Positions 1 through 64,000 of a stretch of 64,000 bases of DNA are shown here, one piece after another. Both the position numbers and the translations under genes were made by a program. The stretch lies in contig NC_083294.1 in assembly GCF_963506605.1 (NCBI RefSeq), positions 38,502,001-38,566,000 of the forward strand, given 5' to 3'. Position 1 is the stretch's first letter, and every line of letters begins with the position of its first letter. Origin of the DNA: Zootoca vivipara. Taxonomy: Eukaryota. Under the pieces are notes generated by a model, which was not told the origin of the DNA, searched no databases, and saw only the letters and a list, made by a program, of their open reading frames with translations.

Positions 1-211
1 TCAGGGACATTGTAAAAGTGTTAAGAGGAATTAAAACAAAAACAACAACAACCAAAATGCCTGTTGCAAAGTGAAAACTTTGGAATAGTGTCTCTCTCTC
101 CTCTACTCCCCCCCCCATATTTCAGTTGTTAGGCGAGTCTTTGAAGGTCAGTTAATCTAATGGTCATGGATTTAATTAATATTTTAAAGCAAACTGCTTT
201 GCGTGTTTAGA

Positions 212-601
212 CCTTCCAGTAGCACCTTAGAGACCAACTAAGTTTGTCATAGGTATGAGCTTTCGTGTGCATGCACACTTCTTCAGATACACTGAAACAG
301 AAGTCACCAGACTGTTATGTATAGTCAGAGGGTGTGGAGGGGTATTACTCAGAAGGGTGGTGGGAATGGGTGATTGGCTGATAGGAGTGGTTAACCTGTT
401 GACGACTGTTAACGACTGCCATTGGTCTTGCAGGAAAAAACAAAGGGTGAGATGGCATAAGAAAGCTTTATCATGTATAATGATATAAGAATTCAATGTC
501 CTTATTTAGACCAGGTCTCTCAATGGTTTTAAGCTTGGTAATGAGTTGCAATTCAGCAACTTCTCTTTCCAGTCTGTTTCTGAAAATTTTCTGTAGTAAG
601 A
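212..601 (-). mobile_element. Penelope-like element (PLE) copy 1, 3' part: GIY-YIG C-terminus, 3' UTR and hammerhead-bearing terminus
   Basis: The minus strand from 601 down reads ...LQKIFRNRLEREVAELQLITKLKTIERPGLNKDIEFLYHYT* (stop ~471), matching the end of ORF 47517..47816. The terminal sequence is shared with the copies at 47210 and 54373. Confidence 0.9.
253..290 (-). ncRNA. Minimal type-I hammerhead ribozyme motif (PLE-associated)
   Basis: Minus strand: gtat-CTGAAGA-a-gtgtgcatgcacac-GAAA-gc-TC-atac = stem I (4 bp), CUGANGA core, stem II, GAAA, palindromic AGCU stem III, CUC cleavage triplet. Confidence 0.8.
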
Positions 602-2432
602 TAGTGTTGCAGAAGCTATAGAAGTAATGGAGAAATTTGGTCAATTGGCAGGATTCAAATTAAATAGACAAAAAACCAAGGTTATGGCAATGAATATGAC
701 GAAAGAAGAAAAACAGGAATTACAGTTAAAACATGGACTCGACGTGGCTAAAAAGGTAAAATATTTGGGAATATGGATGACAGCAAAGAATATTAATCTT
801 TACAGTGATAATTACGAACAAGTATGGAAGGAAATAAAGAAAGACCTGGAAAGATGGACTAATATGAAAATGTCATTCTTAGGAAGAATTGCAACAATAA
901 AGATGAATGTATTACCTAAGATGTTATTCCTATTTCAAACTATACCTGTGGTTAAAGGTACGAGGCAATTCCAAGAGTGGCAAAAGATTTTATCAAGATT
1001 TGTCTGGCAGGGGAGAAAACCTAGAATAAAACATAAGATTTTGGTAGATAAGAAAGAAAGAGGTGGATTCGCCCTGCCAGACTTGAGACTTTATTATGAA
1101 GCGTCCTGTATCTGTTGGATAAAAGAATGGATAACTCTAGAGAATACGGACTTGTTAGATTTGGAAGGTTTTAACAATAGATTTGGATGGCATGCATATT
1201 TATGTTATGACAAAAAGAAATCACATACCGGGTTTACGAATCATGTGATAAGAAGATCTCTGTACGAGGTGTGGGAAAGAAATAAAAGGCTGTTAGAGAC
1301 TAAAACACCCTGGTGGGTCTCACCAGCAGAGGTATTAACAGTTAAGAAAGTAAATATGGAAAAGAGGCGGGCCACGTATGAGGAAATCTTGACGAAAACT
1401 GAAAAAGGATGGAGTTTAAAACCTTTTGAGGACATTAAAGGAGTGTTAACAGGATGGATAGAATACCATCAAATAAATGATGTGCTTAAAGAAGATAGAA
1501 AAATAGGTTTTGAGGATAAAAGATCCAAATTTCAAATAGAAGTGCTAGAAGGCAAAACAAAGCTTTTGGCAAAGATGTATGATCTGTTGTTGGAGTGGTA
1601 TACAAAAGATGAGTTGACAAAAGAAGTGATGATTAAATGGGCAAAAGATTTGGGGCATAATATTGAATATGATGCGTGGTTGAAATTATGGAATCAAACT
1701 TTAAGATTTACAGCATGTACTGCCTTGAAAGAAAATGTATATAAGATGATGTACAGATGGTATTTAACTCCAGTTAAGTTAGCTAAAATGTATAGAATGG
1801 GTGATAAAAGTTGCTGGAAATGTAAAGAGAAAGATGGTGAATTTTATCATATGTGGTGGACATGCGAAAAAGTTAAAAGATTTTGGGAAAGTTTATATAA
1901 TGAATTGAAAAAGATGTTTAGATATACCTTTCCAAAAAAACCAGAAGCATTTTTGTTAGGAATAATAGGAGGAGAGATTAGAAAAGAAGATCAAACACTG
2001 TTTATGTATGCAACAACCGCGGCTAGGACTTTGTTAGCCCAAAAATGGAAACTACAGGAATTACCTACAATTGTGGAGTGGCAGATAAAAATGATGGACT
2101 ATGCTGAACATGCTAGATTGACATGCAAGATTCGTGACCAGGGGGAGACAAGGTTTCAAAAGGACTGGAGTAAATATGTGGACTATATGGAGAAAAACTG
2201 TAGATCATTAAAAACTCTCGCAGGACTAAAATAAACCTTACGAATTGACCAATATGTTAAAAAAGGAACTGCAAAAAAAGGAATTAACAAGAAACCCGCA
2301 TGAAGGGAGGGGGGGAAGTCATAGCTCGGCGGAGCAAGGTAAAAGATGTGAATATAAGATTTTGTATAAAAGATTGGTTTTGTTAATTTGTTGAATTTGG
2401 AAAATTGGAATAAAATGTATTTAAAAAAAAAA
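602..2432 (+). mobile_element. 5'-truncated L1-clade LINE (young), nested in Penelope copy 1
   Basis: Perfect 20-bp TSD gaaaattttctgtagtaaga at 582..601 and 2433..2452; AATAAA at 2409..2414; A-tail at 2423..2432; intact ORF2 fragment. Confidence 0.95.
627..2234 (+). CDS. L1-clade ORF2p C-terminal fragment (end of RT domain through CCHC zinc knuckle); 5'-truncated
   Basis: 535 aa open frame with L1 motifs: KYLGIW, SFLGRIATIKMNVLPKMLFLFQ, GGFALPDLRLYYEA, CWKC-x8-H-MWWTC. Confidence 0.93.
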   Translation: MEKFGQLAGFKLNRQKTKVMAMNMTKEEKQELQLKHGLDVAKKVKYLGIWMTAKNINLYSDNYEQVWKEIKKDLERWTNMKMSFLGRIATIKMNVLPKMLFLFQTIPVVKGTRQFQEWQKILSRFVWQGRKPRIKHKILVDKKERGGFALPDLRLYYEASCICWIKEWITLENTDLLDLEGFNNRFGWHAYLCYDKKKSHTGFTNHVIRRSLYEVWERNKRLLETKTPWWVSPAEVLTVKKVNMEKRRATYEEILTKTEKGWSLKPFEDIKGVLTGWIEYHQINDVLKEDRKIGFEDKRSKFQIEVLEGKTKLLAKMYDLLLEWYTKDELTKEVMIKWAKDLGHNIEYDAWLKLWNQTLRFTACTALKENVYKMMYRWYLTPVKLAKMYRMGDKSCWKCKEKDGEFYHMWWTCEKVKRFWESLYNELKKMFRYTFPKKPEAFLLGIIGGEIRKEDQTLFMYATTAARTLLAQKWKLQELPTIVEWQIKMMDYAEHARLTCKIRDQGETRFQKDWSKYVDYMEKNCRSLKTLAGLK

Positions 2433-2452
2433 GAAAATTTTCTGTAGTAAGA

Positions 2453-2886
2453 CAGCTACTTTGAGATCTAGTATAGAATGTTCTGGGAGATTGAAGTGTT
2501 TTTCTGTCTTGTGATTCTTGATGTCAGATTTATGTCCATTTATCCTTTGGCGTAGGGTTTGGCCTGTTTGTCCAATATAGAGAGCTGAAGGGCATTGCTG
2601 GCATTTGATGGCATATACAATGTTAGAAGATGAGCAATTAAATAGTCCTGAGATGGTATGTTTGATGTTGTTGGGGCCAGTAATGGTGTTGTCCGGGTGT
2701 ATGTGGCAGCAAAGTTGGCATCTGGGTTTATTACAGGCTCTGGTACCAGTGTCCATGTTAAGTCTGGTGGTGGTATTATTGTGGGTGAGGAGTTGTTTAA
2801 GATTGGGTGGCTGTCTGTAGGCAATGAAAGGTCTTCCTCCCAGAGCTTGAGAAAGAGAACTGCCACTGTCTAGGAGAGGTTGCTGG
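2453..2886 (-). mobile_element. Penelope-like element copy 1, 5' part: GIY-YIG endonuclease coding fragment
   Basis: CNKPRCQLC...FNCSSSNIVYAIKCQQCPSALYIGQTGQTLRQRINGHKSDI...HFNLPEHS is the characteristic PLE GIY-YIG domain; the frame continues at 601 once the L1 is removed. Confidence 0.92.
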
Positions 2887-2889
2887 AAT

Positions 2890-4865
2890 AATATTTTTAA
2901 ATTAACGCAAGCATTTGAAAACACAAGCATTTGAAAACACAAGCATTTGAAAAAGCATTTGAAAACAGGTCACCATGTCTGTACTTTGTTAACAAGTTCA
3001 ACAGATGTAATGGCTTTAACTGTGCATTTACAAAATTTGCTTTATGTACAGAAGGTAGATGTTCCATTTCTGTTCCAAAATCATCACCATTAAGGTCAGC
3101 TGGATATTGCTCTGATAAAGATAAAACTTTTCTCTCCACATCACTTTCAGACATGGTATGTTTCTGCCAAGAAATCCCCCCCCCCGCCAACTGCTTAACA
3201 ACATGGACAGTTAATTATGCTGTAACATTGTCTACTATAATGTAAAACACACAGTTTCTGAAGTAGGCCTCTTCTGGAGTATTAGATCTGTGCCAGCTAA
3301 TTTTTTTTGCCACACAGCTGACATTAACACACAGGCAAAAGATGTCACATATAATAAAACTCCATGGACTTCATTTCTAGTTTTGGTCAAATTTAGTTCT
3401 AAGAGGTCTTCCAGTGCTAATTTAATGTCAGTCAAGTGAGCTGCAATGGCTTTTACACATTCAACACGTTACACATTTGATCATTTAGATTCAGATAATA
3501 AACTTGAAGCTGCCCTCTCCTTTTCTGAGACTCCTCGAAACCTAGCACATGTTCCTGAAAGATGTGATCCCACCTGGAGAGCAGTTTGATGAGTCCTAAA
3601 AAGCTTCCGTTGTTTGAATAATGAATTTGATGGGATGAACTAGTAAAATGCTAGATCACATTCTCCCAAGAAGAGTACTGTACCACATTGATGGTGCTCT
3701 TTAAAAGGTTGTATGTTTCACAGCTTCAGTTTTGATTGACACTTCTAAGATCATGTCAGCTCCTGTCACACACAGCAGGCGCCTTCCTAAGTTCTCACCA
3801 TTCTCTGTGACTATTGCCTTTTTCATGTTTTGGGATCCTGCAGGAAAGTTCCTGCCACTTCCCATTAGATCCCCAGCATTCAGCAGATACCAATGCAGAC
3901 TTTGAAGCAGAAGTGCTAGTCTTGACTGTCTTGTGCCAAAACCATTGACATGGAAAGCAATATAAAACTTGTTTCTGTCGACTCCAGACAAGCCACTCTC
4001 TTACATTAGTGCTTTGAAATGTTAGTATGCTTTCTGGGAAAACTTGATTGGAGATTCTTTTGGGAATGTTTTAGGGAGAAGGATGTCACCGTTCGCAATA
4101 TACTTTTTGAGATGGAAACTTAGTTGTGGTACATCCAGTGTCAAGGCCTACATTATGATTACTCCTCTTATCTTCCAAATTCACTTCCACATGTGTTTGT
4201 ATGCCTGCTTCTTTCTGTTTTCCATTTTCATTTTCTGCATCTGCCCCTTCACCAAAATATTGTGCATGATTACCCAAATAAACCACTCCTTGTTTGGGGA
4301 TGAGGTTTCTAATAGGTTCTTCTTACTCCAATTCTAAAGGTGAGTTCAATGTAAAAAATTTTTATTGAAGCTGCGCTTAATCCAAATGGAAAGAACATTG
4401 AGTTATGATGTCTTTATAAGTAATAGTGAGATAATGAAATGTAAAATTAAGTGATGAAGAAGGGAAATCATCAGGTGCGGCTGAAGGAAGTAAAAAAAAA
4501 AAACCTGCATTAGATATGAATGAATGAATGTAATAAGATGTTTGGAAACTATATGTAAAAATTATACACACACACACAAATGGAAAGATCATTTGTTGAC
4601 TCTTTCCTTCATTTTTCTTGTCTTTCTTCCTCTTGGGCTTATGCTTTAAGAGAATACGTTTTGGAGAGATGATTTATAAGATAATATTTTTAAATCTGGA
4701 GAAAGGAAAAAATGACATTAAGATAAAAAATATATTATATACTAATAATTTGGTGGTAGTAGAAGTAGTGGTAACAGTGGTAGTACACAAGTAGTCATTT
4801 CCCCATACTTTAGTGGTCAAAATTATACCAAATCTGGTACTTTAGTACCAAGTGTGGCAACACTG
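2890..4865 (-). pseudogene. Degenerate hAT-superfamily transposase / fossil autonomous hAT element
   Basis: Frameshifted minus-strand fragments: TTF-type zinc finger REWLVWSRQKQVLYCFPCQWF (~3945..4005); RVECVKAIAAHLTDIKLALEDL; YVTSFACVLMSAVWQKKL; YPADLNGDDFGTEMEH...LFSNACVNLKIL. Lys-rich N-terminal-like stretch ~4590..4660. Possible terminus cagtgttgccac (minus strand) at 4865; that boundary is uncertain. Confidence 0.75.
2908..2968. repeat. 16-bp tandem repeat (caagcatttgaaaaca, ~3.5 copies)
   Basis: Read directly from the sequence. Confidence 0.9.
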
Positions 4866-6208
4866 CTAAAGTGGTTGCCATGGTGATATAGAAAAAAATG
4901 GGGAAGAGGTGGAGTAAATATGACCCCACTTATCCATTTAAGGGTTAAATCACGCTGATGCAATGATGCAGAGATGAAAGCAAATAATTATTCATTATAC
5001 CTCTACATTATATAACATAGACCACAATTGCTATGAATTATGATAGAACTATGTAGCCTTACATGAAATGAGCACCCTAGTATTCAAAACCTGCAGTCAG
5101 CAATGAGGTGGGGTGTTCGGGAATACTTTTAAGTTTAGAAGAGCCAACTGCATGACAATTTGCTCCTAAACCAGGAGTGGAAAATCCTGAGTGGTTTGGG
5201 GTTTCTTTTGCCCACTATTTCCAACTGCAGTTTATTTATACGAGACAAAATTGAGGGGCTGTATTTGCAGTGACACTGTTGGGATGGGACCAAGGAGCAG
5301 TCACCTCTTGCCCTTTGCTCTCTTGCTGATGGGGAGGTGCTGTAGTAGATTGCTTCTCCCTCCACCACCCAATCAAAGGGACTGTGGCAAGGAGGAGGAG
5401 GGGGGAGGAAGGGTGCATTACGGGAGGAAGGCCCACTGCGAGCATCTTGGTCAAGGGGGCACACATCAAACCCTAGAATTGGCACTGCTCATGGAAATGT
5501 AGACTTTTTCTTTTGCTAAAGAAAGCCTAGAGATTGATAGGGAGTGCCCCAAGGATCAATGCAATATCCAGGCAGAGGAAAATTGAAAATGATTGCTTGT
5601 CACAAGTGTCCAAGGAATCAATTATGTGTCTAGGTCACTTGCTCAAAGGACACGAAGAGCACTTTTTCTTTCATTTTGTTAAAATAGGATAGCCCACTAG
5701 ATAGATTACTGGGTTTTTATTCTTTAGGAGGAGGGCAAGAAGTGAAAGCTGAATCAGGCTTCCTGCCCTCTCCACTTCCCAGGAAGGGGAAGGTCTCAGT
5801 GGCTTGTGGGACTGGAAGAAATGGATAGAAGGAAGCAATTTTTCAGAACTGGTCCCATAAACAGATGGCCCAGTAAGCAGCAAATGGAGAGTAGAGCATA
5901 CACATATTAGCACGATGGTGTCACAAAAGGTTCTAGGCTGAACTTAGCCAGAAGCAGAGAATGAGAGGTCAGAGACCAAGATGAGAGCTCCAAGCCAAAG
6001 TGGTTGCAACAAGGATGCAAGAAAAGGAAGGCTCCTCCAGGCCACCTGTTCATTGAGTATTTATCCTGATTTGTTTGCACAGGCTTATGTGGAAGTATTT
6101 GAATTGGAACAATACCATCCATATATACTTGTCATTAACTTTGCCATGAAACAATCACTGCCCACCTTTTGCTCTTGACTGGTGAGAACAATTAAGAGGG
6201 GCTTCATA

Positions 6209-6300
6209 CATGGGCATGGGGGGCAGGCTTCATGCTGGGGGAGGCAGAACCTCAGTTAAGTATTTTTATTGCCCCCCACTTCCCCTTGGCTGTGCCCATG
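6209..6300. mobile_element. hAT-type MITE
   Basis: TIR catgggca/tgcccatg; 8-bp TSD gcttcata/gtttcata (7/8). Confidence 0.7.
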
Positions 6301-7248
6301 GTTTCATATCTTCCATCACAGGCTCCATCATGCTATGCTTGACAAGTGTCTTCTGACAATTCTCCAAGGTAGATAGCACAGAGCAGGTGGTCCTGAGGAG
6401 GACCATCTTTTGACACCCATCTTGCAGACAAAGAATTCAGGGTGGAAGCTTAGACTTGACTTCTCTGAATATAAAATGCAAGATAGTCATTGCCTACCCT
6501 GCAGTATTGTTGCACAGATGACTTGGAATGAGATTGTGAAGCACTTGTGCTGTGGAATTGTGATTGGTGCTTTAATCCCACCCCAGACAATGGTGGTGGT
6601 GGTATAATCTTATTGCGCAAAATAAAAATAAAAATGGAACCCTTTTGACCTTATTCTGAGAGAAATGCTTGGCAGTGATGCTTTGATGGCAGGCTTGAAT
6701 AGTTTGGCTGCCTCTTTCCCAGAGATCAAAAACCGGCACATGATGACCATAATAAGTTTCACACTGAGATTTAAGATGCGGATTTTAATAACTCTGCCAG
6801 TAGAGATGGCAAGCAGGTTTCCCTTGCAAAAAGAAGAATGGGTGGTGGTGGTGGTGGGGTTTTCTCAGTGTTTCTTCTCTGCTGCAATGATTAGCTTGCA
6901 ACACCTGATAATAATCAGATGAGTCACTTTCCCTTGAGTACCCTTCAGCCACCCCCCCACTGTTTTCTAGGAGAGGAAATGAAATAAAGAGTGGCAATTG
7001 TTAATGCATGTACCTCTCATGTCTAAGGGAGAGGGAAGAGAGATTCTCAAGCTCCCATCTGTTTCTGGAGATATTCTCAGTAACAACTTCATTTAGGCCC
7101 TAATGCAGGGGAAAATATTCAGTGCAATTGTCAGATGGCATATCCGTGAATGGACTTTGAGCAGCCCGTGTTCTTTTTTTGGGGCATCTGGGTGTGAGTG
7201 ATGTGTCTTCATTATCCACAGAACAAAAAAAAAGGCATGATACTAAAA

Positions 7249-7410
7249 TGTAGGATGCTGCTTTATACCATTGATCCATTTAGTTCAGTATTACCTACAC
7301 CGACCGGCAGTGGCTATCCAGTATTTCAGACAGAAATCTTTCCCAGGCCTACCTGGAGATGCTGGGTGTTGAACCTAAGACCGTCTGCATGCAAAGCAGA
7401 TGTTCTATCA
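7249..7410 (-). mobile_element. Old tRNA-derived SINE (family also at 22125, 22725, 34230, 62213)
   Basis: Shared motifs gcatgcaga..gtc..aggttcaa (B box), catctccaggtagg, gtagacaatactga. Confidence 0.65.
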
Positions 7411-8118
7411 CTGACATTCCACAAGGAGCAAGGCTGTATTCCCAATAAGCCTCCAGATAGACCACTGTAGGGATTACTCTGGATTTTAGGGCTTCCTGTT
7501 TAAAGTAGGCACTGTATAACCTAAAAGAAGCTGGTGCAACTGTTGAAGGCATCAAAGAGCAATGCCCAGGGGTTGAAAGAGAGGCTAAGACCTATGAAGG
7601 CATCTAAGGCAGGTTTGCTGAGAGGAAGAAGGCCAAGGACCTTGAATATTGTCAGTGGTGGTGGGTGTGATAGACCTGTCCCCAGGTAGGCAGCCAGGTT
7701 GCCCAAATAGCTCCCCCCCTCCAACTTTCCTGTTTACCTTGATGAACTCAATGATGGAGGCAAGTGGATTTCTATGGGAAGGGCCATCTATAATATTGGA
7801 GCTGCAGCTGGAAATACTTTGTCTCTTGTACTCACATGCCACACATCTCAGTTGGCAGAGGAACTGGAGAAGAATCTTGTATGCTGACTAAAGCTCAAGG
7901 GAGCAGTTTGGTGAATGGCTGATTATCTCGGTCATTCTCCTTCCTCCAGAAATAAAATTATTAAGTAAGTGTTTCCTACTTAATCATCATCCCACCACCA
8001 ATCCCTTGGCTCTGAGCCTTCTTCCCCTGGGGGTTCCCTAGGAGGTTCCCCAGCTAGTTCCCCCCCCCACTCCTCAGCATCCAGCCAGTCCATGACAGCT
8101 GCAGACACAGTGCTCAGC

Positions 8119-8484
8119 AGTCATGATTCAGGAGTTCAGGAGCAAAGCAAGAAGTTCAGAGTTGGTTAGATTCAACAAAGTTGTCCCAAGAAGTCCCCAC
8201 CCCGTACAGCTTTCAAATATGAGACGCTGTGTGTTCACTCGGAAGGTGACTGCAAGTCTGCTCCCTCTCTTGTTTAGGCTCTCTGCTTCATAGGAAGGTT
8301 GGAGGGGAAAGCCAGAATTCCTGTTCCCCCTTCATAAGTGGTTGAAGTTGGAGTGGAAAGGGGAGACCCCCCCTCCTCCAATTCAAGTTCTTCCAACTCA
8401 GGCTTCACTCTGGTTCCTCTTTGTCTCCTTCCTCCTTCTGTGTAAGAAGGACCCGATCCCACCAGTGCTGTGTGGCTCATGACA
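8119..8484 (-). mobile_element. LTR-like fragment
   Basis: gtcatga...tcatgaca inverted ends and a purine-skewed body like the solo LTR at 31483; no TSD found. Confidence 0.35.
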
Positions 8485-11400
8485 CTTTGGCCTGATCCAG
8501 CAGGCTCTTCTGTATAAGCCATGTACATAGACATATGTATCTGGAGAGGGCCCAAGACATCAAGAGAACAAGATGGGTAAAGCATCTCAGATACCTTTGC
8601 CTAAGATCTGGGAGACCTATTGCCTGCCAAAGTAGACAAAACTGCTTGGGCAAGATACTTTGACTGGCAGTCTGATTCAGTCTCAGGCAGTTTCATATGC
8701 TACTTTCACTGCAATAGTCTGTGGAAATTGATGAGATGGAGAAAAGGAAACTGTTCAAGCTTCATTTTATTTTTTTATTTGGGGAGAAAATCACTTTAGA
8801 TTAGAAGGCGATGTTGTCAGCTTTAAAGAGGTCAAAATCTAACAAAATAGATTTTTTTCCTTTTTGGGAAAAAAAGATGGTTCTCTAATCTTTCATATTT
8901 AGAAGGCAATGAAATTCTGCCTTGTGGTTGTAATGTGCTTCTTCTTTCTTTGTCAGAAGGAAAAGAGAGAAAACATTTGCCTGCTGGTGCTTCCTTTGAA
9001 CTTCTGCACTTATTAGCCCTCTGAATAAATATGCAGCATGCTATCATTACCAGTCAAGAGAGTTTGGACTCCCCCCCCGCACTTCTCTCCCCGCTTCTCA
9101 ATCAAATGTGATTATTTCCCACCCTCTAGCTGTTAGGAAGATGCTGCTTAAGTGCTCTTTTGCCTGGTGATCAAAACATGAGCCAAGCCTTGTGATGTTT
9201 GGACATGCTAGTCAGCACCCAATTCATTTATCTTTTGGGTTTCTGACAGATGCTAAGTAATAGCAGCTGTACAGTGAGATTTTTCTTTAGCGATCCACAC
9301 GTAACAGTGCTTAGGGGCGTGGAGGGTTGATGCAGAATATACTGCGTTATGTGCTGTGAATTTGTTAGAGAAACAGAAAAAAAGTAACTCCAAAGCTGAA
9401 TGTCTAAGGCAGGAGTCAGCTTTATAGGGGAGGAAAGGAGTATTCCAGAACTTTTTTTTCCAGGGCAAGAGCAATGACATAATCTGCTAGAGCACTCAGG
9501 TAATTAACCAACAAAGAGTGAATGAGGTAAAAGCAAGGCTTTCATATTTTAGGACTGTTTGTGATGGATTATAGGCGCTTTCAGGGTGGGATTTATACTA
9601 GCTAATGAAAGCTGCACAGTTATAGTTGTCTGGGCGGTCTTGCACAACCAACCTGCTTCCCCAAAAGGTCAGGTGTTTTGAGATGATAAAAGTGATGAGA
9701 AAATGAACTGGGAAAGTGTGGGATGACGCTTTGATGCACCACCGTCTTATCTCCCTACAAAGAAAACAGAATGAATGCTCATTAAATAGCCAACATCATC
9801 TGATCTCCCTGCACACAAGTCAGGATGAATGCTCAATAAACAGGTCCTCTTGAAGCAATCTAGGAAAGAGGAAGTCGGAGAATAAGGTCAGATACAACTA
9901 GTCATTAGATTGTATCCAACCAAGGCTGGTTCTGAAGTGTTTCAGAAAAATGCATTGTAAACCTCAAAGCGGGAAATCACATTAGTGAAAGACGGAAATT
10001 CACATTGTGCTAGTATTGGACTGCACTGGGTTTGTGGGGTCAGAGGTAATCTACGCCCTATAGGTTGGCGGTGCAGTGATGCTTACCTGACCTGTTACCA
10101 GCGCTGCTGCAAATGACTGAGTGGGTGAGATTGGCACATTGCAGATTCACTGCTGAGGGAATCAGATTAGCTCCGCTGGTGTGTTTGCACTGCCATGACC
10201 CCACCACCGCCTCTCCAGTCATGTCCAGTACCCATTGGGTTTGGTAGGGCAGAAGGCAGGGAGCCCAAAAGTAGGTGGAGGTCAGAGCCAATGACAGGCA
10301 GAGCTATGGCAGGCAGAGGCAAAGAAGGAAGCAGAAGCTGACAGACAGTGCTGCCCCCTGGACTAGCTGTAGGTAAGCAGGTAAGGAGTTGGCTAAGAGC
10401 AGGCCGAGTTAAGGGGGCAGCGCTCCATTTGCCCTAACAGATTAGCCTTCACTTCATGAACTTACAATTTCCAAGGATGTGGCCTTAAAGCAAAGAGAGT
10501 TTCCATGCATATTTCGGATAGAGCTGCAAGGTTCTAGTATTATCTTTCAACTTGCAGTTTTCCTTTCACCCCTTCTCTCCACCATCTTTCACCACCAGCT
10601 CTTTCCCTGCCTGCTTTCTTCCCACTTTTTCTCCAGCTGGATTCTGAGACCTGTAAAAAGCTCAGAAAGTGCTTTTTAGGAATTGGAAAGGAAGATGTAT
10701 ACCCCTTTTCTTCTGCCCACCATTTACTCCACACACCCTGCACCCACAAATTGGCCTTAAAATCGATGCAAAAACATATCCAGAGACTTGCTGAGCTGGC
10801 TTCTCCTGCCTTTCAATATTCTTCCCTGAATGTTCAGCTTTCCTTTAAAAGAAAAACCTAAGTCTCTAGTTCTCATAGTTACAGAGATAGAAGGGAAGAT
10901 TTGAATACCATATTCTTCCATTGAGAAACAAACCTGCTCTTCTTTGCCAGTACTTGGAAAAATTAGTGCAAATGACACTGCTTTTTCATTTCATTAAATT
11001 AATAAAACATATTTTAAAATGACAACTTTATTAATACTATTTAATAAATTACATGATGTCATAACATTAAGATTAATTGTATTTGGACTATTTCACATTG
11101 AATTAGGACGCTTGTTTGCAGATTTCCCAACTGCTAAATTGCTGGCTGTGGGCTTTGATTTCTCTTTAGTTAATGCATTTGAAGATTATTTAATAGTTCA
11201 ATTTTCTTAATGATGCTGAAGGCGAATTAACATTCTCTGGCATAAAAGTCCTTGCAAATCTCAAATACCTACTATGCATGAGTTTAATAGTCTGTCCCTG
11301 AGGATATGAACCTAAGAAATTTAATATCTAAGGCTGGAATCCAGTCGTTAAAAAAACACCCTTTCAGTAGAAAAATTTAAACACCTAAAACAACTGATAT

Positions 11401-12932
11401 TTCCAGAATTTTGGGCGGGTGGGGGAGGGGTGGGGTGGGGTGAAAAGGTGGCAATGTAGTTTGTGGCCAGATCACAGAGCTATCATTTTAAACCCTCAAC
11501 CAAGCACATTAATTATACTAATCTATGTTATTAAATAGTCCTGAGGAATTGTGATTAGGTTTTAAGTCATGATAATTGGAGGTCTATATAAGACAATGAG
11601 TCTTTATTGTTTTATGAGGAAAGTGAGCATAAAAGGGAATGATCTGCTGGTGTGAAATGGCTCATTAAAAGTTAAGTTGCCCAACGCTTATTCATACAGG
11701 GAAACTATTCACTTGATGGTTGCCGCTTGGAAGGGATGTGCTGCAGTAGGCGTAAGACATGGGTTGGAAACTGCAGTCCTTCAAATAATGTGGGATGTCA
11801 TCAGCCCCGGCTAGTAACACCAATGGCCAGGGCAATGGGAATTGCAGTCACAACTGGGCACACAGTCAGGCTCTCTGATGTAGATCCAGCATTGTATGGC
11901 AGATTCAGAAGTGCAGGGTCTCTTCATAATAGTCATAACCATTCTAAAGTAATACAGCCTTCTAAGATTATGCAATAATTTTATAATTATACAATGGTTA
12001 TATTAATTAGGGATGCCTTTTTAGTGTTGGCATCTGTCTGTCTTGGGAGACAATGGAGGAGTGTACCTTCGGGGGGTGAAGCCAAACAGTTGGAAGATTA
12101 CAGTACCTGCAGTGGCCGTAGAGACCGATGCAGGAGAGACATGTTTTGTTGCAGCTGGGGCAGGTGAAGGCTTCCAGATGAAGGCCTACCGGGTTTGAAT
12201 GTTGAGCATATTGCTTTATGGAAGTGAGTCATGTGCAACTTACAACTATTAGGGATGCATTGCAATGATTAATGCAGATCTTCACCTGTTGCCTTTCAGC
12301 TAGATCTATTATTTTCCATGCACATGCCTAGAAAATTGATTCGGAGTACTCTAGTATCTTCTTCCAGAGTGACTTAAGTTGTGCTTTCCTCAAAATTCCA
12401 TTGTATGTAACAGAACTTGCACACCATTCTCTTGAAACATAAGCACCTTGTGCTTTCAGTGTTTCTAAAAGCTTAGCTTCGGGGCACATAGTAGCTAAAG
12501 AAGCTCCCCTTTCATGCCAGTTGGGTGTCTCTAGGACTCTGGAGACAGGGACCTTGCAAGGACCCTGCTGCAGAAAAAGCAATGGGTCTTTGACCCCCTG
12601 TGACCTTGGACCACTACAACACTGTGGGTAAGCGTAAGTTACTATGTTGGAAGACAGTCTTCCAAACAACCTGATTCCAGACAACAGGAAGCTAAAGATA
12701 ATCCTGGCGCCCTGACCATTGTCCCTTTGTAGGAGGGATAGGGAAACTTTTGCCTGGGGGCCAAATGTGACCAGACCTAAGGTTTCCTGCCCCTGGTCTA
12801 CTGTGCTTGGAAACGGTTCTCTGGGTCTCAGGTAGAGATCTTGCCTATCACCTACTACTGAATCCTTTTAGCTGGAAATGCCTGAAGTACAACCTTGACA
12901 CCTTCTTCATACAAAGCTTGTGGTCCATTCTG

Positions 12933-13544
12933 TTGTTTTCTTTTAAATGCTTTATTGAAGTTAAAGAAAAACAACGAACAGAAGTTCATCCAGAAATAAA
13001 TAAATGTTACAACAAATCACAATAAATTCTTCTTACAATTATTACAACTCCCGTCACACCATCATGCATCTACCACTTATTTTTTCTAACATTTTCGTTT
13101 ATTAATTTCCATTAAAGGCTTATTATCCTAGAAGTATCCCCAATATCACAGAAGTCATTTAAGGCCTGCCATTGATGTCATGTTATTACAATGTTCCTTA
13201 AGGTATATTTTTGTACATGTCCCATTCTTTAAGAAATGTCTGTTCACTATGGCCTCTCAGTTTCCCTTCATTTTTGCCAACTTGGCATATTCTAATGGTT
13301 TACTTTGCCACTCCAGTTTAGTCGGGATCTTTTCGCCTTTCCAATATGTAGCGATTAATATTCTTGCAGCTACTGTGGTGTACAAGAATATTCCCCTTGC
13401 TTTTTTAGGTATATCTGTGCCTAGTATCCCCGGGAGGAAGGTTTCCTTTTTTTACATATAAAGGAGATCTTAAACATCCTTTTGAGCTCATTATAAATTA
13501 CACCCCCAAATTCCTTTATTTTCTTACAGGTCCACCACATATGG
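12933..13544 (-). mobile_element. 5'-truncated L1-clade LINE 3' end, inserted into a SINE
   Basis: 19-bp TSD aagcttgtggtccattctg at 12914..12932 and 13545..13563; minus strand encodes FHMWWTCKKIKEFGGVIYNELKRMFK, homologous to 627..2234. Confidence 0.9.
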
Positions 13545-14611
13545 AAGCTTGTGGTCCATTCTGAGCTGTGGACACTGCGCTTCAGTAGTCTGCAGCTTAT
13601 CAGATTGTGTGGAGCCTGTCCTTTTTTAATGCATTTATTTAACAAGTAGCCCAGTGACAAAGGTTGCAAAATCCCATGACCTGTGGTCTCCCCCATTAGC
13701 TTCTGCATAACCCCTCTCTTCATCTGCTGCTCGCCTTTGTGAAAAGCACCCTACCTTCCAACTCTGCCTATTGATGAAAGGCGAGTGCATAGACCATGTG
13801 GTTATCAAATGTTAGTAATGGTGGTGCTGTGAAGCTTTGGAGATGAAACTGTTTAGCTGGGTGAGATGGCACAGCAGTGGGCCAAAGGCGCTAGCAGATC
13901 AAACCTGCAACCACTGTGAAGCCCACAATATTTCCTGACAATATCTTTCTCTGCTTGCAGCATATGTGAGGGATGAATTCTGAAGTTGCTCTAAGAGGAT
14001 GGTGACAGTTATCCTGTTTTATGCTTTAAGCACAGATCAAAGGGCCACTGGGTCTACTTTCAACTGCCTTTAGGAAAAATCCTCCTGCTGGTTTTGGGTT
14101 CTAGTTTAACCCCCAGCAGTTGTAAAAGCAAACGCACAGTGGTTGGACAATTACTATAGCTTCACACACATGATGACACAACTCTCCATACTGGAGGGAA
14201 AATGTGCTTGCTCTTGAGAAGAGGTGCTTTAAATATACATTCTACTCTGACAATAGGCTGGAGGAATCCTTTAATGTTTTTGTGGCTGCCGTTGATCTTT
14301 TCACTGCTGTCAGAAGCTGCTGAAGACGTACAAGGTTGCTTTTTTGGCACCAGATGTTCCATATGAGATACTCACCATGTGCCTTTCCTGCACTTTGGGG
14401 AAAAGAACATTTGTCGAATACCAAAATAGTTTGAACCATGTTTTGTATAATCTAATCTGGTCTTCAGAAATTGTCAAGTCCTGAGAGGGTCTCCTCCTCC
14501 TCCTCCTCCTTCTCCTCAACATCCAGATTCGAAACTGATTAAACAGTCACAATTACTTGGAAAAACAACTACCTCCTTCTATTTTGAGTGGAGACAGGTA
14601 TGTGCTAAGTA

Positions 14612-14966
14612 GGGATGCAGGTGGTGCTGTAGGTTAAACCACAGAGCCTAGGGCTTGCCAACCAGAAGGTCAGTGGTTTGAATCCCCGCGACAGGGTGAG
14701 CTCCTGTTGCTCAGTCCCAGCTCCTGCCAACCTAGCAGTTTGAAAGCACGTCAAAGTGCAAGTAGATAAATAGGTACCACTACAGCGGGAAGGTAAACGG
14801 CATTTCCGTGCACTGCTCTGGTTTACCAGAAGTTGCTTTGTCATGCTGGCCACATGACCTGGAAGCTGTACGCCGGCTCCCTCGGCCAATAACGCGAGAT
14901 GCGCGCCGCAACCCCAGAGTTGGTCACAACTGGACCTAATGGTCAGGGGTCCCTTTACCTTTACCT
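14612..14966 (+). mobile_element. Sauria SINE, full length
   Basis: tRNA-like head (B box ggtttgaatcccc), conserved core gtcatgctggccacatgacc, (acctt t)n tail; imperfect 13-bp TSD tatgtgctaagta/tatgtgccatgta. Confidence 0.92.
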
Positions 14967-14979
14967 TATGTGCCATGTA

Positions 14980-15722
14980 CAGTCATACCTCGATTTAAGT
15001 ACTCTTCGGTCATAGCTGCCAAGTCTCCCATATTCCCTGGGAAACCCCCATTTTTCCAGCTGTTCCCAGGTGGAAAAACAGATTTTTTTGTTTTTCCCCG
15101 GTTTACTTATCAGCCGGGTGAGGCTCCTTCTGCGCATGTCTGGAGTCTCTGGACATGTGCAGAAGTGAATTCTGGCACGGTGGCCATTTTGGAACTGGGC
15201 AGAGCATGCTCAGAAGCGACTTTCGATGCTGCTCTGCCCAGTTCCAAAATGGCTGCAGCGTGACTTCCGTTGCGGCAGCCATTTTGGAACTAGGCAGAGC
15301 AGCATCGAAAGTCGCTTCTGAGCATGCTCTGCCCAGTTCCAAAACGCCAACAGCACTACTTCCGGTCTGCTGATCCCTTATTTTTCTGGCAGGAACTTGG
15401 CAGGTATGTCTTCGGTTTGAGTACTTTCAGTTTAAGTACTCCGCAGGCCCATCTGGAACGGATTAATCCACTTTCCATTACTTTCAATGGGAAAGTTCAC
15501 TTCAGGTTAAGTATGCTTCAGGTTATGTACGGACTTCCGGAACCAATTACACTCATACTTCGGGTTAAGTGCGCTTCAGGTTGAGTACTCTGCGGACCCG
15601 TCTGGAAAGGATTAATCCACTTTCCATTACTTTCAATGGGAAAGTTCGCTTCAGGTTAAGTATGCTTCAGGTTAAGTACAGACTTCCGGAACCGATTGTG
15701 TACTTAAACCGAGGCACCACTG
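14980..15722. mobile_element. Tc1/mariner (pogo/Tigger-like) MITE with a nested hAT MITE
   Basis: TA flanks; TIR cagtcatacctcg.tttaagtac / gtacttaaaccgaggcaccactg; two internal ctggaacggattaatccactttccattac units shared with 58646 and 63244. Confidence 0.88.
15011..15408. mobile_element. hAT MITE (catagctgccaagt TIR family, long variant)
   Basis: TIR catagctgccaagt / acttggcaggtatg; perfect 8-bp TSD tcttcggt at 15003..15010 and 15409..15416. Confidence 0.9.
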
Positions 15723-16739
15723 TATTGAGTTTGTGCAAACAGAATCCCCCACTCCCATAGAAGTGCATGCATACAAGCACAGTCTTCTCACTTGGGATGA
15801 GAAGTATGCAAATGACTGGTCCTATCTTCCTCATTTAAAGGTAGAGTGAAGGGTGTGTGCATCTGGTGTTAGGACAACATCTTAGCTACTCCTTACATGT
15901 GTATCTTGGATCCGTGTGCCAATGCTTAGACTATCTGCTGACTTTTAATATAAAGCTTTCAGGTTTTCTTTAGTGAAGAAGTTTCCCTGTGTCCAAGGAC
16001 GGGAGGAACATAGAAGGATGACTTATGATGCATTTTATTATTTATAACCAGAGCATATTGTAAAATACAGTTACTGACTCACACATGTGTGCATGAAAGA
16101 GTTAACCTGAGCCTCCTGTAGCCAACCAGTCAACTTCTGTAGCCAATAATACGACACAAGTGGGACCATGACATCCCCCTCCACCCACAATTTTGCTTCC
16201 CTTCCCCAATAGTCAGGCAGCATTCCATAATCTCAGAGCAAACCTGGACTTTAATGGGCTAGTTTTGGGGTTCTCTCCAAATTGTTGTTTCCTCACTAAA
16301 GATTCCAACTCCCCTCCCTACTTCTGCAAGCCTTTTTGCTCCCCTGATCCACCTGATACCACATTCTTGTGTAGCGAAGATGCCGTTTTACTACAAATGG
16401 ATTCACTCTCACTTCTGAAATTCAGAAATAGAAAGGACGATATGATTCAATAGATGTCTGTGCACTGGCAGCTGTGGGTCTCAAAGAGATCTTAATTCTC
16501 AGCAGCAATGAATTTCTCTCTTTTACCAGGCCAATTCATTGTGTCAGTCTCTTTTCAAGTGGGAAGTCAACTGCAAAGTGCAACTTTAAACAGTAAGGCT
16601 TGTGATGCAACTGCTGGAGAACAAACACCTTCATGAAATAGATCACTGACTTTAACCACCTGACTAATTACCGTAAGCAGACAGTTGCAAAATGGGAGCT
16701 GAGTTGAATAGAGAAATGACACATAGAGGTTTCCAAATT

Positions 16740-16740
<1 letters not shown>

Positions 16741-16782
<42 letters not shown>
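16741..16782. repeat. (GT)n microsatellite
   Basis: Direct. Confidence 0.97.
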
Positions 16783-16784
<2 letters not shown>

Positions 16785-17203
16785 GAGTGAGAGTGTCAAT
16801 GCACAAGTTTGTATATCTGCAATCTCCCAAGGGTCTCCTTGGCTTACATACTTGATAGGATCTCTCATTTTTAATTGGTCCTGTTCAATAGTGTTTAATT
16901 GCAGGATCAATAATATGCTTGATGGAACAGCACACCTTGTCAATACTCATCCACTGCAATCCCACTGATCTATGGGAAATCAATAGGGATAACCAGGAGT
17001 TCTATGATGGGGGGGGGATATAATGGCCTGTGGTCATCATGGGGTAAGTACTATAACGGCAGTTAGATTATCTTTTTTTAAAGGCTTGCTTGCTTGCTAA
17101 TGATAAGTAATGATCAATTGATACTTCCTCTGTGGTCATTAATAGCTAGAAGGTCTTTCATCAACAGCCCATGATGGTGGCTACCACGTGCCAGCACGAG
17201 ATC

Positions 17204-17293
17204 CATAGCTGCCAAGTTTTCCCTTTTCTTGCAAGGAAGCCTATTCAGCATAAGGGAAAATCCCTTTAAAAAAGGGATAACTTGGCAGCTATG
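17204..17293. mobile_element. 90-bp hAT MITE (catagctgccaagt family)
   Basis: Perfect TIRs; 8-bp TSD acgagatc at 17196..17203 and 17294..17301. Confidence 0.93.
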
Positions 17294-17314
17294 ACGAGAT
17301 CAGTGTTCATCAGT

Positions 17315-17317
17315 GGT

Positions 17318-17397
<80 letters not shown>
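17315..17397. repeat. Compound (GT)n(GA)n microsatellite
   Basis: Direct. Confidence 0.97.
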
Positions 17398-17401
<4 letters not shown>

Positions 17402-17449
17402 AGGTTAATCTCCTTGCTCTAAATCACAAACTCTTTGGAGTGTGGTGCA

Positions 17450-17487
<38 letters not shown>

Positions 17488-17675
17488 AAGAGAGTCTGGA
17501 GAGATGCAATGTAATCACAACCAACTAAATGCAAGCAAGCAAGCAAGCAAGCAAGCTCGGGAACCTTTAATATCTCATAATGCCTAGCCACGTGATGCTG
17601 ACACAAAACCCTACACTAACACAATAGCAATAGAATGAAAGAACATTGGGGTCTGGATAGCTCAGTTGGTTAGAG

Positions 17676-17811
17676 CAGGCATCCCCAAACTGCGGCCCTC
17701 CAGATGTTTTGGCCTACAATTCCCATGATCCCTAGCTAACAGGACCAGTGGTTGGAGAAGATGGGAATTGTAGTCCAAAACATCTGGAGGGCCGAAGTTT
17801 GGGGATGCCTG
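17676..17811. mobile_element. hAT (Charlie-like) MITE inserted in a tRNA-derived SINE head
   Basis: Long TIRs caggcatccccaaact.cggccctccagatgttttgg; TSD ggttagag at 17668..17675 and 17812..17819; host reads tagctcagttggttagagcatggtgctga. Confidence 0.92.
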
Positions 17812-17946
17812 GGTTAGAGCATGGTGCTGAGAACACCAAGTTTGCACGCTTATCACATTTATAATTTTTTTAATTTACTGTCGTTCAATGTTTTAAATGT
17901 TTGTGTTCCTTCTGGGATTGTACTGCCAAGTGTGTTTTATATGCTG

Positions 17947-18162
17947 NNNNNNNNNNNNNNNNNNNNNNNNNNNNNNNNNNNNNNNNNNNNNNNNNNNNNN
18001 NNNNNNNNNNNNNNNNNNNNNNNNNNNNNNNNNNNNNNNNNNNNNNNNNNNNNNNNNNNNNNNNNNNNNNNNNNNNNNNNNNNNNNNNNNNNNNNNNNNN
18101 NNNNNNNNNNNNNNNNNNNNNNNNNNNNNNNNNNNNNNNNNNNNNNNNNNNNNNNNNNNNNN
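17947..18162. other. Assembly gap (N run)
   Basis: N characters. Confidence 1.
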
Positions 18163-18894
18163 TTTTATCCCCCTATGGGACAACTGCATATTCCTGTATT
18201 GCAGATCCTCAAGGTCCCTTTGAACTCTACAGTTCTAGGATTCTATGATTACTCCTATCTTTCTTTCTCTCTCTCTCCTCTCTTCTCCCCCAGCTGCAAG
18301 ATGTCTGTGATCGTAGTGTCTCATACTGAACATAAACAAATGGTGAAAAAGAGTCTTATAAATCAAAGATGAAGACGCTATATGTACTTTCCCTTGTTTT
18401 GTTATACAATTTAGTGCCTTATCCAAGACTCCTGAACCAGGGCTCCAGAGGAAGTTCCTGCTAAGCCCAACTCTACTTAAAGACCAGATCTCCCTGTGCC
18501 ATGTGCTCCCCATCCAGTGTCTGCTCATTGATCAGGCATGAGGTAGCAGAGAGTGACAGAGAGAGTGACAAAGGACTGACCTTTCAATGATTCAGCAAGG
18601 GGCCAGAGACTGGAGAGGGATAAGGCAGGGATAGCCAGGGTGGTGTTTTGGAATACAACTCCCATCACCTCACACCATTGGCACTGCTGTTTGGGGCTGA
18701 TGGGAGTTAGAGCTCACATCTGGAGGGCTATCTCTGGAATAATACATCAGCTGGAGTTGGGACTTCGTTGGAGCAAATTGCTTGCTTGCCATGATCCGCC
18801 TGGAGCCATATGCCCTGCACTCCCTTTTTTAAAAAAAAAAGTACGTGTGAATCCTACACGACCCTTGCCCTCCAAAATTTCCTTCAATATACTG

Positions 18895-19036
18895 TAGGGT
18901 TGCCATATGTCTGGAATTTCCTGGACCTATCCAGAATATTGCTGTCTCTGGACATTGCTCAAAAAGAGCTCCCCCCCCTTTTCTTCTCAACAACTTTTCC
19001 ACCTGGATTTTCACTGTTTGAAATATAGCAACCCTA
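18895..19036. mobile_element. hAT (Blackjack-like) MITE
   Basis: TIR tagggttgccatat / atatagcaacccta; perfect 8-bp TSD atatactg. Confidence 0.9.
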
Positions 19037-19200
19037 ATATACTGGGCTGCCCACCTCCTTGATCCAGCTTTTGTACCTTGGTGTATAAGCCTGTCCCACG
19101 ACCCTCTGCCCAACACGTATAAAACACAAAATAAAAGTTTTTACTTGCTAATGTAAAAACCGAATTTCAGTTGAATGATTGGGTGGGGTGATCTTTCAGG

Positions 19201-19338
19201 AATAAGAGATTTTGAAATAAGAGATTTAAAATAAGAGATTTAAAATAAGAGATTTAAAAACAATGCAAGAAAGGACAGAAAAAATGAAGCAATAAGAGAT
19301 TTAAAAGCAATGCAAGAAAGGACAAAAAAAGGGAAGCA
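19201..19338. repeat. Tandem 14-bp unit (aataagagatttaa) x4 plus a ~46-bp duplication
   Basis: Direct. Confidence 0.85.
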
Positions 19339-20008
19339 CTGTTCCATGCATTTTCTATATTATGGAGAATTCAGCTCCTGAGGGGCATCAGAAATTTCTT
19401 ACACTGTCTCAATTGTTTATTTATGTCTGTTGTGGTATCCTTTAGTGTAGCACATTAGTCAGAGCTGTTGTGCCGCAGCTAGAGTGAAGTTCCACTATAT
19501 AAAGCTGTAGGGAATCCATCTGCATGGTTTTTGTTTTCATAAATGACACTGATGTGTCAATTAGGCCCATGAGACTGATTTCTTGAAGCCATGCCCACCT
19601 CCCTCACATCTGATATGCAATTTCAGGTGTGGAGCAGGTATAGGGATGACAGGATTTGTCTGTTTCCATTCCCTCCTATCCTAAATTGCCCCCTCACCTT
19701 AAATTCCACATTTTGTAGAAATTTGCATTTTTATTTTAATTGTTGTGAAAATTCACCAGCATTTTAGTACGAGTTTCTTTCCTAAGCACATTTTTATGTG
19801 CTGTTTTGACAAACGTACAGATTTCTGCAAGAAATGTCCGTGAACACACTTTAAAAAATGTTATTTTCACTAATGCCTTCATTTTTATGCACGCCTTCAC
19901 CCAATATATGCAAGTACTCCACAAAATTCAGTGAAGTCCAGTTTTCAAAGGAGAGTTATGTTTTGGTTCACATATTGTTTTGGGAAATGCAAATTTGATA
20001 GATTTAAC

Positions 20009-20210
20009 CACCAGTTTTCTTCTAGAAAAAAAGGTGCCGATACTTACCATGAAGTTGTTATAGTAACTCCCAAACTTTTAACCTCTTCTTCTTCTTCTTC
20101 TTCTTCTTCTTCTTCTTCTTCTTCTTCTTCTTCTTCTTCTTCTTCTTCTTCTTCTTCTTCTTCGGATGCTGGTACTGCATCCCATTGAGTACTCCCAGAG
20201 AAAAGCACTG
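20009..20210. mobile_element. hAT-type MITE nested in 19641..20257, containing a (TTC)n tract
   Basis: TSD gatttaac/gatttagc; right end aaaagcactg; left end degenerate. Confidence 0.6.
20084..20163. repeat. (TTC)n / (GAA)n microsatellite
   Basis: Direct; about 26 units. Confidence 0.97.
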
Positions 20211-21822
20211 GATTTAGCTTTAAAAGCAAACTGAATCGAATTTCTCCCTCATCCCAAGGCAGGTAAAAGTCCTGACTGCTTAGGAAGAATTGGGAGCTTA
20301 GAGTGAGCTCCTAATCATTCCTTTGCAAGTGAGGAGGAAGACAGTCGCAGCCACACATGCAAGGGCATTGGGTTTTCTAAGCCCCCAACCATTGTCTGCT
20401 CGCTGGTGCTTGTGTGTGAAGTGGTTTGATCCCAAACTACACATGGTATTGAAAATGGGTTACCTGCTTGCTGGGTGGGCCACTCCACCCACCTGGTGAA
20501 GTTGACCTTTGGGTGAGTGGGTGGATAAGATAACAATCCAGTCCAACATCTGGAGCTAGTTCCCCTCTCCTGTCATACCAAATAGCAACATGTGAACAAT
20601 TTAAGGAGCAAAAAGGAACAATTTAAGGAGCAAAACCGTTTTGAGAATACTGAATGAGGCTTGAGTTCGATGGCCCCTTTCCCTGGTTTGGCTTTTGTGT
20701 TCTGTAATACAAACACAACCAATCTTCATATTATAGGTGAAGCAGAGAAGAAGTACAGATAATCCATAAATAGCTTGCAAAATGCTGGGTGGCAGCGCTG
20801 CTGCTCCCATGCCACCATTAGGGGATCTGATAACGACACGCCAAATTCTGTAATTAAGCGACTATAGCGTCTTGTAATGCTGTTATGTTTCGTCTTAGTC
20901 ATTCCAAATAGAATTAATTATGAGCTAATTAAAAAGCCCTCCTGCCTCCCTTTCAAAAATAACTCCACTGTTTTAGCTATTCGTAGGTAGCCATAAATCT
21001 TAGCTCTATTTAAAGAGGGGGGATTGATTGCTGTTCTAATACTTATTGAACACCTATAACAGATGTTTAAATCTCTCCAAGCCTAGTATAATTAAAATCG
21101 TAAATCCACACTCATTTGACAAGAACGTTAGCAGGAATCAAAGGTGTAAATAAGCAAGTGGAGTGAGGAGGCATTATTTTGCTTGGTGTGGTGATCAAAG
21201 TGCCTATGATATTCCACATTCAGCTGGATGTTCTGTGGATTCTCATCCTTAGGAATAGAGGGGCTCTCCTGTCACATGTGTGGAAGAGAAACTTGTCTCA
21301 TCACCTCAGATCATTCTGCCCTAGTTGAGGCCCTCAAATGTTTCTGTAAAAGTGTGTGTTTCACTAGAGTGAGGGGGAAGCCAGTGAGGGAGGGTTAAGA
21401 TGTTTTCCTGGGGTGGGTGTTTCTACCACTGCTTTTTCTTCCCTGATTATTTCACCTGGCACAGGATACAGTTCCTACAGGATGAATGGGGAAAGAAAGG
21501 GCAATAAAAAACAAACAAAACCTATGCATTAGAAAATAAAGGGGTGAAGGATGCAGCAGTGATGGGGTTAATTCTGTTTGTGTCTGGGAGGAGGGAGGGT
21601 GAAGAAGTGTGTGGGAAATCAGGAATGCCACCAAAGATGCCTCTAGCTTGCAAGTCCGTCCAGACGGCCAATAGGAAGCAGGCCGGTGAGCACTGCAGGA
21701 ATCGCAGTGCAGGTTTCCCCACCCAGTATTCTGGCCCAGGAAGCTAGTAGCAAGTGGGCTGGTTATGCTGCTGATGCAGGCTGGAGCTGAGAAGAAGGTC
21801 CCACCAAGAATAATTCTTGATA

Positions 21823-21975
21823 AAGGTAAAAGTACAGGTAAAGCATTCCTGGATGGTTAAGTCCAACTGAATTTGTCTATGGGGTACGGTGCTCACCTCT
21901 GATTTCAGGCCAAGGGAGTCGACGTTTGTTCACAGACAGATTTTCTAGGTCATGTGGCCAGCATGACTAAATTGC
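21823..21975 (-). mobile_element. Old Sauria SINE 3' fragment
   Basis: aaggtaaa tail remnant and ggtcatgtggccagcatgact core. Confidence 0.7.
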
Positions 21976-22124
21976 TTGTAGTCACATAACAAGCCGTAGT
22001 TGATCTGATTGTCTGTGAGTTAGCTCCTTTGACCAAATTTGGACAATGTTAACAATGTTGTTTGGATAACATACTAAGCCATAGTTAGTGTATTATCAAA
22101 ACAAGGGTATTGAGTCAATGGTCA

Positions 22125-22280
22125 ATGACCATCAGTCTCAATACTGAATACAATGATTGGCAGTGGCTCTCCAGGATTTCACATAGGAGTCTCTCCAGCC
22201 CATCTTGGATATACCGGGAATTGAACCTGGGACCTTCTATATTCAAGGCAGATGCTCTACCACTAAGCTACGGTCCTTTC
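22125..22280 (-). mobile_element. tRNA-derived SINE
   Basis: gggaattgaacctgggacc (B box, reverse complement) and gctctaccactaagctac (A box, reverse complement). Confidence 0.7.
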
Positions 22281-22724
22281 CAGACTTCCCCCTGGTGTTC
22301 TCTCTCTTGCAACTCTTGTGATTCCCAGCTTGACTTCATTGTTGAGATTCTTGCCATTGCTGTCTTTGCTTTTCTTCATTTTTGTGGATTTCAGGCACTT
22401 TTTAGTACTCCCTTTTCTTTAACTAACAAGGGCCTGTCCCTGTACTAATGAAGGGAATCTGCAAGATCTCCCTGGCCCCCCTCCACCCAAAAGCCTGTGG
22501 TGTGTTCTCTTTCAAAGTATGTCTTCCTGTCAAGGGAATTCAGCCAACAATCTCCTTTGTGAATAATTGCCTCTTGCCTGTCAACGTGGGGTTACAGATA
22601 TGTTCATTTTGGGAAAACACTGCCGAGAGTTCTTTCTTCCCCACTAGGCATGCATTATTATACAGATGTTCCAAAGATAATTCAGCAGAAACTTATCCTT
22701 GATGAAGAACCTGACATAAATGCT

Positions 22725-22910
22725 CGGGGAAGGGATGTAAAACATCTGCTTTGCATACAGAAGGTCCCAGGTGAAGCCCTCAGTATCTCCAGGTAGGAAT
22801 GGGAAATACTCACTGCCTGAAACCTAGGGGAACTGCTTCCAAGCTGTGTAGGATGTACTGCGCTAGGTAGACCAATGGTTTGGCTCATTTTAAGGCATCT
22901 TTTTATGTTG
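22725..22910 (+). mobile_element. tRNA-derived SINE
   Basis: catctgctttgcatacagaaggtcccaggt...atctccaggtagg...gtagaccaatgg. Confidence 0.65.
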
Positions 22911-23161
22911 CATTAGTTTGAGAGCAGGGTATCTCTACATAGTAACTTATGTTGGTTTTATACCACCTTGACATGCCATGGCTTCTCATACTGCCTGGAG
23001 CTAATGAGCCATGCACCCCCAAACACCTGAAGGGTAACAGACTGAGGAATGCTGATGCAAAGGTGCTCTACTCTCCGGTGAGAATTGTTAGACTTCCCCA
23101 GCTCCACTCTCAAAGGTGCTCTTGTGAAGGCAAATGACTGTTACAGTGGTGTTAATCTGTA

Positions 23162-23500
23162 GAGAGTCTGTGTGACGCAATGGTTAGAGTAGGGATAGCC
23201 AACATGGTGACCTCTGAATGTTTTGGGCTTCAACTCCCATCAACCCTACCCAGCATGGCTCAGTCATCCAGGATTATGGGAGTTTTAGCCTGCAACATCT
23301 GGAGGACACCCCTGGGTTAGAATGTCAGAGCTGGACAGAGTTAAAATCCTCACTTAGCCATGAAGCTCACTGGGTGACCTTGGGCCAGTCAATGTTGCCC
23401 ATCTTAACTTACCTCCAAGGGTCATTGTGAAGATAAAATGGTGAGCACTACCTTCTGCTCTCTGGAGAAAAGGTGGGTTTTAAAATGTAATAAATAACAT
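23162..23500 (+). mobile_element. MIR/CORE-like tRNA SINE interrupted by a hAT MITE (23190..23314)
   Basis: gtgaccttgggccagtc CORE-like motif; aataaata tail; MITE TSD ggttagag/ggttagaa at 23182..23189 and 23315..23322. Confidence 0.75.
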
Positions 23501-23840
23501 GACTGAGTAGAGTTATCTACATTTACCCTAGATCACTAGCCACATCTTATTTATTTATTTATTAGCACCTCTTTAGCAGTGGCTGTCAGCTTACAAGTAA
23601 AAGCACATGAATATAGCAAATTTCCACAAAATAACAAACCCCAGTAGTCACCAAAGCACAGAAACAAGACTAAGATGGAAAAGTTATTCATTTGGAACTG
23701 GCAGAAAAATGAGAATGATGCCAGTCAAACTATTCTTGGAAGGAAACCACAAAAGCAGGGGGCCACCACTGAGAAGGCTTTATTTGGTGAAAATGCTTTG
23801 GAGTAGGGATGGAGGAGGATTGCATTTTAACCCCACCTTC

Positions 23841-24170
23841 TTGTTGTTGTTTAGTCGTGTCCAACTCTTCGTGACCCCATGGACCATAGCACGCTAGGCA
23901 CTCCTGTCTTCCACTACCTCCCGCAGTTTGGTCAGACTCATGTTGGTAGCTTCGAGAACACTGTCCAACCATCTCGTCCTCTGCCGTCCCCTTCTCCTTG
24001 TGCCCTCCATCTTTCCCAACATCAGGGTCTTTTCCAGGGAGTCTTCTCTTCTCATGAGGTGGCCAAAGAATTGGAGCCTCAGCTTCAGGATCTGTCCTCC
24101 CAGTGAGCACTCAGGGCTGATTTCCTTCAGAATGGATAGGTTTGATCTTCTTGCAGTCCATGGGACTCTC
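23841..24170 (-). mobile_element. BovB/RTE LINE 3' fragment
   Basis: MRVPWTARRSNLSILKEISPECSL...GHLMRREDSLEKTLMLGK.EGTRRRGRQRTRWLD; (caa)n tail. Confidence 0.95.
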
Positions 24171-25606
24171 ATCTTAATGCTGGATATATCCAGTTCACAC
24201 TTTCCAAAACCAATATGTGAACTGTAACCTTTGAATTTTGCACTTATCCCAATTTTGTGATGCAGTTTTCCAACCAAACTGTGTTTACCCAAAAAAAATC
24301 ACATATTATGGGAAAGTATGAATAAAAATGGAGATATTAATGAAAATACTGTACAAAAACTAATTATGATAGGGAACAATTCTTGCAAAAAATGTGCACT
24401 TTACTCAAAACAAGATATAAAAATGTGGTTTTTTAAATAGAAATTTTGGGAGAATTCTCATGAGGAATCCTGCACTCCTCCTCCCCAGTAGGAGACACAC
24501 AGTTTTATCTTGTAGAAGCTGAAACATCTGAACAATGCACTTTGAGGACACATCCCCAATTAAAGGGGGAAATGCTTTAAAAGTGTGCATTTTAACGAGC
24601 TTCATTTGGGCTTATTACTTCAAGGTGACCTTACTGCATCATCATTTGGAATGTAGCTCCAGGAGACCTTTATTAAGATTTTCATTTTGGAAAATGAAAA
24701 TTTCATGTACTGTACAAAGGTTTGCAGAAATTGCATGCCTTATTCTGGGTACAAGAAAATACACTGGGTGATGTAATTTAATGAATCTGAAATATAATGA
24801 CTCCTCTGATATGAGCATAGGAATAATGATGTTGAAATTAGGAAAGCTTCAGTGACTTCCAACGCATAACCAGTTTTTGCTGCAGATGAGAAAAACTGAT
24901 TTTAATTTTTGTCTTAAACTAACATTTTTCTGTGATAAATGGGTAATGGGATCGATCTAATGGGGAATGAACTTCTCTTCTTGCCCCAATTCTTCATCTT
25001 GGCTTTGCCAACCACCCACTGATTACTCTTATAGCTCCTTTTGCACAAAGAGCAAACCCAGTCTTGGGTTCTTCAAGATTAACTACAGTTCCAAAAGATG
25101 GAGCCAATTTTAAAAGTTTATGGCTCGTTTCATAATGTCTTGTAAATCAGACCTTGCTTCTATCTCTCTTTTTTAATTATGCCAACTGGAAACTAGCAGC
25201 CAAGGCCAAGCATTGGAATAACTTTATAGTAGGATAATTGTTTTAAAGCCTATTATGGCCTCTCCATTATTAAACATGATGTGGTTATGAACACGAACTT
25301 AACTGCCCATTTATGGAACTGCATTAGGACTCTGTTCAGTTATTTCAGATGCATTAATGTGACTCTTGGATGGCAGAGAGGGAACATGGAAGGGTCCAAA
25401 CCACTGTGAGAGATCGAAAGTGAACTGGGGCAGAAGGGAAGTGTTGCAAAACTGGCTTGAGTGGGAGGCAAAATAGCTGTGCCTTTCATTTGGAATCAAC
25501 AGCAGCTACAACAACAACAGAGAAGAATATGAGGCAGATCTTGAGGGGTGCGGGGCAGCAAAGTGTTAGGCACCTGGCAACATTAAATAACATCTATGGC
25601 CCAATT

Positions 25607-25956
25607 TTACCCTGACCATTAGGTCCAGTCATGACCGACTCTGGGGTTGCGCGCTCATCTCGCATTATTGGCCGAGGGAGCCGGCATATAGCTTCCAGGT
25701 CATGTGGCCAGCATGACAAAGCCGCTTCTGGAAAACCAGAGCAGCACATGGAAACGCCGTTTACCTTCCCACTGTAGCGGTTCCTATTTATCTACTTGCA
25801 TTTTGACATGCTTTCGAACTGCTAGGTTGGCAGGAGCTGGGACCAAGCAATGGGAGCTCACCCCGTCACAGGGATTCGAACCACTGACTTTCTGATCAGC
25901 AAGCCCTAGGCTCAGTGGTGTAACCTACAGCGCCACCTGGGTCCCTTTACCTTTAC
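25607..25956. mobile_element. Sauria SINE with inverted body (minus) and tail in + orientation
   Basis: 13-bp TSD ctatggcccaatt at 25594..25606 and 25957..25969; body 25610..25945 is minus-strand; tail ctttacctttac is on the + strand next to the right TSD. Confidence 0.88.
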
Positions 25957-27585
25957 CTATGGCCCAATTGGGGAATGGGTGAACATGTTGATTTCAGTTT
26001 CTCTGAATTTCTCATTTTTCCAATCTTAAGCTCAGTTCTCCACATTCCAAATGAGTTGGTGGATGATGATGATGATGATTAAAAGGCCTTGTGAAAAGTT
26101 TTGCCTAATACATATAGTTTGCAAAGCATTTCCCCAAAATATAATAAAAAATAATGTATGGTATTTTCAGTAATATACTCATGCTTATACACACTTTGCA
26201 CTAATGAATACATTTTTGTACATGTTGCTTGTCTGGAGAATTTCATTGCAAAATTCAGAGAAGTGTGGATTTCAAAGGATGGCTGTATTTCCATTTCTGT
26301 GTTGTTTCAGAACATGTGAATTAGGTAGGTTTCCCTTTAAATGTGAACTGAATCAAATTTCTCTCCTCTCAGAGGAGAGGTCCAGGCACTCATTGTACCA
26401 TGCATGCACTTAACGATTTCTGTCCAGCAGGCAGATAGCTGTACATATGAGATTCTGTAGAATACACTGGATATGCCCCTGCTGGCCCTCTACTTGCTTA
26501 CCTGTTGTTGATATTTATCAAGTTTCTTGAGAGGTTGGGATTTCTTAAATCAGAAAAGGGCAGGGAAAATAATCTGCCATGGTCTGATCTGGACACCTGA
26601 CTTACCTGTTACCTTGCCACTGTTGCCGGGGGGGGGCTGAGATGCTTTATCAACTGGGTCCCTCCACTTGCTTGCAGAGTTGGTCCCCTTGCTAAGTTGC
26701 CTGAAGTAACCTTCCCCCCCCCCACCCTCAAAGAAAAGCCCAATGAGGACTGAACATGCTTTGTGTCACAGTGTCCTGCAAGAGGGCTTGGCTGGCTGAC
26801 TGGATGGCTGAACAGGAGCACCCCATGCTGTAACAATCTGCTATAGCCCCAACTTATGTAATCACCCAGAAGCAGGGAAGGGGGTCCCTGATGCTTCAGT
26901 TATGTGTGTGACGGAGCAACCCCATACATATTGCTTTAAAGGTAATAAGTGCTGGGCTTTAGTGGGAAAATGTGTCTGGTTTCTGGGGACTTCTCTGTGT
27001 GCGGGGAAGACGGAGAGACACTCTTATTGTTGTGTTTCCCCTGCAGAGCGAGAGACAGCCATCTTTGCGCTTGTGTACCTGCAGTGGCCGGGCAAATGGC
27101 AGCGGGGCTAGTTGTTGGCGGCACAATTCATATGGGTCGGCTGGGAAGGCATCTCGCCACCCATTCCCATTCGCCTTCAGTTCTCTGTAACTCTGCCAAA
27201 CTTCAGCCCCATGGAAGGAGAGCTGCGAGGTATCCCTGAGTCCAGCCTGCTCTTCCCCATCCTCTCCTAACCTCATGCCATTGCTCTCTTCTCTTTCGCT
27301 CTCCTGGGGATTGGGAGGCAGAGGGTGGCACTGGGGGCTGCCAGAGCTCTGCATGCTTTCCCCAGTGAGCTATCGCTCAGCAAGGCATGGAGAAGGGGGT
27401 CACTTGGTGCTGCAGTCACTGGAGCCTCAGAGGCTGGGGGCTCTCTTTGGGATCGCTTGCTCGGCCGAGCAGCTGCACTACAAGCCCCAGGGTGCTTTGC
27501 TGAGCGATCATTCACCAGAACTGGGGAGAGCAGCTTCTGGGTGATGCTGCTGAGGCCATCCCTGAGCAAGGGAAGGCTGTGCCGA

Positions 27586-27726
27586 CAAAACGGAAGTGTA
27601 CCCTTGACTGGAGTACATTGGCAATCCAAAAACAAAACGCAAACCGGAACACTCATTTCCGGTTTTGAAGTGTTCGTAATCCAAAAAGTTCATTGGCTAG
27701 GATGTTCATAACCCGAGGTACCACTG
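27586..27726. mobile_element. Tc1/mariner (Tigger-like) MITE right-end fragment
   Basis: Ends ccgaggtaccactg|TA like the other Tigger-like MITEs; the partner TIR is not seen. Confidence 0.65.
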
Positions 27727-29243
27727 TACATTAGAAACAAATCATAAAAGAAAATGAAGCAATAAAACAACAAAATTTTATAATAAAACCACACAGTACC
27801 TAAACATGCCTGCTGGAACAAGAAAGTCTTGGTCATGTGCCTGAAGTTCAGCAAGGTTTCCTGGGCCCAAGTTGTTTAAGTTAAGTATAAATTAATGCAG
27901 CAGTCTTGAACTCAGCACAGTAACATATGGGTAGCCAGTTCAAGCTTTTAGGCAATGGAATTATGTGCTGATGTGTATTTTCATTGAATTCTGGTATATG
28001 CAATGGGCACTTATCTCTTTGGGAGACTTTCATAATCTTACAGTGCCTTCTACACTGAGGTCAGAAAGAGATTTCCTGTACTGACAGAAATCAACGTGGA
28101 ATGGCAAGAAAATGAATTATAGTGAATCATTAAAGAATCACTTAGGAATGTGGCTGAAAGTCACATTCTAAAGCAAATCAAAGCAAAAAGAAACCCTGAT
28201 GCCTTGGGTGTCAGGAAGACCTCGGATAAGGCATTAAGGAAGTTATACCAAAAGGTCTCCATGTTTGAAGGCATTTAATGGAGTATGACTTGCTAAGCAA
28301 AGAGGCTGGAGTAGACCTTGGAATAAGATATAGCAGCATGCATTAAGGGAATCTATAGGACAAAGGTTTAAAGATGACTACAGGCTTTATAAAACAGAAA
28401 AATCACTTTTGCTGATCATAAAAAATGGTTGCAGCCTCCTTCCAAAGCAAAAGCGATAGTCTTGGCAAGAGACGAACAGCCAATAATTATTATGAAAAAC
28501 ATTATGTTGGCGCAGCAAAATGCATTAATGGCCAGATGTCAACATGAAGCTGGCTATAGCTTAGTGCCCCTTTCCACAGAGTAAAAAAATGGAATTGTTC
28601 TTCATTTGTTGGATGAAAAATGGAGAGACTGTTGGTGCAAACCATGTAAACTCTGGAAAGCATAAGAAGTGCTTGCATTAAAAAAAAGTGGGAATGTTCT
28701 GGGTTTGACACAAGAGGTGGGGCGTTGAAGATTAACTATGCACAAAGCATTTTGCTACAAAAAGAGAGCAACTTTCTAAAGTTTTAAAGAAAAGTAGGTT
28801 TATGCAGTTAAGGTGGATTAAAGTGCTCTGCAACAAATCAATCAAAAAACAAACAGCAGAAATGCTTTGGAAAGTGTGGAATGAATGACTGGTTAACAGG
28901 AAGACATATTGACACCTTGAAAACAAATGAGAACAAATGCTAAATAAAGACCAGATACAGTCTAAACTCCACATAAGCTTTGTGTAAGCAAATCAGGATG
29001 ACTGTTAAATAAACAGGTGCTGAAAGCCAGTGATCTTCTGGAGAATGGAGTACTACTGTAGCAGCATGAGGGGCACTGAGGCATCAACTTCTCAGAAAGA
29101 TTGTGGGGGCCTGACACCACGTGCACAAGGGAAAGATCGGGGGAAGGCACCCCTAGCCGATGGTGGCAGCAGCAGCAGCAGCTGCCAGCCATTGATGCTG
29201 CACTGTGCCTAGCTCTGCATTTGCCCTTCTCTATCCTCTGAAC

Positions 29244-29499
29244 TTTTGTATGCCTGTTGTTTGTACTTTGGCCACCTCATGAGAAGAGAAGAATCCTTGG
29301 AAAAGACCCTGATGTTGGGAAAGATTGAGGGCACTAGGAGAAGGGGACGACAGAGGACGAGATGGTTGGACAGTGTTCTTGAAGCTACGAACATGAGTTT
29401 GACCAAACTGCGGGAGGCAGTGCAAGACAGGAGTGCCTGGCGTGCTCTGGTCCATGGGGTCACGAAGAGTCGGACACGACTAAACGACTAAACAACAAC
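29244..29499 (+). mobile_element. BovB/RTE LINE 3' fragment
   Basis: YFGHLMRREESLEKTLMLGKIEGTRRRGRQRTRWLDSV; tail aacaacaac; 11-bp TSD atcctctgaac at 29233..29243 and 29500..29510. Confidence 0.95.
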
Positions 29500-31482
29500 A
29501 TCCTCTGAACAATGCCCCCCCAGCTCCCTTAAAAACACACGTTGTGGGGGCTCAAAGTGGCTCAGCCCCCAGAGTTGTTATCTCTGATCTTGGCTGGAAT
29601 AGGAGAATGGCAAGAAGGAGGTTAAAGGTAATAGTAGCATGGGGAGCAGCAAAGTTCTGCTGATTGGGGGCAGGCTAGGGAAGGCTGAATCCATCAGCGG
29701 AGCACTTGGAAATATATCACTGACCTGGTATAAAGTAGCTCCCTTTGGCCATTACAGCATCTTGTGATAATGAATTCCATAATTATGCAATGAGTTAAAA
29801 ATAATTTCTTGGGAAGAAGCCAGCCTTATCATTCGTGCAGTTAAATCAGACTAACACCACAATGTACAAAAAGCAAAACAAAAGCACAGTGGAGAAGAAT
29901 TTGTGGTTGAATAAACGTTGCGCTGGAAGACACAGGATAATGAAGAATTCAAGCTAAGTATATTGTCTGATATGAGTTGAAACTAATGGAGAAAAATAAG
30001 TGTGGAGCTGTGAATATAAATGTAAACATGCGAAATTAGATGAAAACAAATGCACTGAATATTGCAGCCCAAATTCAAATATTGCCAAACCCCCCCCCCC
30101 AATCAAATGCAGTTTATTTTCATGGTGAGACACTGGAGCTTTCAAACCTCAGCTGTGCAGGGTAAACTCTACACTGAAATTTGGATCTAATGGTTTGAAT
30201 TTGGGAAACTCATTAGTCCTTTTCAGGCATTTGTTCCTGAATGAATGATAAGAGGCTATGTGAATGTATGGTACTAGCTCCTCTTTCATGTTGATTCCAC
30301 AGGTGTGGCCAATTAGGGTTCCTGTTTCCATGTTGGAAAACCTTTGCACTATGAAGGTGCCCCCTACAATCTCAGCTGATTGTGTCACTGGCATGTGCAC
30401 CACAACCAAGTGGTCAGAGTGAGCCCTGTGAGTTCCTGCAGGTCCTTTCATTTGTTCAGAAGCAAATACCTAAGGAGGGCTCTTATTGAATCTATGAATG
30501 TGTGCTTTTCTCTCTCTCGTGTAAGTATTAAAAGGAACAGTGTTGAGAAGTCAGTTTTCCTTTGTTCATGAAATATGGAGAAGCTTTCGACTGCATTGGT
30601 CATAAAGTGACAAGTGTCGGGAACTGCTTCAAAAAGGGATTCTCAGGACACATCACAGAACTGATTTGACATCCGCTGTGATTATTCAGTGGCCGTAAGA
30701 ATGTTTGGCATCATGCTGCAGCAAAATAGACCCAGAGGATCCAGGCCAAGATATCTGAGCAGGAATTATCTTGCTGTCTAACAATGATGCATAGATGAAA
30801 GCGTAGGGGTGAAAGTGCAAATTTGGAAAGACTTCTTGGTTGATACTGCATTTCATACTTCTTACAGTGTGGGGATCTTGCTGTGCTGTTTTGTAAGACT
30901 ACAGAATGTGCTCCTATATAAAGCAGGAATGGGGAATCTGTGGCCCTCCAGAGTGACTGGCTCCAACTCCTTTCAGCGCTAGCCAACATAGCCACTGTTT
31001 AAGGATGTTAGGAGCAGTAGCCCAGCCATTTTTTATGGAGCTTCCTTTCAGTTGAGGTCAGACAAGCCCCTTCCCCACAGAATTTCCAGCACCTACGGAA
31101 TACTTCATTTTTTATTCCAGCATGCATTTTAATTATAGTTTTCGTTATGCATTTTTGGTATTATATCTTTGTAAGCCACTAAGAGATAATTGTAGTCAAG
31201 TGCTATATAAATTGTTGACGCTAATAACAAATAAATAAAAGCATCCGAGGAGCTGCATGTTCCCCATTACTGGTAGAGTGGCGCGAAAGGCCTCCACTGC
31301 ATCAAGAAGAGCTTTTGTGGGCATTAGGCTTTGAAACAATGCACAGCAGGACAGGGGAACCTTCTAATTTTATTTTATTTTAAGCTCAAGGGTCACACTC
31401 CCTTCTGTGCAACCCTTTGGGGGGACATGCAGCGACAAAAATGGTCAGAGCAATAAATGTGAGTTTTACCTTTGTACAATAG

Positions 31483-32361
31483 TGTCAGGGACTGATTGGA
31501 GGAACCAGCTGGAGATAAGGGAAGAAGGTTCAGAGACTGGGGACTTGTGGTGGGGTGACAATGAGTGGTCAGAGGGAGATGACTGGGGAGAGAAGACAGG
31601 GGCGTACCTAGCCCAGCTGGTACTGAGTGTGGCGCCTGTGCAGCACCCCATACAGAGTGTGTGTGCGTGGGATGCCACACATGCGCAGTCCGCAAGGGGC
31701 GCTGCTCGTGTACAGCAGCCCATAATGGGGTGCCGCACAAGAGCGACAGCCTGCAAGGCCACCACACGCCTGTGGCAGCCCGTACGGACTGCACCTGTGT
31801 GGCACCCTATATGGAGTGTGCATGTGCAGGATGCTGCACAGGTGCAGTCCGCACAGGGTGCTGCTGGCGTGCGGCGGCCCCATGGTGCTGCTGGCATGGG
31901 CGGAGGTGAGGGGCGGGCCAGGGTGGGGTGCACTGAGTGTCATCCCCCCCAGGGTGGCACCCAAGATGACCTGCCGCCATTGCCCCCCTTGCTACGCTCC
32001 TGAGAGGTGGTGTCAGAAGCTGAAGAAGTAACAGGGCTTAGTGAGCAGGGATAGTCTGTGGCAGAGAGAAGTCCAGAATCAGAGGCAGAAGCTGAAGCAG
32101 GAAAGAAGGGGGGGCCAAGAGGCAGAGGGTCTCAGGCTGGTGAAGTCTGAGATTGCTTGGGGAAAGCCCTGGGGAGGCGGGGACTTGGACAGCTGTGGGG
32201 AGGGGGAACCTTCAGTCTCTGCAACTGCTTCATAGGGGCAAGACCTACTGAAGAAGAGTTGCTGTGCTCATTAGGCCTGGCACTCCTGTGCAGATCATTT
32301 CTTCTAATAAAGAGTTAACTCCACTTACCTTGTGTGATTTACTGCTGGCTCGCTCTTGACA
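31483..32361 (+). mobile_element. Solo LTR (Gypsy-like) with a nested GC-rich MITE
   Basis: TGTCA...TGACA termini; AATAAA ~55 bp from the 3' end; 5-bp flanks aatag/aaaag (4/5). Confidence 0.7.
31597..32002. mobile_element. GC-rich hAT-like MITE with internal degenerate inverted/tandem units
   Basis: TIR caggggcgtac / ctacgctcctg; repeated gcagtccg(c/t)a, cacccc..atac motifs; TSD degenerate. Confidence 0.65.
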
Positions 32362-32604
32362 AAAAGTGCCCCTTTCCATACCGGCAAGTGAGAAGCATTA
32401 TCAGCCAGGCAAAAATACCCAGGGAGAGTACAAAGTAGGGGCAGTGAGAGGTGTGACCTGGGGAGAGCCATAAGGGCCAGAGAAGTCTGTAGAGCTGAAT
32501 TTGGTCCCTGCTATAAACACATATTTGAGAGCATTGAACTCAGTGGGACTTACTTCTGAGTAGACAGAGATTGAATCAAGTATTTGGATGCCTTTATTTT
32601 TAGT

Positions 32605-32936
32605 CATTATATTATTTATTTATTGCATTTTATATTTCACATTTCACCCCCAAAGAGCTAAAGATGGCACACATGGTTCTCACCCTCTCTGCATAGCTGT
32701 CAAGTTTCCCCTTTTCTCGCGAGGAAGCCTATTCAGCATAAGGGAATTTCCCTTTTAAAAAGGGAGAACTTGACAGCTATGTCTCCCTGTTTATTCTCAA
32801 AACAACCCTGTGTTAGGTTAGGCTGAGAGGTAGTGACTGGCCCAAGGCCCCCCTGTGAGCTTTGTGACTGCGTGATTTGAACCCTGGTTTCCCAGCTCCT
32901 AGTCCCATACTCTAACCACCACACCACATGGGCTCT
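32605..32936 (-). mobile_element. MIR/CORE-like SINE interrupted by a 90-bp hAT MITE
   Basis: tttatt tail, gtgactggcccaagg, ctctaaccaccacacc head (reverse complement). Confidence 0.7.
32692..32781. mobile_element. 90-bp hAT MITE (catagctg family)
   Basis: TIR catagctgtcaagtt / aacttgacagctatg; near-identical to 17204 and 61048; TSD 6/8. Confidence 0.88.
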
Positions 32937-33670
32937 CAGATATGTCACACATATAGCCAAATATGTCCTGATAAAGACGATAGGATGCTTCCAGACAGAG
33001 GCTGCAGTCTTAACTCCACTTACCTGGGACTAAGCCCTACTGAATTTAACAGGAGTTACTTCTGAGTTTAAATTTGCACTGTAAATTGTTTGCACTTGAA
33101 ATCAATGCAACTTAAATTAGCCATACCTAACTATTCACATTGATTGCAATGGGGAAATAAATGTCATCCATGTATCCCTTCAGATGTGCTGGGATTCTCA
33201 ATCTTAGAATAAATTCTCTGTTGCACTTTCCTTGATTCGTACTGAGCAACACCGTCCTGTTTCGCTCCATTAAAAAAGATGTCAAGAGGTAATTGTGTGG
33301 TGTTGGATGTGAGCAAGATCAATATAAGGAAGCTAAATTGAACGGAGAAGTTGGGTAACAGGTTAAGGACTAAACCCAGAATAAATTTACTAATGATCAA
33401 ATCCTGCTGAACACTTCAGAGTAAAATGCACAGTCAGGCTGCAACCCTACCCATAGTTACTTCGCTTAACTCCACAGGACTTAACTTTGGTGTTAACATG
33501 CTTGGGATTGTGCTGTGTGCTTGAATATTGGGTTTGATGGCTGGTTTCAAAGCAGTGTAATATGCTTTGGATGTGCTGATAACACTAAACTCTGTGGGAA
33601 AGGGGTGAGGGTCAGTGGATGCTCGGGAGAGGGTAACTGAAAAACATCAGTATGGTTTTCAGTATGGTTT

Positions 33671-33673
<3 letters not shown>

Positions 33674-33746
<73 letters not shown>

Positions 33747-33757
33747 TGTGTGTGTGT
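33674..33757. repeat. (CT)n(GT)n microsatellite
   Basis: Direct. Confidence 0.97.
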
Positions 33758-33833
33758 TTGCTCTTTAAACACAGTAAAATTGTCCAGAGCTCAAATGGAT
33801 GACAAGATCTTTGGTTTGGAGAGAGTGATACTT

Positions 33834-34100
33834 CATAGAATCATAGAATTGTAGACTTGGAAATGACCCTGAGGATCGTATCGTTCAGTGTTTCCCAAAC
33901 TTGAGTCTCCAACTGTTTTGGGACTATAATCGCTATCACTACTGGCCCTGCTAGTTAGGGATGATGGGAGTTGTAGTCCAACAACACTTGGGAAACCCTG
34001 ATCTAGTCCAACCCGCTGCAATGCAGGAATATGGGGATCGAACCTGCAACCTTGGCATTACCAACACCATGTTCTAACCAACTGATATATCCAGGCTTGG
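33834..34100 (-). mobile_element. tRNA-headed SINE with CR1-type 3' tail, interrupted by a hAT MITE (~33886..34000)
   Basis: catagaatcatagaat CR1 octamer tail; ggggatcgaacc B box; MITE ends cagtgtttccc / gggaaaccctg. Confidence 0.7.
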
Positions 34101-34675
34101 GGTCTTACTTTATTTTAATAATCAGCTTTAGTTTTTTTTTAAAAAAATATAAATTCTCAGCATAGAAAAGAAACAGTATTGAGTTTTGTTTTGTTTTGAA
34201 GTGGTCATATTGTTCAGTGGGAGATGGCATGCTTTGCAGGTAGGATACAGCTGTAGATGATGGAGCACGTGGTGTGGCCCCCCACACCTGCAGTGGTAGA
34301 GTGTATACCGTATGTTCAATTCTGGGATGCTCAGTGGCCAGCTGCTCCAAGGTATCAGCTAGCAGAGCTAAGGACCCATCCGAGAACCTGAAGAACTGCT
34401 ACCAATCAGAGTAGACAATTTTGGGTTAGATCTATTGCTGTCTAATCAATGGTGGCTGGCTACTAATGGACCTGGTGGGGCTGGCTAGGGAAGTAACTGG
34501 AAATGGAGTCATTTTGCCCTAGTTTTCTCCCTGTCCTACTCCCTTGCAGAGGTACTGTGGGCACTTAATAAAAGCAGTAATAAAACTACAAATAGGGCTC
34601 TGCCCCATCTTTCCTCTGTGGATGGGGAAATCTGTCAATTTTGGTTTCTCTCAGTTTCATAATTTCCCAGTCATT

Positions 34676-35820
34676 TTATATTATAAAAAACCCTCTAGAC
34701 TTTATTATGAAGTTAAAAATAACTCCCAATAAGAAATAAGAAATAAGATATATGAAAAAGAAGAGAAAAACCCCAGTACACACTCAAAATCAGTCATTAC
34801 CTCATAAAATAAAGTACGTTCTCAAGAGACTACACAGTGAATTAGATGTTACAGCAAAACTGACCTGGTACAGAAAGAATACAAAGCAAATGTTTTCTGG
34901 AATTTGATTGGGATAAAGGATCGAGAATAAAATTGAGAATGAGTAATCTAGAAAAAGAATATTGATTAGATTTAAATTAGTTATAAAGAGAAACGTAGAA
35001 GGGAGGACAGGAGGAAGTCTATGGAGATAAAGAATTGTATTTGAACAAAATAGTATTATATAAAGTTAAATTTTGATGTTATTAATGTTCAAGGATGTTT
35101 AAGAATTGGTATATTTTTGTTCTTTTTTCATGTTTTTTGTTATCGTTGTATTTTTTCTTTTTATTGTTATTCATTTTTGTCTTAATATAAAATCAATAAA
35201 AATATTTTTTTAAAAAGAAAAAAAATACAAAGCAAATGTTATAAATACCAAATAAAGGCATAATTCATTGGTATTTCCCACCCCTGTGTTTGGCCTGCCA
35301 TACAAGTAACAAATAGCTGCCAAATGGAGACAAAATCCAAAGGTGGAGCTAAACCCTGAAATATGTACCCTTAATTTATAATTCAATTTCTTAGAAATGA
35401 GAATAAACATTCCTTTATTGAATCAAATATTTAAATAAATATTTAAATCAAATATTTAAAGAAAAATCCGATGACTCCTTCCAGCCCTTTGATATGGTCT
35501 AATGAGCAGCTATAATAGAATTTTTAAAAGTGGTTTACACATTAAGTCTGTATTGGACTCATTACAATTGATAAAAGATACAGTTTGGGGTTTAAAGGCA
35601 CCAGCACATTTATTATTTCAGAAATTTGCTTCACTACCACTTCTCCAACTGGAGACATGTTTGCAAGACCGCCACATGTTCCAAAAGGTTCCTCTTTTGT
35701 TACATCCCATACAACACAAAGGGGAAGCAACTCGTTATATGTGCAAGAGCGACTGGAGTTATCAATGGGTTGTTTTTAAGGAGTTTTCTCAGATATTTGT
35801 GGATACAGGTCTTTGAAGTC
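34676..35820 (-). mobile_element. Old L1-clade 3' fragment, itself interrupted by a second L1 3' end
   Basis: Minus strand ~35660..35730 gives a GTFWNMWRSCKHV zinc-knuckle-like motif; it splits the AT-rich hAT element (34619.. / ..36137). Confidence 0.65.
34895..35223 (+). mobile_element. Short L1-clade 3' UTR insertion
   Basis: 17-bp TSD aatacaaagcaaatgtt at 34878..34894 and 35224..35240; gggagga..ggaagtc motif as in the 3' UTR of the 602..2432 L1; AATAAA plus A-rich tail. Confidence 0.82.
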
Positions 35821-36589
35821 TTAAGTTCAATTTTTCACAGTTCTACGGTGTGGTTTCCTGAAAATTTACCAGCATTTTAAAGCTATTTTGCATACTATTC
35901 TGTAAAGCAATTTTTCCTAAAACAATGTGTCTTTGTATGTTATATTCAGTAATATTTGTATTTTGTGCATGTTTTACTCTAGCATATGCCATTTTTGTAC
36001 ACATAATTTGGATGGGGAACTGCATTGTGAAATTTGGAGAAGTGTAAGTATGGAAAGAAGGCCGTGTCTCAGTTCTCAAATTGTTTTAGAAAGTGCTCAC
36101 TAGGGATGTTTACTTTGAAATATTCCTCCTCTATCCCTTTCCCATGTATCTGACAGTTGAATCACAACCTCCTTTGAGGAAAGACCTTGTATCTCTCAGC
36201 TTTTAGATCAGGGCTCAGAAGCCTGCTCCTCCTCTTCCCAATCCTGTTGAATTCCCAACTCCTATCAGTCCTGACCAGCATGGCCAAAACCCAGGGTTTC
36301 TGGGAGTTTTTGTCCAACAATATCCTGGGGGACCACAAATATTTAAAAACTCTTCAAACTAAGGGCCAATATCCCGGGTATAAAGAAAATGGTTTTGTTT
36401 TTTTTTGTTTTTTTTTTGCCTGGCACCAAAAACTAGACAAAGAGGGTGCCTAGTGACCCTCTCTAAGGAGAGAATTCCACAAGTGGGGAGCCATCACCAG
36501 AATGGCCCATTCTCATCTTGTCAGCCTCTGGCCCTCCCATGGAATGGGGGAAAGGAGAGGGCCTCAGATGACTATCACAGGATCTGATT

Positions 36590-36745
36590 CACATGCGAAA
36601 TCTCAGACTGTGTTTACTGACCTTGGGCCAGTTACTGACTCTTAAGTCTAACCTACTTCACAGCATTGTTGTGAAGATAAAACGGGGGGGGGGGGGGGCT
36701 AGGGATGCTACCTTGAACTCCTGGTGGAAAGGTGGGATTTAAAAA
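36590..36745 (+). mobile_element. MIR/CORE-like SINE fragment
   Basis: tgaccttgggccagt...ctaacctacttcacagcattgttgtgaagataaa. Confidence 0.6.
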
Positions 36746-38204
36746 AAACACCAAGTACAGTACTATAACTAAGTTATGGATGTGTGGAATTTACCAGAAT
36801 TAGATGACAATGCAATGGAGCACAGGCTCAAATAAGCTTGAAGGAAATTTGTCACTTTATTTATTTTTACAAAATCTGATTACTTCTCTCTGCCAAATGA
36901 CGTAGTTGACATTGAAGCAGATTTGACAAAGGCACAATTCTTTAAGCACAAACAAAACGAAAAAGACACTGACACACATGTGATGTGTACTCTCTTTGCA
37001 ATATCTCTTTGTTATCTTTTGGTGTTAGTGTAAGGGGAGGAAAAATGATTGTGGATTTAACTTTGGCTTTTAATATAGCTATTTCCAACACTGATTAAAC
37101 CTTCTCCCATGCTTGACATCATCTTTTGGGATTTCACCCATGCATAACATTTCGTCTGTAATCCTACAGCATTGTGTCATACTTGACAGCTCAAAAAGCC
37201 TGTGAGAATTGGATAGTGTAAGTGTTTAATGTGACAAAATAATGGAAGATCCAAATGATATATGGCAATATAAAAGCAATTTAACTACCAAAGGAAAATA
37301 GATATGGCTTTTCTTTCATGGTTTCATTTTTAATACTCCATGGGCTACATTCAGTTACTCTGATGTAAATCCCTCCCATTAGAAATACTGCATATTTTTT
37401 AATATGAAGCAGAAGTCTCCTAAGACCAATGGAGAGAGAGGTGTTTGCACTGTTTTGGCTGGGGCCCACTATCAAGATCCTTATGTGTTTTCTTTGTAAG
37501 ATCAGCCTCCTATGAGACCTAACTTTTCGGTTAGGTTACAGCAAGAATGGCTGACTTTAAATAAGACACGATTATGAAACAGGGTCTATAATCCAGGACT
37601 TTGAGATCCATTTAAGTTTAGCTTTGCACTGCTTACCTTTGTGGCTGCTTTCTTCCCACCTACTCAACCTATATGTTTGTCAAGAAACAAATATTGCAAA
37701 AAACACCCCACACCCCACAAGCCCCCAGTATGGCATCCTGAACAGGAAGTGACCCTGTAAGATGTTCCTGAAACTTTGGATCAACTGGTGAAGTGGAAAG
37801 TACAAAAGCATATTAATCTTTGCTTACTGTTCCTCATCTTGATTTCAGAGTGAAGCCAACTATCATTAAGATCATAAACAGAATAGTTAGCTGTACTCTA
37901 GACAGATGGGTACTTGCAATATAGGCAGAAGGAAGTGATATAATTATGTGGAGGTGCTTCAGGTAAACATTACTTGCAGATGGCTGAAAAATACCAAGTG
38001 GTTCTCATCTGCTGAAAATAGTGCAAGTCTTTTGGGTCTGGGCAACTCATTTTATATTTAAACTTATAACTTTACTTTCATGGTGGTATTTTTAGGATGA
38101 GGTAAAATTGAGGTAGGCAACCTCAGGCCCAGGAGCCAAATGTGGCCCTCTAGACTGTTCTGTATGGCCCTCAAAACTGTCCCCAGGCCATGTTCCTCCC
38201 TGAT

Positions 38205-38441
38205 CAACATAGCAGTTCGAAAGCGTGTCAAAGTGCAAGTAGATAAATATGTACCTCTCCGGTCCGAAGGTAAACGGCGTTTCCGTGTGCTGCTCTGGTT
38301 CGCCAGAAGCGGCTTTGTCATGCTGGCCACATGACCTGGAAGCTGTATGCCGGCTCCCTCGGCCAATAACACGAGATGAGCACCGCAGCCCCAGAGTCGG
38401 TCACGACTGGACCTAATGGTCAGGGGTCCCTTTACCTTTAC
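38205..38441 (+). mobile_element. Sauria SINE, 5'-truncated
   Basis: High similarity to 14612..14966; ccctttacctttac tail. Confidence 0.92.
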
Positions 38442-40944
38442 ATATTTAATTAATAATAAATAATAAATAATAATAATTCACCTTAATGGGCTAGCCTCCA
38501 TTGGCTGCTGGTCTTACAGCAATGGGAGTTTACCCTTTCTACCCTTTAAATAGCACTGCCGAGGATGAACCTGGGAACTGCTCAACCTGCAAAACATTTA
38601 CCGCTCAGCCGCAGCCTCCTACCCTTTAGCGCGACCACTTTAAGAAGCAATCAAGAACCCACTTATCATCTGTTCATTTATTTTAATAGGACTACTCAGA
38701 AGTAAATGGATTCTTAATTGCAGGCTCTTAGTCGCAAGCAATTTTGTCAATAATGAAGCCATCAGTCCATAGAGCCAAAACACTCCACATATTGTGCGTT
38801 AATCACTTTTATGGTACACTGAGGGATTGGATAACATTGCAGAATTTGAAAAAGGTGGGCACAGTCAATAGTCATAAGCCTCTGAGAAATCAATGAGGAG
38901 AAAAAAACACAACCAAAGGCTATCCATGCATTTTGGCAAAACAAGATGCTTATGCAGTGAATGGGCTCCAGTTTTTTTATTTGACACCCCCCCCCCCCCG
39001 AATTCTTCCTCAGATTTCAGTAAGTATGAATTGGAAATGATGGTGATCTTCAATAGGAGGAGGGGTGTAGTTACAAGATCAAGATCAACTGTGCCTAGTT
39101 TTTTTTCCAAAAAGTAAAGAACTTATTCCAATAGGTAAACCCAGAGCTGTGCTTGCTGCAATGAGCCTGGAATACAGCATGGGTGAAAGACGGGAAAAGC
39201 AATAGCTACATACACTTCCACAGCTTCACAACTTTTAAGTGGGCAGGGAAGGATTTCTGGGTAGTGAACTGGCAGCCCAGTTTGGAACCAGTAGCCAAGA
39301 TGAAAATGGTAATATCAGGAATTTAAAAAAAACACACAAAAATGTCTGGATTACAGAAACTAGAGACATGTGAGATGACACAGGGCTGTGAGGGCTAAAT
39401 TGTAGACAGTGATCAAAGGGGAGCCAGGATTTGTCCCAGGGAGTCTGAGCTGAGGAACAAAGCCAGGACCCAAAGCCAAAGGCTACACTGAAACACAAGA
39501 GGGACACAGGGTCCACTGTTGCTTGGGGAAAGCCTCAGCCCAAACAGGAAGCAGTTCTCCATCCTGCTCTCTCTTCCTTTGGGGGGGGGGAATCAATGTC
39601 CATTCTTGGTGCCCAGGGCCAGTCCAAAGGCAAGGGTACTTCATTGCCTAGGAAGATGATCCATTCACATGGGCCATTTGCATGAGTCAAGCCTTTCCCC
39701 ATGCTAGCCTAGCTAGGCCTTGGAAGGGAACACCACTGCAAATAACATCCCTGTGACTGCAGGGTTTCTGTTTACATCTAAGTCCTCCAGATGTTGTTAG
39801 ATCACAACTACCACCATCCCTGATCATTGACCATGCTGGCTGTATGAAATAACCAGCTTCATATAACCAACATGCTTAATTAGTGCACAAAGGGGTTAAG
39901 ACCATAGAGTAAGCTGTCCTACTAGGCTTAGCTCACCCTGGGAGGGATTAGGCAATCAAGCCTTTGTCTCCCTGCTCCAGTCTACCTGACAAACTCAGCG
40001 TGTGAGGAAGTCTCAGCTGGTTGCTTCAAGCTCAAACCGCAAGGCTCTCAGACGCGACTCTTGAGTTCCTATACCAATAAGTAAGGCACTTTGGAATGAA
40101 ACTAAGTTTTACTGCCTGTGCTGGCTTTCTGATTGATGTATGAAAAAACACAGGACCCTGACCTTTCAAGAGTTTGTTAAGTAAACCATTTTTTAACTTA
40201 CTAAATGTCTGATCTTTTGCTATGTTGGGGAAGAGGGGACTATTTTGGAACTCACTTGGAAATACATTTTTCAAAGGTCTCACAGCCTATATTTCCATGC
40301 TTCACTTTGCCGCATATTTTGTGAGTTTAAATATCTGCTGGGGTTCTGTCATCAATGAATATTTGCCCCAAACTTGGATCTTGTCATCCCGTGAATCCTC
40401 CTTTCTATACCTACTTTTAACTTGCCACCAGCAGCTGGTGAGGGTTTGAGTCTGGATTCCCCATCCCTGATCTTGGAGAATTACTGATCATGCAACATCA
40501 TCATCATGTGTTTCTTAGCAAAATCTCTTAAATAAGACAGATGGAGTTCAGACAGAAAATAAATCCTGATAACTTTTCACTTAGGAAACTGAATAAAAAC
40601 AGTGCATAATTAGAGGAGAAAGAAATGGAGAGGCTTTTTGTTTCTTACTTTATTTATAAGCAGAGAGACATTCAACAGAAACATGCTGAGGAAAAACTTC
40701 ACTTAAACTGCATGACACATGCTACTTCACTTAACTAACTTCACTGTCTGGTTCCTAAGCAATAACTCCACCCCTCTAATCCTTCGGCTAGTTGACTTTA
40801 CCACCAACAAAACTAACCTGTAAGTGGTACATTGAATTATCTCTGCACTGTACCACCAACAGTGTTTCCCAGTCTCTGCCACTCCTTGAATTTGCTGTTA
40901 TTACTGGGGAGACAAACTCACAGTAAGACAATGTTATGTGCCAA

Positions 40945-41224
40945 GTTTAAAAACAGCCATGGTATCTGGGAACCGTAGTTAGCTAAGAATGCTGAATGTT
41001 TTTAGGTGGCCTCTTTCCTTCCACAACTCCAGTTCTCAGAGTGGCTTAATAATCACTTCCTCTCCCCAGTGAATTTTGGAAAATGTAGTTCTGAGAGGGG
41101 AATAGGGGTCTTCTAACAACTCTCAGCACCCTTAACAAACTACATTTCTCAGGCTTCTTTGGGGGGAAGCCATGCCTGTTTAAAGTGGTATAATACTGCT
41201 TGAAATCTATGCAGGTGGGGGCCT
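40945..41224. mobile_element. Non-autonomous DNA transposon fragment (related end at 43318..43371)
   Basis: tgtttaaagtggtataatactgct...ggggcc is the reverse complement of ggccctgtttgcac...agcagtatcattccactttaaacag at 43318. Confidence 0.55.
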
Positions 41225-41612
41225 AAGTCTTGCTTCTTTTCATTGGCTGGGTAAAGGGTATTTATATAACACAGTGTATGGGCATCAACCCATAAGGAAT
41301 ATTTGTCAATACAGGTGTTTATTGAAAAAAAGAAAAGAAAAGCAGACTAGAGCTTATTTACAGGAGAGTATTAAATATGTCCATGTCAGCAACTCTCAAT
41401 GTTTTGCATGCCACTATACCCGTGAGATTTAACTAATGAACTTCCTGTGAACTACTGGCAATTATTATACCTGACAACTACCACCTTGGTATACACCAAA
41501 TTCCTCCTAGTCAGCATTCAGTTTCAAGGTTCCTAACATGACAGTAGGAAAAGAAAATGTACAGAAATCTATGGTTGGGGTGTGGAATTTCTGTTATAAA
41601 AAAATATGCTCT

Positions 41613-42058
41613 GCCTTTATCACATATCACAGCCCAACAAGACAATGACGAAAATCCACCAACAGCATACAAATAAATATGGCTAACCTGATCCAAAACA
41701 CCCACCCACCCCACTCACACATGAAAACAAAGATCACCACAGCCAATCACAAACAAACAACCACACCCTAGGCCAACCCCAACCTCTCTCACCACCAAAA
41801 GAACACAAGTGAATAGCTAAGAATCTGCACAAGCGATGCTGACACAAAGCCTACATATATTAAGTAAAATAGAAACATCGCCACCTGACCCCTCCCCCAC
41901 TCACCTTTTCCCCCTCCACCTCTTTCCCCCTAATGTCTCAACAAATGAAACTGATCTGTAAAAAATGTTACTTGAAAAAGAGAGAGAGAGACATTGCACA
42001 TAGAAGAAAATATTTAATAAAAATACATTTAAAAATAAAAATAAAATAAAAATAAAAA
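41613..42058 (+). mobile_element. LINE (L1/Tx1-like) 3' end
   Basis: C/A-rich 3' UTR, AATAAA and (aaaat)n tail; imperfect flanking repeat aaaa..tgctctg. Confidence 0.6.
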
Positions 42059-43371
42059 CCTGCTCTGAATTATCCAGGTCATTGGTTCTTCTCAAAGGGT
42101 TTTAATCTTATTAGACTCAAAAGTTGTTACATATAAAGGACGATCTATGCCACAGATTTGAACTGGCTTAACAGCCACTGTTTTCTCAGCTTCAGCTCCC
42201 CAACTGCAATGTGAATGATACTGACCTTCCATTCAGGCATGCTGCAATAATTTCTGTGATACTGTGCATCATGAAGCATGGCAAACAATGCATATGCCTC
42301 GCACCAGTCCCTATGTTACTGAAGTTGGGTGTCCTGAGCATAGATAGCTTGGTATTCCCTTTCTGCCATTCTGCTAAGTGGCTCAAATTCTTCCTCACTA
42401 GGAGCTGTCCAGTAAGTCTAAGATCTTGCAGTTGATGATACCAGAGGAGCTGTCCAACAGGAAGCGCAACAAGATTAAATGTTGCCTCAATACTGGTTAG
42501 GTGTCATCTGAGCAGCATTATAATGAACACGGCTGCCCCACAAACTTCTGTCCTGTCATTTAGGTCCTGATTCAGAGCACACGAGGAGAGGAATCAACAA
42601 TCCTCCTTATGACCATGACTCAGGGAGAGTTGACCTTATTCTGCCAGCACTGTTGGATTTATGCAGAACCCAAGTAAGCTGTAGTTTAGAGTCCCAGGTT
42701 ATGAGGGCCCCCTAAATTTCTAATTTTCAAGGTGATTGGTGACTCGAGAGTTTGCCACATTTTAAACAATACATTTTGTTTAACAAATTTATACCCCACT
42801 GTTCACACTTTTTCTCAAAGCAGCTTACAAAGAAAAAATAAAGAGTACAGTGTACAAGATTTAAAACATAGATTAAAACATCAGAAAATAAAACTCCTAT
42901 GAAACTTCTTTGGAACTCCTGGTGCCTGCTAAAAGCATTTTTGTTTAGGTAATTCTATCCAGATGCGTAGAATACCAACATATGTATTAATCTGATTTTT
43001 GGTTTATTGATGATTTTAATTAATTTTTGAATGGTTTAAATTGTTATTTTTTTTACTTTTTATGGATTCTATTATTCTGTTGTTTTTGTAAAACACTTTG
43101 AGGCTTTTTAAAAATTATCAGGCAGTATATGAATCTCGTGATATAAATAAATATTTATAAAAAGAAAGAGGTATTCATATTTTTCAGAGAGCGAGAGTGA
43201 GAGAGAGATACCATCAGGAATGCAAAAGGTTTATACAGTGTAAATGAAGGGAAAGCTGTATAAATATGTGGTAAAAATAGAGGAGATGAAACTATATGCA
43301 GTTCTGCTAAAGAAAGAGGCCCTGTTTGCACAATGTATTGAAAGCAGTATCATTCCACTTTAAACAGCCAT

Positions 43372-43725
43372 AGGTAAAGGGAAAGGGACCCCTGACCATT
43401 AGGTCCAGTCGTGACCGACTCTGGGGTTGCGTGCTCATCTCGCATTATTGGCCGAGGGAGCCAGCGTATGGCTTCCAGGTCATGTGGCCAGCATGACAAA
43501 GCCGCTTCTGGCAAACCAGAGCAGCACATGGAAACGCCGTTTATCTTCCCGCTATAGCGGTTCCTATTTATCTGCTTGCATTTTGATGTGCTTTCGAACT
43601 GCTAGGTTGGCAGGAGCTGGGACCAAGCAACAAGAGCTCACCCCGTCACAGGGATTTGAACCGCCGAGCTTCTGATCAGCAAGCCCTAGGCTCAGTGGTT
43701 TAGCTCACAGTGCCACCTATGTCCC
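43372..43725 (-). mobile_element. Sauria SINE, full length
   Basis: Reverse complement of the 14612 element; ggtaaagggaaaggg tail. Confidence 0.93.
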
Positions 43726-43751
43726 TAACTTAGTCCCAAACTGGGTCTAAC

Positions 43752-44110
43752 TTAGGCTGCATCAATAGACATATGGTGTCCAGATCAAGGGAAGTAATAG
43801 TATCACTCTATTCTGCCTTAGTCAGACCACACCTGGAGTTCTGTGTCAAGTTCTGGGTGCCACAATTCAAGAAAGATATTGAAAAGCTGGATTGTGTGCA
43901 GAGGAGGGCAACCAAGATTATCATGGGTCTGGAAACTAAGCCTGATGAGGAACGGTTGAAGGAGCTGGGTATGTTTGGCCTGGAAAAGAGTAGACTGAGA
44001 GGAGATATGATAGCCATCTTCAAATATCTGAAGGGCTGTCACATGGAAGAGGGAGCAAGCTTGTTTTCTCCTACTCCGGAGGGTAGGACTTGAACCAATG
44101 GCTTCAAGTT
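43752..44110 (+). mobile_element. CR1 LINE ORF2 3' fragment
   Basis: [41 protein letters not shown]...[28 protein letters not shown]. Confidence 0.95.
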
Positions 44111-44376
44111 ACCCCAAGAAAGGATACAACCTGAAGTGACAAAGTATGTTTACCAATGGGTCACGACCAAACCCATTGATGGGGAATACTTAGCTTGAAC
44201 TACTGTAGCTTTCTTGGTTTCCTCTTCAGCCACACTTTTGCTCAGATCAAAGCCAAAATACTTGCATATTTTTAGGGCATGTACAGAGTTCCAGCAGAAC
44301 TGAGCTTCTCGGCAATGACTCTTCATTCCAATATTTCCACATTTACTCTGACCAATATTTCCACATTTACTCACGA

Positions 44377-44567
44377 CTAATATATATCCATTAATTTCAG
44401 TGGGTTTCTTGCGTTCAATTAAGTTCTACTCCAAATAAACCCATTGAAGTTAATTGATCGAAGCCAACCATGTCTATTAATTTCCATAAGTCTATTCTGA
44501 ATAGAACTAACATTGGATACAATCCCATTGAGTCTACTCTGAGAAAATTGTAGCTGTATGCAACCCT
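44377..44567. repeat. Palindromic MITE-like hairpin family (ccattgaaattaat...attaatttca), apparently self-nested here; also ~45380..45450 and ~63700..63818
   Basis: Inverted arms ctactc.gag/ctctgagtag and cattgaa.ttaat/attaatttca recur at the three sites. Confidence 0.6.
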
Positions 44568-45009
44568 TCATCTTGAAATGAAGCAAAGGTGAGGACTTAA
44601 TACAGAGGGTTTTTTATTTTTTTAAAAAAGAATAATCCATTTTTGGTAGCGAGTCTCTCATTTCATGCATAATGTAGCTGTCTCTTACGGCAAAGTATAA
44701 TCACAGAGGTATTTCTGATTTATTAGAAAAAGCTTAAAGTTTGCCTAATGATAGTGCTTTATCAGGTCATTTAAAATTAAAATATAAATCAAAGGTATCA
44801 TTAAGTATAATTTCACTTTGCTGTATATTTTTGAACTTCCAAGGGATGTTCTATGCTGGTACCTCTAATAGCTTAATTCAGCTAAAAAGTGGCTTTTCGC
44901 AAGCGACTTGATACATAATTTAAAGCAAGTCACTTCTATGCCATAATCGTGCCAGGAGAAATGAACACACAGCTCCAGTGTCAAATATTATACATGGTTA
45001 CTAAAACTG

Positions 45010-45011
<2 letters not shown>

Positions 45012-45076
<65 letters not shown>
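45012..45076. repeat. (GA)n microsatellite
   Basis: Direct. Confidence 0.97.
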
Positions 45077-45079
<3 letters not shown>

Positions 45080-46115
45080 AACTGATCATAGGATGATAGC
45101 CACCTCACAAGGCCTTTCTAATTAGTTGAAAGATTTATACACATACTAAACATTGGCTGTTTTATTGATTGATTTTTTCTAACTCACTCTGGTTCTACAA
45201 TATATTTTGCTCATTTGTTGTATACAGGAGAATCTTTCTGTGATCACCAGTGTGACACTCCTGGAATTGCTAAAGTGCTCTTTTAAAAAAAGATCTATAT
45301 TTTTCATGTTCTTCAACTTGTCTAAATTTAAAAGGCTCCCTGTTACATGGAGGGCTGGACTCACACATTGCGGCTCGTGCCCTAACTCAGAGCAGACCCA
45401 TTGAAATTAATAGACATGATTAACAGGTCCATTAATTTCAGCTTGAGTAAAAATAGACCTGCTTTTACATTTCTATCTGTTTCTATTTAGAATAGTCACA
45501 TATTCACAGTAGAAGAGGGCAACAGTTAATTAACAGAACAGATCTCAGTTCTAAAGTTTCTACCAGAGTTTCATCTGCACTTCTATCTTTTCCCCATTGT
45601 TTTGGCTCAGGGAGAAATTGTGAAACACAAGACCCAGTTACTTTAGTCAAGAAACAGCATTTTGAATGTGTTATAAACATGCAACACCAGATGGTGCAAG
45701 AGAACAAAAAAAATTCTAAGCGATTTTTCCATAGCACCCCCCTTTTATTATAATGATTTAATTTCTGGCTTATTTATAGCATCCCCCCCCCCCCCGTGTG
45801 TAGATCCACCAACAGACTCTTGATCCGTGAGGGGTCTCTTTTAGTGGATTGAATGCATGTTTACTTGGGAATACATGCCACCAGCAGATCCTTACTTTCA
45901 AATACGTATGCATAAGGACTGCTTTGTAATGCTGCAATGCAATTGTGCACTGGATTCAGCTGAGGTCAGAGTCCTGAACCAAAGATCAGAGGGGATCTAG
46001 GCATTGCTCAAGGTGGGTTCAGTCACCCCTGGATTGCTGCAGGCTGATTGGATGGGCCAGAGGGATCTGGGGCTGATGGGTGGTGGGGAGGGAGGAGATG
46101 AAGACATCAGATACA

Positions 46116-46485
46116 TTGGCTCCCAGTACATTTCTGAGCACAATTCAAAGCCTAAACGGCCTCTGCCCAGTATACCTGACGGAGCGTCTCCACCTCCATC
46201 GTTCTGCGGTCCAGTGCCTAGGGCCTTCTGGCGGTTCCCTCGCTGTGAGAAGCCAAGTTACAGGGAACCAGGCAGAGGGCCTTCTCAGTAGTGATGCCCG
46301 CCCTGTGGAACGCCCTCCCATCAGATGTCAAGGAAATAAACAACTATCTGACTTTTAGAAGACATCTGAAGGCAGCCCTGTTTAGGGAAGCTTTTAATAT
46401 TTGATGAATTATTGTATTTTAATATTTTGCTGGAAGCTGTCCAATGTGGCTAGGGAAACCCAGCCAGATGGGTGGGGTATAAATA

Positions 46486-46533
<48 letters not shown>
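46116..46533 (+). mobile_element. L2-clade LINE 3' end with (TAT)n tail
   Basis: ggctcccagtac...aattcaaag, cagggccttctcag, ctgtggaacgccctccc (LWNALP), ggggtataaat then (tta)n. Confidence 0.82.
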
Positions 46534-47209
46534 GAACAGAATGAAAGGGATCTACCTGAGTCGCTGTGACTTCCTGGGACACGTTCCCACATGCCTTCTT
46601 CCTGCTGGACCTCTCATTCCTGCCTGATGCTCCAAGCCCTGAAGCAGCACCATGCAGAATGGAATGCTTGGCTTTCCACGAGGGGCTTCCTTGCAGGGAA
46701 CTGTTGAATGAGTAGCATCCTGCAGAATTAAACCCTACAGCTCTCATTGCAGGGGGGGGTACAAGTTCCAGGCTATTTTGCACCCTAGGCATGTCTAACG
46801 ACTTGTACTCCCGGCCCCAAATGACTAGCTTCAATTTTCAAGCATAGATGTACTGGAGGGGAGCGGGAATGAAAAGCACAAAACTTGAAACGGCTAAATT
46901 TATTTTAAATAGCAATCATAAGTAATAGAACAATCTTTGGTTATTCCCTCCCTCAAATACAAAATGAAATACTGAAAAAGAAATCTTCATATCATTTTGA
47001 ATAGTCTTGCGAACTGTGATATTTAAAATCGGATCTCTTAAAAATTTCAGTTTCAGGCACATCAAAATCTCACTCTTCCTATGCAAATTCTCGTCACACC
47101 TGCCACCTGCAAGGTAATTCTTGGTCACTTGCAATTAGCTTGTAGATGAATTTAAATCAGCTTCCTTATTCTGTGGTAGCTTGCTTGCAAGACTGACTTA
47201 AAAAATGAT

Positions 47210-47793
47210 AGTTTCAGGTAGGTAGCCATGTTCGTCTGAGTCAAAGCAAAATAAAAAAATTCCTTCAGTAGCACCTTAAAGACCAACTAAGTTTTTATTT
47301 TGGTATGAGCTTTCGTGTGCATGCACACTTCTTCAGATACACTTGAAACAGAAGAGTCAGACCCTTATGTATATACAGAGGGTGGTGGGTGGTGGTGGGG
47401 AATGGGTGATGGGCTGATAGGAGTGGTAAACCTGTTGATGGCTGTTAACGACTGCTGATGACTGCAATTGGTTCTGCGGGGGAAAAACAAAGGCTGAGGC
47501 GCTAAAGAAAGCTTGATCATGCATAATGAGATAAGAATCCTATGTCTTTGTTCATCCCAGGTGGCTCCATGGTTTTAAGCTTGGTAATGAGTTCCAATTC
47601 AGCAACTTCTCTTTCCAGTCTGTTTCTGAAAAATTTCTGTAATAAAACAGCTGCTTTGAGATCTTGTATAGAATGTCCTGGGAGATTGAAGTGTTCTCCT
47701 ACTGGTTTCTCTGTCCTGTGGTTCCTGATGTCAGATTTATGTCCATTTATCATTTGGCGTAGGGTTTGGCCTGTTTGTCCAATATAGAAAATA
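47210..47793 (-). mobile_element. Penelope-like element copy 2 (5'-truncated)
   Basis: YIGQTGQTLRQMINGHKSDIRNHRTEKPVGEHFNLPGHS...; 11-bp TSD taaaaaatgat at 47199..47209 and 47794..47804. Confidence 0.92.
47303..47340 (-). ncRNA. Minimal type-I hammerhead ribozyme motif (PLE-associated)
   Basis: Identical 38-nt motif to 253..290. Confidence 0.8.
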
Positions 47794-48063
47794 TAAAAAA
47801 TGATGTTGTTGAACATTCGGTGCCCAGTCCAGAATAATTCAGTTGTATTTGGCTGAGTTTACATGTGCTAAAAATTTCTGCTTTATAGCATAATCTATGT
47901 AAGTTCATTTGGCTAGAAGCTGCATAAGCTCATTTTTTTATATTTTTTCCTAGGTAGTGAACCAGTGCTTCTTGATCTTTAAATTGGTGCAAATGTTCAT
48001 TTGTGTCAGGATAAAAAGGGGCTATAATATTCTGCAAACTTCAAAAAAAAGCTCCATTGCTAG

Positions 48064-48218
48064 CAGGGCCGTCTCAAGCAGGTTGGGCGCCCTGGTGCTG
48101 AGGCGCGGAGATTGCTCCAGCACCCCCGCAGCGCACAGCATGGCTTCTGTGCGGCTTCGCTGCGCAGTGCCCCCCCGCTAGCCTGGCGCCACCAGGACTA
48201 CACCTAGAGCTGGGCCTG
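48064..48218. mobile_element. hAT (Tip100-like) MITE, CpG-rich
   Basis: Ends cagggccgtctc / gagctgggcctg; perfect 8-bp TSD attgctag at 48056..48063 and 48219..48226. Confidence 0.85.
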
Positions 48219-49193
48219 ATTGCTAGCACTGTACGATTTTTCAGTCGTATCCTAGAATGCCAAGTTTTGCATGCCAAGAACTCTCACCAAAGCAAATAAG
48301 TGTTCCAAGATTTGTCATCGGTATTGTTCCTTAGATAAGCACAATTCAAGTTCTCTCCAGGTCTAATAGTTTTCTAAATAGTCAGTGTTCCTCTCATTTG
48401 AATACAGAATTGTTCCAACGTTCTTCCAGCCTTTTGAACCTGTTTCCTATAGGGATCATGCATTATTTTTGTTTATTTATTTGCTGAGCAGCTTGCCACA
48501 CAAAGAATACATCTTTTGAATTTTGTAATGTACAGGATGACTTTTTTTTTAAAAAAAAAGTCTTTGGGGAAGCCATGTGATAAATCCTGCTGTGGACCAT
48601 GTTGCATTCCAAGCTATTGCAATCATTCCAATAGTTTGGCTAGTTAGCAGAGTCACTGTAATTCAAGTCAGTTTTGCAAGACTCTGCATGCTCTCAGTTT
48701 TCTTGACATCCTCTTTTTTCCTCTCTGTGTTTTCTAGAAATGTCTCCAGTTTGTGAAACTTCTGTCTTTGAGTTTATATCATTTGTAGTAGGAGCACCAT
48801 GTTCAGCTCCCTCATTGCTAGTTTCAACAAGAGTGTAGCCCTACTCTTGTTCTTAAATTGTTTTCCGTGTACAAAGGTATTTCAGGAAGAACCCCTCTGG
48901 CTTTGCTTGCTTCTTAGCTTTTTCTTCCTTTCTTTTGTGTTACTGAGCTCCAGATGGTCATTTTTAAATCAGCTATAGTACACTAGTAAAATGAATACCA
49001 TTTTCTAAATAAGAGTAAGATCAGATCATAAGATTTAAAATTAGGTGCATTTTCGCTTCATGTGTGTGTGTATAAAATGTAACCTCCAATAAACTCAACA
49101 ATCTATTTATTTTATACATATATAAAAACAATTACTTCAAAAATGATGGAATTCTTCAAAATATAAAAGGAAAGCATTATCAGAAATGTATAA

Positions 49194-49531
49194 AAGGTAA
49201 AGGGACCCCTGTCCAGTCGCGGATGACTCTTGGGTTGTGGCGCTCATCTCGCTTTACTGCCCGAGGGAGCCGGCGTGAAGCTTCCGGGTCATGTGGCCAA
49301 CATGACTAAGCCACTTCTGGCAAACCAGAGCAGCACATGGAAACGCCGTTTACCTTCCCACTGGAACAGTACCTATTTATCTACTTGCACTTTGTGCTTT
49401 CATACTGCTAGTTTGGCAGGAGCTGGGGCCTAACAACGGGAGCTCACCCTGTCACAGGGATTCAAACCACTGACCTTCTGATCAGCAAGCCCTAGGGTCT
49501 GTGGTTTAACCCACAGCGCCACCCGTGTCCC
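49194..49531 (-). mobile_element. Sauria SINE
   Basis: TSD tatcagaaatgt at 49178..49189 and 49532..49543; Sauria core and aaggtaaaggg tail. Confidence 0.93.
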
Positions 49532-50349
49532 TATCAGAAATGTTTAAGACGTAACAAAAACTAATGTGTATGAAGTCAGTTCTCAGCCCCTCTGATGTCT
49601 GTGCCCTAGCCGGCTGCCTAGTTGACTTGGTAGGTGGGTGGGGGGATGAAGAAGATTCAGCATCTCTTAGGACTATATCCTGAAAAAACATTACTCCAGC
49701 CCCCCCCCCAATTGATACATGGCTGGATACAGGGGAGGGTAGCTCCCACTGGCACAGAGGAAATCTGCACTGTCCAGGGTCCCTGGTTCAGTGCTATGGT
49801 GTGGATCAAGGCATCTCTGCACAGCCCTAGTATTTACTTGGTAGTAAATCTCACTGTACTCAATGGACCTAACTCAAACATAGTTTTGGGCTGGTTGGGC
49901 ATGGCAAGCATAGCATAAGAACATAATAAGCCAATGGCCCTTGAGGAAGGGGTGGGGTGGATCCATTTAAACGTGGCATGGTTAAGGAGAGTCTAGAGAA
50001 GACTAGAGGCCTGCATCTAATTGGCCTTAGTGTCTAATGTTCCTGGCCCCTGTGCTCTAGTCTTAACAAAGCTTTACCAATTGAATGTGGTGATGTTATA
50101 AGCTGGAGCTTGGCCACAGGTCTGTCGGGGAAAACACCAGTAAGTAAAAATGTTATGTTCCCAGGTGGTGCTCCAGCAAATGGAAACTTTAAAAATGCCT
50201 CTTTAGAACACTGGGCTCTCCAAGGGCTGGAAATAAACCAAAGAAGAAGAAGGGAAGCAGCAGCAATAGCAGCAAGAAACACCACTTCACCTTAACCTTA
50301 AGAAAAGGGTGGTTGCATTGGGAAACAGAGTGGGGGAATTTCCCTTTTG

Positions 50350-51750
50350 CTATCCAAGCTCCGGGTTTGCACACGCTACAGTACTAGGCAACGCGGACGC
50401 AAAACGCTTAGGTGTATAAAATCCTGGAAGCGGAATATCTCTACTCTGCCCGCTAGGCGGCGGTGCAGCGTCGCAGCTCTTTTGCAAATCCCTCCGAAAG
50501 GTAAGTAAGCTAAATGACATTTTGCCTTGTGAATGGAGGGGGCGGGTGGAGAGCGCGTTTTCTTTAAAAACAAACAAACAAACAAAAGCCAGAACCACCT
50601 TCTCGGTCTCTCTAATGAAAAGGGGACAGACTTGCACGCAGCTATTTCGTTTCTCGATATCCCCTGCAAACCCCTTGTCTGGGGAGAGGTAGTTCAAGAG
50701 TTTTAGGAGGAGTTGGATAGGATTTTTTGTAGCACTTCCGAATAGGAATCTGATATGTCCAGTACCACTTGGGACTGAGAGAACGCGAACTGAACTCTTT
50801 ATTATATTCTGCGCTTAGCTCACTAATAGGATTTTTCTAAAGCTCCTTTTTTCTTGGGGGCAACTTTTCCCCTCGTCGTTTGTCTTCGTCGTTTGCCAAA
50901 AAACAAAACACAAAAAACAAACAAACAAAAGCAAAACCCAAATCAACCTGAGGACCTAAACGTGTAGACAGCAAACCTTCCTTTTTCGATTCTGCAAAGC
51001 GCGTCGGCGTCGGGGGGGGGGGACGTCGGGGGAGGGGGGTTGAAGAGAAGAGACGGATCCAGGGCTCCTGAGTCCTGCTGGATTGACAGATGCCCAGGGA
51101 AGGTGAAGCAAGTTTCCTTCCACCCGTGGATGTGTCGTCAAGCCAATCGCGTGACCAGAGCCTGTTCAGGTGAAGGGAGAAGGCAAGGCAAAGAAGGGAG
51201 GACTCCGCGTGGTTTCAGAGGCACTTCTGGGGTTTGCTGAGTCCGGAGGTGACTCCTTTCTTTCCCCCGGCTAGCTCGAGCCACTGAAGAAGGGGGAAAC
51301 AACAACTACACGCTGCTTCAACCCAGCCTCCAGAGAGGACTCCTCTCTCTCTCTCTGCTGGCATGCTAGGGATGTGAGCCTGTGTTTCCTTAGGGAGCGG
51401 GGACATCCGGATACTACTTCTAGTGGATTGTTGCAAAGAGTACGGGGATGGAGCGCCACTACCTGTGAGGTCCCCGCTGTGTGGGTTGTAGGTAAGATGC
51501 GTTGCATGGCTCCCCCCCCCCCCCCTCTGTGTTATGGGCTTTTCTGCATGTGGCTCATTCTCTCTGGGCTTCCCAAACTCCTCTTCAGACACAAGGCGCA
51601 AAGCTGGAACTACCGGTAAGCCCCATGGGAACTGTGAGTTTTGCTTCCCTTCTCGGCCGCCGTTTTCCACCCTAGGGCTCAGCCTGTGTGGAAAAAAACC
51701 ACAAACCTCAGCACCCCTGAGGATGCGCAGAGTGCTTTCCTTTTACTCCC
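50350..51750 (+). promoter_or_regulatory. CpG-rich promoter region of an unidentified gene
   Basis: Marked CpG enrichment in unique sequence; TATAAAA at 50415..50421; Inr-like CTACTCT at 50441..50447; RFX-like half site taggcaac ~50385; GC box gggggcggg ~50538. Confidence 0.7.
50443..50500 (+). other. Candidate non-coding first exon
   Basis: Starts at an Inr ~28 bp downstream of the TATA box; ends at a consensus donor AAG|GTAAGT (50501..50506); contains no ATG. Confidence 0.55.
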
Positions 51751-52711
51751 GAGTCCTCCAGACCTGGCTCTTACACCTGACAGCAAGAGTATATGTGGTT
51801 ACAAAGCAGGCTAGATACTGCCTATCTCTCTCTCTCTTTGTGGGGACGTTATTAACTGCACCCTCATATGTTGTTGGGAAGTAGATTGAATCACTGCATG
51901 ACCAAATGCAGTATACTTTTACTCTTGTCTCCGCTGGTCAGTTTTAGCGTTAAATAAATATCCCAAACATGCTTTGGTTTCCGCTGCCTGGCAGCGGGGT
52001 GGTGGGGGTGGTGGTCCTGTGCTTTGGACAGCTGTGGAGTTTGTTCCGGGACCATACCTGAATGCTGTGGAAAGCTTCACCTGCTGAATTTCTGCTTGAT
52101 ACACAGGTGTTGAAAAGGAGCAGGAACCCTGTTGCAGGGGTGGGGGTGGGGAACTTGGCAGTCCTAGTGGTGGTGAATGATCACTTGGAAAAACCCCTGA
52201 TGTTCACCACATATATTTAAGTACTGTAGTTCACTTTTGGAGTGTGACCCTCTGTCTCGCTTATCCATTTCCTTCCACTACGCTCTTCTGTGTTGCATGG
52301 ACTAAATGCATTTTTTTTAAAGGCATGCCACATGTGTTTTGTGCAGCCTCAGCTCACCCTTAATATTACTGGAAGTCTGTTGAATGTTTCCTGGATTCCA
52401 AAGCGCATACTGTATATATATTCCTCTCTATTCCCTCCCCCCTCACACACACACTTGAAATTTTGATCTTGCTAAGACAGATTTCCTGTATAGGCTCAAG
52501 CTCCCCTGGGGATGGATTTTATGGGTTTATCCTACTGCTTAAGGGAATGGAGAGTGGTGAGAGACTGACCTCCGTGGACATATAGTTCACTCCTTTTGAT
52601 CAGACTTAGCCTGTATCGTCTTGGAAAAGATTCTCCCAGCTGATTTCACAGATCTTACCAGCCCCCCCCCCCGAGATAAATAGATGCTGCTCATGGAATA
52701 ATAATCTAATT

Positions 52712-52712
<1 letters not shown>

Positions 52713-52745
<33 letters not shown>
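52713..52745. repeat. (CA)n microsatellite
   Basis: Direct. Confidence 0.97.
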
Positions 52746-52748
<3 letters not shown>

Positions 52749-54372
52749 CAACATTTATCCAAACATGGCTTCCAGGATAGTGTAAATAATAATTCCAGAC
52801 ATTAATGCAATATGAAAATAATAATGATCAAAATGAGATCAATACCAGAGCTATCCAGCCAACTAAAACATTGCAGGGAATCTGAAAACTTGGGCATTTT
52901 AGACCTATCGAGCCCAAAAATGCTTATGTTTCTGGTTGTTTTTTTTTTTGCAGGGCAGGGTAGGTGGGGGAATAAATGGCCTTTATATTGATTTGTGATT
53001 CTTTGGCTCCAGTAGGATGGTTGCAGACAAACTGTATTGTAGTGGGGGTAGTAGTCTGGGTCCATTCCGATAGACCCAGAAACTCCCTCCCTGTAAAAAA
53101 AACAAAAACAAAATGAGAGTTTGTCAACAGAGAAGTTAAGTAAACCAGCAACTGGCACTGTCAATGAGTCTCTTGCCCAGGGGATGGCAGGCTGGTGCGA
53201 GAACATTGATTTCTGCCTTGCGATAACTTCTTTGATTAGGAGCCTGCTTGGCTGCAGACTCTGGTGTTTGAAAGCACCAGTTCTAACTTTTGCTGCTGGC
53301 TGATCCATCTGAGAGGTAAGTGGAGGTAGGAAGCAAAACTTGGGAGAGAATCTGTAGAGAGTGTGAATCTCCTGGCAGAATTTTCCTACTCCATTTCTTC
53401 CATCCTCTGTGTCCATAGGAAGGGCTTGTCTATTTCTGATTCGTATCAAAGCCAGGTGAAGGAATTGGAAGTGTACGTAGTTGTGAGGGTGGCGTAGCTG
53501 TGAACAGAGCAGGGCTGGGGAACCTGTGGCCTGTCACTGGGACTCCCAACTCTCACCAGCTTGTCAGCTGATTGCTATTGGTCCATGTGGGGTGCTGGGA
53601 GCTGAATTACAACATATGGATGGTCAAAGGTTCCCCATCCATGAGTGTGTCAAGGCTTGGACCAGGGAGACTTCAGCTGCATTTGGACCCCCATTTTCTG
53701 TGCCCTCACAATGTTCCCAATGCTGGATTTTTAACCCATGCTAATCCAGCACTTTTTTATATATATAAAGTGCTGCTGTTCGATGTTTTTGTTGCTCAAA
53801 CCAGCTTAGATTCAGTTGGAATCCTTAAGCCATTCTTAATTCACATCTAGCCAAGTTGCGGGCACACTTTGCACAGGGTAAAGACATCCCCAATGTGTCA
53901 ATGCCCCTGGTGTGTCTGCAAACAGAAAAGGACTCTGGCTCCAATGAATCTGTGCTGATGTGAACAGCTTTAGGTGTGGGTGTGGGAAGAGTTGCGAAAT
54001 GTACTGGGGAAAGAAACCTTCAACTTCACTGCCCTCTAAGATGGTGATGTGAACACACCGTTTGCTTCTAAATTCCTAAATCTGATGAGAGCCTTGTCCT
54101 ACCTTGCAAGCTTGGTTATGAATAAATTGGGTGGCGGGGAGAGACACAAATGCCACATTGAGTAAGGATGGGATAAAATGAAGTAAAGTATTTGTGTGCT
54201 GTGATGCGTTGAAAGGGAGGTTTGTGTGAAAAGTGAAACTGAAGATTGCAATGCAATTAGTCCAAAAGAACTGGTTAGTGTAGTGGTAAGAGAGAAAACC
54301 GCTAGTTCAATATTACATCTCCTCATTCATGAGATGACTCCAAGCAATCCTTTCTTACTGGGTTGTGGTGCA

Positions 54373-54462
54373 AAATAAAAAAATTCCTTCAGTAGCACCT
54401 TAAAGACCAACTAAGTTTATATTTTGGTATGAGCTTTTGTGTGCATGCACACTTCTTTAGAT
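54373..54462 (-). mobile_element. Solo 90-bp Penelope 3' terminus with decayed hammerhead
   Basis: 14-bp TSD tgggttgtggtgca at 54359..54372 and 54463..54476; the sequence matches ~47250..47338; core mutated to CTAAAGA and AAAA. Confidence 0.88.
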
Positions 54463-54768
54463 TGGGTTGTGGTGCATTACTGTAATATCATTGCTGTAAT
54501 AAATGATGTGAAGTGCTTGGAAACAGTATATAGGCTTATGCTATATAAATACAAGTGTGCCTAAATGCTTGCAAAAGTACAGTTTTAGTCCTTTCCACTG
54601 TCTATAAGACTTGCAGAAGATCTTCACACTTCAATATAGAGACAGCATTATAATTTCTGTAAACTGCTAAGCATAACAAATACCTGACCACTTCAGCAGT
54701 GCTCCAGCTGTTCCTGTCTAATGGTTTGGAAGCTTAATTACGGTATAATTACGGCGTGAACTAAATTA

Positions 54769-54891
54769 TAAGGTTACCAGATTTTTTTCAATGAATCCGT
54801 GGACACTTTTCAACTTCAATTGATTTTGTATGTGGACTGATTTGTAAATCCAGGGACTGTCCCCAGGAAACGGGGACGTCTGGTAACCTTA
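54769..54891. mobile_element. hAT (Blackjack-like) MITE
   Basis: 13-bp perfect TIR taaggttaccaga / tctggtaacctta; imperfect aactaaa flanks. Confidence 0.8.
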
Positions 54892-55156
54892 AACTAAAAA
54901 TGGCTGGAGGGATATAATCCTCCTCCTTTGTTTCCCCTTCTTTCTGAAGCTGCTTCCCAAGTCAGGGGTGGCACCTTCCAGAGGTTGTTGATGACCACTC
55001 TGATCATACTTGACCATTGGCCATACTGACTAGGGCTGATGGGAGTTGAAGTCAACAATATTTGGAGCAAACCACACTGACTGCCCCTCTCTTAGGTAGT
55101 GAGAGGGATCTTTTCATAGATAGCCTTTCAAATCCCATCAGCTCTTTGTGTTGTAT

Positions 55157-55246
55157 AGTGCAACTCTATACATGTCTACACAGACGTAAGTCCTATTGAA
55201 TTCAATGAGATGTACTCCCAGGAAACTGCAGATGGGATTGCAGCTG
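55157..55246. repeat. Short palindromic interspersed repeat (gtaagtcc.attgaa.tcaatg.ga..tactc); also ~32510..32575, 33000..33083, 33438..33515
   Basis: Recurrent hairpin-like unit at four or more sites. Confidence 0.55.
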
Positions 55247-56339
55247 TAATCTCTGAAATCCAAAACTATAAATGGAATGAAGCTTAATTTCATGGAACCA
55301 TAGAATATAAAGCTCCCCTGGGAGCAGGGATATTTCTTTTGCCTGCAATACTCTGCAAAGTACTTTGAGCAGTGATAGGTCTGTGTAGAGGACATTGTAT
55401 TTGTGTCTCCTTTTGAATTCTATATTATTGCATCCCTTTCGACCCCACCTCTCCCCATTTTGAAGCTGAAAGTGTATCAATCTTTCTGCCTTGGACTACT
55501 ACGTAGAGCCATACTGGGTCATGGGGAAGGGGCATTTTGCTAAAATGGTCTCTCTTCCTTCAGTCTAAGCCTTTCCTTTAGAAGGAAAATATTAAAAATC
55601 CTATGTGCAAAACATGTCACTAGCTCAGTGCTTTGGGGGGGGGGGCTTAGTACGAAAATGGCATTAATCTTATATAGGTTTCCCCCCCCTTCAGTGGAAT
55701 ATATTTGACCTTTGAGTAACGTCCCTGAAGTTTTTATGTTTTAAAATGTTGTGGGATGCTAAATCTTTAACGATTGCTAAACTCCCTTTAAGGAGCAGTA
55801 ATGGAAAGCCATGCCTGGTACCCTTAGTGGGGTGTGGGTATGAGTAGGCAGATCTGTAGTAATACAGGCATTCCTTTCTTTTCTTCCACATCAGTTTGCA
55901 TTCTTTCCTTGGGGGGAGGGGAGGGGGAATCAGTGACCTCACCAGCAATTTCTCCTAACAGACATGTTTGTCTGTAATTTTCTTTAATATTCACATTTTG
56001 GACCAGCTGCTTAATGTAATGCATTTTTTCCCCTATGGTTTCAGTAATATGAGTACCTTTGTGCACACTTTGTCCTCGGCTGTATGTTTTTGTACATGTT
56101 TTGTATATGCTGCTTGGCTGGAGAACAGCGTCACAGAAGGATGGCCGTGTTTCAGTTTTCAGAGCATTTTGGAAAGTGTGAATTGTTTTCATTTATCTAT
56201 TCAATTTCTAAGGATCACAGGGAGGTTTACAATAGAAAAACCACACAAAAGTACAAAACACAATCAAAATGAAACCTGTCAGCTGCTGGGGGTGGGGTGG
56301 CTGTGGTCCAGCATAGGCTGCGGCTTTGGCTTATCTGGG

Positions 56340-56600
56340 GGAGGAGAAGAAGAAGAAGAGGAGGAGTTTGGATTTGAGATCCCGCTTTATCACTTCCCTA
56401 AGGAGTCTCAAAGCGGCTAACAATCTCCTTTCCCCTCCTGCCCCACAACAAACACTCTGTGAGGTGACTGCGGCTGAGAGACTTCAGAGAAGTGTGATTA
56501 GCCCAAGGTCACCCAGCAGCTGCATGTGAAGGAGCGGGGAATCAAACCCGGTTCACCCGATTACGAGTCCACCACTCTTAACCACCACACCACACTGGCT
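56340..56600 (-). mobile_element. tRNA-derived squamate SINE (Squam3-like)
   Basis: ggaatcaaacccgg B box (reverse complement), cccaaggtcacccag CORE-like motif, (gaa/gag)n tail. Confidence 0.8.
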
Positions 56601-56811
56601 TCATCTGTGGTTCTTGCCTACCTCGAAGCAACCATCACAACTTGGTGGTGGTGGGGTGGATCCTTAGTCTAGTTGGATGGTGGGATTGGAATCTCCACCA
56701 GTCCAAGGAATTAGGGTATCCTCTTAAAGGCATCCAAGCTGGAGGTGCTTCTGTCCACCAAGCTGGTCTCAGGCAGGGCCACCCTGCTTTAGTGTGTGTC
56801 ACAGGGTGATA

Positions 56812-57001
56812 TGTAACCTTTGTTAACCCTGCCAAGAGAATGAACCAGCAGATGGGTTGATTGATTGAGGATATATACCCAGTGTCCTGTGCCAAAACTT
56901 GCTGACATCTGTAATCAATAAAGTTGTGGCCTGTTTAAATCCCAACTGGTTGTTCTGTGTTTATTGCAGTATGCACTGCTTCACTGAAAAAAGGTGTTAC
57001 A
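56812..57001 (+). mobile_element. Short LTR-like sequence
   Basis: TGTAAC...GTTACA ends, TATA-like gatatatac, AATAAA; no TSD. Confidence 0.4.
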
Positions 57002-57699
57002 AGACCAGCCATGCACTGCTTTCTTGGATACTATCTTCCCCCATTCACCCCTGCACGTCAACTTTGACCTGTAGGCAGACCCACCCACCTGTCAGTCACC
57101 TGATGTCATGGTGTGGTGTGTGGGGAGATATAAAGATCTGGACCACTGGGCCAAAAATGTCCCCTGCACCTGATCTAGAAGGCCGCCTTGATCTAGGCTA
57201 TATTATCTTGATTGGCACCAGCATTCCAAGGTATTTGTGGACCTTAAAACAAAGCTGAGTATAACCTGGGACTGTTCTCTGTGTGTGCATGTGCAAAGCA
57301 TGCACTCTTTTTCTGAGCTGCAATCCTGTGATACTGCTTGCAGCTATCTCAATTTTCTGTGAGCAGCTGAGGTGTCTGTTCGATGAGGTGGCTGAGAATA
57401 CAAGGACGACAGCTTGCTTCTTCTTCTATTTTTTTTTTGTTAATAGTGGAGCAGACTAGTCTCTTATGTTTTCCTGTAATAAATCTGTGTGTGTTTTCAA
57501 GAAGAAGCTAGACAGCTGGTGTGTTGGGATTCACACTGACAAGGCTTGCTTGAGGAGGGTGGGGGGAGGTGCTGGGTGACAAAAGCCACGTGGTCCCAGG
57601 AAAGATCACAGATCAACACTCTTGAGGCTGAACCGTATTTTTGTTGACGTACATGAGCAAAAGGCAAGAAGGCTGGATTTCCAACTGTACATTCCTCCG

Positions 57700-57828
57700 N
57701 NNNNNNNNNNNNNNNNNNNNNNNNNNNNNNNNNNNNNNNNNNNNNNNNNNNNNNNNNNNNNNNNNNNNNNNNNNNNNNNNNNNNNNNNNNNNNNNNNNNN
57801 NNNNNNNNNNNNNNNNNNNNNNNNNNNN
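57700..57828. other. Assembly gap (N run)
   Basis: N characters. Confidence 1.
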
Positions 57829-58645
57829 TGTATGTAATAAGCAAGTGGGTTATCTCTCCCTCTCTGCATTGCACTGAGATTAACAGGCTAGACACATAGC
57901 AACTGTGTGGGCCAGGTGAAAACTTGTCCTCTGAATAGGACTATTGTGCAGGAATAATCTTGATAAATGTTCACATACAGATGGAAGATTGTAGCTTTTG
58001 ACCTGATCTTGTAAGGTTATGAGAGTATTTTCTTCTCATTTAAAGAACCACTATTTATTAACACTCTAACAACATAAGAACAAAATGACAGTGGATTCAA
58101 GAATCACATGAAGAGGTTAACCATTGATGTACACCGTGGGTAGGAAGTCTTTCCCCCACACCTAAGGGCCTTGTTCTAGGTCTCAGAGCTGCTGTCTCTC
58201 TTACTCTCTCTCTGGCCCACACCAATTTTTTTTAAAAAAACCTTTATTACAAGGCTGCCAGTTATGATACTAAGTGCATTATTGGTGAGACCCTAGCGAC
58301 ACACCATCTTAATTTGCTTAAAGGCCTACACATAAATTAGCATGTGCACATTTACATAATTTTATTTATTTAGACAATTTATACACCACTTAATTTTTCA
58401 AAGAAAACCTCTAAGCAGTTTTACAACCTCCTAAAATTTTCGCAATAATAATAAAAACTGCAGTCAACATTCCACATTTTTGGGAATTGCGGGCATCCAT
58501 TAGCCAAGAGAGCCTCTTAAACATCAGATATAAACCGCAACAGCTAACATAATACCTACAAGCCGATACAAAATATGTATAGCAGAGACCAACCAAACAT
58601 GCAAATATATAAGCATGCATGCAAGTAAGTATATATCTGCAAATA

Positions 58646-58982
58646 CAGTGGAACCTCGGTTTATGGACACCTCGGTTTACGAATTTTCGGTTTACGAACG
58701 CCGCAGACCCATCTGGAACGGATTAATCCACTTTCCATTACTTCCAATGGGAAAGTTCGCTTCAGTTTATGAATGCTTCAGTTTATGAACAGACTTCTGG
58801 AACCAATTACACCCATGCTTCGGGTTAAGTACGCTTCAGGTTGAGTACTCCGCGGACCCGTCTGGAACGGATTAATCCACTTTCCATTACTTTCAATGGG
58901 AAAGTTCGCTTCAGTTTATGAACACTTCAGTTTATGAACAGACTTCCGGAACCAATTGTGTTCATAAACCGAGGTATCACTG
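58646..58982. mobile_element. Tc1/mariner (pogo/Tigger-like) MITE
   Basis: TA|cagtggaacctcggtttatg...cataaaccgaggtatcactg|TA; two internal repeat units. Confidence 0.92.
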
Positions 58983-59376
58983 TATACAAGCATGCATGTA
59001 ACAGCAGCACTCTCACATCTGCAGCTATCAGGAACCTGAGCTCTTGAGATAATGCTTGTGTGTCCAGCAATGCCCCATGTGGCAAACTGTTGGAACTGCA
59101 GCTTGGAGCTTGGAACTTTTTCAGCTCTGTCTCCTTTTCTTTTGTTCCCAGCTCACCTCCTGACATCTGCTTGCTGTCAAGCCTTGGAGCTGGGTTTCCT
59201 TCCTCAGGGGATTTCCAGGCTGCAGCTCCATTTCCACACAAGTGAATGGAGTAATGGGAAGAGGGGCTGCAATGAAGGCAACCATGGGCTTTTACTAGGG
59301 CTTTTACGATTGAAAATAAATTATAGTTGTTGTTGTTTAAATAATAATAATCTGTATATGAATGAAACATTATAAA

Positions 59377-59560
59377 GAATCATAGAGTTGGAAGGGACCC
59401 CGAGGGTCCTCTAGTCTAACCCCCTGCAATGCAGGAATCTCAACTAAAGCATCCATGACAGGTGGCCATCCAACCTCTGCTTAAAAACCTCCAGGAAGGA
59501 GGGCCCACAACCAAAGGAGTCTGTTCCACTGTCAAACAGCTCTTACTGTCAGAAAGATTT
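59377..59560 (-). mobile_element. CR1 LINE 3' end
   Basis: agaatcatagagttggaagggacc CR1 terminus (reverse complement) and ccaacctctgcttaaa. Confidence 0.85.
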
Positions 59561-60656
59561 TTCTTTTCTTTTTCAGTGATGCACAAGTTGCAGCTGGCAC
59601 CAGCTGTTGGGAACTGCTGGCAAGCTGTTCTCATGTGACATGCTGGCCTCATGTGGCAAGCAGTGTTACTACATATTCTCAGGAAGAATTTTATGGACTG
59701 GGTCAACCCAGGCTGTCCATTGGCTGCTCTTGGGCAGGAAGGAGTATAAGAAGACTTCCTGTCCCGGGGGTACATTGCTCTTGTTCCCCTTTGCTTGATT
59801 TCCCTCTGATCCTAATTTTTCTTCAGTACTGACATTTCTTATGCCTCTTAGCTCCCGGCTCCTGACTCATCTTAGACCTCTGCCCATGGGCCAATCCTAG
59901 CACCAATTTGGAAGAAGCACACCCTCCTGTGGCAGTAGGGAGAAGTGCTTTTTCTAAGACTGCCTTTGCTACTTGTGGTTTTTGGCAGTTGATTTTCAGT
60001 CAAAGGGGTTTTCATTGGTTATTTTTTTATATATATAAATCACTTGGACACCTTCTGTTGAGTAAGCAGCATATAAATCATTAAAATAAAATTTAAAATG
60101 GATTATTCTGTTGAAACTGCATTAATGCATAAGAGCTGCATTGTTAATTAAGAGCATGGACTGAATGTAGCAGAACTTCTGAATAAATATATATAGAATT
60201 GTGCAGTAAATATGGCAGCTTGTGGGAGAGAGAAAAGAAACCCCTACTTCACCAGAGCTAATGGGTCATTAGGGTTTAGGGATGGCAGAAATTTGATTCA
60301 GTTAGCACTTAAAGGGAGAGCTGCCCAATCCACACTTTCAGAAACAATATGTGAACCAAAGTACAGCCATTCTTCAAAATTTGCCCTCCACAGAATTCTA
60401 CACTGCAGTTCTCTAGGCAATTAAGGTATACAAAAATGGACCCAAAAATGTTTTGCAAAAGAGTAAAGCATGCATAAAAATGGATATGTTGGTGAAAATG
60501 GCAATGATTAGGAAAATTGCTTCGGGAAAATGTGCATGTTGGGCCAAACTGAATGCTAAAATGCATATATTTGAATCAACATTAAAATTCTGCTGAATTT
60601 TCCAGACTTAAAGTCACAAACTGATGTGAGGTTGTGCTAAGGTTGGAAAAATGAGA

Positions 60657-60912
60657 TCCCAAATGGGAGACCAAATGTTTGGTCTCTGCTACGTTTATTG
60701 AACTATGAGCAGCAGAAATAATGAGAGATTATTGTATTATGGTTATGCTATAACAGAGTGAAGATAGGATACAGCAATGAGATAGAATTTAAACAAAACA
60801 CTGCAGAAAATGAGATGGGAAGTTGATAAAAGAAAATTAAAATTTATTATGTATTGGAATTTTATGTGAAAATTGTGGAAATTTAATAAAATAGTTTTTT
60901 TTATTAAAAAAA
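60657..60912 (+). mobile_element. Short retro-insertion (L1-like 3' end) inside the AT-rich hAT element
   Basis: TSD aaggttggaaaa(a)tgaga at 60639..60656 and 60913..60929; AATAAA and A-tail. Confidence 0.75.
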
Positions 60913-61047
60913 AAGGTTGGAAAATGAGAAACTGGAAGAAACTGAAATTGACACAACCACCCATTCCTAATGAGGTCAGAGACGGAGGAGGTGGGGGTTA
61001 CCATGGGGAATAAATGAGTGGGGGGAGAGAAGAGGGTGGGTAGTGAC

Positions 61048-61137
61048 CATAGCTGCCAAGTTATCCCTTTTTTAAAGGGATTTTCCCTTATGCTGAATAG
61101 GCTTCCTCGTGAGAAAAGGGAAAACTTGGCAGCTATG
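61048..61137. mobile_element. 90-bp hAT MITE (catagctgccaagt family)
   Basis: Perfect TIRs; 8-bp TSD gtagtgac at 61040..61047 and 61138..61145; reverse complement of the 17204 copy. Confidence 0.93.
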
Positions 61138-62212
61138 GTAGTGACTTTGCTGAAAATGTATGTCTAATTACCTTGGTGGCCCAAAGTCATGCAGTGAATT
61201 AATCCAAAATACTGTAAATCCTTACTTGCCAATGTGCAAAGAAAGTGCCATGTCTGTTGGAGGAAGCCAAGCTTGATGATCTGCTAGTGAAAGGCACAGA
61301 CGTTCTTTTCCTTTGATCTTTTGGGTTGCTTTTCATGCTGTCAAGCTTCAGGTGTTTGTTAAACAGGGCCTGTGATCTGTAAGTCTGTAACATGACATTT
61401 CAGAAGCATGTGTGTGACACTAGAAACACAGCTGCCGGGGTGTGTGTGGGTGTGCATGCGTGTGGGGTGATGGTGTTGGGATTTGTTTTTAAAAATGGTG
61501 TCTTGGTGTACCTGAGATGTCTGTGGAGCAGAGGAGCTGATGAAAGGGAGATCCTCGTTAAATAGCAGAGTTAGTTTGCTAAGAATAAACAGAACAGAAA
61601 TTGCTATCTATGGTATTTGCAAACTGTTGAAAGCATTTTGGGGGAAAGACCCTCAATTTAGAAAATAAATAAATAAATAGCATTGTCTTCCCTCTACTGT
61701 TCAAGGAGGCAAGACCACCTCCCCCCCAGATTGGTTGTAAGTAAGATGGCAGGCAAGTGAGGGATGGCTGACAGCATAGAGGGGTTGGTGGAGCAGTGCC
61801 CCAGTGGATCAGCTGCCACTTGGTCTACTTTGAATATGACTTGGTCCAATGCAACCCTTTAGAATTGCTTTGGTATAACAGAGCAAGGTATATGTTTGCC
61901 TGGCATCTTGCTTTTCTGGATTAGAGTGTCTGTGGTCCAGCATTCTGCTTCAGTGGCTAACTGGAAACCTCTTGCAAGCAGGGTATGAAAGCCATCCCCA
62001 TCCCCATATTTTTTGTTTGCTATATCTGCTGTTTGCCCAGTGACTTAGGACTCCAGTTCTCTGGATGCTGTGTAACAAAAAATAGTCTTAAACAGAAGAT
62101 TAATCTTATGCCATCAAAGACACACTGAAATCCCATAAAACAAAGACAAGGAAGGAAAGCAATTCCATGAGTTGAGAATGAAGAATTAAAGCAACCTTGT
62201 CAGACCAGACAC

Positions 62213-62890
62213 GGGGCTGTAGCTCAGGGCTAACACAACTGCTTCGCATGCAGATCCCCAGCGGCATCTCTAGGGAGGGCTGGGAATGACTCCTGGCTGA
62301 ACCCCCAGGGATCCACAGCCAGTCAGGGTAGACAATACTACAGTACTGAGCTTTTTGTTGTTGTTGTTTAGTCGTTTAGTCGTGTCCGACTCTTCGTGAC
62401 CCCATGGACCATAGCACGCCAGGCACTCCTGTCTTCCACTGCCTCCCGCAGTTTGGTCAAACTCATGTTCATAGCTTCGAGAACACTGTCCAACCATCTC
62501 GTCCTCTGTCGTCCCCTTCTCCTTGTGCCCTCCATCTTTCCCAACATCAGGGTCTTTTCTAGGGAGTCTTCTCTTCTCATGAGGTGGCCAAAGTATTGGA
62601 GCCTCAGCTTTAGGATCTGTCCTTCCAGTGAGCACTCAGAGCTGATTTCCTTAAGAATGAATAGGTTTGATCTTCTTGCAGTCCATGGGACTCTCAAGAG
62701 TCTCCTCCAGCACCATAATTCAAAAGCATCAATTCTTCGGCGATCAGCCTTCTTTATGGTCTAGTTCTCACTTCCATACATCACTACTGGGAAAACCATT
62801 TAACTATACGGACCTTTGTCAGCAAGGTGATGTCTCTGCTACTGAGCTAGATGGGCCAATTGACTGACTCAGTATATGTCAACTGCCTAT
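62213..62890 (+). mobile_element. tRNA-derived SINE split by a BovB insertion
   Basis: ggggctgtagctcag head; gtagacaatact...actgagctagatgggccaa continues after the BovB. Confidence 0.75.
62353..62839 (-). mobile_element. BovB/RTE LINE 3' fragment
   Basis: MRVPWTARRSN...LQYFGHLMRREDSLEKTLMLGK; TSD tactgagct at 62344..62352 and 62840..62848. Confidence 0.95.
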
Positions 62891-62941
62891 CATGACTGCC
62901 ATAAAAGCATTTATTAAAATGCTGGCTTCAGTATTTAAATA

Positions 62942-63184
62942 CAGTGGTACCTCTACTTACCAAAAACTCTACTTACGAATGTTTCTACTTACGAATGGAG
63001 CTCCGTCTGCCATCTTGGATGTGGTTTAGATAGGATTTTTTCTACTTACGAATTTTTAGATAGGGTTGCTTCTACTTACGAATTTTTTCTCCCAATGCAT
63101 TCCTATGGGATTCGACTTACAATTTTTTTTGACTTACAAATGTGCGTTCGGAACAGATTAAATTCGTAAGTAGAGGTACCACTG
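62942..63184. mobile_element. Tc1/mariner (Tigger-like) MITE, second family
   Basis: TA|cagtggtacctctacttac...gtaagtagaggtaccactg|TA; internal ctacttacgaa repeats. Confidence 0.92.
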
Positions 63185-63243
63185 TATTGTTTGCTGCGGA
63201 GGAGAGCAAAGAAAAGAATATACCAGGCACTGGAAAAGCATTA

Positions 63244-63661
63244 CAGTGGTACCTCAGTTTATGAACACAATTGGTTCCGGAAGTCTGTTCATAAACTGAA
63301 GCGTTCATAAACTGAAGTGAACTTTCCCATTGAAAGTAATGGAAAGTGAATTAATCCGTTCCAGATGGTCCGCGGAGTAAGCGTTCATAAACTGAAGCAA
63401 ACTTCCCCATTGAAAGTAATGGAAAGTGGATTAATCCGTTCCAGACGGGTCCACGGAGTACTTAAACTGAAGCGTTCATAAACTGAAGCATGGGTGTAAT
63501 TGGTTCCGGAAGTCTGTTCATAAACTGAAGTGTTCATAAACTGAAGCAAACTTTCCCATTGAAAGTAATAGAAAATGAATTAATCCGTTCCAGATGGGTC
63601 CGCGGCGTTCATAAACCGAAAATTCATAAACCGAGGTGTTCATAAACCGAGGTTCCACTTG
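63244..63661. mobile_element. Tc1/mariner (Tigger-like) MITE, opposite orientation to 58646
   Basis: TA flanks; TIR cagtggtacctcagtttatgaa / ttcataaaccgaggttccacttg; three internal units. Confidence 0.9.
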
Positions 63662-64000
63662 TATGTGGCTGTAAGTATCTGGAATGCAGGCCGTACAGAG
63701 GGGTATTCAGTGCTAGTCCAACTCAGAGCAGACACATTGCAGCCCATGGACATGACTAATGTAAGTTTCTTAATTTCAGTGAGGCTACTCTGAGTAGGAC
63801 TCGGATGAATACTACCCACAACCTCTGGACATGGAGGTTCAATGTGACAATCATGTTTAATAGACATCGATAGAACATCTATTCCATGAACTTGTGGGAA
63901 ATGTAAACTAGTGCTGCTGCTGTTGCTGCAGTGTGTGCACATGTAGGGGCTGGCTAATGCCATTTTACAGCCTAAGTCATAGGTCCCACTGAGCCATTGG

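Follow-up and report, generated by a model that had tools for sequence, protein, structure and literature searches.

Two identical copies of a 38-nt motif lie on the minus strand of the window (the whole stretch of 64,000 nucleotides of Zootoca vivipara DNA that was analysed), and this motif is best explained as a minimal type-I hammerhead ribozyme carried by the pseudo-LTR of a Penelope-like element of the Neptune type, whose capped RNA it likely opens with its own first base. We assign this reading a probability of roughly 70%. As a ribozyme, it is nothing unusual among Penelope-like elements and falls within a published class, for which a turtle homologue is already listed (PMC4209133).

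The hammerhead motif and its host element

The first copy of the motif (253..290, minus strand) is identified by its sequence, its predicted fold and its agreement with the consensus of PMC4209133. Its stem I is formed by positions 290-287 pairing with 256-253; the core CUGAAGA occupies 286-280 and is followed by an extra A at 279; stem II pairs 278-274 with 269-265 around a loop at 273-270; GAAA is found at 264-261 and the helix III palindrome AGCU at 261-258, with the predicted cut between 257 and 256. The second copy (47303..47340, minus strand; predicted cut between 47307 and 47306) is the same in all 38 of 38 bases, just as the initial annotation had read it from the minus strand. Both invariant core segments (C3-U-G-A-N-G-A9 and G12-A-A-A15.1) are present, and in the predicted fold of the monomer a 4-bp helix I closes the motif while a 5-bp helix II carries the G10.1-C11.1 pair. 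The other hallmarks of minimal hammerheads are found as well, namely the extra A between positions 9 and 10.1, AGCU as the palindromic 15.2-16.2 segment, and CUC as the NUH cleavage triplet. The genome search that had been proposed was carried out as a pattern search and recovered 13,219 exact matches of the 38-mer in the 1.44-Gb genome, while the reversed control gave none; the motif is therefore not a product of chance. A scan with the curated Rfam models returned no hammerhead among its 8 matches at E<=1; the Rfam hammerhead models expect a full helix III.

The assignment to a minimal type-I hammerhead of a Penelope-like element is borne out by the core, the stems and the adjacent pieces of a GIY-YIG ORF. 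The CUC triplet and the extra A after the core, both singled out by the initial annotation, are indeed in the sequence, yet they are traits of the published consensus rather than a new design (Cervera and De la Pena 2014; PMC4209133). That study describes a class of minimal hammerheads with an extra base after A9, a palindromic 15.2-16.2 segment and low cleavage as dimers, and it stresses the high variability of these motifs inside genomes. The lizard motif shares with this class the type I topology, the CUGANGA core, the extra base between 9 and 10.1, the G10.1-C11.1 pair, the loopless palindrome, a 4-bp helix I and the location in a pseudo-LTR. Closest to it stands the row for Chrysemys picta bellii in Fig. 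S3 of PMC4209133, with the same core, extra A, AGCU and A-rich 3' flank, and with compensatory changes in the stems; the lizard motif differs from this turtle motif in its other stem and loop letters, in having CUC instead of CUU, and in its palindromic loop II. It also differs from the published examples in its 13,219 identical copies, and the accessible text of that paper has neither a lizard row nor a mapping of the start site.

Since their flanks are unrelated and they fall into different sequence clusters, copies 1 and 2 represent separate insertions, as had been claimed. The divergence of their flanking UTRs holds too: upstream of the motif, they differ at 38 of 164 aligned sites and in 28 gap columns, and a direct comparison of the two copies gives 0/38 differences in the motif against 12/75 in the ORF end and 10/43 downstream. 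A third, decayed copy had been overlooked in the initial annotation. It belongs to a 93-nt insertion (54370..54462, minus strand; motif at 54427-54462) that begins at motif base 3, is bounded by a 13-bp target-site duplication and has its core broken by G5>A and G12>A.

An intact representative of the host element was found at the locus L018, where positions 1075-3849 (minus strand) contain a stop-to-stop frame of 925 residues with Pfam matches to RVT_1 (6.5e-12) and GIY-YIG (6.2e-05). The frame carries a DKG and a YIDD motif and a CxxxxCxxC linker (residues 785-793). It thus has the organisation of an endonuclease-containing (EN+) Penelope-like element, a single ORF with reverse transcriptase plus a GIY-YIG domain at its C terminus, and the fragments in the window match it. 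A CX2-5CxxC linker between reverse transcriptase and endonuclease marks the Neptune and Nematis groups and is shared by Naiad (PMC8557442); judged by this linker motif, which it has in common with Nematis and Naiad, the host element is of the Neptune type. At L018 and L012, the intact ORF and the near-identical copies in tandem or inverted arrangement show a very young subfamily.

Copy 1 comprises a pseudo-LTR/UTR segment with the last GIY-YIG codons (291..599, minus strand; stop at 471-473; tblastn identity of 81.8% to residues 882-925 of the L018 ORF) and an upstream part encoding the linker and the GIY-YIG domain (2433..2882, minus strand; 92.1% to residues 736-887), which is split from the remainder by a later insertion. 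This interrupting element is a 5'-truncated LINE on the plus strand (600-2432) with an open frame of ~550 codons and an identical 19-nt stretch on both flanks; from its C-terminal cysteine motif, we take it to be L1-like. In copy 2, the pseudo-LTR/UTR is joined to a 5'-truncated, frameshifted GIY-YIG end (47341..47858, minus strand; 70.4% to L018 residues 803-925). Downstream of the motif, copy 1 retains a conserved block that can form a short hairpin (217..244, minus strand), for which 31,292 exact matches exist in the genome, and copy 2 has the same block (47266-47293, minus strand) followed by a U-rich tract and a tail of ~30 nt (47215..47293 as a whole, minus strand). This tail, whose sequence leads into the beginning of the following ORF frame, ends 126 nt past the first base of the hammerhead. 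A C/U variant of the block's hairpin retains the pair as G-U. The block is a candidate binding site for the protein of the element.

Both motif copies in the window come after the end of a GIY-YIG frame, and at a tandem junction in L012 the motif stands upstream of the next ORF, which places it in the pseudo-LTR. Its previous description as a 3'-terminal feature of Penelope elements needs to be divided: it holds for the position in truncated DNA copies, but in the transcript the motif likely lies at +1, with the first in-frame ATG ~140 nt after motif base 1. The further structural marks of EN+ Penelope-like elements are seen at L012, L014 and L018 (a pseudo-LTR, partial tandems, an inverted 5'-truncated partner and a tail of 30-40 nt), and in a sample of 113 copies located by means of the downstream block, an inverted partner accompanies 48 and a tail is present in 55. 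L014 (C1:2776500-2781000) is a retrozyme-like array of four tandem units with a period of 598 bp, each consisting of ORF end, pseudo-LTR, hammerhead and ORF start. Its tandem units with one hammerhead each resemble non-LTR retrozymes (bioRxiv 10.64898/2026.07.22.740005); the family does not qualify as such, as it is not built of non-coding tandem units: the window copies are dispersed and accompanied by ORF pieces, and the L014 array also contains ORF sequence.

Several further observations were made in and around the window. A GIY-YIG fragment with 55% identity to the L018 ORF is located ~6 kb to the left of it (L021, 969-1115). A pattern search for an ACGU-type (Poseidon-like) family gave 8 matches compared with 71 for the reversed control, and hence no such family at that pattern. 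Hammerhead-like core words at L023 and L024 have a poor stem II and a pattern count below that of the control, so they are probably due to chance; they sit in what we presume to be the beginning of a LINE of the RTE/BovB type. Long inverted repeats make up fold-back elements at 15165-15364, 17676-17811 and 31757-31879; the first two give sub-threshold Rfam miRNA matches and are MITE-like in appearance. A tRNA-like match above the Rfam gathering score (22206-22277, minus strand; 37.5 bits) is perhaps the head of a SINE.

The start of the RNA and the ends of DNA copies

Genome-wide junction patterns required four mismatching flank bases, left position -1 uncounted and are not identical in the subfamilies that they cover. 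At the 5' edge of the motif they gave 306 junctions at -2, 199 at 0, 1,452 at +1 and 449 at +2, and around the predicted cut 27 one base before it, 48 at it and 23 one base after it, with no clear peak. Corrected for chance agreement of the flanks, these numbers correspond to ~1,060 (-2), ~950 (0), ~5,460 (+1) and ~1,550 (+2) copies versus ~140 at the cut. The cut site was rejected as the source of the 5' ends of copies, with 48 junctions there against 1,452 at +1.

Directly before the +1 junction, a G is found in 811 of the 1,452 cases, against an expectation of 30%; the corresponding figures are 7/48 at the cut site and 11 of the 100 junctions listed at -2, and among the positions where the pattern allowed a G, the excess is confined to +1. 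In work on L1, a 5' G without a template is interpreted as the copy of a cap (PMC9341517). Ten of the first 30 +1 loci possess target-site duplications (three with one G outside the duplication, three with a G inside, four with 2-5 bases in between), in another two the G lacks a template in the inverted partner, and a tail was detected in eight, whose lengths are 126-132 nt. A TATA-like box precedes the motif in both window copies: in copy 1 (315..323, minus strand), the hammerhead begins 31 nt after the start of TACATAA, and the spacing is the same in copy 2 (47364..47375, minus strand). Such a box stands 31 nt upstream of the motif in 66 of those 83 ORF-anchored copies in which the motif start is readable, and CCAAT-like motifs lie farther upstream of it. 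The Drosophila Penelope promoter is described as TATA-less (PMC2377424); the pseudo-LTRs of the rotifer Adineta Penelope elements (PMC3846280), on the other hand, resemble the lizard element in having a TATA box with an Inr-like sequence, an inverted arrangement and a tail. It is because of the +1 junctions, the preceding G and the TATA spacing that we consider the motif likely to open a capped transcript and the insertions likely to derive from uncut RNA.

In the sample of 113 copies, 25 end at -10..+5, 28 at +6..+33, 2 at +34..+36 and 25 at the ORF anchor or the end of the locus; the aligner set only 3 of the 113 exactly at +1, fewer than the corrected genome estimate of ~5,500 implies. The bases upstream of the motif resemble a 3' splice site in three of the sequence clusters; splicing as the cause of the +1 peak was rejected, given that the youngest cluster has CAC and not YAG, that the peak is at +1 and not at 0, and that the flanks are mixed.

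The +1 peak could also have been created by microhomology joins, through the arms of stem I or a repeated GAAGTG, or by terminal additions of the reverse transcriptase at an uncapped end. About one sixth of the 100 +1 junctions listed are, as judged by eye, recognisable repeats of the element, and the frequency of inverted partners (48/113) would suit such joins. Nevertheless, the mixed flanks, the target-site duplications, the single extra G bases, the restriction of the G excess to +1 and the fixed TATA spacing argue against this explanation, which we regard as unlikely.

In three RNA runs (~6% of each), no pile of starts or ends occurs at the cut site or at +1, although libraries of this kind resolve ends poorly; 52-89% of the placed reads stem from copies embedded in other RNAs, which also provide most of the depth over the motif, and the depth at the ORF start is 0-11. 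The accessible texts of PMC3846280 and of the retrozyme preprint neither tie a start site to the first base of a hammerhead nor report a cap-derived G, and no paper placing the start there with such a G was found in a search that most subscription journals lay outside of.

Conservation of the hammerhead fold

Conservation was assessed in a sample drawn through an ORF anchor (3,859 matches), and thus independently of the motif; like all samples of copies used here, it consists of the first places listed on contig C1. From 98 ORF-anchored segments (96 loci and two in the window), 7 that were too dissimilar upstream of the motif and 2 duplicates from an array were removed, and the resulting 89 copies were clustered on the ORF end and UTR only, which yielded clusters of 37, 20, 13 and 10 copies (80 in total) with 9 copies outside. 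The comparison of motif and UTR across copies that the initial annotation had called for came out in favour of the motif, which is the better conserved across subfamilies: among the majority sequences of the four clusters, 1 of its 38 gap-free columns varies, compared with 58 of 144 in the UTR (Fisher p=1.3e-6), and against the same 1/38 the varying columns amount to 14/75 in the ORF end (p=0.018) and 8/43 downstream (p=0.032).

The sole variable column is N7, the free position of the core. In the genome at large, 1,833 copies have C, U or G at N7, compared with 57 copies changed at the neighbouring invariant A6; the N7 difference represents one or two events in one lineage and is therefore weaker than these counts suggest, and the U at N7 may reflect CpG decay of C. 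A search for stem II variants gave 170 matches; apart from two older relatives, L235 and L236, each of the 100 listed shows a single mutation or a small deletion. These retain all core bases and AGCU, while both sides of a pair have changed in stem I as well as in stem II. Both are turtle-like hammerheads with a CUU triplet and a 6-bp stem II, and neither has an ORF match within 2.1 kb. Contigs of a second organism span the motif without a listed difference, and part of their UTR fails to align; in this comparison one run covers the motif and three others (X13, X14, X19) do not.

Since single insertions decay, with the CpG at 11.1/12 changed in 9 and 7 of the 89 copies, the constraint is assigned to the source elements; the sequence comparisons support selection acting on these, and its pattern fits the hammerhead fold. 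As the neighbouring block is conserved too, promoter function or protein binding may account for some of the constraint.

Taken to its end, this last thought would mean that the motif persists chiefly for a promoter-downstream or protein-binding role at the 5' end of the RNA, with cutting lost in the lineage. The motif begins where the RNA is inferred to start, conservation extends over the 45 nt that follow (0/45 differences among three of the four clusters), and neither the DNA junctions nor the RNA reads give a sign of cut ends; moreover, when the anole protein was assayed in vitro, ribozyme mutants did not alter insertion (PMC11167929), and Naiad elements spread although they lack a canonical hammerhead (PMC8557442). 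However, the only change tolerated is the one at the free core position, and the older relatives alter pairs on both sides while keeping every catalytic base, as selection on a hammerhead fold would produce; we regard this alternative as very improbable.

Helix III, the stem II palindrome and the place of cutting

As had been recognised from the outset, helix III consists only of the palindrome AGCU; it is loopless, and both sequence and fold prediction indicate that a monomer cannot close it. Dimer cleavage by hammerheads of Penelope-like elements is the subject of work by Lunse et al., summarised in PMC6765202. The step to an 'obligate dimer' is a matter of analogy, and in its RNA-only form, in which the palindromes of stem II and helix III aid pairing, cutting sets the end of the element and cleaved RNA serves as the template, it is improbable in our estimate. 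It can point to the unclosed helix III, to CAUG as the majority loop in all four clusters, to the published, if low, dimer activity of related motifs (PMC4209133) and to the 598-bp tandem array at L014 with its single motif per unit. Against it stand the 48 junctions at the cut site, compared with 27 and 23 at the adjacent positions and 1,452 at +1, as well as the stem II palindrome itself. The self-complementarity of stem II had been read as a sign of an active dimer, but the palindrome is absent from L235, L236, the turtle motif and the anole element, whose loops are non-palindromic; any perfect stem is self-complementary, and a palindromic loop of 4 nt arises with a chance of ~1 in 16. Furthermore, the predicted energies (-28.0 kcal/mol for the 14-bp stem II duplex, -11.1 for the double hammerhead joined through helix III and -12.0 for two monomers) make this duplex 17 kcal/mol more stable than the helix III dimer, with which it would compete. 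Judged from these models, a complex of two molecules joined by the stem II duplex could hardly contain two active cores, and the duplex may slow cutting rather than help it.

The best-studied counterpart is the Poseidon element of Anolis carolinensis (PAc, Poseidon_Ac), whose hammerhead cuts only with the protein of the element (Frangieh et al. 2024; PMC11167929). Its reverse transcription starts internally, uncut RNA is used in vitro, and cutting is dispensable for insertion. The lizard element resembles PAc in its minimal hammerhead at the junction of pseudo-LTR and ORF, in the apparent use of an uncut RNA template, in two 3' ends ~30-40 nt apart (the tail) and in the lack of RNA-seq ends at the site. 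PAc belongs to the Poseidon clade and has an ACGU palindrome and a start codon inside the motif, whereas the element studied here has a Neptune-type linker, AGCU and a first in-frame ATG well beyond the motif.

In the reading that we favour, that of a hammerhead opening a capped RNA, a TATA-type promoter in the pseudo-LTR would start this RNA at motif base 1, and a full-length RNA from tandem elements would carry one hammerhead at its 5' end and another near its 3' end. By analogy with the related systems, the two motifs could pair via AGCU, complete helix III and cut slowly after CUC, probably assisted by the protein of the element; cutting would remove the cap and could free an RNA of unit length. 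Most new DNA copies, however, would be templated by uncut RNA. Reverse transcription would start internally, at the U-rich tract or at the end of the tail, ~90 or ~126-132 nt into the RNA; run-off at the cap would leave short copies that begin with motif base 1, a large number of them preceded by an additional G, and read-through or circular RNA would give longer ones. Because most new copies seem to derive from uncut RNA, cutting is regarded as a side step (in processing, circle formation or shut-off) and not as the maker of the template 5' end.

A bolder version of this scheme, which we offer as speculation and think rather doubtful, has the promoter firing exactly at hammerhead base 1 and thousands of copies arising as cap-to-tail run-offs of uncut RNA. 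The ribozyme would then be a delayed, protein-gated switch, decapping or circularising the RNA by pairing its 5' and 3' ends, and the 14-nt palindrome of stem II would keep two RNAs in an inactive duplex that supplies the paired head-to-head insertions.

The genomic record of this lizard family points to an exact start site and to copying from uncut RNA, and as such it provides a genome-level parallel to what was found in vitro for the anole element. With a young family that has intact ORFs and a predicted start site, the question of what these hammerheads do in the cell (PMC8557442, PMC11167929) becomes directly testable.
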